From: an uncultured Acidobacteriota bacterium
GTDB taxonomy: Bacteria > Acidobacteriota > UBA6911
DNA length: 64,000 bases
Direction of reading: 5' to 3'
NCBI GenBank assembly: GCA_963827655.1
Contig: CAWHCF010000038.1
Coordinates: 96,001 to 160,000, forward strand
Shown here piece after piece: positions 1 to 64,000 of this stretch (its first letter is position 1; every line of letters begins with the position of its first letter). The notes below the pieces were generated by a model. It saw only the letters and a program-made list of their open reading frames with translations. It searched no databases and had not been told where the DNA came from. A program made the position numbers and the translations under genes.

Positions 1-68
1 TCGCGAAAGCGGCGCGGAATCTTGCGGAGAGCGCTTTCGACCAGCGCGTCAAATTGACTTCGCTTCAC
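1..68 (-). CDS. Metallopeptidase family (Zincin_1-like) protein, 5' part only, runs off the window
   Basis: Manual translation from GTG at 68 gives MKRSQFDALVESALRKIPRRFR, which resembles the 'F..LV..AL..lP..F' N-terminus of Zincin_1 proteins. A GAGGA RBS-like sequence lies upstream. Confidence 0.55.
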   Translation of the reverse strand, partial: MKRSQFDALVESALRKIPRRFR

Positions 69-198
69 CCAGGTCCTCGTCGACTAAACCTTGTACCATC
101 GACCCGTGAAGCTACCAAGAGTTGTTTTTCTGCCTTACCCACCGAGTCTCGAAGACTCCAAGGAATCTTGTTCTTTGCGTCCTGGCGGTTAAGGATCG

Positions 199-1496
199 AT
201 GGTTGATCTTGAAAAAGCGCGTGAAAATCAGATAGATTCGCTGTCTATGGTTAGGACGCCCGGGCTGTTCTGGCTCGAGAAACGACTCCTTCGGATGATC
301 CTGCGGCGGCTCGTCAAGCCCGTTCGAGTGGTCCTTTGGAATGGAGAGGAGATCTCAGAATCGATCGATCCTCCGTCAGCCCGAATTACGGTTCGAGATG
401 AAGCAACGCTCTGGGGGCTGATCTTGAATCCCGACCTTCATTTCGGCGAGGCCTACAGCAAGGGTCGAATTGAGATAGAGGGAGACCTGGTCGGCCTGCT
501 TGATACAATCTATCGCTCGAAGACTCAGACCACCGAAGGCCTCGGCCGGAGACTCATGTCTCGCTGGTTCGCCCCGCGGGCCTCGAATACGTTGCGAGAC
601 TCCCGCACGAAACATTCACCGCCATTACGACATTCGGACCGATTTTTATAAGCTCTGGCTCGATTCACAGCTCGTCTACACCTGTGGCTACTTTCCATCC
701 TCCACCCACTCGCTGGAGGCGGCACAATTTGCAAAAATGGACTACGTTTGCCGTAAGGTGCGGCTGCAACCGGGGGACCGTGTCGTGGAAGCCGGATGCG
801 GCTGGGGCGCGCTGGCCCTCCATATGGCCAAGCACTATGGAGTCTCGGTCAAGGCTTTCAACATTTCCCACGAACAGATTCTTTTCGCCCGCCAACGCGC
901 CCGAGAGGAGGGCCTGGCGGCTCGCGTGGAGTTTATCGAAGACGATTACCGGAACATTTCGGGGCGCTTTGATGTTTTCGTTTCGGTGGGAATGCTGGAG
1001 CATGTCGGCTTGCAGTATTACCGCGAACTCGGGAACCGTCATTGATCGCTGTCTGGAAGCGTCGGGGCGGGGGTTTCTGCATTTCATAGGACGCAACCGG
1101 GAGCTCCCTCTGAATGCCTGGATCAGGAGGCGGATTTTTCCTGGCGCCTACCCTCCCACGCTTCGTCAGGTGATGGATATTTTCGAACCGTGGAGTTTTT
1201 GCGTGCTCGACGTGGAGAATCTTCGTCTGCACTATGCCAAGACGCTCGAACACTGGCTGGCTCGGTTTGAAGAATCGGCCGGCCGGATTTGCGCCATGTT
1301 TAACGCGGATTTCGTGAGAGCATGGCGTCTCTATCTGGCTGGATCCCTGGTCGCCTTTCAGACCGGTTGGCTTCAGTTGTTCCAGATTGCGTTCGCTCGG
1401 TTCGATCACAACCAGATTCCCTGGACCCGAGGTTACCTCTACCGGGACGAGTCGGACCCCAAGCAGGAGTCGAAATGGATTCATGCGATGTCGTAA
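199..1496 (+). CDS. Cyclopropane-fatty-acyl-phospholipid synthase family SAM methyltransferase, frameshifted near 605 and 1035
   Basis: Three consecutive ORF pieces carry FGEAYSKG, NIHRHYD..FYKLWLD..YTCGYF, VEAGCGWG, SVGMLEHVG, IFPG and ENLRLHYAKTL, all typical of the CFA synthase family. Confidence 0.9.
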
Positions 1497-2605
1497 TCGT
1501 GGGTGCCGGCCCGGCAGGTTCTGCCTGCGCCTGGAAGCTGATGCGAGCCGGATTGGACGTCGCGCTGCTCGAGAAAGGCAAGTTTCCCCGAGACAAGGTC
1601 TGCGGTGGATGGATCACGCCTCCGGTGCTCGAGGAACTGGAGATCGACCCGCGCGACTATGCGGGCAGCGGGAAAATCTTCCAGCCGATTACCGGTTTTC
1701 GCACCAGCCGCATGGGCGATGCCCAGGTGGAGACGCACTACGGAAAACCGGTCAGCTATGGAATCCGCCGCTTTGAGTTCGACCATTATCTTGCGGTGCG
1801 TTCGCGCGCCCGGCTGATTGAAGGAGTCGCTTTTGGCAGCCTGGAACGGCTGGGCGACGCCTGGCTTGTCAACAATCAGCTCAAAGCCCGGCTGGTAATT
1901 GGAGCCGGAGGTCATTTCTGTCCTGTGGCGCGACACCTGGGAGCGAAATCCGGAGGAGAGGCAATTGTGGCGGCCCAGGAGACCGAGTTTGAAATGGACG
2001 TCCGCCAGCAGGAAGAGTGCTCGATCCGTTCCGAAGTTCCCGAGCTGTTCTTTTGCCCTGACATGAAGGGTTATGGCTGGGCTTTCAGGAAAGGAAGTTT
2101 CCTGAATATCGGTCTGGGACGGCTCGACCGCCGCCATCTCTCCGGTCACGTCTCCGGCTTCATCAGTTTTCTAAAGAGCGCTCGAAAAATTCCGGGCGAC
2201 GTGACGCCGTCGCTATCCGGACACGCTTATCTCTTGTACGGCCTGGGCGGCCGCCGGCTCGTCACCGACGGGATTCTCCTGATAGGGGACGCGGCAGGGC
2301 TCGCCTACTGGCAGAGCGGAGAAGGAATTCGACCGGCCGTCGAATCGGGGTTGATGGCAGCCGAGGCCGTCGTCGCAGCTCGCGGAGACTACAGGGAAGG
2401 ACGGCTGGAGCAGTATCGCAAGATGATCGCGGCGCACTTCGGAAAGTCGGAGCGCGATTGGGCAAGCGGTCTCGCCGGCCTGATCCCTCAATCCTGGATT
2501 GCAGCTATGGCGCGAAAGCTCCTCGCCACGCGATGGTTTTCACGACACGTGCTGCTGGACCATTGGTTTCTACATTCCCACCAGCCGGCTCTTCGCGCGT
2601 CTTAG
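1475..2605 (+). CDS. FAD-dependent oxidoreductase, geranylgeranyl reductase family
   Basis: DVVIVGAGPAG, FPRDKVCGG, GYGWAF and IGDAAG..GEGI motifs. ATG 1475 follows an AGGAG RBS and overlaps the upstream gene. Confidence 0.88.
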   Translation: MDSCDVVIVGAGPAGSACAWKLMRAGLDVALLEKGKFPRDKVCGGWITPPVLEELEIDPRDYAGSGKIFQPITGFRTSRMGDAQVETHYGKPVSYGIRRFEFDHYLAVRSRARLIEGVAFGSLERLGDAWLVNNQLKARLVIGAGGHFCPVARHLGAKSGGEAIVAAQETEFEMDVRQQEECSIRSEVPELFFCPDMKGYGWAFRKGSFLNIGLGRLDRRHLSGHVSGFISFLKSARKIPGDVTPSLSGHAYLLYGLGGRRLVTDGILLIGDAAGLAYWQSGEGIRPAVESGLMAAEAVVAARGDYREGRLEQYRKMIAAHFGKSERDWASGLAGLIPQSWIAAMARKLLATRWFSRHVLLDHWFLHSHQPALRAS

Positions 2606-2630
2606 CGGCTTTCCTGGGAGAGGAGAATGA

Positions 2631-2906
2631 ATGGATGTCGTAGACCTTTTGATCCTGTTGCTGGTTGCGGGGATTTGTGGCGCATTGGGACAGGCGATCA
2701 CAGGTTTCACGCGCGGCGGCTGCCTGGTCTCAATCGCTCTCGGATTCATTGGCGCGGTCATCGGGATGTGGTTAGCACGGAAGCTTGGCTTGCCTGAAGT
2801 ATTTGCTCTGACAGTTGGGACTGCGACCTTTCCGATTATATGGTCCATTATCGGCTCGGCGCTATTTGTGGCGGTCGTCAGCTTGTTGACCCGTTCGCGC
2901 CCTTGA
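2631..2906 (+). CDS. GlsB/YeaQ/YmgE (transglycosylase-associated) small membrane protein
   Basis: 91 aa with three hydrophobic segments, '[12 protein letters not shown]' and 'SIIGSALFV'. AGGAG RBS upstream. Confidence 0.85.
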
Positions 2907-3243
2907 GCGGATAGAGTTCATCGGTCTTTGCGGCCATGATGAAGTCGTTTCGATGTAACCCTCGGATTTTGTGGGTCCACCACGCTACCGAGACGCGCCC
3001 CCACTCGGTGAGGATTGCCGGGTGGTGCCCTTCGCTTTCCGCGAGCTCCCCCACTTTGATCGTGAATGCCAGCGCCTGGGCGAAGTCGCCGAAGTGAAAT
3101 ACGCGTTCCAGCCGCGGAATGTCGTCTCGGACCAGGAGCTCCCAATCGGGAATCTGAGGTTTCAATTCCGCGATCTCCGAATTGGTGACCGTGGGCGCGC
3201 CTTTCCGGCACGCCTCGCATTTTTCCTTGATAAGCATATTCAA
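2878..3243 (-). CDS. phhB: Pterin-4-alpha-carbinolamine dehydratase
   Basis: KCEAC N-terminus, EGHHP and [21 protein letters not shown] motifs. Confidence 0.92.
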
Positions 3244-3959
3244 CTCCTCTGCCTATTGCCTGTTGCTTCTGAATATTCCGCCAACGAAAACCCGGGCGTG
3301 AGCAGGAGCGCGTGGCCGGCCTCTGGGAACTCGTAGACCGTCGAATCAGGAATGCAGGACGCCATGAAACGAGCCTCCGCGATAGACGGCACGATCTTGT
3401 CACGGCCGGAGGCAAACAAGAGGGTCGGGACCGTGATCTCATGCAGCCGTGGGCGCAGATCGACTTGTTGAACAAGCTCGAGCCGGCGCCGGTAGGCGCC
3501 GAAATTCACCAGCTGGACGATTCGCCGATAGACCTTCCTGTCTTCCTCGGGCACGCCTTCATGGGCGAGGGTTCGATCGACGATGAAGTTCTTGATGCTT
3601 TGCAATCTTTTCACTCTCAGAAGCGGGACCAGGCGGCGCCCCAGGAGAATGCGTCTTCTCGGCCTGTAATACGGAAAAGTGTTGATCAACGCGAGACGAC
3701 TCACGCGCTCCGGGTAAGCCAGCACGTAGTGCATGGCGATCGTTCCGCCGAACGATTCCCCCACTACCAGAATCGATCCAGGCTCCTCGCCGGCTGTCCC
3801 TTCGCCGAGTTCGTCGACAAGATCGCGGAAATCAAAACTTGAACGCTCGCTAAACTTCCAGGCCAAAACCCGGTGACGCGACGATAAAGCAGCGATCTGC
3901 CGGTAAAACATCTCGCCGGTGCCATCGAGCCCGGGTATCAACAAGGCAAGCGGCTTCAT
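3240..3959 (-). CDS. Alpha/beta hydrolase
   Basis: PGLDGTG oxyanion loop, GESFGG nucleophile elbow, SGRD and AGHALL (Ser-Asp-His triad). Confidence 0.88.
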
Positions 3960-4110
3960 CGGTTATAGGCGCAAAGAAGCGGATATAAAAGGCCGTCAGA
4001 AAGTGTGAATCAATGGACAGGCGCCCCTTCTCACAGTCGGCTCTTCGAACCAGCCCATCGGCCCGGAGTTTGGACATTCGCTGGCACGGCAGCGCGCGTG
4101 CGGTTAACAG

Positions 4111-4283
4111 AGGCCGAAGGCTCGGCAGTGAATAGCCCCGCCCGTTAGGCGGGGACGCACGAGCGTCGAGTGCCGAGGTCCGAAGGACCGGCACTTCGAA
4201 TGTGTCGCACCTTCGGCGCTCAAGCTTGTGAAACCCAGATTCCCCGGCCTACGGCGGGCTACGCACTGCCGGCCCTTCGGCCT
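4111..4283. repeat. REP-like composite palindromic element (family A)
   Basis: Terminal inverted repeat AGGCCGAAGGCTCGGCAGTG / CACTGCCGGCCCTTCGGCCT (18/20) with internal hairpins. Related copies near 35.9 kb and 41.6-41.85 kb. Confidence 0.8.
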
Positions 4284-4371
4284 AGCTCTTACCTTCTTCA
4301 CAGTTTCTCACGGTCGCGGTTGGAGTTTGGCCATTTCACGGACGCGGCAGCTCGCCGACGCGACACAAAGC

Positions 4372-5532
4372 TTACCGCAATTTTGCGAACCGTTCCTCGA
4401 CCAGGTCCAGAGTCTGATCCCTCTTGGGAAAGGCAAACCTGACCAGGCCGCGCCCGAGAGACGGATCCGAGGTATAGAAGCTCGATCCGGGAACGGTAGC
4501 CACCCCGATTTCGTCGATGAGCCAGTAGGCAAAAGCGGTATCGTCTTCGTCGCGGCCCAGGTGCCTGAAGCTTGCCATGGTGTAGTAGGCCCCCTCGGGC
4601 GTGTGGCTCTCAAATCCATGATCGGAGAGTATTTTCATCATGCGCGCGCGCCGGGAGTCGTAGAAGGCGCGGAGCCAGGCGTAGTACGAATCCGGCATGT
4701 TCAAGGCCGCAACCATAGCCGCCTGAAGCGGCGTGGGCGCGCATACTGTGGTGAAATCGTGAACTTTGCGGAGGGCGTCGGTCAACTCCTCGTTCGCAAT
4801 GGCGTAACCGAGCCGCCAGCCGGTGACGGCGAAGGTTTTCCCCATCCCGCAAATAGTGATGGTTCGTTCCCACATCCCGGGCAGAGTCGCCATCGGAATA
4901 TGCCGCCGCCCGTCGTAGACCAGGTGCTCGTAGATCTCGTCGGTTATCGCTACCGTGTCGAACTCGACACAAAGATCTGCAATGATCGAGAGCTCCTCGC
5001 GCGTGAACACTCGCCCGGAAGGATTGTGGGGAGAGTTGAAGATGATGGCTTTGGCTCCGCCCTGGAACGCGGCTCGCAGCTCATCGGGTCTGAAACGGTA
5101 ATCCGGCGGGCGTATCGGAACCCACACCGGAGTTCCCCCTGCAAACGCAATGCCGGCATGGTAGTTCTCATGAGCAGGTTCCAGAACGATCACTCTTTCA
5201 CCGGGATTTACAATCGCGACCAGACTCGCGATGACCGCCTCGGTGACGCCGCAAGTTACCGTCACGTGGCGCTCCGGATCGACACTCTGATCGTAGAAAC
5301 GCCGGCTCTTATCCGCGATTGCCTTTCGCAATGACGGCTGCCCCCAGGTCATGCCGTACTGGTTGTAGCCTTGCCGCATGGCTTCTTCGGCGGCTGCAAT
5401 GACTTCGGCAGGAGGGTCGAAGTCGGGAAAGCCTTGAGCGAGCAGAACGGCGCCCTTCTCGATGGCATATCGAGTGATGGAGCGTATGACAGATTCCTGA
5501 AGGTATTTCAGTCGGTTAGCGGCGTAAGGCAT
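4372..5532 (-). CDS. PLP-dependent aminotransferase class I/II (YbdL/methionine aminotransferase-like)
   Basis: LAQGFPDF, NSPHNPSG, TDEIYEH and GKTFAVTGWRLG (PLP lysine). Start placed at MPYAANR. Confidence 0.92.
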   Translation of the reverse strand: MPYAANRLKYLQESVIRSITRYAIEKGAVLLAQGFPDFDPPAEVIAAAEEAMRQGYNQYGMTWGQPSLRKAIADKSRRFYDQSVDPERHVTVTCGVTEAVIASLVAIVNPGERVIVLEPAHENYHAGIAFAGGTPVWVPIRPPDYRFRPDELRAAFQGGAKAIIFNSPHNPSGRVFTREELSIIADLCVEFDTVAITDEIYEHLVYDGRRHIPMATLPGMWERTITICGMGKTFAVTGWRLGYAIANEELTDALRKVHDFTTVCAPTPLQAAMVAALNMPDSYYAWLRAFYDSRRARMMKILSDHGFESHTPEGAYYTMASFRHLGRDEDDTAFAYWLIDEIGVATVPGSSFYTSDPSLGRGLVRFAFPKRDQTLDLVEERFAKLR

Positions 5533-5695
5533 GAACTGAGCAGGGTACCAAAATGCCAGATCTCGAGGCAAGGACTTCCAGGGCTGACGATAACCGCCAA
5601 CCGCTAAGACGCTGAAGACGCCGAAGAAACTAAAAGGAACTTGACAAATAACTGCCGGCGCGGCAATGTTCGCAGTATCGCGGGGCCCGACCGGC

Positions 5696-7357
5696 ATGCG
5701 GATCTTGATTTTCTTGACGCTTTCGATACTTGGTCAGTTTCTGTTCTCACAAGGGGGCTCGCAGGGGAGTAACCGGTCACCCTCTCCGATTCGGTTCAGG
5801 AATGTTGCCGGGCCGGCCGGCGTCAATTTTGTCCTGGAGAATCACCCAACGCCCGAGAAGCACCTCATCGAGACGATGCCGGGCGGAGTCGCCACTCTCG
5901 ACTACAACGGCGACGGGTTGATCGATATCTACTTCACAAACGGCGCTGCCATCCCTTCGCTCGAAAAGGAATCACCCAAATACTTCAACCGTCTGTTCCG
6001 GAATGAAGGTGGAATGAAGTTTACCGACGTCACCCAGGAAGCGGCGGTGGCCGGCGCCGGTTATTCGATAGGGGTTGCGGCCGCGGACTACGACAACGAC
6101 GGCGACGTCGATCTTTTCGTCGCGGGAGTGAATCGTAATACACTCTATCGAAATGGCGGGAAAGGAGTCTTTCAAGATGTTACGTCCGGGGCCGGCATCG
6201 AAAGCAGCGTGTGGTCAGTCGCGGGCGGTTGGTTCGATTTCGACAACGATGGCTGGCTCGACTTGCTCGTAGTGAACTATGTGAAATGGTCGCTCGCGCT
6301 CGATCGCTACTGTGGCGACGCGGCCAGGAAACTGCGGGTCTATTGCCACCCAAGATATTTTCAGGCGCTTCCGAACACGCTCTACCGCAATCGGCGAGAC
6401 GGAACTTTTGAGGATGTCTCACTGCGAGCCGGTATTTTGCAGCATGCCGGGAAAGGTATGAGTGCGGCGTTCGCCGACTACGACCTGGATGGCTTCGTCG
6501 ATGCGTTTGTCACAAACGATAACCTGCCCAATTTTCTTTTTCACAATCGTGGAAACGGCGCCTTTGAAGAGACTGGACTCCTGTCCGGAACGGCTTTGCT
6601 CGAGCACGGCAAGCCGGTTTCCAGCATGGGCGTGGATTTTCGCGACTATGACAACGACGGACTCCCCGATATCACTATCACCGCCCTGGCTGGGGAGACA
6701 TTTCCACTATTTCACAACGAGGGAAAAGGGTTGTTCCGGGACGCTACCTACGGCAGCAGGCTCGGTGCTCTGAGTGCCAGGCGAAGCGGCTGGGGCACTG
6801 GTCTGGTTGATCTGAATAATGATGGCTGGAAAGACCTCTTTACTGCCAACGCACACGTCAACGACAAGATCGAACTCTTCGAATCCGGGCAGTACAAACA
6901 GGCCAACAGTGTCTTCGCCAACTTGGGAGACGGGACATTTCGTGATTTCTCGAACAGCGCTGGCGAGGGCTTTGAGATTGCCTGCGCTCACCGCGGGAGT
7001 GCGTTTGCGGATTTCAACAATGACGGCAGAATCGATGTCGTGGTGACGGCGCTGGGAGAACCAGCGGAGGTTTGGGAGAATATCAGCAGTGAAGAAAACA
7101 AATGGCTGATTCTCAAGCTGGCAGGGATTCGGAGCAACCGGGACGGAATCGGGGCTCGGATTCGCCTGGGAAACCAGAGCAACGACATGACGACCAGTGT
7201 AGGTTATGCTTCAGCCAGTCATGGTGGAGTCCACTTCGGGTTCGGGAAGGCGGAGAAGATCGAAAACATCGAAATAAAATGGCCCAGCGGCGCGGTCCAG
7301 GTTCTGAGAGACGTGTCCGGCAATCAGGTGCTCCAGGTCCGCGAACCCGCGCCTTGA
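5696..7357 (+). CDS. CRTAC1 family protein (FG-GAP/VCBS repeats plus ASPIC/UnbV domain), copy 1
   Basis: Signal peptide, repeated DYDNDG.xD Ca-binding motifs, C-terminal SNRDGIGARI...HFGFG...WPSG. Confidence 0.92.
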   Translation: MRILIFLTLSILGQFLFSQGGSQGSNRSPSPIRFRNVAGPAGVNFVLENHPTPEKHLIETMPGGVATLDYNGDGLIDIYFTNGAAIPSLEKESPKYFNRLFRNEGGMKFTDVTQEAAVAGAGYSIGVAAADYDNDGDVDLFVAGVNRNTLYRNGGKGVFQDVTSGAGIESSVWSVAGGWFDFDNDGWLDLLVVNYVKWSLALDRYCGDAARKLRVYCHPRYFQALPNTLYRNRRDGTFEDVSLRAGILQHAGKGMSAAFADYDLDGFVDAFVTNDNLPNFLFHNRGNGAFEETGLLSGTALLEHGKPVSSMGVDFRDYDNDGLPDITITALAGETFPLFHNEGKGLFRDATYGSRLGALSARRSGWGTGLVDLNNDGWKDLFTANAHVNDKIELFESGQYKQANSVFANLGDGTFRDFSNSAGEGFEIACAHRGSAFADFNNDGRIDVVVTALGEPAEVWENISSEENKWLILKLAGIRSNRDGIGARIRLGNQSNDMTTSVGYASASHGGVHFGFGKAEKIENIEIKWPSGAVQVLRDVSGNQVLQVREPAP

Positions 7358-7440
7358 CCGCGAAGACAGCAAGGAAAGCATTCATCGGTGATATCTTCGT
7401 GACTTCTGCCTCGTGGTATTTGTTTCGCGGCGCTTTCCGC

Positions 7441-9081
7441 TTGATGGTAGCGATTCTGATTCTCGTGTCTTGGGCCATTTCTCAGACCCGTGAATTCCGC
7501 TGCGACAAGGCATCGCTCCGATCCGCTTCCAGAATGTCGCCCGGAGCGCCGGGATCGATTTCATTCTCGAGAATAATCCGACTCCGCAAAAGCATGCTAT
7601 CGAGACCATGCCTGGCGGTGTCGCGGCCTTTGACTACGACGGTGACGGGCTCACCGACATCTATGTTACAAACGGGGCTGCGATCCCGTCGATGGAGAAG
7701 GATTCAGCAAAGTTCTATAACCGCCTCTACCGCAACAATGGCGGGATGAAATTTACTGACGTCACCGAGCAGGCGTCGGTAAGAGGTGCGGGCTATTCGA
7801 TGGGCGTTGCGGTGGCGGATTACAACAATGACGGCGACGTGGACATTTTCATCGCTGGAGTCAATCGCAACATTCTGTATCGAAATACCGGAAAGGGAGG
7901 GTTCGAAGACGCAACGGCGCAAGCTGCAATCCAGAGTCCCATGTGGTCGGTAGCGGCGGGCTGGTTCGACTATGACAACGATGGCTGGCTTGACCTGTTT
8001 ATTGTCAATTATGCCAAGTGGTCGCTGGCCTACGACCAGTTCTGCGGGGACAAGGAAAAAAACGTGCGAGTTTATTGCCACCCGAAGTATTTCGAGGGAT
8101 TGCCCAATACACTCTATCGTAATCGAGGCAACGGAACCTTCGAGGATGTTTCGAAAAGGGCCGGCATTCTGAAGCACGCCTCGAGGGGGATGAGTGTCGC
8201 TTTCGCGGATTATGACGAGGATGGCCACATCGACGCTTTTGTGACGAATGACAAGTTACCTAACTTTCTCTTCCGCAATCGCGGTAACGGGACCTTTGAG
8301 GAAACTGGACTGGCAGCGGGGGTCGCTCTCCTGGAGCACGGGAAGCCCGTATCCAGCATGGGCGTCGACTTCAGAGACTACGACAACGATGGCCTGCCGG
8401 ATATAAATGTCACGGCTCTTGCCAGTGAAACATTTCCGCTCTTCCATAATGATGGCGGGGGCTTCTTCACTGACAAAACATTTCTCAGCGGACTCGGCCC
8501 GCTGAGCGCCCCACGCAGCGGGTGGAGCAACGGATTGTTGACTTCAACAACGACGGCTGGAAAGACCTGTTTTCAGCCAACTCACATGTAAATGACCGAA
8601 TCGAACTTTTCGAAGCAACCGAGTACAAACAGCCCAACAGTGTTTTTGCCAACGTGGGAGCCGGAAAATTTCGGGACGTATCCAGGGAGGTCGGAGGCGG
8701 TTTCGAGGTTGCTAGAGCTCATCGGGGAAGCGCCTTTGCCGACTTTAACCGCGATGGTCGAATGGACGTCGTCGTCACGTCGCTCGGAGAGTCTGTGGAA
8801 CTCTGGGAAAACGTCAGCCCGAACGATAATCATTGGCTTTTTATCAAGCTGGTTGGAACCCGAAGCAACCGGGACGGCATTGGGACTCGGATCCGGATTG
8901 GAAGCCAGAGCAATCTCATGACTACGAGCGTCGGCTACGCCTCCTCGAGCCGACACGGCGTGCACTTTGGACTGGGGAACGTGCCGAAGATCGACAAGAT
9001 CGAAATACTCTGGCCCAGCGGCAAGGTTCAGGTTCTGAAGGATGTGGCTGCCAACCAGGTTTTGCAGGTTCAGGAAAATAG
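7441..9081 (+). CDS. CRTAC1 family protein, copy 2 (tandem paralog), frameshifted near 7490, 8540 and probably 9076
   Basis: Collinear with copy 1 (IRFQNVA..ETMPGG, YCHPKYF, SNRDGIG..WPSG) across ORFs 7608..8591 and 8522..9232. The signal peptide is in a third frame. The end is uncertain. Confidence 0.85.
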
Positions 9082-9097
9082 GGACGTCCCTAATTTT
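9075..9097. repeat. Short palindrome AAAATAGGGACGTCCCTAATTTT (family B) at a convergent gene junction
   Basis: Near-perfect palindrome, with relatives at 14317, 53981 and 62478. Confidence 0.75.
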
Positions 9098-10750
9098 GAG
9101 CTGTGTTGGGTGCGGGAGCACTCACCGAGAAGCTGCCACGGACGGCAACCTTTGCGCGACCGATGCGGTCCTCGACTTCCACCTCGAGCCCATAGGAGCC
9201 GGGGGCCAGACCTTGCAGGTCTAACCTGTTGATCAAGACCGCGCGATCCTGAGAAGAGTATTGGACCGATTCGCCACCTTCATCCACAAACTCCTTTGCC
9301 GTGCGGCCGTCTCGCACAATCCGGTAGAGCACCCGGAGCGACGGCCGGAGAGTGGCCTGGTCCAGCTGCAGGTTGTAAATGTGGAAGTAGATTCCGAGGG
9401 GCCGATCCGGCTGAAACTGCCTGTCCACGCTCGGCCTGACCTTGACGTCCCCCAGCACGAACATGGGGTTCCCTTCCGGAACCTGCTTCAGGAACTGGAT
9501 ATACTCCGCCACGATCAACGAGCTGGCGGCAAGCTTCCCCGGCTGATGCGGCGGAGGGAAGATTCCGGTTCGAACGACTCCCAGGTTGGTCCCGTTCAGG
9601 TCTTTGACCACCAGATCCAGCTTGTAGCGGCTCATCCGCTCCAGGACGAGATTTTTCTGGTAGAGCGAGGATTTCCTCAGGCCTTGTTCGAGCAAGAGGG
9701 GCTTGTAGGAGATGAAAAAATCGTCCTCGAATTCCGTTACGACTTGATTCGCAAGCGTGGAAACGATTCCATACACCGCCACTCGCGCGACCCGGTTTCC
9801 CCCTTCCTCTTTGAAGGTCAAGTCTTGATTCTTGATCTGAAGGGTGACGGGAACCAGCACCTGATTTTCACTCAAGGCGAAGCAGTCATCCCTTACCTGG
9901 AAAGGAAGGCTGGTGTAGCTTACGTTGACCTTCACCAGTTCCTTCAGGTCCTGGTATTTGATGGGCGTCGGTTGTTGTACTTTGGCGAGAGTTTCATACC
10001 TGGCGAATGGATTGTCCCTCGCCCGCTGGTACTCCGAGTAGTAGGGATAGCTCGAGCGGTTCGCCGGGTTGAAGGCCGGGCGGTCTTTTTTTTCAGCGGC
10101 GCCAATCAGCTCCGCGAATGTAGCCCCTCCTGGAACGTGAAGAAAGGCGTCCTTTTCGTCCGGACTCAACGCCAACCGGTATTCATCCGTAAAGGTGGGA
10201 TCTACGAATTCGAGCTCGATGTCGTTTCCAAGCCCTTCAATGTGCCGGTAACGCCATCGTTCCCACGGGAAAGTCCCGGTGATGCCGCCTCCTTCGTTAG
10301 GCCGTCTCTTGTAGGGACCCCCGGATGGGGCAGCGTCAACCTCATCCGGAGCACCGTGAATGATGTAGATCCGGCCTCGGTCGGTTTTCCAGCCGGCCTG
10401 GGCGCTTCGGTAATGCTGGTTTGCGTAAGCAATCCTTCGATAGTGCTCCTCTTTGAATTCATTGCCCGGCGTGCGCGGATCCGGATCGCGGCGGCGCCAG
10501 AACTGTTCGATGAAGTTCTCTTTCTCTTCCAGCGAGGTCAGGTCTTCGAAGACTTTCTTCTCTTCGTCGGCGATGATGTAGACGACATCCTGCTTCAGCC
10601 ACTTCTCGAAATAATCCTTCCCTTGTTCAGGGTTCTTGCCGGCGTTTCACCTTTACTCTTCCCTTGAGCCACCAGCGGCGACGGTGAACACAATGCGATC
10701 AAGAGGAACGCAAGCAGAGAACCAGGGGGAAGCGACCTGACGAATGCCAT
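9090..10750 (-). CDS. GWxTD domain-containing protein, multiple frameshifts in the 5' third
   Basis: Manual translation gives KWLKQDVVYII..FIEQFWRRRDPDP..NEFKEEHYRRIAYAN..GWKTDRGRIYI. The C-terminal part is ORF 9090..10175. Confidence 0.85.
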
Positions 10751-10797
10751 GTCTATACCAAAAGCACGGGCGCAGAGCTCGATCGTCGACCCTGCGC

Positions 10798-13700
10798 CTA
10801 GAATTCCAATCGCAACGCGAACCGGATCTGGCGCGCATCGTCAAAGGCGCCGTTGAACGAAAGGAAGTTCCCTGACGTGATGTTGTTAACCGGAGCTCCG
10901 AAGTGAGGTGTATTGGTAAGATTGAACACCTCGGTACGAAACTCCAGATTAACTTCTTCCCTGAGTCGAAATCTGCGAAAGAGGCTGAAGTCCAGATTTG
11001 CCTGACCAGGCCCGATGAACTGATTCCGGTTGGTATTGCCGAAACGCACCTCGGTTGGCTGGCGAAAAGCGGTGGGATCCATCCAGGGTTGGCCCGGTCC
11101 CCTTCCTCCCAGCTTTTCGACACTTTCCTTCACCTGGTCCGCTGTCTGCGTGCTGGCGGGGGCATTGAGTGAGGCTCCGGAAGCCGTAACCGTAAAGGGC
11201 CGGCCGCTGAAAGAGCTGACCACGCCATTGACCTGCCAGTCCCCGAGGATCGCTCGCGCAGCCCCGGTTTGCGCAAACTGTTTGTTGGGACCGAAAGGCA
11301 GCTCATAGACAAACCCCATCTGAAAGATATGCCGGACGTCGTAGCCGGCGTTTGCGCGATTCTTCTGAAGGAAGCCCGGCGCATTGATTGTCAGGCTCGC
11401 CCAGCCATCCTCGTCGGTCATATTGATGGCATGGGACCAGGTGTAGGCGCCCTTGATGAACAATCCACGCTTGAACGGGCCGGTTGATGGCTGCCTGCAA
11501 GGCATGGTAATTGGCGCTCAGCCAACCGTTCAGCCGATTGGTAGAAGCCGTGCGCCCGAATTGCGCAAAGAAAGGCCGCCCGGTGTTGCCGCCTCCGACT
11601 GGAGCCGCATTCAACTCTTCATCCGCCATTTGGCGGACGGTCTGGGTTCCCACATAACCCACATCAACGATGAAATCCTGCGGCATTTTCCGTTGCAGAA
11701 ACAGATTCCAGGACTGGATGTAGCCGCGCGAGAAGTCTCCCTCGAACACGGTTCTCATCAGTGCCGTCGGCGGCAGCGGAGCGCGACCCTTGCTCAGGTC
11801 CGGTGTATCGAGCGGCGGAATCCCCGCGGTATCCAATGGTCCGAATGGCTGAAACACGTTTGCTCCCTCGAACGCCTGGGATATCACGATGGGGTAGAAG
11901 CCGCGCAAAGGTCGCGAGAGATTGATGGGATCCCAGCTTATTCCGTAACCGCTCCGGATCACGGTGCTATCGTTCAGCTCATAAGCGATTCCGACACGAG
12001 GAGCAAAGTTCATCTTGGACCACTCGGCCCCGAGATTCTTCGGCAAACCAGCATACCCTCCGAAGAGTACTTCCATCGTCTGCAAATCCAGCCGCTCAAT
12101 CCCTCGATCGTCGGCTCTGCTGCCCAGCGGAAACATCTCGTATCGCAGACCCAGCGTGATGTTCAGTTTGGGGGTTACATGCCAGCGGTCGCGGATGTAC
12201 CAGCCGAACTGCCATTCGTTAAACGTCTGTTGCACGTACTGCAGGCTCTTGGCCGATGTTGAGGGCAGCCCCAGGAGAAAGCCGCCAAAGGCATTGAATC
12301 GATCGGAGGCAGGACCTCCCCGCAGCGCGGTGACGGTATCGCTGAACGAGAAACCTCCCCGCGGCCCCTGACCGATTTCGGGCTGCCACTGATTGAGTTC
12401 AAAGCGAACTACATCAAAACCCCAGCGAATGTCGTGATTGCCTCGAATATTGTTGGCGTTGATTTTTCCGCTGTAGTTCTGGTCGTCAAAATAGAAGGGA
12501 GCCCAGTTGGGACTGCCTCCGAACTGGGTATATCCAGTCACAGTAAAAATAGGCGCGCCGCCCTGGCGTGGATCCGTTCCGTTGGTGCCGGGAATGCCGA
12601 GTACATCCAGACCGATGTTCTTTTCGATGCCCAATGGCACGCCGTCCTGGTCCTGGCGAGTCCACCCAAAGCTACCGTCCACGATGAAAGTGTGACTGGC
12701 GGTGAAATTCGTGCCGAACGTGCCAGACTGGACGTAAGCTCTGCCCCTGCCAGGCAAGGCGCTCTCGGCGAAACCTGCTACCCCCGAGCAAGGGCCGCCA
12801 CCCTCGCCGAAAACCGGCGGGCAGTCGGTCCTTGCCCACATGGCGCTGTATTTGCCCCAGAGACGATATTTCTGCGCCTGCTTGTCGATTTTCAGGTCAA
12901 AGTTGTGCCGATCCAGCTCGCGGCTGAACTCCCGGAACAGGTTCTCAGACGATCCGGACAGATTGGGAGCAGGCAGAAAGGAGAGCATTTTCGAGGCCGC
13001 GGGGCTGAACCGCGACGAGGGGATGATGTTGTTCGCGAAAGCTGTGCGCCCCGAGCCGTCGGGATTTCCTGTCAATGGGTCAAAGATCGTCGTGCCTGTT
13101 CTGCTGAAATCCCCCGCGCGAATATCGGCCGTCGGAACTGTGAACAACCCGGCCATGTTTCTTCGTTCGGCCAGATACTCCCAGGACGCAAAGTAGAATA
13201 GCTTGTCTTGGGAAATCGGCCCGCCAATGGTCGCGCCGACGATGTTGCGAACATGTTTGGGTTCCTTTTCCTGTGGAACGAAAAAGTTCCGGGCGCGAAA
13301 CAGATTGTTTTCATTGTAGCCGAATGCCGAACCGTGGACCTCGTTGGTTCCTGACTTGGTCACGAGAGTCATGATCGCTCCCCCCGTGAGCCCCTGGTCG
13401 GCGTCGAAACTGGCGGTCGAAATGCTGACTTCCTCGACAGACTCGCTGGGCGGAACATACGCCGTATGATGAGGAAGCCACACGAACACGTTGGAGGCTC
13501 CGTCGACGATGGTCCGGTTGTTGTTGCGGTTGGTGCCGTTGACATTGGTCGTCAGTCCGCGCGCCGGGGTGGAATCGACCGAGTTCTGGAAAAGCGCCGG
13601 CGTGGCTCCCGGGACCAGATTGATCAGGCTCTGGTAGTTCTTGTAGTTGGACAGCGGCAGGTTCTTGACTTCCTTGTCATCGAGAACGGTACTTACATCA

Positions 13701-14122
13701 CTCTTCTCTGTTTGAAGCGTGACGGCCGCCGCCTCGACGGTTACCTGTTCGGTGAGCCCCCCGACCTCGACGCTGAGGTCTACCCGGGTCACGATGTTCG
13801 CCCTTATCTCGACGCCCGTTTGACGAGCCTCCTTGAAGCCTGTCAGCCTGACGGTCAGGGTATACCTTCCACTCTGGAGAGTGGCGAAGGTGTACCGGCC
13901 GGCGTCATTGGTGATTGCCTCGCGAGCGTCGTTGGTCTGCTCGTTCAGAGCGGTCACGGCCGCTCCTGGAACAGCGCCACCCGAGCTGTCGCTTACGTTA
14001 CCGGTGAGTCCGCCGTAAAGAACCTGGGCCTGTGCAGTTTCTTGAGTAACCCAGGTCAGCAAGAGAAGAGACAGACCGGACACCAAAAGCGCTGTGGACG
14101 ATTTCTTGATCAGGTAGAGCAT
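10798..14122 (-). CDS. TonB-dependent receptor, Oar-like, with N-terminal carboxypeptidase-regulatory-like domain; frameshift near 11460
   Basis: Signal peptide, G.VSDSSG.VPGA.V, TKSGTN..HGS, NFAPRVG.AY, C-terminal RQIRFALRLEF (terminal Phe). Confidence 0.92.
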
Positions 14123-14273
14123 GGCTCCTCCGCTTCACCATCCAAGAGTCGACGAGGTTTTTATGCTTGTGTGAAAGACTGGTTGTGGCATCGTACGGCT
14201 CCTTCAGCAACCGGTGTCGGTCCTGAAAGTCCACTGTGTAGACGGCCGCTAACCCACTACCTAGGGTGGCCTA

Positions 14274-14302
14274 GGATTGCGCATCATTAGTGAATCTGTC
14301 AA
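14274..14302 (-). promoter_or_regulatory. Putative sigma70-type promoter for the TonB receptor
   Basis: TTGACA, a 17-nt spacer, then CAATCC (weak -10) about 150 nt upstream of the start. Confidence 0.35.
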
Positions 14303-14741
14303 ATGAATAACTATCGAAAATAAGGGGCGTCTCCTATTTTTATCGTTGGTGGCCATCGATTGGATGGCCATTCAGATAGTCGCTGGCATGAACGAAGGCT
14401 TGTCTCGCGGTCTCTGGAGAAGCGGGGCCGTTTGTTTGTCAAAGCCGCTGAATTGGTCGTCGCTGCTTTGTCCTTCCAGGACACAGTCTGTGATTTGGCT
14501 GTTTCGCGGATGCCGACATACAGACCTAAAGCCATGTCTGTCGAACAGGCTGGTGAGCCGGTTCATCCGCAGTAGCGCCCGTCGCGGCGCTCCGCACCTC
14601 AAGATGTTTAAACTCCATCCATTGTTCCTCCGGGGCAAAGCGCGGACAAAGCTGAGTCGCACTTCTAATCGCACTCCAGGAAGAAGACGGCGCAGCACAG
14701 AGCTAACCCATAGAATGGTCAGCGGTCAGAGTGCCGAATGA

Positions 14742-16253
14742 TCAAGGCGGGGTGATTGTAGCCTCTTTTTCGAGCTGCTCTCTCTCAAGCTGGAGGGTCT
14801 TCTGGATCTCCTGGTATTTCTGGAGCATCTGACCCGCTAGCTCGCGCTGGCCAGTGCTGCGGTAGGCTTGAGCCAGCTGGTAGAGCAGACTTCCATCATT
14901 GTCCAAAACCAGAGCTGATTTCAGATGAGGAATGGCCTTGGCGGCCTCCCCGAGGGTAAGGAAGGCCCGCCCCAGAGAAGAATGCGCCGGCGGGAAAGTC
15001 AGGATCATACTCCACAGCCTTCTTCAAAAAAGGAACGGCTTCACCGGGCCGCTGTTGATTCAACAGGATGTCCCCTGCCAGGTAGTTCACTTGGGCCGAA
15101 TTGGGCTCTTCCGTCAGAAGGCTGTCCACCAGCGGTTTGGCGGCATCATAGTCGTGAGTCAGGATCAATGAAACGGCCAGTTCCTTCCTGGCGTGGGGTT
15201 CCCGGGAGAGATTTCGAGCGCCTTCTTCCATTCATTAACCGACTCCACGTGCCGTCCCTGATTTCGATGGATTTCGGCCATCACCTCATGCATTTCGAAA
15301 GAAGGGGGGAGTTTAGCCAGCCTCGAGAGAGCGTCGAGCGCAAGCGCATTATAGATCTGTGATCGCCAATAATACGATTCAGGCGTCTGCTTGTTCTTGA
15401 CGGCGTCCAGGGCTTCCCGAAAGCGGCCTGCCAGGAAATCACAGACTACCTTCTCGGAATTGCAATCCGGCAATCCGAGCTGCATTTCCTTTTCTTCCTC
15501 CTGCGTTGCCCATTCGGCGTGGCCCGTCCTTCGGTAAATCTGGCTCAGGGCCATATGGATCCCCCGCATTTTCGGCTGTTTCTCGAGAGCCTTGCGGTAA
15601 AAAAAGAAGGCGCTGCGATACTGCTGTTGTACCGCCCGCGTGTCGGCCACCAAGGCAAGCCAGTAAGCCGATTCGGGAGCGATTTTCTCGAGCCTCTCAA
15701 AAGCTCTTCCCGCCAGTGCCTCGTAAGATCTTCCCAGGCCGTGCCAGGCCTTGGGGTTTTCGGCCTCGAGCTTCGTCAGAGCGTCATACTGCTCAGCAGC
15801 CTGCTCGAACCTTTCCACGGCGAACAGGGCATCCCCGAGCAATTGCCGTCCCCTTGGATCCTTCCCATCCTTTCCAACATACTTCTGCAAGGACGGAACC
15901 GCTCGGGCTGGATTTCCCAGCCTTTGTTCACTTGCCCCAAGAAACAGAAACGCCTGCGTCATCTCCGGATTTGCTTTTACGGCCGCCTCGAGGTGCCGGA
16001 TCGAGTCCCGGTATTGACCTGCCATGTAGTGGGCGATTCCCAGGTTCATCCTCAATCCCGCTTCACCGGGCAAGACTTTGATCAGCTCCTGGTAGATGGA
16101 AATCGCCTCTTTATACTTGCCCGCGCTCATTGCCTCGCGAGCCCGTTGCGACTTTGCCGCCAGCTCATCGGACTGCCCGACTGCCCAGGCGCCATTTGAA
16201 AGCAGAAGGGCGCAGACCAGGAGAAACGGCGAGAGGAGCTTTCTTTCACTCAT
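14742..16253 (-). CDS. Secreted tetratricopeptide repeat protein, frameshifted near 15200 and 15005
   Basis: Signal peptide and multiple TPR motifs (NLGIAHY, HGLGRSY, YLAGDILL, YQLAQAY) over three ORF pieces. Confidence 0.85.
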
Positions 16254-16299
16254 GACGCGTCAGTATACGCGGTTCAATGAAATAACCCTGGTTGCAAGG

Positions 16300-18177
16300 C
16301 TATTCGCCGGGGAGGGTAAAGGCGATCAGAGCGTCGGCAAAGGTGTTTTGGTATCGGTTTCCACCACCGGCGGCAATCACGACATATTGCTTGCGGGTCT
16401 TGCGGCCCAGATACGTTACCGGAACGGCGTGAGCGCTGCCATCGATCTTGGTCACCCACAATTCTTTGCCGGTATCCTTGTCGAAAGCCCGAAATCGGCT
16501 GTCGTTGCTGTAACCAATGAAGACCAGCCCGCCGCTGGTGACGATACCCCCACCGATCCCGGGTGCGCCGGTGTTGGTTATTCCTTTCTGGGCCAGAGAT
16601 TCGACAATTCCAAGGGGTTTCTGCCAGACGATGGACCCTTTGTTGAGATCGATGGCCGTCAGCGTGCCCCAGGGGGGCGTCTGCAGCGGGATGCCTGTCT
16701 CGTAATCCCACAACCAGGCGGTTCTGAGAAATCCTCCTCCGGTCATTCGATACGCTGGAAAGGACTGCTCCGTAGGCACCATCTTCATGACCATTCCCAG
16801 GTTGGAAGAGCTGACAAAATAGAGGCTCGAGGTTGGGTCGTAGCACCCCCCTCCCCAGTCGGCTCCTCCGTTGTTTCCCGGAAAGACCATGACACCCTTT
16901 TCACTGGGCGCAGAGAACACGCCGCCGGCGTCGTATTCGCGAAAGATTTTCTCGGCGAACTTACGATGTTCGGGCGAGACATCGGCGATTTCGTCCGGTC
17001 GGATCGAAGTGCGCGCGAAAGCGGGTGGCGCGGAGGGAAACGGCTGTGTGGGCGAGAGCTTTTCTCCGGGCACGGTGCTCTGTTGCACCGGCCGCTCTTC
17101 GACTTCGAATAGAGGTTTCCCCGTCTCACGGTGGAGGAGAAAAAGAAATCCTTGCTTGGTCACCTGGGCGACGGCGGGGATGTCGCGCCCATCACGGCGG
17201 ACCGTGATCAGATTCGGCTGTGCGGCTATATCGTAGTCCCAGACGTCGTGGTGCGAGAACTGGAAATCCCAGATCAATTCCCCGGTCTTGGCTTTCAGGG
17301 CCAGCAGCGAATTGCTCCAGCGATTGGCGCCATGCCGATCACCGCCGTAATAGTCATAAATCGGCGAGTCGGTTGGAACGAAGAGCATTCCGCGATCCCG
17401 GTCGAGGCTCATGATGGTCCAGCACAGGGAACCACCCTGTCGCTTCGACGAATCGCCGCCCCAGGTCTCGTGACCCGGTTCTCCTGACCGGGGAGCCTTG
17501 AATCTCTCCCAGATTAATTTGCCCGTATGAACATCGTAGGCCCGCAGGTAGGGAATGATGCCCCCGACAATCACCAGATCTTCATAGATCGTGGGGGGAG
17601 AGGCTATGTTGCGCATCCAGTCGGACGGACGCGGATCCGGCATCCCGATCGATCCGTGACGCACTCTTCCACCCTCGCCAAAACCCGGGACCGGCTTTCC
17701 CGTTCGCGCGTCGAGACACCAGAGGTCGCCATCGAGAGTGCCTGAAAACACCCGGCGGTCCTCTCCTTTCTTCCACACGGCCAGCCCTCTGTGGGCCCAC
17801 ATGTTTCTCCGTGTCATCCGATCCAGTTTCGGATCGAACGACCAGAATTCCTTGCCGGTCTCGGGATCCAGGGCGACAACTCTGCAAAACGGCGTCGTTA
17901 TGTACATGACCCCGTCCAGCACGATCGGAGTGCACTCGAACGCCGACTTTGTGGGGTAGTTCTTCCCGTCGCTCATTTCGCCGGTATGAAAGGTCCATGC
18001 TCGACGCAAGCCGCCGACGTTGGTCTTGTCTATTTGCTTCAGGGGTGAATAACGCTGTCCCCCCTCGTCGCCGCCCCAGGAGGGCCAGTCGTAGACCATT
18101 GAGTTTGGCGTTTCGGCCGGTTTGAAGTACGAAGGACTGATTGCAACCGAGACGAGAATCAGTATCAGCTTCCGCAT
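16300..18177 (-). CDS. PQQ-dependent dehydrogenase (glucose/quinate-type beta-propeller), exported
   Basis: WPSWGG..RYSPL.QI, ECTPI, ALDPETGKE.W, HHDVWDYD, PPWGTL, GGLVFIG and QYVVIAAGGG motifs. Confidence 0.92.
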   Translation of the reverse strand: MRKLILILVSVAISPSYFKPAETPNSMVYDWPSWGGDEGGQRYSPLKQIDKTNVGGLRRAWTFHTGEMSDGKNYPTKSAFECTPIVLDGVMYITTPFCRVVALDPETGKEFWSFDPKLDRMTRRNMWAHRGLAVWKKGEDRRVFSGTLDGDLWCLDARTGKPVPGFGEGGRVRHGSIGMPDPRPSDWMRNIASPPTIYEDLVIVGGIIPYLRAYDVHTGKLIWERFKAPRSGEPGHETWGGDSSKRQGGSLCWTIMSLDRDRGMLFVPTDSPIYDYYGGDRHGANRWSNSLLALKAKTGELIWDFQFSHHDVWDYDIAAQPNLITVRRDGRDIPAVAQVTKQGFLFLLHRETGKPLFEVEERPVQQSTVPGEKLSPTQPFPSAPPAFARTSIRPDEIADVSPEHRKFAEKIFREYDAGGVFSAPSEKGVMVFPGNNGGADWGGGCYDPTSSLYFVSSSNLGMVMKMVPTEQSFPAYRMTGGGFLRTAWLWDYETGIPLQTPPWGTLTAIDLNKGSIVWQKPLGIVESLAQKGITNTGAPGIGGGIVTSGGLVFIGYSNDSRFRAFDKDTGKELWVTKIDGSAHAVPVTYLGRKTRKQYVVIAAGGGNRYQNTFADALIAFTLPGE

Positions 18178-18259
18178 CGACTACTCTCGAAACCTCGCGT
18201 CATTGGGTCTTCGCGGTTGGTCGCCGCAGGACGCAATTGTGAATGGACGTTTCATTAGA

Positions 18260-20786
18260 TCCACGTTTCGAACGTCAGTGACCGGTCGGAACGACGAGGG
18301 ATCGTAGAAGGGTTGTCCCGGGCCGACCCCTCCCAGTTTCGTGATGGGTCCAACCTGATCGGCCGTCTGGGTGTTGCCAGGAGCGTTGAGCGAAGCGCCC
18401 GAAGCAGTCACGTTGAACGGCCTACCCTGAATCGCACTCCAGATCCCGTTAAGTTGCCATCCCTTGATCAGCTGATTGGCCAGACCGCCGCCGTTCTTTC
18501 CAAACGGAAGCTCGGCGACAAATCCGAGCTGAAGCATGTGAGGGATATTGAAACCAGCCTGAGCACGATTGCGGTTCAGGACCGAAGGATGGTTGAACGT
18601 CAGCCCGGTCCAGCCATCATCATCCGCCCAGTTGATCGCTTTCGAATAAGTATAGGCGCCTTTCAGGAATAGGCCTTTGGTGAAAGGCCGGTTGACTGCC
18701 ACCTGCAAGGCGTGGTAGTTCGCGCTCAGCCAGCCGTCCCACTGGAGCGTGGCAGACGTGCGTCCGAACACAGGCGCATAAGGCCGGCCGGAATTACCCT
18801 GACCAGGGCCCGCAGCGTTGAGCTCAAGATCGGCAAACGATCGGGTCGTTTGTGAGCCGACGTACGCGGTCGATACCACGAGATCCAGCGGGAACTTGCG
18901 CTCGAATGACAGGTTCCAGGATTGAATATATCCCCTGTCAATCTGATCCGGGTAAGGGGTCCGCATGTCGACTGTCGGAGGCAGATCAACCAGACCCGTG
19001 TTGAGGTCGGGCCCCGTGAATTCGGGTATCCCCAGGGCGATCGACCGGAAAGGAACGAACGCACTGGGTCCGACAAAATTCTGAGCGACCACGAGGGGAT
19101 AAAAGCCTCGAATCGGACGAGCGAACGGCATAGGGTTGTAGGTGAGACCATAGCCGGTTCGAATCACGGTGCTGTCTCCCAAGCGATAGGCGAGGCCGAA
19201 GCGCGGAGCTAGGAGTTTTTTGCTGGTCTTGATCCCAAGATCCTGGGGGTTTCCACCCCGGTCGCCGAGTTTCACTTTCATTGTGGAAAGGTCGAGCAGC
19301 TCAATGCCGCGGTCCGCGCGATGCATCAAAGGATAGAGCTCGTAGCGCAGCCCGAACGACAGGGTCAGGTTGCGGCTAGCCTGCCAGCGATCGCGGAAGT
19401 ACCAGGCGAACTGCCATTCGCGCCCGGTCATCAGCTCATACTGCAGGCTCTTGTCCATGGAGGCGGGAAGCCCGAGCAGAAAGGCCGCATACGCATTGAA
19501 TTGATTGGGCGAGCGCGCTCCGCCCCGCAGGGCGGTAATGTCACCAGGGAAGACAAACCGTCCCCTGGGCCCGCCGAGTTGCTCCGGCTGCCAGTGATTC
19601 AGCTCGTGCCGGACTAGATCAAAACCCCATCGGTATTCATGCGCGCTCTGAATCCGGGTGAAGTTGACGGTGCCGGTGTAGCTCTTATCATTGCGCTCAG
19701 CCGGCATCCAGTTAAAGGTGTTGCCCAATGACGCATAGCTGGTGATATTAAAGGCAGGCAGGCCGCTTTGCTTCGGATCGCTGCCGTTCGTGCCGGGAAT
19801 GCCGAGCACTTCGAGTCCGAAGTTCTGCCCCAAGTCCGGGGGTGTGCCGGTCTGGTCCATCCGGGTAATTCCGAAGGTCCCATCCACAATCATCCTGGGA
19901 CCCATGGTCCAGGTAGTACCGATGGTTCCTACATAGACCTTGGTATCGCCAACACCGGCGCCGCCATCGCATAAGCAGCCGCCTCCGGCCTGCCCAAGGG
20001 CGTATTCACCGCTGACCTGGGCATCCATCATGCTGAACTTGGCCCAGACCTGGTGGGCGGTGGTGCGGTTCCAGTTTAACTTGACGTCGAAGTTATCCCG
20101 GTTCATGGCCTGGGTAGCCGACCGAGAGTAGTTATTGGTCACGCCGGGAAGATTGGGAAGTGGAACGAGGTCCTGCATCTTACGGGTGATCGGACTGATC
20201 CGGTTCTGGCGGAATAATGTTATTTGGAAACGGGATGCGATCCGGAGCCATCCGGATTTCCGCTCAGCGGGTCGTAAATGATGGTGTCGTAACGTGCTGA
20301 AATCCCCTCGACGCTGATCTTGGGGTTGCAAGCGTGAATCGAGTGTTGAAGCCGCGGGCCACCCGCTCGCGCGTCCCCTCCCAGCCGCCGAAGTAGAAGA
20401 GTTTGTCCTTGACGATCGGCCCGCCCAGCGTAAAGCCGTCGATGTTCTGAATGCTGTTGGGCTTTTTGAGCCCCGCCGGGAGAAAGAAGTTCTTGGCCCG
20501 CACAGCGCTGTTGTCATGCAATGCGAAAAGCGAGCCGTGAAGGTCGTTGGTTCCCGCTTTGGTGACCAGGGTAATGGCCGCTCCCCCTGCCATGCCCTGC
20601 TCGGCATCAAAGTTGTTCGTGCTGATATTCACCGTCTCGATGGTTTCTGCCGGCGCCACGTAGGCGGTGTGGTGCGGCAGAAAGATGAAAACACTGGTCG
20701 AGCCGTCGATGCGAGTATTGTTGTTGTTGCGGTTGGTGCCGTTTACGTTGGTCGTAAGGGCCCGCGCAGGTGTGTCAGTGTTGGCA
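18260..20786 (-). pseudogene. TonB-dependent receptor paralog truncated at both ends, with internal frameshifts near 20230-20330
   Basis: Collinear with 10798..14122 from 'DTPARALTTNVNGTNRNNN' to 'FRPVTDVR'. It lacks the signal peptide and N-terminal domain and the last barrel strands. Confidence 0.75.
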
Positions 20787-20921
20787 TCTTGTCAATTTAC
20801 CTGGCCGAAATGTGCCACAGGACTCTCGATCTCTTCAACATCTAAAGAATAAGCTCGCTTGAAGGTCATTCTCGGCATGAAGCCGCTCCCCGGAACCTGT
20901 GCTATCGTATAGACCGCAAAG

Positions 20922-22374
20922 ATGAATCCGAGTCGTCGCATGATTTTCCCCTTGAATCTGCCTCACTGCCGTTTCCGTATGGCGCCTATCATGGGGTTCT
21001 CGTTCGTCCTGACCCTCTATGCCGGCGTGATTCCACCCCTGCCCAAGCTGCCTCTCGAAAGTTTCACATCTCCTATGCGCGAGCAGATTCAGGAGGCATT
21101 TGAGGATGCCGTTCAGAATCCGGAACGGGCGGAAAATAACGGGCGCCTTGGGATGCTTCTCTATGGATACGAGCACTTCCAGTTTGCCGAGACGTGTTTC
21201 GAGCGCGCCCGGGCCTTTGATTCCAACGACAAGCGCTGGGCTTATTACCTGGGGAGGACGCAGGCGGCGCTGGGGAAGCACGATCAGGCGGCTATCTCCT
21301 TGCGAGAAGCGCTGCGCCAAAACCCCGACTATCTTCCCGCAGAGCTGTCCCTGGGCGAATCTCTCCGTGCTGCGGGCCAATTGGACCAGAGCCGAAAAAC
21401 CTACCAGGCGGTTGCAGAGAAGCATCCCGAAGCGGCCGCGGCCTACTACGGGTTGGGCAGAGTTCTGGCCGTCCAGCGTGAGACTGCGCGTGCCATCGAG
21501 TTTTTCCGGAAAGCTTGCGACCTCTTCCCGAGTTTCGGCGCCGCCCATTATGCGCTTGCCCTTGCCTACCGCGATCTAGGCGACCGGGCTAAGGCTCAAG
21601 AACACCTGGCTTTCTATCAAAAGGACAAACTGAGCTGGCCTCCGACGCCGGATCCGCTGCTCAGGGCGATCGACGACCTCAAGACCGGAGCGAGCGTCCA
21701 TCTCAGGAAGGGAGTCCGCCTCGAAGCGGTCGGGCGAGATGCAGGCAGCCGTCGAGGAACACGAACGGGCCCTTGAGGCCGATCCAAAACACGCTCAGGC
21801 TCGTGTCAATCTGATTACGCTGTATGCAAAGCTGGGCCAGACGGAGAAAGCAGAGGAGCATTATCGCGCGCTTCTTGCGATCGACCCGAACCTTGTGGAA
21901 AGCCATTACAACTATGGAGTGATGCTGACCGGGCAACAAAAGTACAAAGAAGCGGCTGAAGCTTATCGCCGGGCTTTGGAGATAAACCCGTACTATGCCG
22001 ATGCGCACAGCAACTATGCCTATCTGCTCATGGTCGAAGGGCGGCTGGATGAAGCCGCGGAGCACTACCGGGCCGCCATCGCAAACAAGCCGAACCACCG
22101 GCTCGCTCACTTCAATCTTGGCCGGATCCTCGTGCATCAGGGAAAGGCCCAGGAAGCAGTCAGTCATTTTCTTCAAACATTGACACCGGAAGACGAAAAC
22201 ACTCCCCGTTACATGTATGGCCTCGGCGCCGCTTACGCGCGCGCCGGCGATCGCAAGAGCGCCTTGAAATACATGCGCGATGCGCGGCAGCGGGCCGTGA
22301 CTCTCGCTCAGTCCGAACTGCTCAAGTCCATAGACAAAGACCTGGCGGTCCTGGAACAGGGGGAGAATCGGTGA
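20922..22374 (+). CDS. Tetratricopeptide repeat protein, frameshift near 21735
   Basis: TPR motifs throughout (YYLGR, YGLGR, HYNYGV, HFNLGR). Its stop overlaps the start of the CRTAC1 gene. Confidence 0.85.
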
Positions 22375-24200
22375 CCGGAGCCTTTTCTCGCGGCAGCGGG
22401 TTCCAGACTGAGGATTGCGACAGTCGAAAAAGGGCACCGGTAGTCTACTCTCTCCTCGTCATCGCCGGAGTCGGCCTGCAGATCGGTTTCCTGCGGCCTT
22501 CCCCAGCCTACGTGGGGAACGCCGGCGCCCGGGCGCAGGAAAAAACCGCCGCGGCGCCGATCTTCCGCGAAGTGGCCGCTCAAGTGGGACTCAATTTCCG
22601 TCATTTTACGGGAGCTACGGGCGAGTTTTACATGCCCGAAATCATGGGTTCAGGAGTCGCCCTGTTCGATTTTGATGGAGACGGCGACCTGGATGTGTAC
22701 CTGCCCCAGGGTACTCTGGTCGATACGACCAGGCGCCCTGCCGACGCCCTCTTTCCGCCACCCCCCGGTCAGCCGCGTGGCCATCGATTGTTCCGCAATG
22801 ATCTGAATCCTGGCGGAAAGCTTCACTTTGTGGACGTCACCAAGCAAGCGGGGGTCGAGCGCGAAAGTTACGGCATGGGGGGTGCGGTCGGGGACTACGA
22901 TAACGATGGCGATCTCGATCTCTACGTGACCAACTTCGGGTCCAATGTCCTTTATCGCAATAACGGCAATGGCACCTTCGCCGACGTCACGCGGGAAGCG
23001 GGAGTGGATGACGAGCGCTGGAGCTCGAGCGCAGCCTTCCTGGACTACGATCGCGACGGCGATCTCGACCTGTTTGTGGCGAACTACATCGACTTTACCA
23101 TCAAGGGAAACCGCAAATGCTTCGCGGCAACCGGGGAGCGAGACTACTGTACCCCCAGCATCTACCGGCCTGTTCCCAGCCGTCTATTCCGAAACGAAGG
23201 AGCCGGGAAGTTCGCGGACGTCACCGGGACAGCCGGCATCGGGAATGCCTTTGGCCCCGGATTGGGAGTCGTGTGCGCAGATTTCAACGGCGATGGCTGG
23301 CTGGACGTCTATGTCGCCAACGATGGCGCCGCGAACCTGTTATGGATCAACAAAGGGGACGGCACTTTCGAGGAATCGGCTCTCCTCTCCGGGGTCGCGT
23401 ACTCCGCCGACGGAGTGGCCCGGGCGGGCATGGGTGTCGGATGCGGCGACTTCGACAACGATGGCGATGAAGATGTTCTGGTTACGAACCTTCGAAGAGA
23501 AGGGAGTACGCTGTACCGAAACGACGGAAAGGGCCTCTTCCTTGACGCATCGGCCGAATTCGGGCTGGCCCACACCAGCTTTCTTTCGACCGGCTTTGGT
23601 ACCGGTTGGTTCGACTACGACCGCGATGGACGGCTGGACCTGTTTACGGCCAATGGCGCCGTGACGCTGCTCGAGACGCTCAAAGGAACCCCCTACCCGT
23701 TCGCACAACGCAACCAGCTTTTTCATAACGAAGGGGAGAACCGGAAGTTTGTGGAAACCACAGCGGCGGCAGGGCCGGCGCTGGCGCTGGTCGAGGTCGG
23801 ACGGGGAGCGGCCTTCGGCGACATCGATAACGACGGAGATGTCGATATTGTCGTGAGCAACAACAACGGCCCCGTGAGGCTGTTGCGCAACGAAGCCGGC
23901 TCCGGAAATCACTGGCTGGAAGTTCGTCTCGAGGGGATAAAAGATAACCGGAGCGGTCTGGGAGCGCGGGTGGCCGTTCTCCGAAAAGGGATGCCGGCAC
24001 TCTGGCGGCGATGCTCGACCGACGGCAGCTACCTGAGCGCAAGCGACGCCCGCGTCCATTTCGGACTGGGCAAGGTCGCGGCACTCGAGGCCGTGGAAGT
24101 CTACTGGCTCAACGGGGATCGCGAAGTCTGGAGGGACATCAAAGTCGATTCCAGCGTAACCCTCCGCCAGGGCTCCGGGAAACCGGTCACACCGCCGTAA
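22371..24200 (+). CDS. CRTAC1 family protein (FG-GAP plus ASPIC/UnbV), copy 3
   Basis: PEIMGSGVALFDFDGDGDLD, multiple DxDxDG repeats, GRGAAFGDIDNDG and GSYLS..HFGLG. Confidence 0.92.
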   Translation: MTGAFSRGSGFQTEDCDSRKRAPVVYSLLVIAGVGLQIGFLRPSPAYVGNAGARAQEKTAAAPIFREVAAQVGLNFRHFTGATGEFYMPEIMGSGVALFDFDGDGDLDVYLPQGTLVDTTRRPADALFPPPPGQPRGHRLFRNDLNPGGKLHFVDVTKQAGVERESYGMGGAVGDYDNDGDLDLYVTNFGSNVLYRNNGNGTFADVTREAGVDDERWSSSAAFLDYDRDGDLDLFVANYIDFTIKGNRKCFAATGERDYCTPSIYRPVPSRLFRNEGAGKFADVTGTAGIGNAFGPGLGVVCADFNGDGWLDVYVANDGAANLLWINKGDGTFEESALLSGVAYSADGVARAGMGVGCGDFDNDGDEDVLVTNLRREGSTLYRNDGKGLFLDASAEFGLAHTSFLSTGFGTGWFDYDRDGRLDLFTANGAVTLLETLKGTPYPFAQRNQLFHNEGENRKFVETTAAAGPALALVEVGRGAAFGDIDNDGDVDIVVSNNNGPVRLLRNEAGSGNHWLEVRLEGIKDNRSGLGARVAVLRKGMPALWRRCSTDGSYLSASDARVHFGLGKVAALEAVEVYWLNGDREVWRDIKVDSSVTLRQGSGKPVTPP

Positions 24201-24244
24201 CCAGCGAAGACTCGAAGACACCAAGAAACGCCGAAGTTTTACTG

Positions 24245-26365
24245 CTACCGCTCGGGCAGGGCGAAGCAGTAGTAGGCATCGCCAGATTTGGTCTCGGGCT
24301 TGCCCCCGCCGCCGGCCGCGATGACGACGTACTGGCGCCCGCGCACCTCGAACGTGGCCGGCGTGGCGTAACCCCCTGCATTCATCTGGTATTGCCAGAG
24401 CACTTGTCCGGTGTCGCTGTCGAAGGCGCGAAAGCGTTCGTCCATCGCGCCGCCGATGAAGACCAGTCCCCCTGCGGTCACGATCGGCCCGCCCATGTTG
24501 AAGGTTCCGGTCGGCGGGTACCCCTTGGCTTCGAGCTGGGGATAGGTTCCCAGCGGTACCTGCCACAGGATCGCTCCCTTGTTGAGGTCGATGGCGCTGA
24601 GGGTTCCCCAAGGGCGCTTGTTTGCCGGGAAACCCTTCGGGTCGCGAAACTCGTTGTGTCCCGTGGCGACATACGGCATGGACTCGAGCGACGGGAGGGT
24701 GTGCGGATCGACCATCTCCTCATCGCCGTCGCGGAATAGAAAGGCGAGAAGCGCTCGTCGTTCACCGCCGGACAAACCCGGGAAGGAAGGCATCAGGCCC
24801 CGCCCAGTCTGCAGCAGCGTCGTCACCTGTTCTCGCGTCAATCGGTCCCTTACGTTTCGTAGCGATTGCGGCCCGCCTCCGGTGGTTGGGCCCTCGGTCG
24901 TGCTGTGGCAGATCGAGCAGTTCGCGTGGAATACCAGGCTGCCCGCGTCACCGAGCCGAAGAGGCCGCCGCGAAGTCGAGGGGACCATCGAGATCCACTC
25001 CGCCTCGTTGCTCGTGTTCACGTAGAAGACCCCCGCCCGCGGGTTGAACGCGCCGCCGCCCCAATCGGTGCCGCCGTTGAACTGCGGCAGCGTCACTGCC
25101 GGATCCAATCCGGGTGGGAGGAACATGTCCCCGGTGCGCATCCCGCGAAGGCGCTCGAGCGCCCATGCGTGCGACTCGGGATCGAGGTCGGTTGCCTCCG
25201 CTGCCGTCAGTCGCTGCTGCGCGTAGGGCGGGGGCTTCACCGGGTAAGGTTGTGTGGGCCAGGTCTGCTCGCCGGGAAGCGTGGATTGCGGGACCGGGCG
25301 TTCCTCAATCGGAAACACCGGCTTCCCGGTCTCCCGCTCCAGGACGAACAGGTGTCCCATTTTCGTTGTCTGGACCAGGGCATCGATCGATCGATTATTG
25401 GGCCGGATCTTGACCAGAACGGGCGGACAGGGGAGATCGTAGTCCCAGAGGTCGTGGTGGACCGCCTGGAAATGCCACTTCAATTTCCCGGTCGCCGCGT
25501 CCAGCGCAAGGATGCAGTTGGCGTAGAGGTTCTTTCCGATGCGGTTGCCGCCGTAATGATCGTATGACGCCGAGCCCGTGCCGCAGAAGACGATCCCCCG
25601 CTTCTCGTCGAGGGTGAATCCCCCCCACGAGTTGGCTCCGCCCACGGTCTTCCAGGCATCGGGCGGCCACGTTTCGTGGCCCGGCTCGCCCGGACGCGGG
25701 ATCGTACGGAAGATCCACCTGCGCGCGCCCGTGCGGACGTCGAACGCTCGGATGTGGCCCGGGGCGGCGGGACTCGGGCCCTCGCCGACCTCGGATCCCA
25801 TGATCAAGAGATCACGGTAAACGATCCCCGGTGTGTTCGATCGAAAGTGAAGGTAGGAAACGTCCTGGTCGAGTCCCTCGCGCATATCAATGGAGCCGTC
25901 CTTGCCGAAGCTCGGCAGCGGCCGTCCCGTGCCGGGGTCGAGCGCGTAGAGGAAAGGCCCGGCGGAAAAGAACAGGCGTCTCTCGCGCCCCTGCTCCCAG
26001 TATGCAAAACCGCGATTGACGCCGGCTCTTGCGGTCGGCGCTACGAACTCCCAGATCTTCTGTCCCGTCGCCGCTTCGAGCGCGAAAACCTTGAGCGAGG
26101 GTGAGGTCAGGTACATCACGTCGCGGATCACGAGCGGATTACACTCGATGGTCGAGAGACGGCCGGCGATTTCCGGGGCGTGGAAGACCCACGCGGGCTG
26201 GAGTTGCCCGACGTTCGAACGGTTGATCTGGCTCAGCTCCGAATACTTGGTGCCGGCGAGGTCTCCGCCGTACACGGGCCACTGACGGGGTGCGACGGTG
26301 GACGCGCCGTAGGCCGCGAGGGAGAGCAGCCAGAGTATTACCCAAGATCGCGTAAGCCGGTTCAT
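24245..26365 (-). CDS. PQQ-dependent dehydrogenase with an inserted c-type cytochrome domain
   Basis: PQQ propeller motifs (HHDLWDYD, PWGTL, GGLVFIG) plus CSICH and distal GRGLMPSF between propeller segments. Confidence 0.9.
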   Translation of the reverse strand: MNRLTRSWVILWLLSLAAYGASTVAPRQWPVYGGDLAGTKYSELSQINRSNVGQLQPAWVFHAPEIAGRLSTIECNPLVIRDVMYLTSPSLKVFALEAATGQKIWEFVAPTARAGVNRGFAYWEQGRERRLFFSAGPFLYALDPGTGRPLPSFGKDGSIDMREGLDQDVSYLHFRSNTPGIVYRDLLIMGSEVGEGPSPAAPGHIRAFDVRTGARRWIFRTIPRPGEPGHETWPPDAWKTVGGANSWGGFTLDEKRGIVFCGTGSASYDHYGGNRIGKNLYANCILALDAATGKLKWHFQAVHHDLWDYDLPCPPVLVKIRPNNRSIDALVQTTKMGHLFVLERETGKPVFPIEERPVPQSTLPGEQTWPTQPYPVKPPPYAQQRLTAAEATDLDPESHAWALERLRGMRTGDMFLPPGLDPAVTLPQFNGGTDWGGGAFNPRAGVFYVNTSNEAEWISMVPSTSRRPLRLGDAGSLVFHANCSICHSTTEGPTTGGGPQSLRNVRDRLTREQVTTLLQTGRGLMPSFPGLSGGERRALLAFLFRDGDEEMVDPHTLPSLESMPYVATGHNEFRDPKGFPANKRPWGTLSAIDLNKGAILWQVPLGTYPQLEAKGYPPTGTFNMGGPIVTAGGLVFIGGAMDERFRAFDSDTGQVLWQYQMNAGGYATPATFEVRGRQYVVIAAGGGGKPETKSGDAYYCFALPER

Positions 26366-26410
26366 GTCAGGAATCGGAACAGCAGCGGTGATCAGATGCG
26401 TGCGAACAAG

Positions 26411-26439
26411 ATTTTAGAAAGCGATCAGGGAAGTGTCAA
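26411..26439 (-). promoter_or_regulatory. Sigma70-type promoter of the PQQ/cytochrome c gene
   Basis: TTGACA, 17-nt spacer, TAAAAT, ending about 45 nt upstream of ATG 26365. Confidence 0.7.
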
Positions 26440-26452
26440 GCAGAGGGACGTA

Positions 26453-26491
26453 GGGAGTCCCGGCACGAGGACAAATCGTGCCGGGACTCCC
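26453..26491. terminator. 16-bp GC-rich stem-loop downstream of the 26536 gene
   Basis: GGGAGTCCCGGCACGA-loop-TCGTGCCGGGACTCCC. No clear U-tract. Confidence 0.5.
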
Positions 26492-26535
26492 GGAGGCAGG
26501 CAGAGTCAGCCGCGTCCACAGTGAAAGCTTCTCAC

Positions 26536-27428
26536 TCAGGGGACGTTAGGCGCTTTCTCGGGAATGACCGGGACTGCGGTGATCAGGGGTCCGTTCTGTA
26601 CCAGTGCGACGACCACGAATGTCTGACCCGCCGTCGCCCCCTGGAGCACCATCGACCCCCTGAATGTGGTCCGAGCCGGGAGGAATCTCGTGCAGGAAGA
26701 TCGCGATCTGGCCATTTGCTGCAAGGGGTTCAGTTCAGCGGGCGTAATTGCAGCGTCCGCATCGTTCCAGTTCTCGTTCACGGTAGTCAGCCTGAGACTG
26801 ATAGCCGAAGCATTAGGGTTCGCGATGGCAAAGCCGACGAAGCGCGCTGCGGCAAGATCATTGTAGACCGGAATCGTGGCAGCCGAAATGAGGTTGCGAC
26901 GACAGAACACCGGCGGCCGTCGCTAATTGGTTTCCTACTGACTGTTGGAAGGTGGCTACGCCCGCGGCATTTCCGCCAATATTCTCATACCGGGCCCAGC
27001 CAGCCCTCAATGGATCGGTCGCCGAAACTGGATTGGCGATCAGTGTCCGGGTGCCGCCTGAGGGAACCGACACAGCCAGTGCAGAAGTAACCGTCCCATC
27101 GATATTGGCATTGATTGGCACTGCCGTTCGCCCCGGTAATGGTAAGAGTGCCATTGACAGTCGTAGCTCCAGTGTTCACGATCGAAAAGATCGTGTTCCA
27201 GCCTGCGCCCAGGGCCACTTGGCCGAAGTAGAGACTTGTGGTTGTTTCCGCCCCTATCGGACCGGGATCGGTAAGGTTGCTGAATGTAGGCTGCACCGTG
27301 CGCGTGTTTCCCAGGTAAAGTACCTCGTCACTCTGGGCGTACAGCGCGGGCGCCATTACGAAAAGAATCGCGACAAGAATCGCCGATTTTGCAAGTGTGA
27401 TGCTCGTAGGTCCTGAAGTCGAACGCAT
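26536..27428 (-). CDS. Secreted Thr/Ala-rich beta-strand hypothetical protein, frameshifted (at least 2)
   Basis: Signal peptide (..APALYAQ), YFGQVALGAGWNTIFSIVN, AGWARYE and GFAIANPN across three ORF pieces. Confidence 0.6.
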
Positions 27429-27616
27429 GCTAGCTCCCCCTCTTAGAACGGGCTCATCTTAGGAACGTCTGCACAGTATGGCTCAAAGAACCGGGGTGCA
27501 TCTTACATCCCACCCCTTGGTCGAGTCAACCTCATAAGCGCAAAGACGCCAAGACGACAATTTTCTTAGGCGCTTAGCGAAACGTTCAAACCAACATGTT
27601 GTCGTTCAGAAGGGGC

Positions 27617-27645
27617 CTTCGTTCGGGGCGAAGTCCCCGAACGAA
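27617..27645. terminator. Stem-loop downstream of the TMTC-like gene, flanked by family C repeats
   Basis: TTCGTTCGGGG-cgaagt-CCCCGAACGAA, flanked by GCGCAAAGACGCCAAG (~27540) and CTGGCGTCTTTGCG (~27660). Confidence 0.45.
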
Positions 27646-27683
27646 CCTTAGCGCCCTGGCGTCTTTGCGGTTGAAAAAACAGG

Positions 27684-29527
27684 TTAGGGTTTTGCGGTCA
27701 TCACCCGCCGGAGTTCTTCAATCCGTCCCTTGTAGCGTCCATCCCGGTCATTTGAAGCCAGCAGGCGCAGCTCTTCCTCGGCTTCCGCGAACCGTTTGTC
27801 GCCGACCAGGGCATAGGAGAGAAGATACCTGATCTCGAGAACATCCGGCTTCTCGGATTTCAGATTCTCGAGTAATACCCGGGCCGAGCCGTAGTCTTTC
27901 TGCTGGAGCTGAAGGGTGGCGACGGTCTGCCGCGCCGGCCAGTACTCCGGCTTCAGCCGGATTGTCTCCCGAAACTCAGCCATGGCTTCCGCCAGGTTTC
28001 CCTCAAGGATTGCCAGGTTCCCGAGATTATGATGCGCCTGCCAGTTTGAAGGATCGACCTTCAGGGCTGCGCGATAGTAGCGCCGGGCTGATTCGAATCG
28101 GCCTTCGGTCTGTTCCAGCCACCCCAGGTTGTACATGGCAGGAGCGTGATCGGGACGCAGCTCGAGGGTCCTCAGGAATTCGCTGCGGGCCCGGCCTCGA
28201 TCGACTCCCAGATAGGATACGCCAAGGTTGTAACGAACCCGGGCCTTACCCGGGGCTTTCATCACCGCGTCCGTCCAGAGGCGGACATTGTTCCCCCACA
28301 AGGAAAGTCCGCTTTTTCGATGCTGCGGCGTATCCCACCAGGAGAAAAAGCGCGCAGATCGCAAACGCGGCCTCGCGCCACCTGCTGGTCTTGAGAATGC
28401 TCCCCACGACAGCGATGAGCGCCAGAGCCAGGACAATCGAACCCGTGATCATGGGAAGGTAAAGCCTGTGTTCAAACATCAGATCCGCGCTGGGAATGAG
28501 AGAGGAGGTGGGGGCAAGGAATATAAAAAAGGCCAGAACCAGGAAAGAGGTCGAGGGCGACCAGGTCCGTAGCCTCACCGCCACGGCCAGCACGGTAATC
28601 AGAAGCAGCGCGCAGAACCAGAAATAGCTCGACCGGGGCGAGACGGCCATGAAATCATGGTCCACGGAGAGGCCTGCCGGCCAGAGCACGAGCCGCAAAT
28701 AAGTCACTAGAACGGTCACCTGGCTGGTCAGGTAGCGCAGCGGGCCGCTTTGCAGCAAGCCCACGGTACGATCTCCGATGCTATAGAGGTTGTAGAGAAT
28801 GTAAGCGGCGCCGCCAAGCGAAAGGGCGCCCAGCGCCACAAGAAACCGGCGGACGGCGGGCGAACTCCTGAGGGGCTTGGGTTCTTTCTGGTAGCACCAG
28901 CTATAGGTCAGCAGCACCAGGGGGAGGACCAGGGCGGATTCCTTGCTGGCTGCGGCAAGGATGAAAAGAAGGCCGGCAAGCAGAAGAAAGGGACCTCGAC
29001 GCCGCGGCTCGCTCCGACCAGACGAAGGCGCTGATCGCTGCGATGGTGAAAAAAGCGGCTAGTAGCGTGGAGCGTTGATAGATGTAATTAACGGCGTGGC
29101 TTTGAATCGGGTGCAACGCAAAAATGCCGGCAGCCGTGAACGGCAGCCAGCGCCGGATCATCATGTTCGACAAATCTGATTTGGCCGCACACAGGAGGCG
29201 AACCAGAAGATAGATGCCAAGCGCGTTCGCCAGGTGGACGATCAGGTTAAAGAGGTGATACCCCGCTGGATTCTTTCCCCCCAGCCGGTAATTCATGAAG
29301 AGGCTTAGATAAGTCAGCTGGCGGCTCTGTGAAGGTTTGAGGAGGAAGAGAGGATCGCCGGGTTCGGTCACCTGCGTGCTTGCCAGGAACAGGGCATCGT
29401 CAAAGTGAAACGGGTTTTTCAGGCAACCCCAGTAAGCCCACAGCGTCAGGACCAGGAGCGGCGCGATTTCCGCAGCGCGCCATATCGAGTGCGGATTGTA
29501 GGTTGCAAATTGCCGGTCGGTAGCCAA
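27684..29527 (-). CDS. TMTC-like GT-C membrane glycosyltransferase with C-terminal TPRs, frameshifted near 28990 and 28310
   Basis: NPFHFDD, GYHLFNLIVH, FALHPIQSHAVNYIYQR, KES, LSVDH and EHRLYLP, followed by TPRs. Confidence 0.82.
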
Positions 29528-29607
29528 CGCAGGACTCTTTCTCGGTTCCGGTCTTCGCGGTAGACGACAACAGCAGGATCGCCCCGAAGACGCCAGGACA
29601 ACAGGTT

Positions 29608-31407
29608 ATGCAGCAGCACAGACCGAAAATCAAGGCCGGAGGAGCGTCGCGAACGCCGGGAGTGTCACCGGTGCCGGCGATGTTTTCGCCGTCGCCGGGT
29701 CTTGCTTGTGCGGCTCTCGTGCTTGCGACCTTTCTTGCCTACGCCAATTCGATAGGCGGTGAATTCGTCTTTGACGACACTGTCATCATCCAGGGAAATA
29801 CAGCCATTCAAGGGTTGGACGGGGCCCACCTTAAAGAGATCTTCGGCGGGCATTACTGGAAGGCGGTAGAAAGGCAGGGTGGCCTGTACCGCCCTGTCGT
29901 CATGCTGACCTACGCTATCAATTATGCGGTGGACGGCGAAGATCCAGCGGGTTACCACCTTTTCAACGTGGTCCTGCACGCGCTCAACGGCATCCTGCTC
30001 TTCTTCCTGCTCGAGGAACTCTTCTCGCGGCGCCCTCTGTCGTTTTTGAGCGCGCTGCTCTTTATCCTGCACCCCATTCGCACCGAAGGAGTGGCATCTA
30101 TTGTAGGACGCGCGGAAAGCCTCTCAGCTTTCTTCATTCTGGCAGGTTGGTGGGCGTATGTTCGGCAGCGCAAAGAAGGCGGAGCCCGGTGGTTGGCGCT
30201 GTCATTAGTGTCGTTTCTCCTTGCTGTCCTTTGCAAAGAGAGCGCGTTCTCATTTATCGCCCTCCTCCCGCTTACCGATTTTTTGCTGGGCGGAGGCAAG
30301 ATTGGCGGATTGCGTCCGGCTCTGATCCGCTATGTCCCTTATGCCGCGCTCCTGGCGTTGACCCTCGCCCTTAGAGTGAAAATCCTGGGCGGCGTGATGC
30401 CTCTCTATATCAATCCTAGTTCGAATCCTCTGGTAAATGCCGGCGGCTGGTCCCGTTTCTTGACCGCGACCTGGGTTTTTGGACGCTACCTCTGGCTGCT
30501 GATTTTCCCGCTCCAGCTTTCGGCGGATTACTCATTCAATGCAATCCAGCCTGTGACCGGGCTTTTTTCGTGGCGTGCCCTGGTATCGCTGGCGGCCCTT
30601 GTCCTGCTTCTCCTCGGCACGGTGATTTCAGCGCGCCGGGCTCCGGTTTTCTTCTTCTGCGGCTTCGTTTTTTTCTCTTCTTTCGTCCTGACCTCAAACT
30701 GGTTGCGTCCGATCGGAACGATCATGGCGGAGCGGCTCCTCTATTTCCCGTCCCTGGGGTTTACCTGCGCCCTGGCGTTTCTCCTGTGCGAAGGCTTCGA
30801 ACGGACCCGATGGCGAACTCTCGCCCGGGTGGGTTCGCTGGTTCTCATCCTGGGGTACACCGTCAGGACCCTGGATCGCAATTTCGATTGGAAGGACCAC
30901 TACGCTCTTTTTGGCAGTGCGGTCCGAGCTTCGCCCAACAGTTCGCTGGCCCAGGCGAACTATGCCTCGATCTTGTTGAATGTGAAGAACGATGCGCGTG
31001 GGGCGATCGAGCACGCCCTCGAGGCCATCAGAATTTTGCCGGAAGATCCTGCGGCGCACTATACCCTGGGTGAAGCATATATGCGGGTCGGTGAGCGAGA
31101 GCGCGCGGCGGAAGCTTTCCAGGCAGTGGCGCAGCTGGCGCCGCGCACCTCGGGCGGGGTTTCGGCCCTGCGAAGGCTGGCGAGCATCCGGGAGGCGCAG
31201 GGTGATACGAGCGCCGCTATTTCGGATAACGAGAGACTTCTCGAGTGGCGGCCGGCGGATATTTCGTCATACCTGGCTCTGGGGCGCCTTTACGGGAAGG
31301 TGGGACGTTGGGATCGCGTGAAAGAGAGCCTGGAAAAGGCCAGGCAACTGGCGCCTCAAGACCCGGCCGTGATCCAGGCCTGGCAGAAATTCTCGCGCGG
31401 GCTGTGA
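29608..31407 (+). CDS. TMTC-like (DUF1736) GT-C glycosyltransferase with C-terminal TPRs
   Basis: FVFDD, YRP, YHLFNVVLH, LHPIRTEGVASIVGRAE, CKES, LSADYS and AERLLYFPS, followed by TPRs. Confidence 0.9.
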   Translation: MQQHRPKIKAGGASRTPGVSPVPAMFSPSPGLACAALVLATFLAYANSIGGEFVFDDTVIIQGNTAIQGLDGAHLKEIFGGHYWKAVERQGGLYRPVVMLTYAINYAVDGEDPAGYHLFNVVLHALNGILLFFLLEELFSRRPLSFLSALLFILHPIRTEGVASIVGRAESLSAFFILAGWWAYVRQRKEGGARWLALSLVSFLLAVLCKESAFSFIALLPLTDFLLGGGKIGGLRPALIRYVPYAALLALTLALRVKILGGVMPLYINPSSNPLVNAGGWSRFLTATWVFGRYLWLLIFPLQLSADYSFNAIQPVTGLFSWRALVSLAALVLLLLGTVISARRAPVFFFCGFVFFSSFVLTSNWLRPIGTIMAERLLYFPSLGFTCALAFLLCEGFERTRWRTLARVGSLVLILGYTVRTLDRNFDWKDHYALFGSAVRASPNSSLAQANYASILLNVKNDARGAIEHALEAIRILPEDPAAHYTLGEAYMRVGERERAAEAFQAVAQLAPRTSGGVSALRRLASIREAQGDTSAAISDNERLLEWRPADISSYLALGRLYGKVGRWDRVKESLEKARQLAPQDPAVIQAWQKFSRGL

Positions 31408-31409
31408 TT

Positions 31410-33001
31410 CTACTGGTGTAACTCCTTCCTCAACCGATCCACGGAGCGTCGTGTCTCAGCCAAGTCCTTCTGCCACTGTGTGTTGGTGGGGTCGTGTGCA
31501 GCTAGCCGCTCCGCGATGGCAAGGTCGTCCTCGAATTCGCGTAGTGCGTCCGCCAGCCGGCCCCAGGCTTCGTAGACCCGCCCGACGCAGTTGTGCGACA
31601 CCGACAGGTCGCGCTGCCAGCGTGTGTTGTCCGGGTCGCGCTGTGCGAGCCACATTATGATTTGCTTATAGGCCTCGAATTCATTCAGCGCCTCGGCCAG
31701 CCGGCCCTGAACTTCGTAAACGCGACCGACGCTGTAGTGCGACACCGACAGGATGCGCTGCCAATTTGCGTTGTCCGGGTCGCGCTGTGTGAGCCGCAGC
31801 ATGATCTGCTTGTAGGCCTGGAATTCGCTAAGCGCCTCGGGCAGGCGTCCCTGGGCCTTGTAAACGTTCCCCACGGAGTAGTGCGACATCGACAGGTAAC
31901 GCTGCCAGACGGTATTGTCGGGGTCGTGCTGGGTAAGCCGCAACATGATCTGCTTGTCGGCCTGGAATTCGCTAAGCGCCTCGGGCAGGCGTCCCTGCCT
32001 TTCGTAGACGTTCCCGACGCGGTAGTGCGACACCGACAGGTCGCATTGCCAGGAAGGTGTTGTCCGGGTCGCGCTGTGTGAGCCGCAGCCTGATCTGCTT
32101 GGCGGCCTCGAATTCGCGGAGCGCCTCCGCCAGTCGGCCCTGGGCTTCGGAGATGGAGCCGACGCAGTCGTGCGCTGATGACAGTTGCCGTTGCCAGTCG
32201 GTGTTGTCCGGGTCGCGCTGTGTAAAGCGTTTCGCAACTTGCTCGAAGGCATGATATTGGTCCAGCGCCCCAACCAGATTTCCCTTTTCCCTAAGGATGT
32301 CTCCCAATTGGGCACGGGCGTCCATTTCACCCGGCTCGTCTTGAAGTTCATGAAACAGCTTTACTGCTTCTTGTGCCAATTCCTCAGCTTTTTGGAGGGG
32401 AAGGCCGCCATGACGAATCAAGCCAACGCAGACCAGGGACTGAGCGCGAGCCAAGCGAGCCAATTGATCGGTGCCAATCAACTCTTGAAGCGCCACACCG
32501 AGCGCCTGCAATGGCTCATAGCGTCCCGCCTCGTGCCACTCCCTCCAGAGTCGAACCAATTCGTCCGCGGCTTGGTCCGGCGCAGCCACCAACCGGTGAT
32601 AAATTGCCTCGACACGCTGGTGGGGCTCCTCCCCTCCGAAACATCTCCTGGCTCGCGTCGGAGAGTTCGCGAAGCCGGTTGTGCGGTTCTCGCGCCATTT
32701 CAGCTCGCAATACTCGTCGTGTGGCTTCGTGGACGTTACAGCCACCGCGCGCAGAGAATGCGTTCTACCATCGGCAGCTCGTTCGGAGCTTTTCCACCCA
32801 GGCGCTGGCGGCTGCCTCGTCAGTTTCCATCAGGGCAGCAAGGATCTTGGGGGTAAACCAGTGTGGCACCGAGGCGGCTTCGAGGGCTGGGCGGAGTCCG
32901 GGTTCATGGGCGGCCAGCACGATGTCCACCGTGGCCAAGGTAAGCTTCTGTGGGTCGCCCTGTGCGGCTTGAAGTCTCGTGATGGCGTCTTCAAAATTCA
33001 T
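31410..33001 (-). CDS. Winged-helix plus TPR-array protein (sensor half of a split STAND/NLR-like system), several frameshifts
   Basis: N-terminal AASVPHWF..LPMVE..NVHE..LR (WHD/MHD-like), then EAIYHRL, then about six 48-aa repeats of the form RDPDNTxWQRxLSVSH..VG.VY..QG. Confidence 0.72.
31480..32230 (-). repeat. Intragenic 144-bp tandem repeats (48-aa TPR-like units)
   Basis: The DPDN-coding motif recurs at 31485, 31629, 31773, 31917, 32062 and 32206 (spacing 144, 144, 144, 145, 144). Confidence 0.9.
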
Positions 33002-34209
33002 TGCGCGGGGTCAGGGCTCGGGTTGGTTCGCAACCCCCGCACCATGGTCTCCAGTAGAGCGCTCACCTTACCGGGATCACCGCCGGTTGCCAGGGTGAGT
33101 GCTTTCACGTAGTCGGGCTTCACGTCCGGGCATTGCCATTTGCGCTGGCTGTATTCGAGCCAGTCGTCGACTCGCTGGATCGGCTGCAGGTCGTGGACTT
33201 CAGTAAGTGACTGCCAGGAATGCTTCCCGTGCTCCGGTATCTGCTGACCGCCAATGACGATGATCACGCCCGGAGACCGGTCCAGTCGCGGCAGCAACTG
33301 GCTCTCCAGCCATTTCTGAGCGTCCGATGATGCTTGCTCGTAGGTGTCGAAGACCAGCACGAGCGGCGAGGAGAGCTGCTGAAGATCGGAGATCAGAAGA
33401 TAGAATCTGGCCGTGCCACTGGCCGCATGAGCGTGCCGCAGAATTTCCTGGCCGAGATCCAAACGCAACGTTTCGAACAGGTCGTCCAGTAGCGGACAAC
33501 CTTTGAAGTCCAGCAAAACAGTGGGCAGCTTCGAGTGACGGGCGTAAGCGAGCAGTTCGGCGAGGAGAGCAGTCTTGCCGGTGTTGCTGGCGCCGCGCAA
33601 CAGGAGAATGCGATGCGGCGACTGGTTCGTGATCATTTTCTTGAAGAGAGCGAATTCGTCCTTACGGTCAGCGAGCTGCCAGCGGTATTCGACGCTCGGA
33701 CGGCCAGCGGATAACCCGCGGTTGGGGCGGAGGAACTACGATCGGCTCCGAACCGCGCAACCAGGCAAGGAGCTGGGCATAGCCGGCCTCCGCGTTGAAA
33801 AGCGTGGTAGCGTTTGAGCTGGTGCGGGATGTGGTCCTGGTCCGCCAGTTCGAAGAGGATGACCCGGACTCTCTCGTTGAAACCCGGCCTGGTCGAAGAT
33901 AAACTGGCGGATGGCGGCGGCTTCGCAAGCAGCGCCGAGCCCGGTGCCGGGTGCCTGGTTCCCTTCGTAGCGCTGGCTGTAGATTTCTGTGCACGCCACC
34001 AGCACCAGCTCGGCTTCTTTGACCTGGCGCTCGGACCATTGAGGCCAGCCCTCGGGTGGCCCGCCCGGCAGCATGTCGCGGTCGAGGATGACCGTCACGC
34101 CGTCGGTCCGGAGCCGGTCGGCCAGCGCGTGGACCCGCTCTTTGTGCTTTTCGCTATCGTGACTGTAGCTGATGAAAACCCGGCGCACAGCTTGAGTGTC
34201 TGCTATCAC
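32998..34209 (-). CDS. SEFIR/TIR-domain plus STAND-type P-loop NTPase fusion, frameshifts at ~33700-33880
   Basis: RVFISYSHDS..V.ALADRLR.DGV.VILD..GWPQW (SEFIR/TIR). The NTPase frame reads LADRKDEF, Walker A GASNTGKT, Walker B LVFDTYE and GxP motif TGGDP. Confidence 0.78.
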
Positions 34210-34308
34210 TTTTTGTTATTCAAGGCCAAAATCCGGCGGTTGTTTTCATCAATTTGTTGGATCGTGGAGGGCCACGAAGCACGCGGCCGGACTACCAGCC
34301 GACTCGCT

Positions 34309-34773
34309 TCACCCTGGTCCATGAAGGGTCACGAAGGCTCGAAGACTCCAAGGATCGTAGGCCCTCGTGAACAGGAGGGCGAGCGCGAAGTTGATCGCGT
34401 GCCCCGCAAGGCACAAGGGACACGGCGTCTTGATTATGAAGAAAAGCGAGTAGATTAAATAAACCCCCAGCGCTACCGTAAACCACGCTACAACCACGAG
34501 CATACTGAGCAGCACCGGATCAAACAGCAGGTTTGCGAACAGCAGGACAAGAATCAAAAGATAATAAATCACGCCTAGCAGCGAATTGGGCACGCCAAAT
34601 ACCCGCGCGAATCTCGTGTTCAAGACCGACTGGCAGGTGTGTTCTTTCATGCTGCAGAAGGCGGGCATGATCGAGTTTTCAGCCTGAATGACGCCGTAAT
34701 AGACCAGAGTAAAGTAGATCGAGATGTAGAGCCCGGCGGCGGACAGCGCGGCGATCAGGATTTCGGCTTGCAT
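34309..34773 (-). CDS. Vitamin K epoxide reductase (VKOR) family membrane protein
   Basis: C..TCQSVL, FGVPNSLLG and CPLC redox motif. Confidence 0.88.
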   Translation of the reverse strand: MQAEILIAALSAAGLYISIYFTLVYYGVIQAENSIMPAFCSMKEHTCQSVLNTRFARVFGVPNSLLGVIYYLLILVLLFANLLFDPVLLSMLVVVAWFTVALGVYLIYSLFFIIKTPCPLCLAGHAINFALALLFTRAYDPWSLRAFVTLHGPG

Positions 34774-34782
34774 TTCTACTCG

Positions 34783-35710
34783 TCAATCGTCAATCGAATC
34801 GTTCAATGCACGGACGTAGCGCCGTAGCGCGGTTTCGAGATCTTCAAACTTCATGCCGAATGCCTCCTCCGCCGCTCTGGGGTCTACTTTTTCTTGCATG
34901 AGCATGAACTCGACCGCCGCAGGCGACAGGGGCGGCTTGGGCAGCATCGATAACAGGCCTGCAATGAACTTCGCGTGCGCAACGGGAAGGTGGACAAGGA
35001 CGCGCTTCTTGCCCAGGACCTTCTGAATAGTGCGCGCGACCTGGTCTATCGTAAGTTCTTGCGGACCGCCCAGGTCGTAGGTCTGGTTTACTCCTGCTTG
35101 TCTTAGAGCCGCCTGCGCTGCAACTCTTGCGACGTCGAAGACAGAGACCGGCTGCAGTGTGGCCTTACCAGCGCCAATCACGGGAACGAAAGGGAGATGA
35201 CGCGTAAATCCGATCATTCGGTTGAGGCTTCGGTCCTCCGGGCCATAGACGAAGGAGGGACGCAGGATCACGTACTCCATCCCGCTCTCGCGGACCGCAT
35301 TCTCGGCCATCTTGCGGGCAGTGACCCAGGGCCGGTTCTCTCCGGCTGCGCCGCCGGCGCAGGTCACGTAGATAAAGCGCCGGACGCGCGCGTTTTTGCA
35401 AGCCTCGACCATGTTCCTGGTTCCTTTCCCATCCACTTCGAGGTATGTCCAACCCAGGGCGGGGTTTTCTACGGGATGGTTCGGGAACTGGACTGCATGG
35501 ATGACAACATCAACGCCGGCGACCGCTGAAGGAAGAGTGGCGGGCTTGGTAACATTCGCTTGCGTGAACTCCACTCTCTTTCCCCAGCGGTTTGCGGTCT
35601 GGGCCCGCCGCGTCAGAATGCGGATCGAGGTATCGGGATCGAGGGCAAGTAATTCACGGACGACGTGAGTTCCGATAAACCCGGTTCCCTCCCGCTACCA
35701 GTATCTTCAT
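34783..35710 (-). CDS. NAD(P)-binding atypical SDR (NDUFA9-like), frameshift near 35690
   Basis: MKILVAG..GFIG start at 35710, then LRPSFVYG and QPVSVFDVA. Confidence 0.85.
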
Positions 35711-35825
35711 GATGAACGATTGACGAATGTGGCTTGCCAGCCACTCGCGCATGCCTGAAGGCTCAATCGACAGTCGTCAATCTGAGCATGTGCCTACAGT
35801 CAAACAGTACTTTCTGGCAGCGAAT

Positions 35826-35950
35826 GAAAGGGTCGACAGTACGTGCCCCGGCCACGAGGTCGCGGAAACTGGGTCTCACAACACGGGGTCTTGCAGTCCC
35901 CGTCCTCACGGGCGGCGCTATTCTCTGCCGGGCCTTCGGCCCTGGTTAAC
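35826..35950. repeat. REP-like element, family A (degenerate)
   Basis: ACGGGCGGCGCTATTCTCTGCCGGGCCTTCGGCCCTGGTTAAC is close to the reverse complement of 4103-4145. Confidence 0.75.
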
Positions 35951-36032
35951 GGGATCGGACAAGAACTTTCGAGAAGCATCCGCTACTGCCTGAATCGCGC
36001 AGCTTAAGGCGGTCGCCTGGGGACTCGATCGC

Positions 36033-36064
36033 CAATCGTCAATCGTCAATCGACAATCGTCAAT
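36033..36064. repeat. Heptamer tandem repeat (CAATCGT)n, family D
   Basis: caatcgtcaatcgtcaatcgacaatcgtcaat, with a similar run at 34781-34800. Confidence 0.8.
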
Positions 36065-36065
36065 T

Positions 36066-37106
36066 CTACTGAAGTTCCTCCTGGGCTTTGGCGATCACGC
36101 GCTCGATACCTGTGAGCGTGTTCTGGTGCGTGGACCGGTAGAGATTATCCAGGTGTTGCTTGGCGGTTGAGGACAGCCGGGTCTTCAACAGATAAGTCTT
36201 GGCGAAGTTCTTCATCGCAAGGTCCACTTGTCCCTTTTGCCAGTAAGAATGAGCCAGGTGGTAGTAGGCGAGATCGTTCTTGCTATAGTACTTCAGCGTG
36301 TTTTCCAGATTCGTGATTGCCCCTCCATAATCCTGCTGCTCGTACGCGACGTTTCCAATGACGTTGTAGCAGGTGGCATAGGCGTGAGTCGTGTAATCCT
36401 TCCAGAGTTTATCCGTGGCGCCTTCAGGCTTCGCAGTCGATTGCAGGACTTTGATGGTCTGCCGGGCGTATTTCGCGGCCTGAGCGTTCTTCTTTGCTTC
36501 CCCGAATTTCTTGGTTAGTTCGAGCAGGATCTCGTGATTGTCCGGCAACAACGAGACCGTCTTCTCGCCCCACTCGATGAATTTGGCGTCGTTCTTGAGA
36601 TCCTTGTAGGCCTGGGCCAGGTAATAAGCGGTGGTCCCTTCCGGTTTCTTGGCGAAGACCTTTTCTCCGAAGACAACGAACTTTTTCTGATCTTTGGTTT
36701 TCTGATAACCCGCGGCCAGTGCGGAAACGGTGAGTTCGTCGTCGGGCACCAGAGTCAGAAAGCGCTCGCCCGCCGCTACCAGATCGGGCCATTTCTCTTC
36801 GCCCTGCAGCTTTTGCAACATGCCATAGTAGTCGGCCACGACATTCTGGCGCAGAGCCGACTGCGGACGATCCTGGAGGAACTTCGCGATCAGTTCCATC
36901 TTCTTGGCTGGATCGGCTTCCCCGGTAATCGCCTGGAAGGCTTTGTACTCCTCGGCAGTGTATTTGGCCGGTTCCTGTTTTGGGGGCTCTTGTTTCGGCG
37001 GTTCCTGAGCCTGCCCCGGTAAGTTCGCCGATATGGCTAAAATCCCCGAGACGAGGAGCAGGTTAGCCATGTTTCTCAGAAGCAATTGGACTGAACGGGG
37101 ATACAT
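36066..37106 (-). CDS. Secreted helical/TPR-like hypothetical protein
   Basis: Signal peptide, QEPPK linker repeats and TPR-like helices (YYLAQAY, YYHLAHSY). Start MYPR follows an AGGAG RBS. Confidence 0.75.
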   Translation of the reverse strand: MYPRSVQLLLRNMANLLLVSGILAISANLPGQAQEPPKQEPPKQEPAKYTAEEYKAFQAITGEADPAKKMELIAKFLQDRPQSALRQNVVADYYGMLQKLQGEEKWPDLVAAGERFLTLVPDDELTVSALAAGYQKTKDQKKFVVFGEKVFAKKPEGTTAYYLAQAYKDLKNDAKFIEWGEKTVSLLPDNHEILLELTKKFGEAKKNAQAAKYARQTIKVLQSTAKPEGATDKLWKDYTTHAYATCYNVIGNVAYEQQDYGGAITNLENTLKYYSKNDLAYYHLAHSYWQKGQVDLAMKNFAKTYLLKTRLSSTAKQHLDNLYRSTHQNTLTGIERVIAKAQEELQ

Positions 37107-37472
37107 TTTGCTGGCTCCTTCTCTCTTGGAGCGCCGTCCGCTGCGATCCTTCCGCATGCTTCGGAGGACGCTCCTGCGATTTGCGGTGAATTGTCTGACC
37201 ATGGTCAGCGCTGAAAAACCTTATAACCAAATTTTGAAAAGCTGTCTAGTTCAATCGGCTTATTTACTTACCACCAGAGAACCGTCAGGTGCTCCAACGA
37301 AAAGCCAATCGCAACCACTCCCTCACGTGCACGTCAACGTAGACGACGTGGTGTGCACGTGCTCGTGGTCGGCTGTTGGGTTGTTCGAGAAACCACGTCT
37401 GATAACCTATGACAGGGACCGGGCATTCTTTAATCAGCCGGGCTCTCGGGCCTATCCGCTATCCTTCGCAGC

Positions 37473-38501
37473 ATGACCTTCAATAGAGTGACGCTCGAGA
37501 GCGTGGATTTCGAAGACCAGCGCTTCCGGATCAGTGAACAACTCGACTCCGCGCGGCTGCTCGAGTCCGTGCGCCAGATCGGCCAGCTTAGTCCAGTGTG
37601 CCTGCTGGCGCGCAATGAAGCGGGTCTTGCAGTCATCTGCGGCTTTCGAAGGCTGTGGGCTTTGAGGTCCCTGGGACATCCGGACGTCCTGGCTCGAATA
37701 TGGCATGAACGCGAACACACCGATCTGGAATTGTTCCGGATGGCCCTGTGGGAAAACCTGTCGCATCGGGAACTGAGTCCTTTGGAAAAGGCGAGAGTGT
37801 TGGCGTCCTTGAAGAACCATTGCGGTGTCCAACATGACCAGCTCGTGGAGATTTACCTTCCGGTCCTTGACTTGGCCCCTCACAAAAATACACTGCGGGC
37901 CTACCTGGCGCTGCACGATCTCCATCCGCAGCTGCGGGAGATGTTGAACGATGGGCGCATCACCCTGGCCAGCGCAGAACGCCTCGCGCGCGCCCCGCTG
38001 TCGCTTCAGAGCAGAATGAGCTCGGTGCTGGAGCGTGTACGGTGGAGCGCCAGCTTGCAGCGAGAGACACTGGACCTCCTCGAAGAGCTTGCTGCCATCG
38101 CCGAGTCGGATCCCGATGAGATTCTGAGTGGAAAAGAGATAACAGAAACCGTACACGACACGAGCCTCTCGCCATTTCAAAAAGGGGAGCGGATTCACAA
38201 GTTCCTTTATCGAAAGCGAAATCCGAGACTCTCAAAAACAGAGGAACAGTTCCGGGCGCGCGAACAGGAATTGAGTCTGCCGGCGAATATCCGTGTGTCC
38301 CCAACGCCGTTCTTTGAGTCGCCCGAGATACGCGTGGAATTCAGTGTTCGCTCACCGCGGGATTTCAGGGATACGTCGAAGGCTCTGGAGCGCGCGGCGC
38401 AAGCTCCCGCGCTCGAAGCCCTCTTCTCGATTTCGGATTGCGGATTGCAGATTGCGGATTGCGATTCGCTCGCAAAGGAAAAAGGGAGTGCTAAATCCTA
38501 A
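37473..38501 (+). CDS. ParB N-terminal (CTPase-like) domain protein
   Basis: LLESVRQIGQLSPV, ICGFRR (GxRR), ENL..RELSPLEKA and an HTH-like region. Confidence 0.8.
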   Translation: MTFNRVTLESVDFEDQRFRISEQLDSARLLESVRQIGQLSPVCLLARNEAGLAVICGFRRLWALRSLGHPDVLARIWHEREHTDLELFRMALWENLSHRELSPLEKARVLASLKNHCGVQHDQLVEIYLPVLDLAPHKNTLRAYLALHDLHPQLREMLNDGRITLASAERLARAPLSLQSRMSSVLERVRWSASLQRETLDLLEELAAIAESDPDEILSGKEITETVHDTSLSPFQKGERIHKFLYRKRNPRLSKTEEQFRAREQELSLPANIRVSPTPFFESPEIRVEFSVRSPRDFRDTSKALERAAQAPALEALFSISDCGLQIADCDSLAKEKGSAKS

Positions 38502-38597
38502 GCTTCTTTCGATTGCGGACCTTCCGATTGCGGATTGGAATTTAACAATTAGATGAGATTTATTTAAATCCGCAATCCGCAATCCGCAATCTGCAAT
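38429..38597. repeat. Inverted pair of heptamer arrays (GATTGCG)n ... (AATCCGC)n, family D
   Basis: Runs at 38429-38466 and 38511-38537, with a complementary run at 38566-38597 that overlaps the next ATG. Confidence 0.85.
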
Positions 38598-39699
38598 GAT
38601 TATGTACCGGCCCGATCGAATCGTCGTTGAACAGGAAGCGTGGCAGGATTCCAGCACTTCTGAAATTCTGCAGCGGCTGCCAGGAATCCCGGTTACAACC
38701 ATCGAGCGGGTGGATGCCTTACTGCCTGAATTGAACCGCTCCTCGGATCCACACGCGAGCGGGAAACGGTGTTTGATCCTCACCCGGCACCGGGGACGCT
38801 TCATGAAAGACTGTCCCGGCGCCGGCGCCGAAGTCTGCTGCAATTATTTCGTGGTGAATTACGCTTCGAATTGCCATCTGGAGTGCACCTACTGCTTTTT
38901 GCAATCTTACCTGAATAATCCAGCGCTCATGGTCTTCACCAATCTGGACGATTTGCTTTCGGAGGTAGAAACCCGGCTCGGGCAGGCTCCCCAGCGCCTG
39001 TTCCGCATCGGAACAGGCGAAATATCCGATTCGCTGGCGCTCGATGACCTCACTCACTACTCGCGTCGCCTGGTACCCTTCTTCGGAGGGCTTTCGAATG
39101 GCATTCTCGAATTGAAAACAAAATCCGACCGGGTCGCGAACCTGGAGCGCCTCGATCATCGGGGACATACGGTGGTCTCCTGGTCGATCAATTCGAGGCG
39201 CGTTACTCGTGAAGAGGAGCTGAAGACAGCGAGCTTCGATCAACGGTTGGCCGCCGCGCGACAATGTCAGAAGTGGGGTTATAGAATTGGCTTCCATTTC
39301 GACCCGCTTATTCACTATGAAGGTTGGGAGACGGACTACAAGACAGCGGTGGAGGATATCTTTACCGCCGTGGACGCGTCCGGCGTAGCCTGGGTTAGCC
39401 TCGGGAGCCTGCGCTTCACGCCGCATCTCCGGGAAATCGTTCGACGCAGATTTCCCAAGTCCAAGATTCCCTACGGCGAGTTTGTTGCAGGCAACCATCG
39501 AAAGATCCGGTACTTCCGTCCCATCCGTGAGGAAATGTACACCAGGGTGCGAGGCTGGATTCGTGAGGCCGCTCCTCGAGTCTTTGTCTACCTTTGCATG
39601 GAAAACCGCGCCGCCTGGGAGCACAGTGGCGGCGCTGTGCCGCGAGATACCTCTGCGTTGTCCGATCAAATGGATTCCCTGGTCAAGCTCGAGTCTTAG
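38596..39699 (+). CDS. Spore photoproduct lyase-like (SplB family) radical SAM protein
   Basis: CPG...CCNY, CHLECTYCFLQ (CxxxCxxC), RIGTGE.SDSLA, LELKTKS, FHFDP and YLCME. Confidence 0.85.
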   Translation: MIMYRPDRIVVEQEAWQDSSTSEILQRLPGIPVTTIERVDALLPELNRSSDPHASGKRCLILTRHRGRFMKDCPGAGAEVCCNYFVVNYASNCHLECTYCFLQSYLNNPALMVFTNLDDLLSEVETRLGQAPQRLFRIGTGEISDSLALDDLTHYSRRLVPFFGGLSNGILELKTKSDRVANLERLDHRGHTVVSWSINSRRVTREEELKTASFDQRLAAARQCQKWGYRIGFHFDPLIHYEGWETDYKTAVEDIFTAVDASGVAWVSLGSLRFTPHLREIVRRRFPKSKIPYGEFVAGNHRKIRYFRPIREEMYTRVRGWIREAAPRVFVYLCMENRAAWEHSGGAVPRDTSALSDQMDSLVKLES

Positions 39700-39770
39700 T
39701 GTTTCTTCGTGACTTCGTGTCTTCGTGGTTAGAGGAAGACTCAAAGACACGAAGACACACCAAGAATCTT
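39694..39770. repeat. Family C 'ACGAAGAC' palindromic repeat
   Basis: tcttagtgtttcttcgtgacttcgtgtcttcgtgg ... gactcaaagacacgaagacacaccaag. Confidence 0.75.
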
Positions 39771-39905
39771 CTTTCAATACGAAGACGCAAAGAATTGCTT
39801 TTTAGCCTTTAACATAGATAGACTCCCCTGCGAACAAAGGGTCTCGTGATCCTTTGCGCCTTTGCGGTGAGCACGCTAGACCTCGACCTCTTCGGGTATG
39901 TCCGG

Positions 39906-41432
39906 GTGAAATACGGCTTTGTGATTGATAACCGGCGGTGCATCGGATGCCATGCATGCACGGTTGCCTGCAAAGCCGAACATGAGGTGCCGCTCGGGAA
40001 ATTTCGCACTTGGGTCAAGAACGTAGAGAAGGGATCTTTCCCCGACGTGCGGCGTTACTTCACGGTCTTGCGCTGCAACCATTGCGACAACGCCCCCTGT
40101 GTCACGATCTGCCCGACGCGCGCGCTTTTCACCCGTCCCGACCGGATCGTAGATTTCGATAACGAACAATGTATTGCCTGCAGGTCCTGCATGGCCGCCT
40201 GCCCGTACGATGCCATCTACATCGATCCCCATACGGAGACTGCTGCCAAATGCAACTATTGCGCTCACAAGGTGGAGAGAGGATTGGAGCCGGCGTGCGT
40301 GACGGTTTGTCCGGAAGAGGCCATTGTTGCCGGAGACCTCGATGATCCGCTGAGCAGGATATCGCGTCTGATCGCTACCCAGCAGGTCACCGTGCGCAAG
40401 CCTGAAAAAGGAGCCTTGCCGAAGCTCTATTACATCGATGGCGACATGACTTCGCTCACTCCGGGCGCGGCTCCCAAGAGCGCCAGCTACATGTGTGCCG
40501 AGCGGCCGCCGGAGGAGGTAGACGCCGACTTCCGGATTCTGTCCGACACAGATCGCGCGCAAACCACGTATGACGTCGCGCACGAGAAGGCTTGGGGATT
40601 TCTCATACCCCTCTACCTGTGGACCAAATCGCTGGCGGCCGGGCCGATTCTTGTAGCGGCTCTGTTGATGCTCATGGGCTATGCCCGGGCGCCGGTGCTG
40701 TTTGGCCGCGTGGCTCCGCTGATGGCGCTGGTCCTTACCTTCATTACAACCCTTCTTCTGATCGGAGACCTCGAAAGGCCGGAGCGCTTTCTCAAGGTTT
40801 TGTTCCACCCCAATCTGCGCTCCTGGCTGGTGTGGGGCGCATACATTTTGATTCTCTTCTCCGGCATCGGGATGTTATGGCTGTTCGCCGGTTTCGTCGG
40901 CTCAGGGCCGCTTCTGGGTTTGCTTCTCTGGCCGGCTCTGATTCTTGCGGCCATGACTGCCGGGTACTCGGCTTTCCTCCTGGCTCAGGCCAAGGCGCGC
41001 GACCTGTGGCAGTCCCGGCTGCTCTTTCCCCACTTGATTGTTCAAGCTTTCCTCGCCGGATCCGCCGCGCTGGCGCTGGCATCGTTCTATTTTGAATCGG
41101 GGCGCTTCCTCACCGATCTGTTGCTCCGCTGCCTGTTGGTTGGGCTTTGCGTGCATGGCGTCCTCCTGCTGAGTGAGATCGCTCTACCTCACGGCAACCA
41201 GGACGCGGCGGGAGCCGTACAATACATGCTTCAGGGTCCTCTGGCCCGCCTGTTCTGGTTTGCGGCGGTATTCAGCGGAGTCGCAATACCGATTCACCTG
41301 CTGGCCTTCTATTTCGCGGACCCCTCCTCCGGCTTCGCCTTTCCCATGCTGGCTTCCGCGCTGTCCCTGATCGGGCTTCTGGCCTTCGAGGACTGCTTTA
41401 TTCGCGCCGGTCAGGCGATGCCGTTGACTTAG
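39906..41432 (+). CDS. 4Fe-4S dicluster (DmsB/NrfC-like) fused to NrfD/PsrC membrane anchor
   Basis: CIGCHAC..C, CNHCDNAPC..CP, CIACRSC..CP and KCNYC..PAC..CP, followed by DLERPERF and about 8 TM helices. GTG start. Confidence 0.92.
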   Translation: MKYGFVIDNRRCIGCHACTVACKAEHEVPLGKFRTWVKNVEKGSFPDVRRYFTVLRCNHCDNAPCVTICPTRALFTRPDRIVDFDNEQCIACRSCMAACPYDAIYIDPHTETAAKCNYCAHKVERGLEPACVTVCPEEAIVAGDLDDPLSRISRLIATQQVTVRKPEKGALPKLYYIDGDMTSLTPGAAPKSASYMCAERPPEEVDADFRILSDTDRAQTTYDVAHEKAWGFLIPLYLWTKSLAAGPILVAALLMLMGYARAPVLFGRVAPLMALVLTFITTLLLIGDLERPERFLKVLFHPNLRSWLVWGAYILILFSGIGMLWLFAGFVGSGPLLGLLLWPALILAAMTAGYSAFLLAQAKARDLWQSRLLFPHLIVQAFLAGSAALALASFYFESGRFLTDLLLRCLLVGLCVHGVLLLSEIALPHGNQDAAGAVQYMLQGPLARLFWFAAVFSGVAIPIHLLAFYFADPSSGFAFPMLASALSLIGLLAFEDCFIRAGQAMPLT

Positions 41433-41592
41433 TGCGCGGTTTCATGAATACGGTGTCTTTATTTCCGGTGGCTCTTTCGGTGTCTGACCGTAGTCGAACC
41501 AGGCGAAGCAAGCTTCGCCCAACTAAGTTGGCTGGGGGCAAAATTACGGTAACGTATTTGGGGCGAGCGGTAGGAGTTGACTCTGTTGTCGC

Positions 41593-41853
41593 CAGGGCCG
41601 AAGGACCGGCAGTGAGTAGCCCCGCCCGTCAAAACTCAGATTCCCCTGGTAGGTGGCTCAGAGATTCTTCCGAGCGCCCTGTGGCGACGGTCCATCAGGC
41701 CCGTCGCAAACAACATAATCGAGATGACTCAGCCTCAAAAAGTTCATTTGTGCCGCCACTAGCCGACGGGCTTGATAGGCCGTCCGCACTTATTGGCAGG
41801 TTTTGAGACAATCTCTTAGGGCCGGGCCTTCTCTCTGTCGGCCTTTCAGGCCT
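41593..41853. repeat. Family A REP-like element interrupted by a ~190-bp structured insert
   Basis: Left arm CAGGGCCGAAGGACCGGCAGTGAGTAGCCCCGCCCGT, right arm CTGTCGGCCTTTCAGGCCT, insert at 41630-41815. Confidence 0.65.
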
Positions 41854-41885
41854 CAACTGCTCCCAAACGTTATAAAGATACCTCT

Positions 41886-44708
41886 ATGAAGGATTCGCCC
41901 GCGTATCTGCCGGAGGGGATGAGCATAGCCCCGTTGGAAAAGGCGCCGCCACCCGAACAGTGGGACGATTGGGTTGAGTTCGATGCCAGGGCGTGGCCGC
42001 GCAAAGTGGAAAATCATTACGTGGTGGTTCCCACCACCTGCTTCAATTGTGAAGCTGCTTGCGGGCTTCTCGCCTTCGTCGACAAGAAGGATTGGTCGGT
42101 TCGGCGCATGGAGGGGAATCCCTACCATCCGGCCAGCCGTGGCCGCAATTGCGCCAAGGGACCCGCGACCGTCAACCAGATCAAGGACCCCGAACGCATC
42201 CTCTATCCGCTGAAACGCACCGGTAAACGAGGCGAAGGAAAGTGGCAAAGAGTCAGCTGGGATCAGGTTCTGGAAGAGATCTCATCGGAGATTCGAAAGC
42301 TGATCCTGGCGGGGCGCCGCAATGAAATCATGTACCACGTGGGGCGACCGGGTCACGACGGATACATGGAAAGAGTCCTTCAGGCCTGGGGCATCGACGG
42401 CCATAACAGCCATACCAACGTCTGTTCTTCGGCTGCCCGGCTCGGCTATGACGTGTGGCAGGGACTCGACCGCCCCTCGCCGGACCACGCCAATGCCCGA
42501 TTCATTCTGATGATAAGCTCTCATCTGGAGACCGGGCACTATTTCAATCCTCACGCGCAAAGGATCATCGAGGCCAAGCTCAGCGGGGCCAAAATCGCCG
42601 TCATGGACACGCGGCTTTCCAATACCGCCAGCATGGCCGACTACTGGCTGCCGACCTATCCCGGGACTGAAACGGCCGTGCTTCTCGCCATGGCTCGCCT
42701 CTTGTTGGGCGAAGGTCTGATCGACAAGGACTTTGTCCGGCGCTGGACCAACTGGCGGCAGTTCATGTCTGAAGAGAAGGGGAAGGGCGACGCGAGCTTC
42801 GAAGAATTCCTCGCTGCCCTCCGGGAGATCTATTCTGAATTCACGCCGGCATTCGCCGAACAGGAGAGCGGGATTCCGGCGCAGCAGATCGTCGAGGTGG
42901 CTCGCGAGATTGGTCGCGCGGGATCAGCGTTCGCGACACATGTCTGGAGGAGCGCCGCCAGCGGCAACCTGGGCGGATGGCAGGTTTCGCGCGCCCTGGA
43001 GTTTCTGAACGTGCTGACCGGGAGCGTGGGGACGCGCGGTGGAACTTCCCCCGCCGGCTGGGACAAGTTCGTACCTGTGCCCTTCGCGGTGCCCGACGGA
43101 CAGGACGAATGGAACGAACTCATGTGGCCTCGCGAATACCCGCTGGCCCATCACGAAATGAGTTACCTCCTCCCCTATTTCCTCAAGGAGGGGCGAGGCA
43201 GGCTGGGTGTCTACTTTACTCGGGTTTACAACCCGGTCTGGACCAATCCTGATGGAGCTTCCTGGATCGAAGTTCTGCGCGACGAGGACAAGGTGGGGAT
43301 GCATGCCGCGCTCACGCCCATCTGGAGCGAAACTGCCTGGCTGGCTGACTACGTTCTCCCCATGGGGGTAGGCGGCGAACGGCACGACCTGCAGAGCCAG
43401 GAAACGCACGCCGCGCGCTGGATTGCTTTCCGTCAGCCGGTTGTCCGTGTGGCGCGCGAGCGGGGCGGCGAGAAATTCCAGTTCACCTATCTGGCCAATC
43501 CCGGCGAGGTCTGGGAAGAGGACGAATTCTGGATAAACCTCTCCTGGCGCATCGACCCTGACGGCGGAATGGGGATTCGGAGATTCTTCGAGTCCCCGTA
43601 TCACCCGGGCGAGCGCGTGACGGTTGAAGAGTACTATCGCTGGATCTTTGAAAACAGCGTTCCTGGTTTGCCTGAGTCAGCCGCCAGGGAAGGTTTATCC
43701 CCGCTGGAGTACATGCGCAAGTACGGCGCCTTTGAAGTCAAGCAGGAGGTCTATGACTTGCAGAACGAGCCGCTCAACTTCGAGCAATTCAAACGCGCAC
43801 GCGTGGACGAGTTTGATCGAGTGCTGGTCGAGAGGAACGGCAGAACGGAACCGGTGGGTCTGCTGGTCGACGGAAAGGCCGTCGTTGGATTTCCCACGCC
43901 CTCGCGCAGGCTGGAATTCTTTTCCGGCACATTGAAAGAGTGGGGCTGGGGGGAATACGCCTTGCCGGCGTACATCCGCAGCCACGTTCACTGGACTTCG
44001 CTCGATCGAGAAAAGGGTGAATATGTACTGATTTCCACCTTCCGCCTTCCTACTCTGATCCACACCAGGTCGGGAAATGCGAAATGGCTGAATGAGATCT
44101 CTCACAGCAATCCGCTTTGGATGCACCCGACCGATGCGCGTCGCATCGGCGTGTCGACTGGAGACCTGATCAAGGTCAACACGGCCATCGGCCACTTCGT
44201 CCTCCGTACCTGGGTCACCGAAGGTATTCGTCCGGGAGTGGTCGCGTGTTCCCATCACATGGGCCGCTGGCGTATCACCGAAGAGGATGGGACGGACCGC
44301 TGGTGCTCCGCGCTGGTGAAAATCGAAGAGGAAGCGAATGGAATCTGGCGCATCCGGCAGATTCACGGAGTCCGTCCCTTCAAGAGCGGAGATCCTGATT
44401 CAGAACGGATCTGGTGGCAAGATGCCGGAGTTCACCAGAACCTGACCTTTGCGTCCCAGCCCGATCCCGTCAGCGGAATGCATTGCTGGCACCAGAAGGT
44501 GCGCCTCGAGCTCCCGGGTTCCGATGAGACCTATGGCGATATCCTGGTCGACACCAACAAGTCCTTCGCCATTTACCAGCAATGGATTGCCATGACTCGC
44601 CCCGCTCCAGGGCCGGACCATCTTCGCCGTCCCCTCTGGTTCCAGCGTCCCTTTCGGCCCAGGGACAAGGCATTCTATTTCGATGGCGTGGAAAAAAAAT
44701 ACCACTAA
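41886..44708 (+). CDS. Molybdopterin oxidoreductase catalytic subunit (Psr/Ttr/Arr-like clade), no Tat signal
   Basis: CFNCEAAC...CAKG [4Fe-4S] motif, RILYPLKR, NSHTNVC, ADYVLP and a C-terminal Mo-bisPGD binding domain (LWMHPTDA, GIRPGVV). Confidence 0.92.
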   Translation: MKDSPAYLPEGMSIAPLEKAPPPEQWDDWVEFDARAWPRKVENHYVVVPTTCFNCEAACGLLAFVDKKDWSVRRMEGNPYHPASRGRNCAKGPATVNQIKDPERILYPLKRTGKRGEGKWQRVSWDQVLEEISSEIRKLILAGRRNEIMYHVGRPGHDGYMERVLQAWGIDGHNSHTNVCSSAARLGYDVWQGLDRPSPDHANARFILMISSHLETGHYFNPHAQRIIEAKLSGAKIAVMDTRLSNTASMADYWLPTYPGTETAVLLAMARLLLGEGLIDKDFVRRWTNWRQFMSEEKGKGDASFEEFLAALREIYSEFTPAFAEQESGIPAQQIVEVAREIGRAGSAFATHVWRSAASGNLGGWQVSRALEFLNVLTGSVGTRGGTSPAGWDKFVPVPFAVPDGQDEWNELMWPREYPLAHHEMSYLLPYFLKEGRGRLGVYFTRVYNPVWTNPDGASWIEVLRDEDKVGMHAALTPIWSETAWLADYVLPMGVGGERHDLQSQETHAARWIAFRQPVVRVARERGGEKFQFTYLANPGEVWEEDEFWINLSWRIDPDGGMGIRRFFESPYHPGERVTVEEYYRWIFENSVPGLPESAAREGLSPLEYMRKYGAFEVKQEVYDLQNEPLNFEQFKRARVDEFDRVLVERNGRTEPVGLLVDGKAVVGFPTPSRRLEFFSGTLKEWGWGEYALPAYIRSHVHWTSLDREKGEYVLISTFRLPTLIHTRSGNAKWLNEISHSNPLWMHPTDARRIGVSTGDLIKVNTAIGHFVLRTWVTEGIRPGVVACSHHMGRWRITEEDGTDRWCSALVKIEEEANGIWRIRQIHGVRPFKSGDPDSERIWWQDAGVHQNLTFASQPDPVSGMHCWHQKVRLELPGSDETYGDILVDTNKSFAIYQQWIAMTRPAPGPDHLRRPLWFQRPFRPRDKAFYFDGVEKKYH

Positions 44709-44736
44709 GACTCAAAGACACGAAGAAACACTAAGG
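44698..44736. repeat. Family C repeat
   Basis: 44698-44731 is the exact 34-bp reverse complement of 57512-57545. Confidence 0.85.
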
Positions 44737-44790
44737 TTGCCGAAACGCTGAGAATTCAGGTTAACATCCAGCCGAACTCAACTAGGGAGG

Positions 44791-45144
44791 ATGACTGTGA
44801 AAAGACTAACATTTGGGATTCTGGCACTCTTTCTGGCAGGCGCAGTTTCCAGCTTCGCGGCCGAAGCAACCTTGACCGGCAAGATCAGCGACGACATGTG
44901 CGGGGCGAGCCACAAGGGAATGGAGCACGGGGGCAAGCAGGCGAACGATCGGGACTGCACCCTTGCTTGCGTCAAGGGTGGTTCCAAATACGTTTTCGCC
45001 AGCGATGGTAAGGTCTACGCCGTCGAAAACCAGAGTTTCGCAGGCTTGAAAGAGCACGCGGGGCACACCGTGCAGCTCACGGGCGAGATGAGCGCCGACA
45101 AGAAGACGATCAAGGTTTCGAAGATCGAAATGCCTAAAAAATAA
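44791..45144 (+). CDS. Small secreted protein with Cys/His/Met motifs (OB-fold-like)
   Basis: Signal peptide, DDMCGASH..MEH..DCTLACV and HAGHTV. GGGAGG RBS. Confidence 0.75.
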   Translation: MTVKRLTFGILALFLAGAVSSFAAEATLTGKISDDMCGASHKGMEHGGKQANDRDCTLACVKGGSKYVFASDGKVYAVENQSFAGLKEHAGHTVQLTGEMSADKKTIKVSKIEMPKK

Positions 45145-45183
45145 GAAAGCGGCGGACCAAGAGTTCGCGTGTTTGTTACAACC

Positions 45184-47674
45184 TCACAAAGCGACTTTCC
45201 GCAGGCGCAGAGCGTTCACAATGACTGACACCGAGCTGAAGGTCATGGCTGCGCTTGCAATCATCGGGCTGAGCAGGAGCCCGAAAAAGGGATAAAGGAT
45301 ACCTGCGGCGACCGGCACGCCCAGGGCGTTGTACACGAAGGCGAAGAAGAGATTCTGGCGGATGTTTCGCATGACCGCCTTGCTGAGGCGCCGGGCCCGC
45401 ACGATTCCGCGCAGGTCTCCCTTGACCAGCGTTATGTCGGCGGATTCGATCGCTATGTCGGTGCCGGTCCCCATCGCTATGCCGACATCAGCCTGGGCGA
45501 GCGCCGGCGCGTCGTTGATGCCGTCTCCTGCCATTGCCACCCTGTGCCCACCTTCCTGTAGCCGCTTGACGACCTGGTTCTTCTGCTCGGGGAGAACCTC
45601 GGCCTCGACCCGATCGATAGAGAGCGCGCGGGCAACGGCCTGCGCCGTGGGCAGATTATCGCCCGTGACCATGACGATCTGAATTCTCTCGCTGTGCAGC
45701 GTTCGGATGGCTTCAGGCGTCGAGTCCTTGATCGGGTCGGCGACCCCGAGCAGGCCTTCAACCCTTCCATCAACCGTGACAAAGATGACGGTCTGTCCTT
45801 TTTGACCCAGCTCTTCCGCGAGCTTCAGCAGATCTCCGGGAGAGACTCCGAGCTCGTCGAGCATCTGGCGATTGCCCAGCGCGACCGAACGTCCTTTTAC
45901 CTTGCCGATTACCCCTTTCCCGGTGAGCGACCGGAAATTTTCGGGTTCAACCGGATCCACACCTCGTTCCTTTGCGCCTTGGACAACGGCATTGGCCAGA
46001 GGATGTTCGCTGGCGCGTTCCAGGCTGGCCGCGAGCTGCAACAATTCCGCTTCTCGTTGTTTGTCTTCGGGCCCGGCGACCGAAACCAACCGCGGCTTTC
46101 CTTGAGTGAGCGTTCCCGTTTTATCCACGATGACGGTTTCGACCTTTTCCATGATCTCGAGCGTTTCACCGTTTCTGACCAGGACCCCGGCCTTGGCGCC
46201 GCGGCCGACGCCGACCATAATCGACATGGGCGTAGCCAGCCCGAGAGCGCACGGGCACGCGATTATCAGCACGGCGATGGCATTCAGTAGTGCGTATGCC
46301 AGGCGCGGTTCGGGGCCGAAGAGCGCCCAGAGCACGAACGTGAGCGCCGCTATGGCGACCACCGCCGGGACGAAGTAGGTCGAAATTGTATCGGCCAGCC
46401 GCTGGATCGGAGCCCGGCTCCGCTGGGCCTCTCCCACGAGCCGCACTATCCGGGCCAGGAGCGTGTCTGCCCCGACCCGCTCCGCTCGCATGATGAACCC
46501 ATGAGTTCCGTTGATAGTGCCTCCCGTGACTCGATCGCCCGGTTTCTTTTCAACCGGGAGCGACTCTCCGGTAACCATCGATTCGTCGAGCGAGGTCGTT
46601 CCCTCAAGTATCACGCCGTCGACGGGCACCTTTTCTCCGGGACGAACCCGGATGCGATCGCCGGGCCTTAGTTGATCAAGAGGGAGATCTTCGTCCCTGC
46701 CGTCGGGGCGGATGACCCGTGCAGTTTTGGGGGCCAGGTCCAGCAGCTCGCGGATAGCGCTGCGGGTCTGGTTCCGCGCCCGCAGCTCGAGCACCTGCCC
46801 GAGCAATACCAGCACCGTTATGACTGCCGCTACTTCAAAGTAGACCGCGATCTCTGCGCCATGGCTGCGGAAGGAGTGGGGAAAAATCTCGGGTATTACG
46901 GTGGCGACCACGCTGTAAAAGTAGGCAGTCCCGGTGCCGAGCGCAATCAGCGTGAACATATTGGGACTGCGGTTAATTATCGAGGCCCATCCACGGCGGA
47001 AGAAGGGCCATCCACCCCAGAGCACCACCGGAGTCGCGAGCGCAAATTGGATCCAGTTGAGAAGTCCTCCCGAAGTCTCGGGGAAGACTCTCCGGCCCAG
47101 GGCCATCTCCGTCATCGACAGGAGCAGAAGCGGGAACGTCAGGATGAGCCCGATCCAAAACCGGCGTGTCATGTCCAGCAGCTCGACATCGACCTCTTCT
47201 TCACCACCGATCGCGCGCGGCTCGAGCGCCATTCCGCAGATGGGACACGCTCCCGGCTCCCGTCGCACGATTTCCGGGTGCATTGGACAGGTGTAGTCCG
47301 TACTCGGAATTGCGGCGCGCCCCGCGCGCGGCTCCAGCGCCATGCCACATCGGGGACAAGGTCCGGCCTTCTCTTGCCTGACTTCGGGATGCATCGGACA
47401 GGTGAAATCGCCGCCGGGCTCGGTGGTCTTTGACGCATCTGCCGTCAACGAGAGTTGCACGAGGGGCTTGTTCAGGTAGGTCGTCGGGCCTTGCGCGAAA
47501 GCGCTCCAGGCAGTGCAGGCTGCAGAAGAAGTATTCCTGGCCCGCGTGAGAGTACGCGCCGGCGGCAGAGGCTGGATCGACGGACATGCCGCACACAGGA
47601 TCCTTCACCGCGGTTCGATTCTTGCTGTTGTGCATCCTTTCCATAGCGTTAACGGAGTCGGAGGGCGCAACCAA
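45184..47674 (-). CDS. copA: Copper-translocating P1B-type ATPase with YHS and CPMHP metal-binding domains, frameshift near 47470
   Basis: KDPVCGM..FCS..C, two CPMHP..CP.CGM motifs, [32 protein letters not shown] and YN..MxxSS. Confidence 0.92.
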
Positions 47675-47816
47675 AATTGATCTTCGGGTTTCTTCGTGTC
47701 TTGGTGGTGGCTTTTGTTTTTACGCGCTAAACCGCCAAGACGCGAAGAGCCGCTCACATGTTAGTATGAAGTCGTCAAAGTTAGCCAAGGAACCTCACCC
47801 GAAGCCGGAGAATAGC

Positions 47817-49380
47817 ATGCGGCGCGTCAGACGTTCGCCTAAACCGATTGACCGGAGAAGCTTCCTGCGTGACACAGGACTCTTAGGGCTTTCTCTTGGT
47901 TTTCCTTATATCAACATCAGCACGGCAGGGGGCGCCCAGTTCTCGTCAAACCCCTTTGCTCTGGGAGTAGCTTCCGGCGACCCGCTGCCCGACGCAATCG
48001 TACTGTGGACGCGTCTCGCGCCCCAACCAATGCAAGGCGGAGGCATGCCCCCGGCCGCTGTCTCGGTGGAATGGCAAGTCGCCGCAGACGAAAAGATGGG
48101 CAAGGTCATTAAACGCGGGACGGCAACGGCGTCGACTGACATGGCGCACTCGGTGCACGTCGATGTGCGCGGTCTCGAACCCGCGCGCTGGTACTGGTAC
48201 CAGTTCAAAGCCGGATCTCATGTCAGCCCGGTCGGCCGAACCCGCACTGCTCCTGCAACCGGCTCCGAAGTCGACCGGCTGAAACTTGCCTTCGTCTCAT
48301 GCCAGCACTACGAGCACGGTTTCTTTGTTTCATACCGCCACATGGCCGCCGAGGATCTCGATCTGGTGATTCACCTCGGTGATTACATCTACGAAGGCGC
48401 AGCCCAGACTACCGGCGTCCGGCAACATCACGGCGGCGAGATCAAGACGCTGGAGGAATACCGGAATCGCCACGCGCAGTACAGGACGGACCCCGACCTG
48501 CAGAAGGCGCATGCGCTGTTTCCGTGGATTGTTACCTGGGATGATCATGAGGTGGACAATAACTACGCAAACGAAGCCGAAGAGCGGGGCGCGCCCAGGC
48601 AGGAATTTCTGGCCCGGCGCGCGGCTGCTTACAAAGCGTACTACGAGCATATGCCGCTGCGGCGCGCGTCGCTGCCGCGCGGGCCCAATATGGAGCTCTA
48701 CCGGCGTCTGACTTTCGGAAACCTCGCCGAATTTTCCGTCCTGGACACCCGGCAGTACCGCACCGACCAGCCGTGCGGCGATGGTAATAAACCCCCGTGT
48801 CCCGCGTCGCTGGATGCCGAGCGCGACCATGCTGGGACCTGCGCAGGAGCGATGGCTGTTTCAAGGATTGGATCGTTCGAAAGCCAGATGGAATGTCATC
48901 GCTCAGCAGGTGATGATGGCGCAGGTCGATCGTCGAGCCGGCCCCGACAAGATGTTCAGCATGGATCAGTGGAGCGGCTATGTCGAAGGCAGAAACCGCA
49001 TCCTGAGCTTTCTACGCCGCCGGAAGCCGGCAAATCCGATCGTGCTCACGGGAGACATCCACTCGAACTGGGTGGCAGATCTGAAGACGGACTTCAGCGA
49101 CCCCAAGTCGGAAACGGTGGGCACAGAATTTGTCGGCAGCTCGATCAGTTCCGGTGGTGACGGAGAGGATGTGCCTGCCGGCGTGCAGGCTTATCTCCCG
49201 GAAAATCCGCACATCCGCTTCTTCAATGGCCAGCGGGGCTATGTGCGCTGTGCCCTCACGCCCAGCCGCTGGCAAACCGACTACCGCATCGTTTCGTCGG
49301 TTACCCGCCAGGATGGAACCATCAGCACTCGGGCTTCGTTCGTGGTGGAAAACGGAAAGCCGGGAGCCGAGCGAGCCTGA
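47817..49380 (+). CDS. phoD: Alkaline phosphatase D family protein, Tat-exported, frameshift near 48820
   Basis: DRRSFL Tat motif, [33 protein letters not shown] and TGDIHS. Confidence 0.92.
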
Positions 49381-49736
49381 GCGTCTTCATTCTGTGCGGC
49401 CGGTTGCCGCTTTGCCGTCGGCGTCCGCGAAGCCGAACGCGCCGGCGTGTGAATGCAGATCGAAGGGCGTTCCGATTGTGGTGAAGAGACTTCGGTTCTA
49501 TCCATCGGCAAAAGCCCACAAATCCGCCCGAGCAGCGCTTCTTGGCCATCGCGGGCGAGGGGTTTTTATGGTATCGTGCGCTCTTCACCGCGGCGTCACA
49601 TCAAGGAGAAACCAGAAACGAACATGAGACCATCCAGTCCCATTCGCGACCGAGACAGTTCACAGAACGATGAAATTCCCGGCACCCTCCCGCGGGAAGA
49701 GGGCGGCCGAGGGACAGCCGTCCCACGCGTCGGCGA

Positions 49737-51074
49737 GTGCGACTGCGGCGGCGCCGCCGGGTAAGAGGATCAGCAACCAGCGGAGCCACTACTAGGTTGC
49801 TCGCGGGTCATGAATCTGCGCCTCGACCTGTAAAGCGGCTGTCACGCGTCTTTGGGGCGTTGCTTGTGGGTACGCTATGCTTGCTTTCACTGGCATCTCA
49901 GCTCAAGGCCCAGGCTACCTCTCGTGAGGAGGAGATACGACAAGCGCGGACCGACAAACGGGCGCGTCTGTGGCCGGAGCGGACCTCCGGCATTGTCAAG
50001 CTGATCGACAAATATACGGACAGCGGTCTCCTTGAAGGCGCTCGCTTGAAGAGGGGCAATAACGGGATCCAATTTATGCTCGGCGGCATGCGGTCGGGCC
50101 ACGGCACGTCGGCTGGCATTGGCTACCGGCGTGTCGATTTATGGAACGAGAAACTAGCGTTCCGCGCTACGGCTCGTGGAACGCTGCAGGAAGCCTACAT
50201 GTTCGACCTGGAGATGGACTTGTCCCGGCTCACCAATCAACGTCGCAGCGAGCTGCGTTTCTACGCGAAATACGAAAACTCGCCGCAAATGGACTACTAC
50301 GGTCCAGGACAGGATTCGCGCAAAGAAGACCGCACCAGCTACCGGCTGGAAGATACCAGCATCGACTTCAGAGGCCGGTACCGGGTATGGAAGGGACTCT
50401 GGTTGGGCTTCACGGGCGGTTTCTACGCGCCGAACACCGGACCCGGAAAACGAGACGGCTTCCCCTCGACTGAAGAGAAGTTTACTCCTGACCAGACACC
50501 CGGTATTGACCATCAACCGAACTTTCTGCGGGCGGGGTTTACCGTGCAGTACGACTACCGTGACCTGCCTACCGGTCCGCGCTCCGGGGGGAACTACTAC
50601 GTCCACTTGAGGCGCTACTGGGATCAAGACCTCGGGCGGCACACCTTCAACAGCTGGGACTCGGCGGTGGAGCAGTATTTCCCGTACTGGAACAGGACCC
50701 GCGTCGTGGCTTTGCGTCTGGCCATGGTTGCCACCCAAGCCGGTGAGGGACAGACCATTCCGTTTTACTTGGAGCCCACTCTGGGCGGAAACGATATGCT
50801 GCGAGGGTTTGAACGGTACCGGTTCTATGACCAGAGCTCACTGCTGGCCACCCTCGAACACCGCTGGCACCTCTTCTCGGGCGGGCACGCCGCCATCTTT
50901 GCCGAGGCGGGGAAAGTGGCTCCGGCGGCCAGCCATCTCAATCTGGCCAAGGCGAAATATGCCGGTGGCATCGGGTTTCGATTCACGCTGCGAGAGGCTG
51001 TGATCATGCGCCTCGACAACGCGATCAGCAACGAAGGGTATCGGTTTATGTGGACCTTCTCAAACATGTGGTGA
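49737..51074 (+). CDS. Omp85/BamA-TamA family outer-membrane beta-barrel (start uncertain)
   Basis: Hydrophobic signal-like segment, LGG.DMLRGFERYRFYD (VRGF-like), amphipathic strands and a C-terminal aromatic residue. Confidence 0.82.
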   Translation: MRLRRRRRVRGSATSGATTRLLAGHESAPRPVKRLSRVFGALLVGTLCLLSLASQLKAQATSREEEIRQARTDKRARLWPERTSGIVKLIDKYTDSGLLEGARLKRGNNGIQFMLGGMRSGHGTSAGIGYRRVDLWNEKLAFRATARGTLQEAYMFDLEMDLSRLTNQRRSELRFYAKYENSPQMDYYGPGQDSRKEDRTSYRLEDTSIDFRGRYRVWKGLWLGFTGGFYAPNTGPGKRDGFPSTEEKFTPDQTPGIDHQPNFLRAGFTVQYDYRDLPTGPRSGGNYYVHLRRYWDQDLGRHTFNSWDSAVEQYFPYWNRTRVVALRLAMVATQAGEGQTIPFYLEPTLGGNDMLRGFERYRFYDQSSLLATLEHRWHLFSGGHAAIFAEAGKVAPAASHLNLAKAKYAGGIGFRFTLREAVIMRLDNAISNEGYRFMWTFSNMW

Positions 51075-51084
51075 TGCGAAATCC

Positions 51085-53982
51085 ATGAACCTCAAGCGCT
51101 ATCGATGGAGCAAGCTCCTGCAATTAGCGGTGCTGCTGTGGGCGGTGCCGCTGCAGGCCCAGAAGTTCTATCCGGACGACCCTCTGACTCAAGATCCCGC
51201 TCCGTTTCCAGCTGACGCGGCTAATTTCAGGGGGCTGAACCCCCTTTACGAGATGGTTACTGGCCAGTTCGGGACGCCCGGCCAACGCCACCCGGCGAAT
51301 GGAGTGATCCCCGCCCTGAGTCCCAACACCCTCGGTGAGGTCATGGACGGCCTTTGGTTTGTGAATCGGCATGCCCGCCAGCGGCTCTCAGCCAAGGAAC
51401 TGCTGGAGGGTTCGGGCCGAGGCGAAGCTCCATCCCACCAGGAGAAGTGGCGAGTGCTGACAGTCCGAAAGTATGGAATCCGCCCCGGAATTTTGATCCA
51501 TGACGCCAAGAACCAACTCTATCTGCTGCGCTTTGATACTCCGCGGCGGCTGGAAATGTCCACCGGCGCCGAGATGATCGGCTCCCGCATTTTCCACGCC
51601 CTCGGCTACGTGGTGGCCGAGCACCATCTGGTCTATTTCGACCGCGCGCAACTCTTAGCCGATCCGGAGGGAGAAGACATAAACGCCGTCGGTCGGGCGG
51701 AGCGCCTCGAGGAAGAGGATATTGATCTTTTTCTGGAGAAAGTGCCGCGCGATCCGGCCAAGGGTTATCGGGCCGTAGTAATTTCGCCGCCGAAAGGAGT
51801 ACAAAAGCTGCTCGGACCTTACCAATTCCACGGCACGCGCAGCGATGATCCCAACGACGTGGTCCTCCATGAACATCGACGGGACTTGCGAGGCTTGCAT
51901 GTGATTTCGGCCTGGCTGGCAAACGACTGGATTAGTGCAGTCCAGACTATGGATATCCTGTTTGAGGAAAAGGGAGCGCATTTCATCCGGCACGGACTGG
52001 TCGACTTCTCCACGCTGCTCGGCAGCGGCTTCGAACAAGTCAAAGACGCGCGCGATGGTTACGAGCCATTATTTGATCTCCGGTCGACCTTGAAAAACTT
52101 TATGGGCATGGGGTTCTATGCCCCCGACTGGCAGCGAGCGCGCTATCCCGACATTCGCTCGGTTGGGTTGTTCGAGTCAAAGGTTTTTGATCCGGCTAAA
52201 TGGCGGCCCACGACCGAGTCAGCAGCACTGGCCAATCATTTGCCCGACGACGACTACTGGGCTGCCAAGCAAATCCTGGCTTTTACCGACGAAGATTTGA
52301 GGGTCGTGGTCAAAGCAGCACAATACACGGATCCGCAGGCAGAAGAGTGGGTCGCGAACTGCCTGATCGAAAGGCGCGACAAAGTTGTGCGCTATTTCCT
52401 CGATCGGGTTCTGCCGCTGGAGAACTTCCGAATAGAGGATGGAGTGCTCCGCTTCGACGACCTGGCAGTGCAGCGCGGTCTGCGAGGATCGCAGAACTAC
52501 TCGGTCCAATGGTCGGAGTTCCGCAATCTTCAGAAAGATCACCTGGATCTCGAGCGAGCGAATTCCTTCCAGGTTCCGGAGCGCGCCGTGGCTGCCGGCG
52601 CGGGATCCTACTACGCGGCCAGGATCTCGTCAGACGCGCCCGGCAAGACCTTGACGGTTTACCTTCGGAAAGGAGAAGCGGGTTTCAAGGTCGTCGGTAT
52701 TGACCGGGATTGGCCCGGAAAGGTAGTGGCAAAGGATCAACCGCGTGGAGGCAAACCACCCAAGACCTATACCGATCTTACACCTCGCCAGAAACAGCTC
52801 ATCGATACTTACGTGGCGGACTACAACCAGAAGACGGGCTTCAATATCACGACGGAAGTCGGCTATGCAGCGCTCAGCAATTCTGAGCGCACTACCTTTG
52901 ACGCGATAACCCACGCTCTGTCCAAAACTGAATTGACCGACGCGGAGGGCAAGAACCTGGGCACGGCACTGGATACGATCGTGGCGGTCGAACGCATCGC
53001 GGGCCAATACCAGGGCCGCGAAGGCGACGAGCAATTTCGCGTTTACTGCAAGTTGAAGCCCGGGACGCGGGAGATCATCGAGAAGAGCCGGGAGTTCAAA
53101 TTCGGCGAGGAGAATACAGTCTACCACGTCGGCTATCCCTATTCTTACCGCCAGCTAGGCAAGGTGCCGAACCTCCAGTACTCCATCTCCGAAGATGGTC
53201 TTCGGGCGGACATCGACGTGGACTACCGCTCCAGCAAGGTCCCGGCATCCATGTGGAACGGCCACCTGAGCTCCGCCAATTCTGACGTTCGAGCCGGCAA
53301 CAACCATAAACGCCACAACGATCGCTGGGCGGGCTTGGTTAACTGGTGGTCTGCGATACTGGGCAAAATGCCCGAGGAGGGTGAGCCGGCGGGCGACATG
53401 CTGGCCAAAGAGCCGCCGGAACCGGCCACTCCGTTGCCGCCGAACCGGTCTCCAGGTGCGCAGATCGCTGAAGTCTGGGAAGCCACTCAGGAATTTCTCA
53501 CCGACTGGCTGGTGCGGCGCAACGATGAGGCGCTGGAGTTCGTTTCAGACCAGGCCTTGGCATGCGCAAAGCTGGAAGATGGAACCGACCCGCGCACACT
53601 GACGTCCGCCGAAGCGCGCCGAAACCTGCAACAGGTCATGAAAGCGGTTTCGGATCGGGTCGGCACGGTCAACAGCCTGACCCAGGTAATCGATGCCGTC
53701 GTTCCGTGGAGGAAAGCCTTCCGTGTGGTGAAACAGCCTTTTGAAGGAGACTTCGCCATCGTCGAGGCCCCGGATGCCTTTGCCGAACACTTCCGCTGCG
53801 AAAGCCGTTCCAAAGAGAAACAGCTTCGGGTGCTGTCGGACGAGAACCTGCGCTACGGGACCTACTATGGGGCAGTGTTCCGGTTAACGCTTGGCCCCAC
53901 TCGAGGCAGCGTGCTGGCGCTGTTGTGGACGAAACAGGGCGGCGCCTGGCGAGTGATCGCGTGGGAGGTTCTGTCGTCCTGA
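51085..53982 (+). CDS. Large secreted protein with a kinase-like N-terminal half and an unknown C-terminal half
   Basis: 965-aa open ORF with signal peptide, QKFYPDDPL, EMSTGAE.I.SRIFHALGY, HRRDLRGL..AWL and VDFS. Fold assignment is inference. Confidence 0.7.
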   Translation: MNLKRYRWSKLLQLAVLLWAVPLQAQKFYPDDPLTQDPAPFPADAANFRGLNPLYEMVTGQFGTPGQRHPANGVIPALSPNTLGEVMDGLWFVNRHARQRLSAKELLEGSGRGEAPSHQEKWRVLTVRKYGIRPGILIHDAKNQLYLLRFDTPRRLEMSTGAEMIGSRIFHALGYVVAEHHLVYFDRAQLLADPEGEDINAVGRAERLEEEDIDLFLEKVPRDPAKGYRAVVISPPKGVQKLLGPYQFHGTRSDDPNDVVLHEHRRDLRGLHVISAWLANDWISAVQTMDILFEEKGAHFIRHGLVDFSTLLGSGFEQVKDARDGYEPLFDLRSTLKNFMGMGFYAPDWQRARYPDIRSVGLFESKVFDPAKWRPTTESAALANHLPDDDYWAAKQILAFTDEDLRVVVKAAQYTDPQAEEWVANCLIERRDKVVRYFLDRVLPLENFRIEDGVLRFDDLAVQRGLRGSQNYSVQWSEFRNLQKDHLDLERANSFQVPERAVAAGAGSYYAARISSDAPGKTLTVYLRKGEAGFKVVGIDRDWPGKVVAKDQPRGGKPPKTYTDLTPRQKQLIDTYVADYNQKTGFNITTEVGYAALSNSERTTFDAITHALSKTELTDAEGKNLGTALDTIVAVERIAGQYQGREGDEQFRVYCKLKPGTREIIEKSREFKFGEENTVYHVGYPYSYRQLGKVPNLQYSISEDGLRADIDVDYRSSKVPASMWNGHLSSANSDVRAGNNHKRHNDRWAGLVNWWSAILGKMPEEGEPAGDMLAKEPPEPATPLPPNRSPGAQIAEVWEATQEFLTDWLVRRNDEALEFVSDQALACAKLEDGTDPRTLTSAEARRNLQQVMKAVSDRVGTVNSLTQVIDAVVPWRKAFRVVKQPFEGDFAIVEAPDAFAEHFRCESRSKEKQLRVLSDENLRYGTYYGAVFRLTLGPTRGSVLALLWTKQGGAWRVIAWEVLSS

Positions 53983-54002
53983 AAATGGGACGTCCCATTT
54001 TC
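53981..54002. repeat. Perfect 22-bp palindrome GAAAATGGGACGTCCCATTTTC (family B), possible bidirectional terminator
   Basis: Fills the gap between two convergent stop codons. Confidence 0.8.
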
Positions 54003-54004
54003 CC

Positions 54005-55570
54005 TCATTTCCGCAGCGCTTCGAGCGTACGGGCTACATTGTCCAGCAGCTCGCGTCGCTGCCCTTCATCGGCGAACGTGAGGTCGCTCGACCGGTAATA
54101 CTCGGCTTCGCGTTCCCAGCGCTCGACGACGGCGCGACGCGCCACGTCGACATGAACCGGCCTGCCGCCGCGCAGGATGTACACCGGATTCGTGTGGGCG
54201 CGAATCTCGGGCTCTCCCTCTCGCTGCGGACTCTGAGCGCGCGCGGCCACCCACACGCTCTCACGAACGGGGATCCGGAACGACAGCGCGACCTCCGTCG
54301 CCTTCCCGTCCCCCGCGCGCGCCGCCACGACCTGCCCGTTGACCACGACCTCCACGTTTGAGATGGGCCGGTGGAAGACGGCCCGGGCCTCACCCTCGGC
54401 TACATCGCTATCGAGGGTGGCTCCCGGGGCAGCGCCGTTCACCGACAGCTCGAGCAGCGGACCGTTGGACACCACGGCCTGACCGGCGCGCACGCCCGCC
54501 GCCCAGCTTTCGTACGCGGACTCGCCGGCGCGCGCCTTCACCAGAGTCCGCTCCGGACCAAGGAGCGGCAGCGTCCGCGGCCAGGGTTTGCGGCTATTCA
54601 GTGGCACCGGGAAATCGCTGCCGGCGATCCCGGTCACCCGCAGACCGGCGTTGAGCAGCTCGTACCAGGGCTCTGTCTTGAGCACGCCGAACTGAAACAC
54701 CTCGATGAAGTCGATCGAGCCCAGAGCAAGGTCCATCAACAGAGTCGAGTGCTTTTGGCTGCCGTCGAAGTGTGCGTAGCCGACCGTGGCGCCGAGCTCA
54801 CGGCCGCGGCGGAACAGGACCAGGGGAAAGGGGTAGGCTTCTGGCGAGTTCGCATAGACGCGACCGACGCTAAGCGGGCGCTGCAGCTCGCGCGGGCCGA
54901 GCAGGTTGATGTGCCCGTAGAACTCGCTGCGCGACTCGTGGCCCGGCCGGATGCTGCGGTCCTTGCGGCGCGCCTCCCCCGCCGGGCCGAAAGCGTACTG
55001 CACGGCCGCATCCATCTGCCGCTGGAGCTGCAGGAAGTTCCCGACCGAAAGGTCCTCGGCCTCGAGCCAGCCGAGAAAGATGTCGTCATCCTCGGGCGCG
55101 CGGGTCAGGTGGATATGGTCGTCGCCCGAGAGCCAGCCATCCTGAGGCAGCGGCCGGAGCTGCAGATCGACGCGCCGGCGCTCCCCCGGCCCGAGCTCGA
55201 AGTCTGCGGCGGCCGGTTCGTGGAAGAGCCCGCGGTAAGCCTCGAGCCGGTACCGCCCGGGCGGCACGACAAAGCGACCGCGCCCCCGGAGCAGGATGAC
55301 ATGAGATTGCTCGTTGCCCGTGACCTCGAGCGTCTCGGGCGACACCGCGCGCCGCCAAAGGCGCTCGCGGTAGAAGAGATCCACCTTGAGAGGCAGCAGC
55401 GCATCGACGGGGCTCAGGCGGAAGGGGTTCCCGTTCTTGAGCAGGTAAATGCGGGAAGGCTGGCCGGTGTCGACCTCGAGCTCGGCCTGGAGGCCGGGCA
55501 GACCGGACTCGCGAAACTGCACCCATGCGAGCAGGAGAAGCGAGCCGGCGAAAAGGCCTAGGCGCGGCAT
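54005..55570 (-). CDS. CehA/McbA family PHP-like metallohydrolase
   Basis: GDDHIH, GHE.R..YGH, YAH, WYELLNAG, AGSDF, VSNGPLL and AHTNPVY. Confidence 0.8.
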   Translation of the reverse strand: MPRLGLFAGSLLLLAWVQFRESGLPGLQAELEVDTGQPSRIYLLKNGNPFRLSPVDALLPLKVDLFYRERLWRRAVSPETLEVTGNEQSHVILLRGRGRFVVPPGRYRLEAYRGLFHEPAAADFELGPGERRRVDLQLRPLPQDGWLSGDDHIHLTRAPEDDDIFLGWLEAEDLSVGNFLQLQRQMDAAVQYAFGPAGEARRKDRSIRPGHESRSEFYGHINLLGPRELQRPLSVGRVYANSPEAYPFPLVLFRRGRELGATVGYAHFDGSQKHSTLLMDLALGSIDFIEVFQFGVLKTEPWYELLNAGLRVTGIAGSDFPVPLNSRKPWPRTLPLLGPERTLVKARAGESAYESWAAGVRAGQAVVSNGPLLELSVNGAAPGATLDSDVAEGEARAVFHRPISNVEVVVNGQVVAARAGDGKATEVALSFRIPVRESVWVAARAQSPQREGEPEIRAHTNPVYILRGGRPVHVDVARRAVVERWEREAEYYRSSDLTFADEGQRRELLDNVARTLEALRK

Positions 55571-55577
55571 AGCTCAG

Positions 55578-55606
55578 TTTTTAGTTCGAAGCTCGGAGAG
55601 GGTCAA
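55578..55606 (-). promoter_or_regulatory. Putative leaderless promoter, duplicated at 55811-55839
   Basis: TTGACC, 17-nt spacer, TAAAAA, 7 nt before the ATG. No SD sequence. Confidence 0.5.
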
Positions 55607-56220
55607 GCAAATTTTGGGAGAGGTGCTTCTTCGAGGCTTCCTGTCTTGGAGGTGGGTTTTTGTTTCACTAACCACGAAGACACGAAGACACCAGGAAACG
55701 CGAAGCATCTATCGAATGCCGTCCCCAGGAACTCACGCCGTTCTCCATCGCCACAACTCTGCTGTTTCCATGAATTCAGAGACCCGACCCAAATCTAAGG
55801 CTTAGAAGCGGTTTTAGTTCGAAGCTAGCCGAGGGTCAAGCAATTTCTCGGGAAGGGGCTGCAATTTCGCCGGCCGGTCTCGGCGCGGCGCGCTATGTGA
55901 GGCTTTGAGGCGTTTTCGCGTCTTGCGCGGTTAATTTCGTTCGGCCCGCCTGCCGCCCGACTTCCAATTGACCGCGATGCGCAGTTGTCAGACGTCGACC
56001 TGTCAATTGACGGTGAATGCTGCCGATGCTTGTACCCAGTTGTTATTCAGCGAATTCTTGATTGCGACGATCTCTCACTTCCCTGTTTTCACCGGCTTGA
56101 ACACATACTGCCCCACAGAACTGGTCGTAAACCATCGTTTTAGGATACTCGCTCAGGTAGCTCGCGTCCCACACATTTTCGGGCGGGGAGGTACTGAGGT
56201 CGGACCTCATCAGCACCCAT

Positions 56221-57328
56221 ATGCGCGAAATGCTCTCGCGCGGACACCTGAAAGACGTGCTGCGCCAGCAGTCCGGTTTCGCGTCGATTGAGGCGGGAGA
56301 CGCGACCATCCGCTTCATCAGCTTGCCTCTCCCCCGCGACGCAATCACCCCGCAGTTTATTCTCCACCTGGGACGGTCAACGAATTCCCTGCGCAGCGTT
56401 CTCCAGGAGTACTTCATGATCTATGTCTCGTCGGTCCCTGTCATCCTGGCGGTTTCGGTCCTGGTCGGCTGGTTTCTGGCAGGGAGCGCTCTACGACCCT
56501 TCGAAGAGGTTACCCGAACTGCCCAGCAGATCACTTCCGAGAATCTGAACACTCAGATCGTCACTAGACGCAAGGAAGATGAAATCCAGCGGCTGGTGGA
56601 TTCTTTCAACGCGATGGTGAGCCGATTAGAGGAAATGCGGAAATTCAATGCCGACGTGGCCCACGAACTTCGAACTCCTCTTACCATAATGCAAGGCGAG
56701 AATGAGATCGCCTTGCGTTCCCCTTCTCTGCCGGAAGATGTCCGATCGGTCCTGGCCAGCAACCTCGAGGAGCTGGAGCGGCTGACCCGGATAGTAAACG
56801 ACCTGCTCGTTTTCGCGGAGGCCCAGGCGGGCGCTCAGATGCTGGTCAAGAAGCCGATCAATTTGAGAGCCCTTCTCGATGCCGTAGTAGACCACATCCG
56901 TCTTCTGGCTACCGATCGGTACATAGAGACAGACCTCGGCGGTCCCGCAAGTTATGATCGAAGGAGACGAGCTCTGGATTCGCAGGGCTTTCCTGAATCT
57001 ATTAGACAATGCCATCAAATATTCTCCTGATGGTGGAAAAGTCCGGGTATCGGCCCAGGTCGAGGCTGACATGGTCCGGCTGGGGGTGCGCGACCACGGC
57101 ATAGGAATCTTTTCAGCAGACATTCCTCATATCTTTGACCGGCTTTATTGTGCCGATCCTGCCCGTAGCAGGGGGAGTGGTGGGACGGGACTGGGCTTAT
57201 CTCTGGTCAAATGGATCGTGGAAGCGCACAAGGGGCACATTCAGGTAATTAGCCAACCGGAGAACGGAACCATCTTTGAAGTAAGCTTTCCAATTCTGCG
57301 TCGTGACGTCCTGGCGGCCAGTAAGTGA
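56221..57328 (+). pseudogene. Sensor histidine kinase remnant (TM-HAMP-HisKA-HATPase), 5'-truncated and frameshifted near 56945
   Basis: AHELRTPL, NLLDNAIKYS, DHGIGI and GTGLGLS. Only one TM, and no adjacent response regulator. Confidence 0.7.
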
Positions 57329-57422
57329 AACATACGAACCGCGGGGAAAGCCGGGAAGCAGAGCGAGCGTTGTTTTGGTGTCTTTAACGACTGCGTCCCA
57401 CTGTCATCTTGTCAGTTTCAAA

Positions 57423-57455
57423 TCATCCAGGGTCGCCGGATTCGACCCTGGATGA
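57423..57455. terminator. 13-bp stem-loop
   Basis: TCATCCAGGGTCG-ccggatt-CGACCCTGGATGA. Confidence 0.45.
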
Positions 57456-57505
57456 GGCATGATAACCCGCCACTCGTAGTTGCTTTCTTGCTTCTTTGGC
57501 AAAGA

Positions 57506-57585
57506 TTCTTGGTGTTTCTTCGTGTCTTTGAGTCTTAGTGGTATTGTCAGGCAGCTCTGACCACGAAGACACGAAGAAACACTAG
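57506..57585. repeat. Family C palindromic repeat
   Basis: gtgtttcttcgtgtctttgagtcttagtggt ... accacgaagacacgaagaaacac. Confidence 0.8.
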
Positions 57586-57673
57586 AGCACTTCGATTGCG
57601 GCCGCAGGCCGCGTCAGACCCTTGTGTCTCACGCGGTCTAAGAATCAGAAAAAGAACTGATCGGGGAGGCGAC

Positions 57674-59437
57674 GTGGCAACGTTGGACTGGGTGGTAATC
57701 GCGGCTTATTTCGTCATCCTGCTGGGGCTGGCGTGGTGGGTCATTCGGAGAGGGCGGGACACCGCCGACGATTACTTCCTCGCCGGCCGCAATCTGGGCT
57801 GGTTTGTTGTTGGAGCTTCGATCTTTGCCTCCAACATCGGCTCGGAGCATCTCGTTGGTCTTGCAGGTGCAGGCGCGACCAGTGGCGTGGCGCTGGCGCA
57901 CTACGAGCTTCACGCGTGGTGCCTCCTGGTGCTCGGCTGGGTGCTCATCCCGTTCTACGCGCGCTCCAAGGTCTTCACGATGCCGGAGTTTCTGGAGAGG
58001 CGTTTTTCTCCCACGGCGAGGTGGGTTCTGTCGATCATCTCGCTCGTGGCATACGTCCTGACCAAAATTGCCGTGGGGATATTTGCGGGCGGCGTAGTGT
58101 TCGGCACGCTACTCCCGGAGATGCGGCTGGAGATCGGAACGACGACTTTCAACAGCTTCTGGATCGGGTCCGTGATGGTCGTCCTTCTGACCGGGCTCTA
58201 CACGGTGCTGGGGGGGATGCGCGCGGTGGCGTACACCGAGGCGCTGCAGACCTTGATTCTGGTTCTGGGATCGCTGATTCTCACGCTCTTCGGCCTGAAC
58301 CGTCTGGGCGGCTGGGATGAGCTGCGCCGCGTCCTCGACCCGGACATGTTCAACCTGTGGAAGCCGCTGGTTCCCACGGGAATGGAAGGAACATGGGAGC
58401 CGGTGAAGGAGGCAGGGAGGATTGCCTGGTACTTCAACGGCAACTATCCCTGGTTGGGAATGCTCTTCTGCGCCCCGATCATCGGGCTCTGGTACTGGTG
58501 CACCGACCAGTACATCGTGCAGCGCGCCCTGGGCGCCCCGAGCGAGCGTGAAGCCCGCCGCGGCACCATCTTCGCCGCCTTCTTGAAGCTGCTTCCGGTG
58601 TTCATTTTTATCATCCCCGGCATGATCTGGCTTGCCCTGGCCAAGACCGGAAAGGTGCCGGAGTTTGCGGCCATGATCGACACGAGCGGCCAGGCGGTTC
58701 CCGAGCAAGCCCAGTCGGCGTTTGCCCTCCTGGTGATGCATGTGCTGCCGGCTGGAGTGCGTGGGATCGTCGTAGCGGGACTCCTGGCGGCGCTGATGAG
58801 TTCTCTGGCGGGCGTTTTCAACGCCAGCTCGACGCTTTTCACCATGGACTTCTACCAGAAGTTCCACCCCCGCGCCTCCCAGCACCAGCTCGTATGGATC
58901 GGTCGCGTCGCCACTACCGCCATGGTCCTCATCGGGCTTCTCTGGATCCCCGTCATCCAGGGAGCCAAGGGTCTGTACGACTACCTGCAGGGGGTCCAGG
59001 GTTATCTGGCGCCTCCAATCTTTGTGGTCTTCTTTCTCGGCGTGTCCATGAAGCGCCTCAATGCGAAGGGGTGCCTGGCCGCGCTGATCGTGGGATTTAT
59101 TTTGGGCGCTTTTCGCCTCGCGGTGGACACTCCCGTCAGCCTGAAGCTGAGCGGATTCGAGCAGGGTTATCCTGAAGGCTCGTTCCTGTGGATCGTCAAC
59201 AACATCTACTTCCAGTATTACAGCCTGTTCATCTTCCTGGTTTCGGTCGCCGTCGTGATCGCCGTCAGTTACATGACCGAACCGCCCGGAACCGAGCGCC
59301 TGCGCGGTCTGACTTACGCCACCGTGACCGAGGCGCACCGACGGGAATCGCGCAGCAGCTGGAACCGCTGGGACGTGATCAATTCCTGCGTCGTGGTGGG
59401 CCTGATCTTCGTCGCGTATCTGTACTTCACCGGCTGA
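57674..59437 (+). CDS. Sodium:solute symporter (SGLT-like sugar transporter)
   Basis: DYFLAGR, ASNIGSEHLVGLAG, TMPEFLERRF, WYWCTDQYIVQR and AALMSS. GTG start after GGAGG. Confidence 0.93.
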   Translation: MATLDWVVIAAYFVILLGLAWWVIRRGRDTADDYFLAGRNLGWFVVGASIFASNIGSEHLVGLAGAGATSGVALAHYELHAWCLLVLGWVLIPFYARSKVFTMPEFLERRFSPTARWVLSIISLVAYVLTKIAVGIFAGGVVFGTLLPEMRLEIGTTTFNSFWIGSVMVVLLTGLYTVLGGMRAVAYTEALQTLILVLGSLILTLFGLNRLGGWDELRRVLDPDMFNLWKPLVPTGMEGTWEPVKEAGRIAWYFNGNYPWLGMLFCAPIIGLWYWCTDQYIVQRALGAPSEREARRGTIFAAFLKLLPVFIFIIPGMIWLALAKTGKVPEFAAMIDTSGQAVPEQAQSAFALLVMHVLPAGVRGIVVAGLLAALMSSLAGVFNASSTLFTMDFYQKFHPRASQHQLVWIGRVATTAMVLIGLLWIPVIQGAKGLYDYLQGVQGYLAPPIFVVFFLGVSMKRLNAKGCLAALIVGFILGAFRLAVDTPVSLKLSGFEQGYPEGSFLWIVNNIYFQYYSLFIFLVSVAVVIAVSYMTEPPGTERLRGLTYATVTEAHRRESRSSWNRWDVINSCVVVGLIFVAYLYFTG

Positions 59438-59541
59438 GGGATTCGACCCCACTGGCGAAGCTTGCTTCGCCCAACAGCGGCAGAAGTCGCCAATGGTTTC
59501 TGGTCCGTATGAGGCCGCTCGCTACAAATAACTGAGCCAGG

Positions 59542-60957
59542 TCAGTTATCGACGTTTATCCTCCCTGCCGGCAACTGCTTCAGCAGCTCTTTCATTTCCG
59601 CCACGGTCTTCGCATAAGCGGGATCGCTGGCCAGATTTTTCATCTCCTGCGGATCGTTTGCGTGGTCGAAAAGCATGGCACCCGCCTGGCCGTCCTCCCA
59701 CTCGGCGTAGCGCCAGCGTTCGGTGCGCACAGATTTGCCGAGTTTATTCTGAAAGCGCGTCACGGTGAAGGCCGGATGGCTCCAGGGGGCATTCGGGTTG
59801 AGCAGCAGCGGTGCGAGACTGTGACCTTCCAGGCCGGGTAGCTTCGACAGGCCGCAGAGCTCGACCAGCGTGGGATACATATCGAGCAACTGCACCGTGC
59901 GCGGCGAACTCCTCCCGCCGGTCTTCGTTCCCGGCACTGCCAGAATCAGCGGCACCCGCGTTCCGACTTCGTAGAGCGAGTTGTGTTTCGACCACTTGCC
60001 TTTTTCGCCGAGATGATAGCCGTGATCGCCCCAGAAAACGATGATCGTCTTATCGCGCAGCTTGAGCCGCTCCAGCGCATCGAGCACGCGACCGATGTTG
60101 GCGTCAGTGAATGTCGTGGAAGCGTAGTAAGCGCGGATCACCTCGCGGGCTTCTTGCATCGAAGCGTCCCGCTCGATGAACAGGTCACTGTTGCGCGCTG
60201 GGATGGAAATCTCAGGGAAACCGGGCGGCGCGGCCGGACGCGGAGCAAAATCGGGCGGGAGCGGCATCTTCGCGGGATCGTACGAGTCAATATATTTCCT
60301 CGGTGCAGTCGGCGGACTGTGCGGTTTGGTGAAGCCGGCGGCGAGGAAGAACGGCTTGTCCTTGTATTCCTCCATCAGCTGTATAGCGCGAATCGATGTC
60401 TGGTAATCTGCGTGCGATTCGCCGTCTCCATCGAGTATCACGATCCGGTCGGATTGCGCAGCGACCTGGCCTCGGGCGGGACGCTTTGCGCCAGTGAAGT
60501 CGCGCGGCTCGCCGCCGACGGTCCAGGCATCGGCATCGTCAATGCCGCCATGAAAAATCTTGCCCATTCGCAGGGTTGCGTATCCGTTAGCCTTGAAGTG
60601 CTGCGGCAGAGTGGCGAATCCGGGGTGCTCCGCCCGAAACCACGTGACGTTATCCATCACACCGGTGGTGGTTGGATGGCGGCCGGTCAGCAGCGATGTG
60701 CGCGAGGGGTTGCACAGCGGGTACTGGCAATAGGCGCGCTCGAAGCGCACGCCCCACTTAGCCAGCTTATCTATGTTCGGCGTTCTGATGATCGGATTGC
60801 CGTAGCATCCCAGCGTCGGGCGCAGATCGTCTACGGCAATGAACAGCACATTCAACTTCTCAGCTGCGGCCGCGCTGGTTGCGACAGAATCCGATTGCCA
60901 GGGTAGAAAAGCTGACACAAACAACAACGCCGAAAAACCGAGACGGAGTTTCATCAT
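59542..60957 (-). CDS. Sulfatase (iduronate-2-sulfatase/choline sulfatase-like)
   Basis: DDLRP, CNPSRTSLLTG (CxPxR), GKIFH, KPH.P and GDHGYHLGEK. Confidence 0.92.
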   Translation of the reverse strand: MMKLRLGFSALLFVSAFLPWQSDSVATSAAAAEKLNVLFIAVDDLRPTLGCYGNPIIRTPNIDKLAKWGVRFERAYCQYPLCNPSRTSLLTGRHPTTTGVMDNVTWFRAEHPGFATLPQHFKANGYATLRMGKIFHGGIDDADAWTVGGEPRDFTGAKRPARGQVAAQSDRIVILDGDGESHADYQTSIRAIQLMEEYKDKPFFLAAGFTKPHSPPTAPRKYIDSYDPAKMPLPPDFAPRPAAPPGFPEISIPARNSDLFIERDASMQEAREVIRAYYASTTFTDANIGRVLDALERLKLRDKTIIVFWGDHGYHLGEKGKWSKHNSLYEVGTRVPLILAVPGTKTGGRSSPRTVQLLDMYPTLVELCGLSKLPGLEGHSLAPLLLNPNAPWSHPAFTVTRFQNKLGKSVRTERWRYAEWEDGQAGAMLFDHANDPQEMKNLASDPAYAKTVAEMKELLKQLPAGRINVDN

Positions 60958-61066
60958 TTTTTCGTCTCCCAACGAGGTTACCGGGGAATGCTTGACGCTC
61001 GCCGGTCTGGCGTTGAAAGCTCAACGTCGACTGGAAAAGTAGACCGATGACGTAAAGCCGCGGGGG

Positions 61067-62428
61067 TTACTTCGTAGCGGGTGCGGGCCTGGGTAGCCAC
61101 ACCGGTTGCATCTGTTCCTTGCTCCAGGTATCCCACGCTGCTCTCAAGGCCTTCACCTTGTCAGGGTGATTGGCGGCCAGGTCTTTCGCCTCGCTCGGAT
61201 CTTTCGCCAGATTGAACAGCATTGCCTGGGTCACCTTGGTCTCGTAGACGGGTCCCTGTGTCCCGGCCGCATAATCGAAGCCCTGGACCAGCTTCCAGTC
61301 GCCCTGGCGGATCGCCCATTGAGGACCAAACCGCCAGTGTAGAGCGTCATGCGGCCTGCCCCGTTTCTCGCCCTTGAGGTACGGCAGCAGGTTGACTCCA
61401 TCCAGCTTCCATTCCGGCTTGACCTCGCCCCCGCTGGCGGCGATCGCCGTTGGGAGTATGTCGAGTTGGATCACCGGATGGTCGTAGAGCTTGCCCGCGG
61501 GCAATTGTCCCTTCCATTGCACGAAGAACGGCACGCGGATACCTCCCTCCCACGTGTCGCCCTTCTGGCCCCTGAGCGGCCGGTTGTTCGACCCGTTTTG
61601 GCCCATCTTGGTCATCGGCCCGCCGTTGTCGCTGCAGAAGAAGATCAGCGTTCTATCTTCAAGCTTCAAACTGCGCACTGCCGTCAAGACCCGGCCCACC
61701 GCGTCGTCCAGCGCCGACAGCATCGCTGCGTAGCCCCGCCGTTCCTTGTCTTCGACGTTCTTGAAACGGTCCAGATACTTCTCGGTCGCCTGAATGGGGA
61801 CGTGGCATGCGTTGAACGGAAGGTAGAGAAAGAAAGGCCTGTCTTTGTTCTTCTGGATGATGTCGACGGCGCGCTCGGCGTATGCGTCGGTCGTGTAGAA
61901 AGCCGCATCGTCGACGCGTTTCGGGTCCGGACTGAGTCGGGAATCTACCAGCTGGGGGTGGAAGAAGGGGGTGTTGGCCAGGGTGCCATAGAACTCATCG
62001 AAGCCGCGCTTCATCGGCCGGAACTCGGGTCCGTAACCCAGGTGCCACTTGCCGACAGCGGCCGTAGCGTAGCCGAGGATCTTCATCCGGTCGGCGAGAG
62101 TGGTCTCTCCGAGCGGCAGGCCGAAAATGTCGCGATTGCCGCCGCCCTCGTTGAATTCGTGGCCGAAGCGCGTCTGGTAGCGCCCGGTCAGCAGGCCGGC
62201 CCGCGTCGGGCTGCAATACGGGCCGGAGACGTAACCACGGGTAAACCGGATTCCGCCTTTTGCAATCGAATCGATCTGGGGTGTGGGGACGTCCTTCCCT
62301 CCCTGTACACCAAGGTCGGAGTAACCGAGGTCGTCGGCCAGAATCACGATGACGTTGGGTCGCTCGGCCGCCATTGCCGCAATCGAAACGAGACTCACAG
62401 CCAAAACCGAGATCAGCGTGCGGATCAT
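61067..62428 (-). CDS. Arylsulfatase family sulfatase
   Basis: DDLGY, CSPTRAGLLTG, GKWHLG, SDNGG and KG..WEGGIRVP. Confidence 0.93.
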   Translation of the reverse strand: MIRTLISVLAVSLVSIAAMAAERPNVIVILADDLGYSDLGVQGGKDVPTPQIDSIAKGGIRFTRGYVSGPYCSPTRAGLLTGRYQTRFGHEFNEGGGNRDIFGLPLGETTLADRMKILGYATAAVGKWHLGYGPEFRPMKRGFDEFYGTLANTPFFHPQLVDSRLSPDPKRVDDAAFYTTDAYAERAVDIIQKNKDRPFFLYLPFNACHVPIQATEKYLDRFKNVEDKERRGYAAMLSALDDAVGRVLTAVRSLKLEDRTLIFFCSDNGGPMTKMGQNGSNNRPLRGQKGDTWEGGIRVPFFVQWKGQLPAGKLYDHPVIQLDILPTAIAASGGEVKPEWKLDGVNLLPYLKGEKRGRPHDALHWRFGPQWAIRQGDWKLVQGFDYAAGTQGPVYETKVTQAMLFNLAKDPSEAKDLAANHPDKVKALRAAWDTWSKEQMQPVWLPRPAPATK

Positions 62429-62602
62429 GATTGGTTTCCCTCAGGTTGGTATTTGGGGTTCGCTGTTTCCAGCGCGGAAAACTGGGACGTCGCCAATTTT
62501 TGCTCTTAGGATACCCGACAGGAGCATCTCGGGCGTCTGATCGAAGGCTACTATACGCGCCGGGCTTGGTGCTGTCCATCGCAACGCAGATTGTGGCTTG
62601 GG

Positions 62603-63424
62603 TCACGCCTCAAACATGGCGCTGATTTCCCGATAGCTTACAGCGTCATCGGCAAAAGTGAAGGTGCCGGTTTCTCGCATTTCCCGCGCAGCGCGAAGAA
62701 AAGCGCCGAGGGCGGCGCGGGAGAGCGCGCTGCCAACGCTGATGCGTTTAACCCCCAGTTCGGAAAGCGACGCAAGGCTCAGCTGAATGCCTTGCAGCCC
62801 CATCAGAACGTTCACCGGGCGATCGAGGGAACGGACCACAGCGGCGATGTCGTCCTTGCTCGTAAGTCCCGGCGCATAGAGAACATCCGCGCCCGCCTCC
62901 TGATAGGTCTGAAGCCGCTTGATCGTGTCTTTGAGATCGGGCCGCCCGACCAGGTAGTTTTCGGCCCGGGCCGTCAACGTGAAAGGAAAAGGAAGAGAAC
63001 GGGCCGCGTCCGCCGCCGCACGGACTCGCTCAACCGCCCGCTGATGCTGGTAAATCGGATCACTCGGGCGATTGGTGGCATCTTCGATCGAGCCGCCGAC
63101 AAGGCCAGCGTCCGCGGCAAGCCGGATGGTTTCTGCGACCGTTTCGGGATCATCCCCAAAGCCGCTCTCAAGATCGCCGCTTACAGGCAACTCGCTGCCC
63201 GATGCAATAGCGCCTACATGCCTCATCATCCTGTCCCGGCTAATCGTCTTGTCCCGCTGTCCGACAGAAAACGCATATCCGCCGCTCGTGGTCGCCAGCG
63301 CTTCAAAGCCCAGGTACGCAAGTAGCCGCGCCGTGCCAACGTCCCACGGATTGGGGATGATAAATGCGCTCTCCCGTTCGTGGAGTGCGCGGAAGGCGCT
63401 CCCTTTTTCTGCCTGAGTTCGCAT
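62603..63424 (-). CDS. Isocitrate lyase/PEP mutase family protein
   Basis: PNPWD.GTA, ATTSGG, DLESGFG, SIED, ARAE and AGADVLYAPG. GGAGG RBS. Confidence 0.9.
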   Translation of the reverse strand: MRTQAEKGSAFRALHERESAFIIPNPWDVGTARLLAYLGFEALATTSGGYAFSVGQRDKTISRDRMMRHVGAIASGSELPVSGDLESGFGDDPETVAETIRLAADAGLVGGSIEDATNRPSDPIYQHQRAVERVRAAADAARSLPFPFTLTARAENYLVGRPDLKDTIKRLQTYQEAGADVLYAPGLTSKDDIAAVVRSLDRPVNVLMGLQGIQLSLASLSELGVKRISVGSALSRAALGAFLRAAREMRETGTFTFADDAVSYREISAMFEA

Positions 63425-63692
63425 CCGATACCTCCGGCCCAAGCCCAACGTGCCAGCTCAGGCGTGCGCGTCGCTTTTACGCATCCCCTGCAGCGCCGGG
63501 TTGGGCGTCGCGTCGCAACCAGGCGAGAACGTCATCCGCGTTCAGGTGAATCAATATGACCAGGTCGTTCGCGTTCGTCGTCACAACCGACCCATCCAGA
63601 TTGGGTTGGGCATGATCCAGCCAACCGAATCATGCAAGGGCCTTGTTTCAGCGATCGGATCCCTGTCACCGACTCTTGCATCGGGCAGCGGG

Positions 63693-64000
63693 TCAAAAGA
63701 TATTGACTGTATACGTGACCCTGAAATTGCGGCCATACTCCGCCGCCAGGTCCTTGATGTACGAGAGATGGTTCCGGTACAGGCGGTCTCCTGCGTTGAT
63801 CAGCGCGGCGCTGATGGTGTGGCCGATCCGTCCGGCGTTCCAGGTATAGGCGGCCTTGAGGTTCACCACGGCGTAACCCGCAGTCCTGGTCTCCGGACCG
63901 AAAACCTCATCCTGGTCCGAGGCCATAACAAGCTGAGGCGCAAAACTGAAGCCTTTGTGGCGGAATTCCACGCCGGCGCGTCCGCGCAACGGAGGAATGC
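63693..64000 (-). CDS. TonB-dependent receptor, 3' end (partial)
   Basis: ETRTAGYAVVNL..N..DRLYRNHLS..GRNFRVTY..F, a typical TBDR C-terminus. Confidence 0.8.
   Translation of the reverse strand, partial: IPPLRGRAGVEFRHKGFSFAPQLVMASDQDEVFGPETRTAGYAVVNLKAAYTWNAGRIGHTISAALINAGDRLYRNHLSYIKDLAAEYGRNFRVTYTVNIF

Follow-up and report, generated by a model that had tools for sequence, protein, structure and literature searches.

STAND/NLR immune receptors are generally regarded as one-chain proteins whose own sensor and winged helix keep the NTPase shut, and plant TIR domains are NADases that are switched on by NOD-driven oligomerization. Among the closest known systems, the Avs families and bNACHT are single-chain antiviral STAND NTPases. 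The SEFIR defence protein of Bacillus sp. NIO-1130, bSEFIR (Millman et al., 10.1101/2022.05.11.491447; PADLOC PDLC03957), is described as a single-protein system, and SEFIR was reported to deplete NAD+ (10.1101/2024.02.11.579819). According to the main text of a STAND census (PMC13581612), C-terminal regions of at least 400 aa were analyzed for sensors, which applied to 34,990 of 178,641 proteins. In the literature searched, including Kaur 2020 (PMC7159879) and Lee 2026 (PMC13581612), supplements aside, no description of a STAND protein split between the NTPase and the winged helix was found.

Here, a locus of an uncultured Acidobacteriota bacterium (GTDB UBA6911; GCA_963827655.1, contig CAWHCF010000038.1, positions 96,001-160,000, forward strand) was analyzed. 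Within this stretch of 64,000 nt, hereafter the window, a gene pair was studied at positions 31,410-34,209, with gene 1 (34209->32998) and gene 2 (33001->31410) both on the minus strand. Gene 1 consists of a SEFIR domain and a STAND-type P-loop NTPase, and gene 2 of a hairpin, a winged helix, a helical arm and TPR-like repeats; the killer-plus-motor half and the sensor half are thus two adjacent genes, and this split is real and conserved in relatives. It is likely that the pair forms a conserved two-gene STAND/NLR-type conflict module, probably directed against phages, with a nucleotide-binding switch whose parts are distributed over two polypeptides. All minus-strand motifs quoted in the initial annotation (LADRKDEF, GASNTGKT, LVLVFDTYE, TGGDPG, VPHWF and NVHE, followed by TPR-like repeats) could be located, and the ATGA overlap was confirmed, but the genes are not the intact frames that had been described: neither is one open frame (translation table 11), and gene 1 and gene 2 are therefore read-through reconstructions only. 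The following features were assigned:

32998..34209, minus strand: gene 1, SEFIR-NTPase, about 400 aa once its three one-base frame breaks are bridged, from a GTG start at 34209 to a TGA stop at 33000-32998
33760..34209, minus strand: SEFIR (TIR-like) effector domain; Pfam SEFIR 3.2e-10, TIR_2 1.6e-9
32998..33690, minus strand: P-loop NTPase module (NBD and helical domain) with LADRKDEF, Walker A, Walker B and GxP; the protein ends one helix past GxP
32998..33001, minus strand: ATGA junction, in which the gene 2 ATG (33001-32999) overlaps the gene 1 TGA (33000-32998); both codons line up with their counterparts in homologues
31410..33001, minus strand: gene 2, about 528 aa when read through four frame breaks; start MNFEDAITRLQ, stop at 31412-31410
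32905..33001, minus strand: N-terminal two-helix hairpin, residues ~1-32 of gene 2; helices 3-12 and 17-28 in the AF2 model
32700..32904, minus strand: winged helix with PHWF (32866-32855) and NVHE (32737-32726)
31413..32350, minus strand: TPR-like repeat array of 48-residue units; Pfam TPR_2 1e-13 and TPR_12 8e-11 on the last two pieces

The effector and NTPase assignments proposed for gene 1 were borne out by Pfam. SEFIR (PF08357; 40.9 bits in the window piece compared to a gathering cut-off of 23) and TIR_2 were matched on the first piece and AAA_16 on the NTPase piece (5.1e-8; 34.0 bits compared to a cut-off of 32.6), where NACHT (0.0018) stayed under its cut-off. Profile matches of the SEFIR domain to the PDB included the bacterial SEFIR 5y8f (1.3e-14) and the SEFIR domain of Act1 (6.8e-10). 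The window retains both the Asp (ILDRD) and the Glu (CEA) that are invariant in 36 gene 1 homologues (D36 and E89 of L003 gene 1), and over the whole of gene 1 it retains 7/7 residues that are invariant in this set. The Asp presumably corresponds, by its position, to the mutated D40 of bSEFIR. The SEFIR domain of the pair may be an NAD+-depleting effector, as reported for SEFIR and DUF4062 defence effectors (10.1101/2024.02.11.579819; 10.64898/2026.09.04.749371).

The NTPase is of the STAND type, with a Walker A (GASNTGKT, 33594-33571) and Walker B motif (LVLVFDTYE, 33363-33337) whose Lys and Asp are invariant in the 36 homologues, and with a GxP helical domain (TGGDPG, 33084-33070; helices 343-388 in the AF2 model) in which G and P are at least 90% conserved. 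Identity between window gene 1 and gene 1 of L003, L004 and L007 was 49-57% (tblastn). The AF2 model of the L003 homologue had a pLDDT of 92.4, and its PDB fold matches were led by RPP1 (1.1e-7), with the STAND-TPR protein 6mfv_A (7.1e-7; rmsd 5.6 over 232 columns), Orc1/Cdc6, the bacterial SEFIR 5y8e, Avs3 and MalT among the best further ones. A promoter and terminator scan upstream of gene 1 gave nothing on the minus strand.

Gene 2 begins with the parts that would normally follow the NTPase in one polypeptide. The AF2 model of its N-terminal 330 aa reached a pLDDT of 93.0, and 6mfv_A was again found, here as the best PDB fold match (2.2e-5). Behind the hairpin, the winged helix is formed by helices 34-43, 51-58 and 62-72 and by strands 78-81 and 86-89, and its residues P46, H47, F49, W87, N88, V89, H90 and R94 are invariant in 22 gene 2 homologues. 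This invariant WNVHE, with its candidate MHD-like His, is located on the second chain. Window gene 2 departs at two of the 21 positions that are invariant in these homologues, with Cys replacing the Trp directly before NVHE and Val replacing an Ala. The TPR families expected from the initial annotation were matched on the last two pieces, and on the DNA level the TPR-like array is visible as a 144-nt tandem repeat with 4.8 copies (31529-32223; Tandem Repeats Finder). Stand-alone proteins made up 18/20 gene 2 homologues, spanning 435-626 aa, and all of them except P0171 start 0-6 residues from the same Met.

The family comprises 827 representatives at E<=0.001. As had been anticipated, the same NTPase is combined with different effectors: among 93 scanned members the N-terminal Pfam matches were SEFIR (45), TIR_2 (43), Trypsin_2 (5), Trypsin (4), DUF4062 (4), PNP_UDP_1 (2) and CHAT, Pkinase and EAD5 (1 each), and P0001-4 bear a caspase-like domain. 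In the same set, NACHT, nSTAND3, nSTAND5 and NPHP3_N matched 5-8 members (E<=0.001). The distribution of the system is sporadic. A paralogue was not found in the own genome, and with the NTPase as query the system was detected in 0/60 relatives, the one weak match (7.4e-4) being a 736-aa frame of other architecture. With the gene 2 N-terminus, 0/400 other genomes of the phylum were matched, and a single-sequence query found no gene 2 match in the L009 genome. On plasmids only SEFIR-domain matches were obtained, none of which covers 80% of gene 1.

These data also bear on the function of the pair, which could in principle be a MalT/AfsR-like STAND that serves regulation or signalling and has no part in defence, with the SEFIR domain as a mere protein-interaction adaptor. 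AAA_16 is the top Pfam NTPase model, the clusters nearest to the gene 2 N-terminus in protein-atlas features carry WHD_MalT, and the locus is not surrounded by a defence island, its neighbors being VKOR, an epimerase, a TMTC-like TPR membrane protein and redox genes; moreover, according to 10.1101/2022.05.11.491447, SEFIR was initially proposed as an interaction domain. However, the pair has no DNA-binding output domain, the interchangeable N-termini (SEFIR/TIR, trypsin-like, caspase/CHAT, DUF4062, PNP) are typical conflict effectors, the TIR-type Glu is invariant, and a sporadic distribution also speaks against such a role, which is considered very unlikely. A conflict module remains the preferred reading.

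The division into two genes was studied in related loci. In all five that have downstream sequence (L003, L004, L007, L008 and L024), the two genes lie end to end: the gene 1 stop follows 5-15 residues past ALLE(T/A)M and a gene 2 homologue adjoins, which agrees with the expected co-occurrence of the two genes. L002, L005, L006, L009, L010 and L011 were left out, as they were cut by contig ends or had other architectures (L010 is a fused 946-aa AAA_16-TPR protein). Co-occurrence rests on five loci because the system was not found in the 60 relatives or the 400 phylum genomes. The junction geometry varies across the five loci (11-nt overlap, 3/30-nt gap, 8-nt overlap, 9-nt gap and 0-nt gap). 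Since the relative frame of the two genes differs between loci, and gene 1 and gene 2 share one frame in both L008 and L024, programmed frameshifting is argued against. L008 and L024 are two paralogous pairs of one genome.

The end of the NTPase is reached by 129 family proteins, 122 of which terminate at most 30 residues beyond it, so that in most of this family NOD and sensor do not share one polypeptide, unlike in the usual STAND arrangement. Four of the 129 (P0033, P0044, P0046 and P0074) are natural fusions which run into a gene 2-like part that is 31-48% identical to gene 2, and these keep the part order of the split pair. The hairpin is included in P0033, P0046 and P0074. The fusions directly support the idea that both halves normally belong to one polypeptide. 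The suggested check, whether the sensor always stands behind an effector-NTPase with variable effectors, was positive for the variety of the effectors; for the non-SEFIR forms the partner was seen through fused forms only (trypsin-like and TIR effectors).

Could the junction at 33001 then be one more indel error, in a gene that truly encodes SEFIR, NTPase, WH and TPR as a single unbroken chain like that of Avs? The same 2.8 kb does contain seven further frame breaks of one base each, and fused relatives do exist. The read evidence, which consisted of short contigs of related strains from two soil-metagenome runs (shares 0.10 and 0.07 of the stretch), leaves 32444-33067 uncovered and is therefore uninformative on the junction. 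Against this, stop and start are kept in the five intact loci with their five different geometries, none of which has a continuous open frame across the junction, and the great majority of family proteins end at the NTPase end. Furthermore, the window Met aligns with the first Met of stand-alone homologues, and before the gene 1 stop the window has a short variable tail (RTNPSPDPAQ), like the unfused homologues. An indel at the junction is thus already contradicted and is regarded as extremely improbable. The claim that the split is real, with a junction unlike the indel breaks, was upheld by the alignment of stop and Met with those of the intact homologues.

When the two chains were modelled together, a confident complex was obtained, with an ipSAE of 0.79 (runs 0.76-0.80) compared to 0.00 for the best control, a contact agreement of at least 96% and partner pLDDT values of at least 89. 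In calibration, the mark was reached by 58/80 solved complexes and by 2/110 mismatched pairs, counts which are only roughly valid here because the alignments were custom-made and ADP was included in the model. The pass may also reflect likeness to solved single-chain STANDs, as is expected for the halves of a split gene. On the gene 2 side the modelled interface comprises residues 6-37, His53, 82-90 and His96-98 (homologue numbering), and on the gene 1 side the P-loop (203-205 and 209), 230-237, 288-292 and 363-388. In this model the gene 2 hairpin (6-37) packs against the last helices of gene 1 (363-388). The homologue's His53 and His96-98 are part of the interface with the P-loop, and His96-98 touches the P-loop region.

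From the order of the parts and this model we infer how the pair might function. Chain 1 carries the SEFIR domain, which as a TIR-like effector would deplete NAD+, as well as the P-loop NTPase and, as far as the GxP helix, the helical domain. Chain 2 would dock with its hairpin on the last chain 1 helices and contribute the winged helix with the MHD-like His, a helical arm and the TPR-like sensor. At rest, chain 2 would bind chain 1 in the cell and clamp its ADP-bound NTPase, an autoinhibition in trans by which the SEFIR domains are held apart. Binding of an invader protein by the TPR array might then loosen or displace the winged helix, upon which nucleotide exchange would allow the NTPase to oligomerize, and the clustered SEFIR domains would hydrolyze NAD+ and abort the infection. 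Effector and sensor could possibly be swapped independently.

A variant of this scheme is that chain 2 acts as a dissociable, antitoxin-like inhibitor or guard, sequestering a constitutively competent chain 1 until a phage factor titrates or degrades chain 2. The sole difference from the preferred scheme concerns the fate of chain 2, which upon activation would either stay in the complex or depart from it. The genes are separate and tightly coupled, the modelled interface spans the P-loop face, and a dedicated docking hairpin is present that is missing from the fused P0044, all of which would fit an inhibitor. But winged helices that carry an invariant His belong to the canonical internal elements of STAND proteins, and the fused forms have the same part order; we therefore consider the dissociating inhibitor rather unlikely and retain the clamp that loosens as the working scheme.

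The window copy itself is disrupted. By frameshift-aware alignment to intact homologues (L003, L004 and L007 for gene 1, four homologues for gene 2), three breaks were placed in gene 1, all one-base surpluses, and four in gene 2, one deficit and three surpluses:

33879..33885, minus strand: break A, one extra base at or beside a TTT run (near 33885-33880), frame 0->1; same place with three homologues
33791..33801, minus strand: break B, one extra base near 33794, at or beside a TTTT run, frame 1->2
33691..33700, minus strand: break C, in the linker between SEFIR and NTPase, one extra base near 33700/33694, frame 2->0
32776..32786, minus strand: break D, one base missing near 32782, AA where AAA fits; four homologues
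32758..32766, minus strand: break E, one surplus base near 32762
32650..32692, minus strand: break F, one surplus base near 32659; the place shifts over 32656-32692 by homologue
32049..32060, minus strand: break G, one surplus base near 32055

At three of the seven breaks, or close to them, a single base is absent from the short contigs of related strains. At break C exactly one base is missing, at 33694, and at break G one base, at 32059. At break A a base is missing at 33902 and, judging from a clipped contig end, 33882-33880 would read TT and not TTT, which does not resolve this break cleanly; the gaps of these contigs do not sum to a clean restoration of the frame at break A or upstream of break C. 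For break B, the X1 mean word depth was 1.53 (bin 33692-33795) and 0.55 (33796-33899), and none of the listed contig pieces spans 33791-33801, where neither a missing nor an added letter was reported. The tetranucleotide AACG was considered as a general error signature; it occurred at 4/7 breaks of the pair (post hoc binomial ~1e-4) but at 0/5 housekeeping breaks and was dropped.

Also outside the pair, the neighboring gene at 27684-29527 may be frame-broken; a tblastn of the 599-aa neighbor against 27400-29700 matched only the N-terminal piece, which leaves these breaks a suspicion. Related contigs carry an extra C behind 34358. Together, these two observations suggest a regionally poor consensus.

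The breaks could mean that the two-gene family is real and that the window copy is dead, a pseudogene pair knocked out by several frameshifts. Their density, seven in 2.8 kb compared to about four in roughly 20 kb of six housekeeping genes, is about tenfold higher, the two altered invariant positions of gene 2 include the Trp beside NVHE, and the system is present as a single copy and was not found in the relatives searched. However, rpoB, rpoC, dnaE and valS of this assembly each fall into two frames as well, which makes assembly error likely; no in-frame stop occurs in either gene once the frames are followed, the invariant gene 1 residues are all kept, and the bases lacking in the related contigs and the poor regional consensus point in the same direction. 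Decay is therefore considered less probable, and assembly errors are the more likely cause of the seven breaks, although this is not settled; conclusions on the activity of the window copy require a polished locus first.

The cut lies exactly at the boundary between the helical domain and the winged helix and gives separable parts for studying autoinhibition, nucleotide exchange and oligomerization, with a sensor chain that can be titrated, swapped or removed. The split gene architecture also offers a route for shuffling effectors and sensors. More tentatively, and with rather less confidence than for the pair itself, a large, so far unanalyzed share of "sensor-less" prokaryotic STAND NTPases might be two-chain NLRs, in which a sensor from a gene of its own closes the nucleotide pocket with its winged helix, activation occurs by loosening or exchanging the sensor subunit, and effector-NTPase and sensor genes recombine independently. 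If true, the present family, of which ~95% of the representatives examined are split, would be a first worked example of two-chain NLRs. Given the limit of at least 400 aa, as stated in the main text of PMC13581612, the split kind would fall outside the sensor analysis of that census, where short "sensor-less" STAND proteins were set aside; for these proteins, the next gene could be checked for a sensor.

In comparison with known systems, no PADLOC or NCBIfam model covers the pair, in line with the view that it does not match an already described system in full. NCBIfam has no family for gene 1, gave only sub-threshold TPR-type matches for gene 2 and no Avs match for either; the fused P0044 had a weak match to the Avs1b protease domain (23 bits compared to a cut-off of 1500). 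No Avs model fits the pair; the PADLOC Avs2 match reached only 0.002, over residues 34-75 (42 residues).

The bSEFIR protein shares the N-terminal SEFIR domain (PADLOC profile, 6.5e-27 in the window and 1.8e-33 in L003), but the match is limited to profile positions 38-129 (window) or 39-191 (homologues) of 412, and the gene 1 NTPase has no match in the C-terminal half of bSEFIR. Whereas bSEFIR is encoded by a single gene, the pair has a conserved, obligatory-looking partner gene. The RPP1 resistosome (7crc/7dfv) and other plant TIR-NLRs have a TIR-like domain followed by a STAND NOD, and RPP1 heads the fold matches of the gene 1 homologue (1.1e-7); they differ in having a NOD of another clade, an LRR sensor and a single chain, which makes this a likeness of design and not a membership. 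The archaeal STAND protein with TPR sensor, 6mfv, is the top match of gene 2 and among the top matches of the gene 1 NTPase, and both chains therefore map on one solved single-chain protein, which is one polypeptide without an effector domain and has 11-16% sequence identity. The Avs families and bNACHT have the same kinds of effectors and part order, a conserved winged-helix His and a repeat sensor, and Avs3 (8dgc_A) is a fold match of the gene 1 homologue (9.1e-6). In contrast to their single chain, the cut seen here separates the helical domain from the winged helix in 122/129 members, and chain 2 carries an additional N-terminal hairpin.

As judged from sequence comparisons, the split at the NTPase end into gene 1 (the minus-strand SEFIR-NTPase gene, 34209 to 32998) and gene 2 (the adjoining sensor gene, 33001 to 31410) is real. 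Scans of metagenome and genome collections yielded four close related loci, and a fifth is a paralogue in one of these genomes. In all five, the NTPase gene is closed by a stop and a gene 2 homologue lies alongside, so that the two genes do co-occur elsewhere.

Junctions between gene 1 and gene 2 in the five related loci
L003: gene 1 of 395 aa, ending at 2081; gene 2 ATG at 2071; 11-nt overlap
L004: gene 1 of 404 aa, ending at 1990; gene 2 TTG at 1994 or ATG at 2021; 3- or 30-nt gap
L007: gene 1 of 395 aa, ending at 4924; gene 2 ATG at 4917; 8-nt overlap
L008: gene 1 ending at 777; gene 2 at 787-3114, complete with 775 aa; 9-nt gap
L024: gene 1 of 391 aa, ending at 6076; gene 2 ATG at 6077; 0-nt gap

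Junction geometry and relative reading frame vary among these loci, and in L008 and L024 the two genes lie in one and the same frame. Such variation argues against programmed frameshifting as well as against a sequencing artefact common to all loci. With the NTPase as query, an exhaustive HMMER search gave 827 representatives at E<=0.001, of which 325 pass at 1e-10 and 57 at 1e-30. The family proteins examined were the 150 matches listed of the 827 together with P0001, P0003 and P0004; among these 153, query position 222 or further was reached by 129, and 122 of the 129 end at most 30 residues past the NTPase match. The initial annotation had held the split to be genuine, unlike indels elsewhere in the stretch, and both the loci and these protein ends bear this out. 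A word-indexed search for longer relatives identified four proteins that are 519-521 aa long and share 59-65% identity with the NTPase piece; they carry a caspase-like N-terminal domain instead and have the same end point as gene 1 (...ALLETMMLGLxEESGD). When the N-terminal 230 residues of gene 2 were used as query, 20 proteins were matched; 18 are stand-alone TPR proteins (435-626 aa), and in the alignment their starts lie 0-6 residues from the window Met, with P0171 as the only exception.

Seven family proteins are longer; in four of them the NTPase is followed by a region with 31-48% identity to gene 2: P0033 (647 aa) and P0046 (918 aa) with a SEFIR effector, P0074 (715 aa) with a TIR effector and P0044 (983 aa) with a trypsin-like effector. 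These rare natural fusions bear out the earlier proposal that, in a single-chain version, gene 2 corresponds to the part behind the NTPase. The 27-40 residues at the start of gene 2 are retained in P0033, P0046 and P0074; P0044 lacks them, its winged helix following directly on the NTPase. The N-terminal hairpin of gene 2 thus appears to be an extra element that goes with the split form. In P0086 (438 aa), a TIR-like stretch, judged by eye, lies behind the NTPase rather than ahead of it.

In the window itself, ORF calling showed that the region 34209-31410 (minus strand) does not consist of two open frames. Three-frame translation and frameshift-aware alignments to intact homologues gave the following layout, with three single-base surpluses in gene 1 (breaks A, B and C) and four breaks in gene 2 (D to G).

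Frame layout of gene 1 and gene 2
34209 to about 33885, minus strand: gene 1 from its GTG start at 34209, frame 0
about 33885 to about 33794, minus strand: second stretch of gene 1, frame 1
about 33794 to about 33700/33694, minus strand: third stretch of gene 1, frame 2
about 33700/33694 to 33000-32998, minus strand: last stretch of gene 1, frame 0 again, up to its TGA
33001-32999, minus strand: gene 2 ATG, overlapping the gene 1 TGA as ATGA
near 32782, minus strand: gene 2, deficit of one base
near 32762, 32659 and 32055, minus strand: gene 2, surpluses
31412-31410, minus strand: end of gene 2

Once the frames were tracked through the breaks, no in-frame stops were left in either gene. The motifs quoted in the initial annotation (LADRKDEF, GASNTGKT, LVLVFDTYE, TGGDPG, VPHWF and NVHE) were all found in the translation and its ATGA junction stood, but its reading of each gene as one open frame did not, as both are frame-broken. 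In Pfam, the first piece of the region matched SEFIR (3.2e-10) and TIR_2 (1.6e-9), the NTPase piece matched AAA_16 (5.1e-8, just over the cut-off), and the last two pieces matched TPR families. The PADLOC model bSEFIR matched the window with 6.5e-27, limited to profile positions 38-129 of 412; on the NTPase and gene 2, PADLOC models gave weak partial matches at most, and none fits.

In the own genome, rpoB, rpoC, dnaE and valS are each found in two open frames (G000:C8:77700-86155, C29:121375-123997 and C29:159420-162483, outside the window), while uvrA and gyrA are whole. Since essential genes are frame-split, the assembly contains indel errors genome-wide. The break density is about 4 in roughly 20 kb for the housekeeping genes versus 7 in 2.8 kb at the locus. 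This excess, and two changes at sites invariant in 22 gene 2 homologues (Trp to Cys before NVHE, and Ala to Val), would fit a decayed pair with genuine breaks. However, the absence of nonsense codons and the conserved catalytic residues of gene 1 point to assembly error, and decay is considered rather unlikely. Short contigs from two soil metagenomes (X1 and X2) are 88-99% alike to the window and thus stem from relatives rather than the strain itself. One base is missing from them at 33694, the exact surplus base of break C, one at 32059 (break G) and one at 33902, about 20 nt off break A; 2+2 bases are absent at 33719 and 33722.

Several further observations were made in this part of the window. 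The codon at 32740-32738 is TGT (Cys), where 22/22 gene 2 homologues have the Trp of GWNVHE; it lies one base off TGG and must reflect a substitution error or else a genuine change at an invariant site. The tetranucleotide AACG (coding strand; 12 sites in 2.8 kb) lies at four of the seven locus breaks (33878, 33796, 32783 and 32764; post hoc binomial about 1e-4) and at 0/5 housekeeping frame breaks. A related contig leaves out 118 bases at 31620-31739, within a 144-nt tandem repeat array, which suggests strain-level repeat-number variation of the TPR sensor or assembly collapse. In the VKOR gene (34309-34773, minus strand), one contig each in X1 and X2 has an additional C after 34358; the window may therefore carry a frame-shifted VKOR C-terminus as well. 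At 27684-29527 (minus strand), three ORFs of 208, 223 and 250 aa overlap in three frames and together resemble a single membrane-plus-TPR protein akin to the 599-aa neighbour at 29608-31407, with a tblastn match to it for the first piece only; if they form one protein, this gene would hold two more frame breaks.

The genes flanking the locus are housekeeping-like (VKOR, epimerase, TMTC-like TPR membrane protein, PQQ dehydrogenase, Fe-S/NrfD genes) and form no defence island. Searches found no paralogue in the own genome and no further copies among 60 relatives and 400 genomes of the phylum; the distribution of the two-gene system is therefore, on these searches, sporadic. The named loci are hosted by one Pyrinomonadaceae MAG and one Bryobacterales MAG (G439). 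The latter has two diverged gene pairs, L024 (G439:C43) and L008 (G439:C49), whose gene 2 N-termini are 46% identical; they form a natural pair suited to partner-specificity or sensor-swap tests.

The N-terminal effectors on the NTPase differ, and several families are found on one NTPase, in line with the variable effectors envisaged earlier. Among 93 of the 150 listed representatives, after exclusion of short fragments and of proteins whose N-terminal part was small or absent, Pfam identified SEFIR (45) and TIR_2 (43), which overlap, Trypsin_2 (5), Trypsin (4), DUF4062 (4), PNP_UDP_1 (2), and CHAT, Pkinase, EAD5, PIG-L and SMEK_N (1 each); TPR was present only in 2 fused forms. P0001-4 matched an EACC1-type caspase model under its cut-off. 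SEFIR and DUF4062 have been reported as NAD+-depleting defence effectors (10.1101/2024.02.11.579819; 10.64898/2026.09.04.749371), and SEFIR is treated in a section of 10.1101/2022.05.11.491447. In 36 homologues of gene 1, Asp36, Glu89, the Ala in LADR, the Walker A Lys, the Walker B Asp, and the Gly and Pro after strand 4 are invariant, and window gene 1 keeps 7/7.

The AlphaFold2 model of L003 gene 1 (pLDDT 92.4) comprises a TIR-like fold, a disordered linker (151-156), a P-loop domain and three closing helices. That of L008 gene 2 residues 1-330 (pLDDT 93.0) has two N-terminal helices, a winged helix (three helices and a hairpin, with WNVHE at the wing end) and helical repeats. In Foldseek searches against the PDB, the single-chain STAND-TPR protein 6mfv_A was the top match of gene 2 (2.2e-5), followed by plain TPR proteins, and was among the top matches of gene 1, with the TIR-NLR RPP1, Orc1/Cdc6, a bacterial SEFIR domain, Avs3 and MalT. 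As a lead only, the protein-atlas clusters nearest to the gene 2 N-terminus carry the MalT winged-helix family. Atlas clusters of short stand-alone proteins with a MalT-type winged helix alone (218 aa) or with MalT TPR (347 aa) hint that winged-helix sensor proteins without an NTPase may be commoner than the present family.

When L003 gene 1 residues 160-395 and L003 gene 2 residues 1-250 were modelled with ADP, the predicted complex scored 0.79 (three runs, 0.76-0.80) versus 0.00 for the best of three controls; the runs agreed in at least 96% of contacts and partner pLDDT was at least 89. The calibration mark was reached by 58/80 solved complexes and 2/110 mismatched pairs, counts that are only roughly valid here, as custom alignments and a ligand were included. 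In the model, the gene 2 hairpin (residues 6-37) lies on gene 1 helices 363-388, and gene 2 His53 (PHWF), 82-90 and His96-98 (WNVHE) contact the gene 1 P-loop (203-205, 209), 230-237 and 288-292. Because the two proteins are halves of a split STAND, this pass may rest largely on solved single-chain STAND structures. The predicted complex supports likeness to these proteins and falls short of showing binding.

Given the varied effectors, the reported NAD+ depletion by SEFIR and DUF4062 and the invariant residues kept in gene 1, the best-supported model is an NLR-like switch in two chains, for which we infer all functional steps. In the resting state, the gene 2 chain would clamp the NTPase of the gene 1 chain. 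A trigger would bind the TPR array, nucleotide exchange and then oligomerisation would follow, and the clustered SEFIR domains would cause NAD+ loss.

No PADLOC or NCBIfam model names gene 1 or gene 2, and no description of a STAND protein cut between NTPase and winged helix was found in the literature searched, including main-text parts of PMC13581612 and PMC7159879; a full match to an already described system was thus not found. In the parts of PMC13581612 covered, 'split proteins' appear only in the methods, for Avs7/Dsr1, and the sensor analysis covers only C-terminal regions at least 400 aa long. Overall, the split-NLR interpretation of the initial annotation is supported. With bSEFIR, gene 1 has only the SEFIR domain in common. 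By type the gene 1 family belongs to the STAND NTPases, although it departs from their one-polypeptide feature, and in design gene 1 and gene 2 together resemble the single-chain STAND receptors of the Avs/bNACHT type and the TIR-NLRs.
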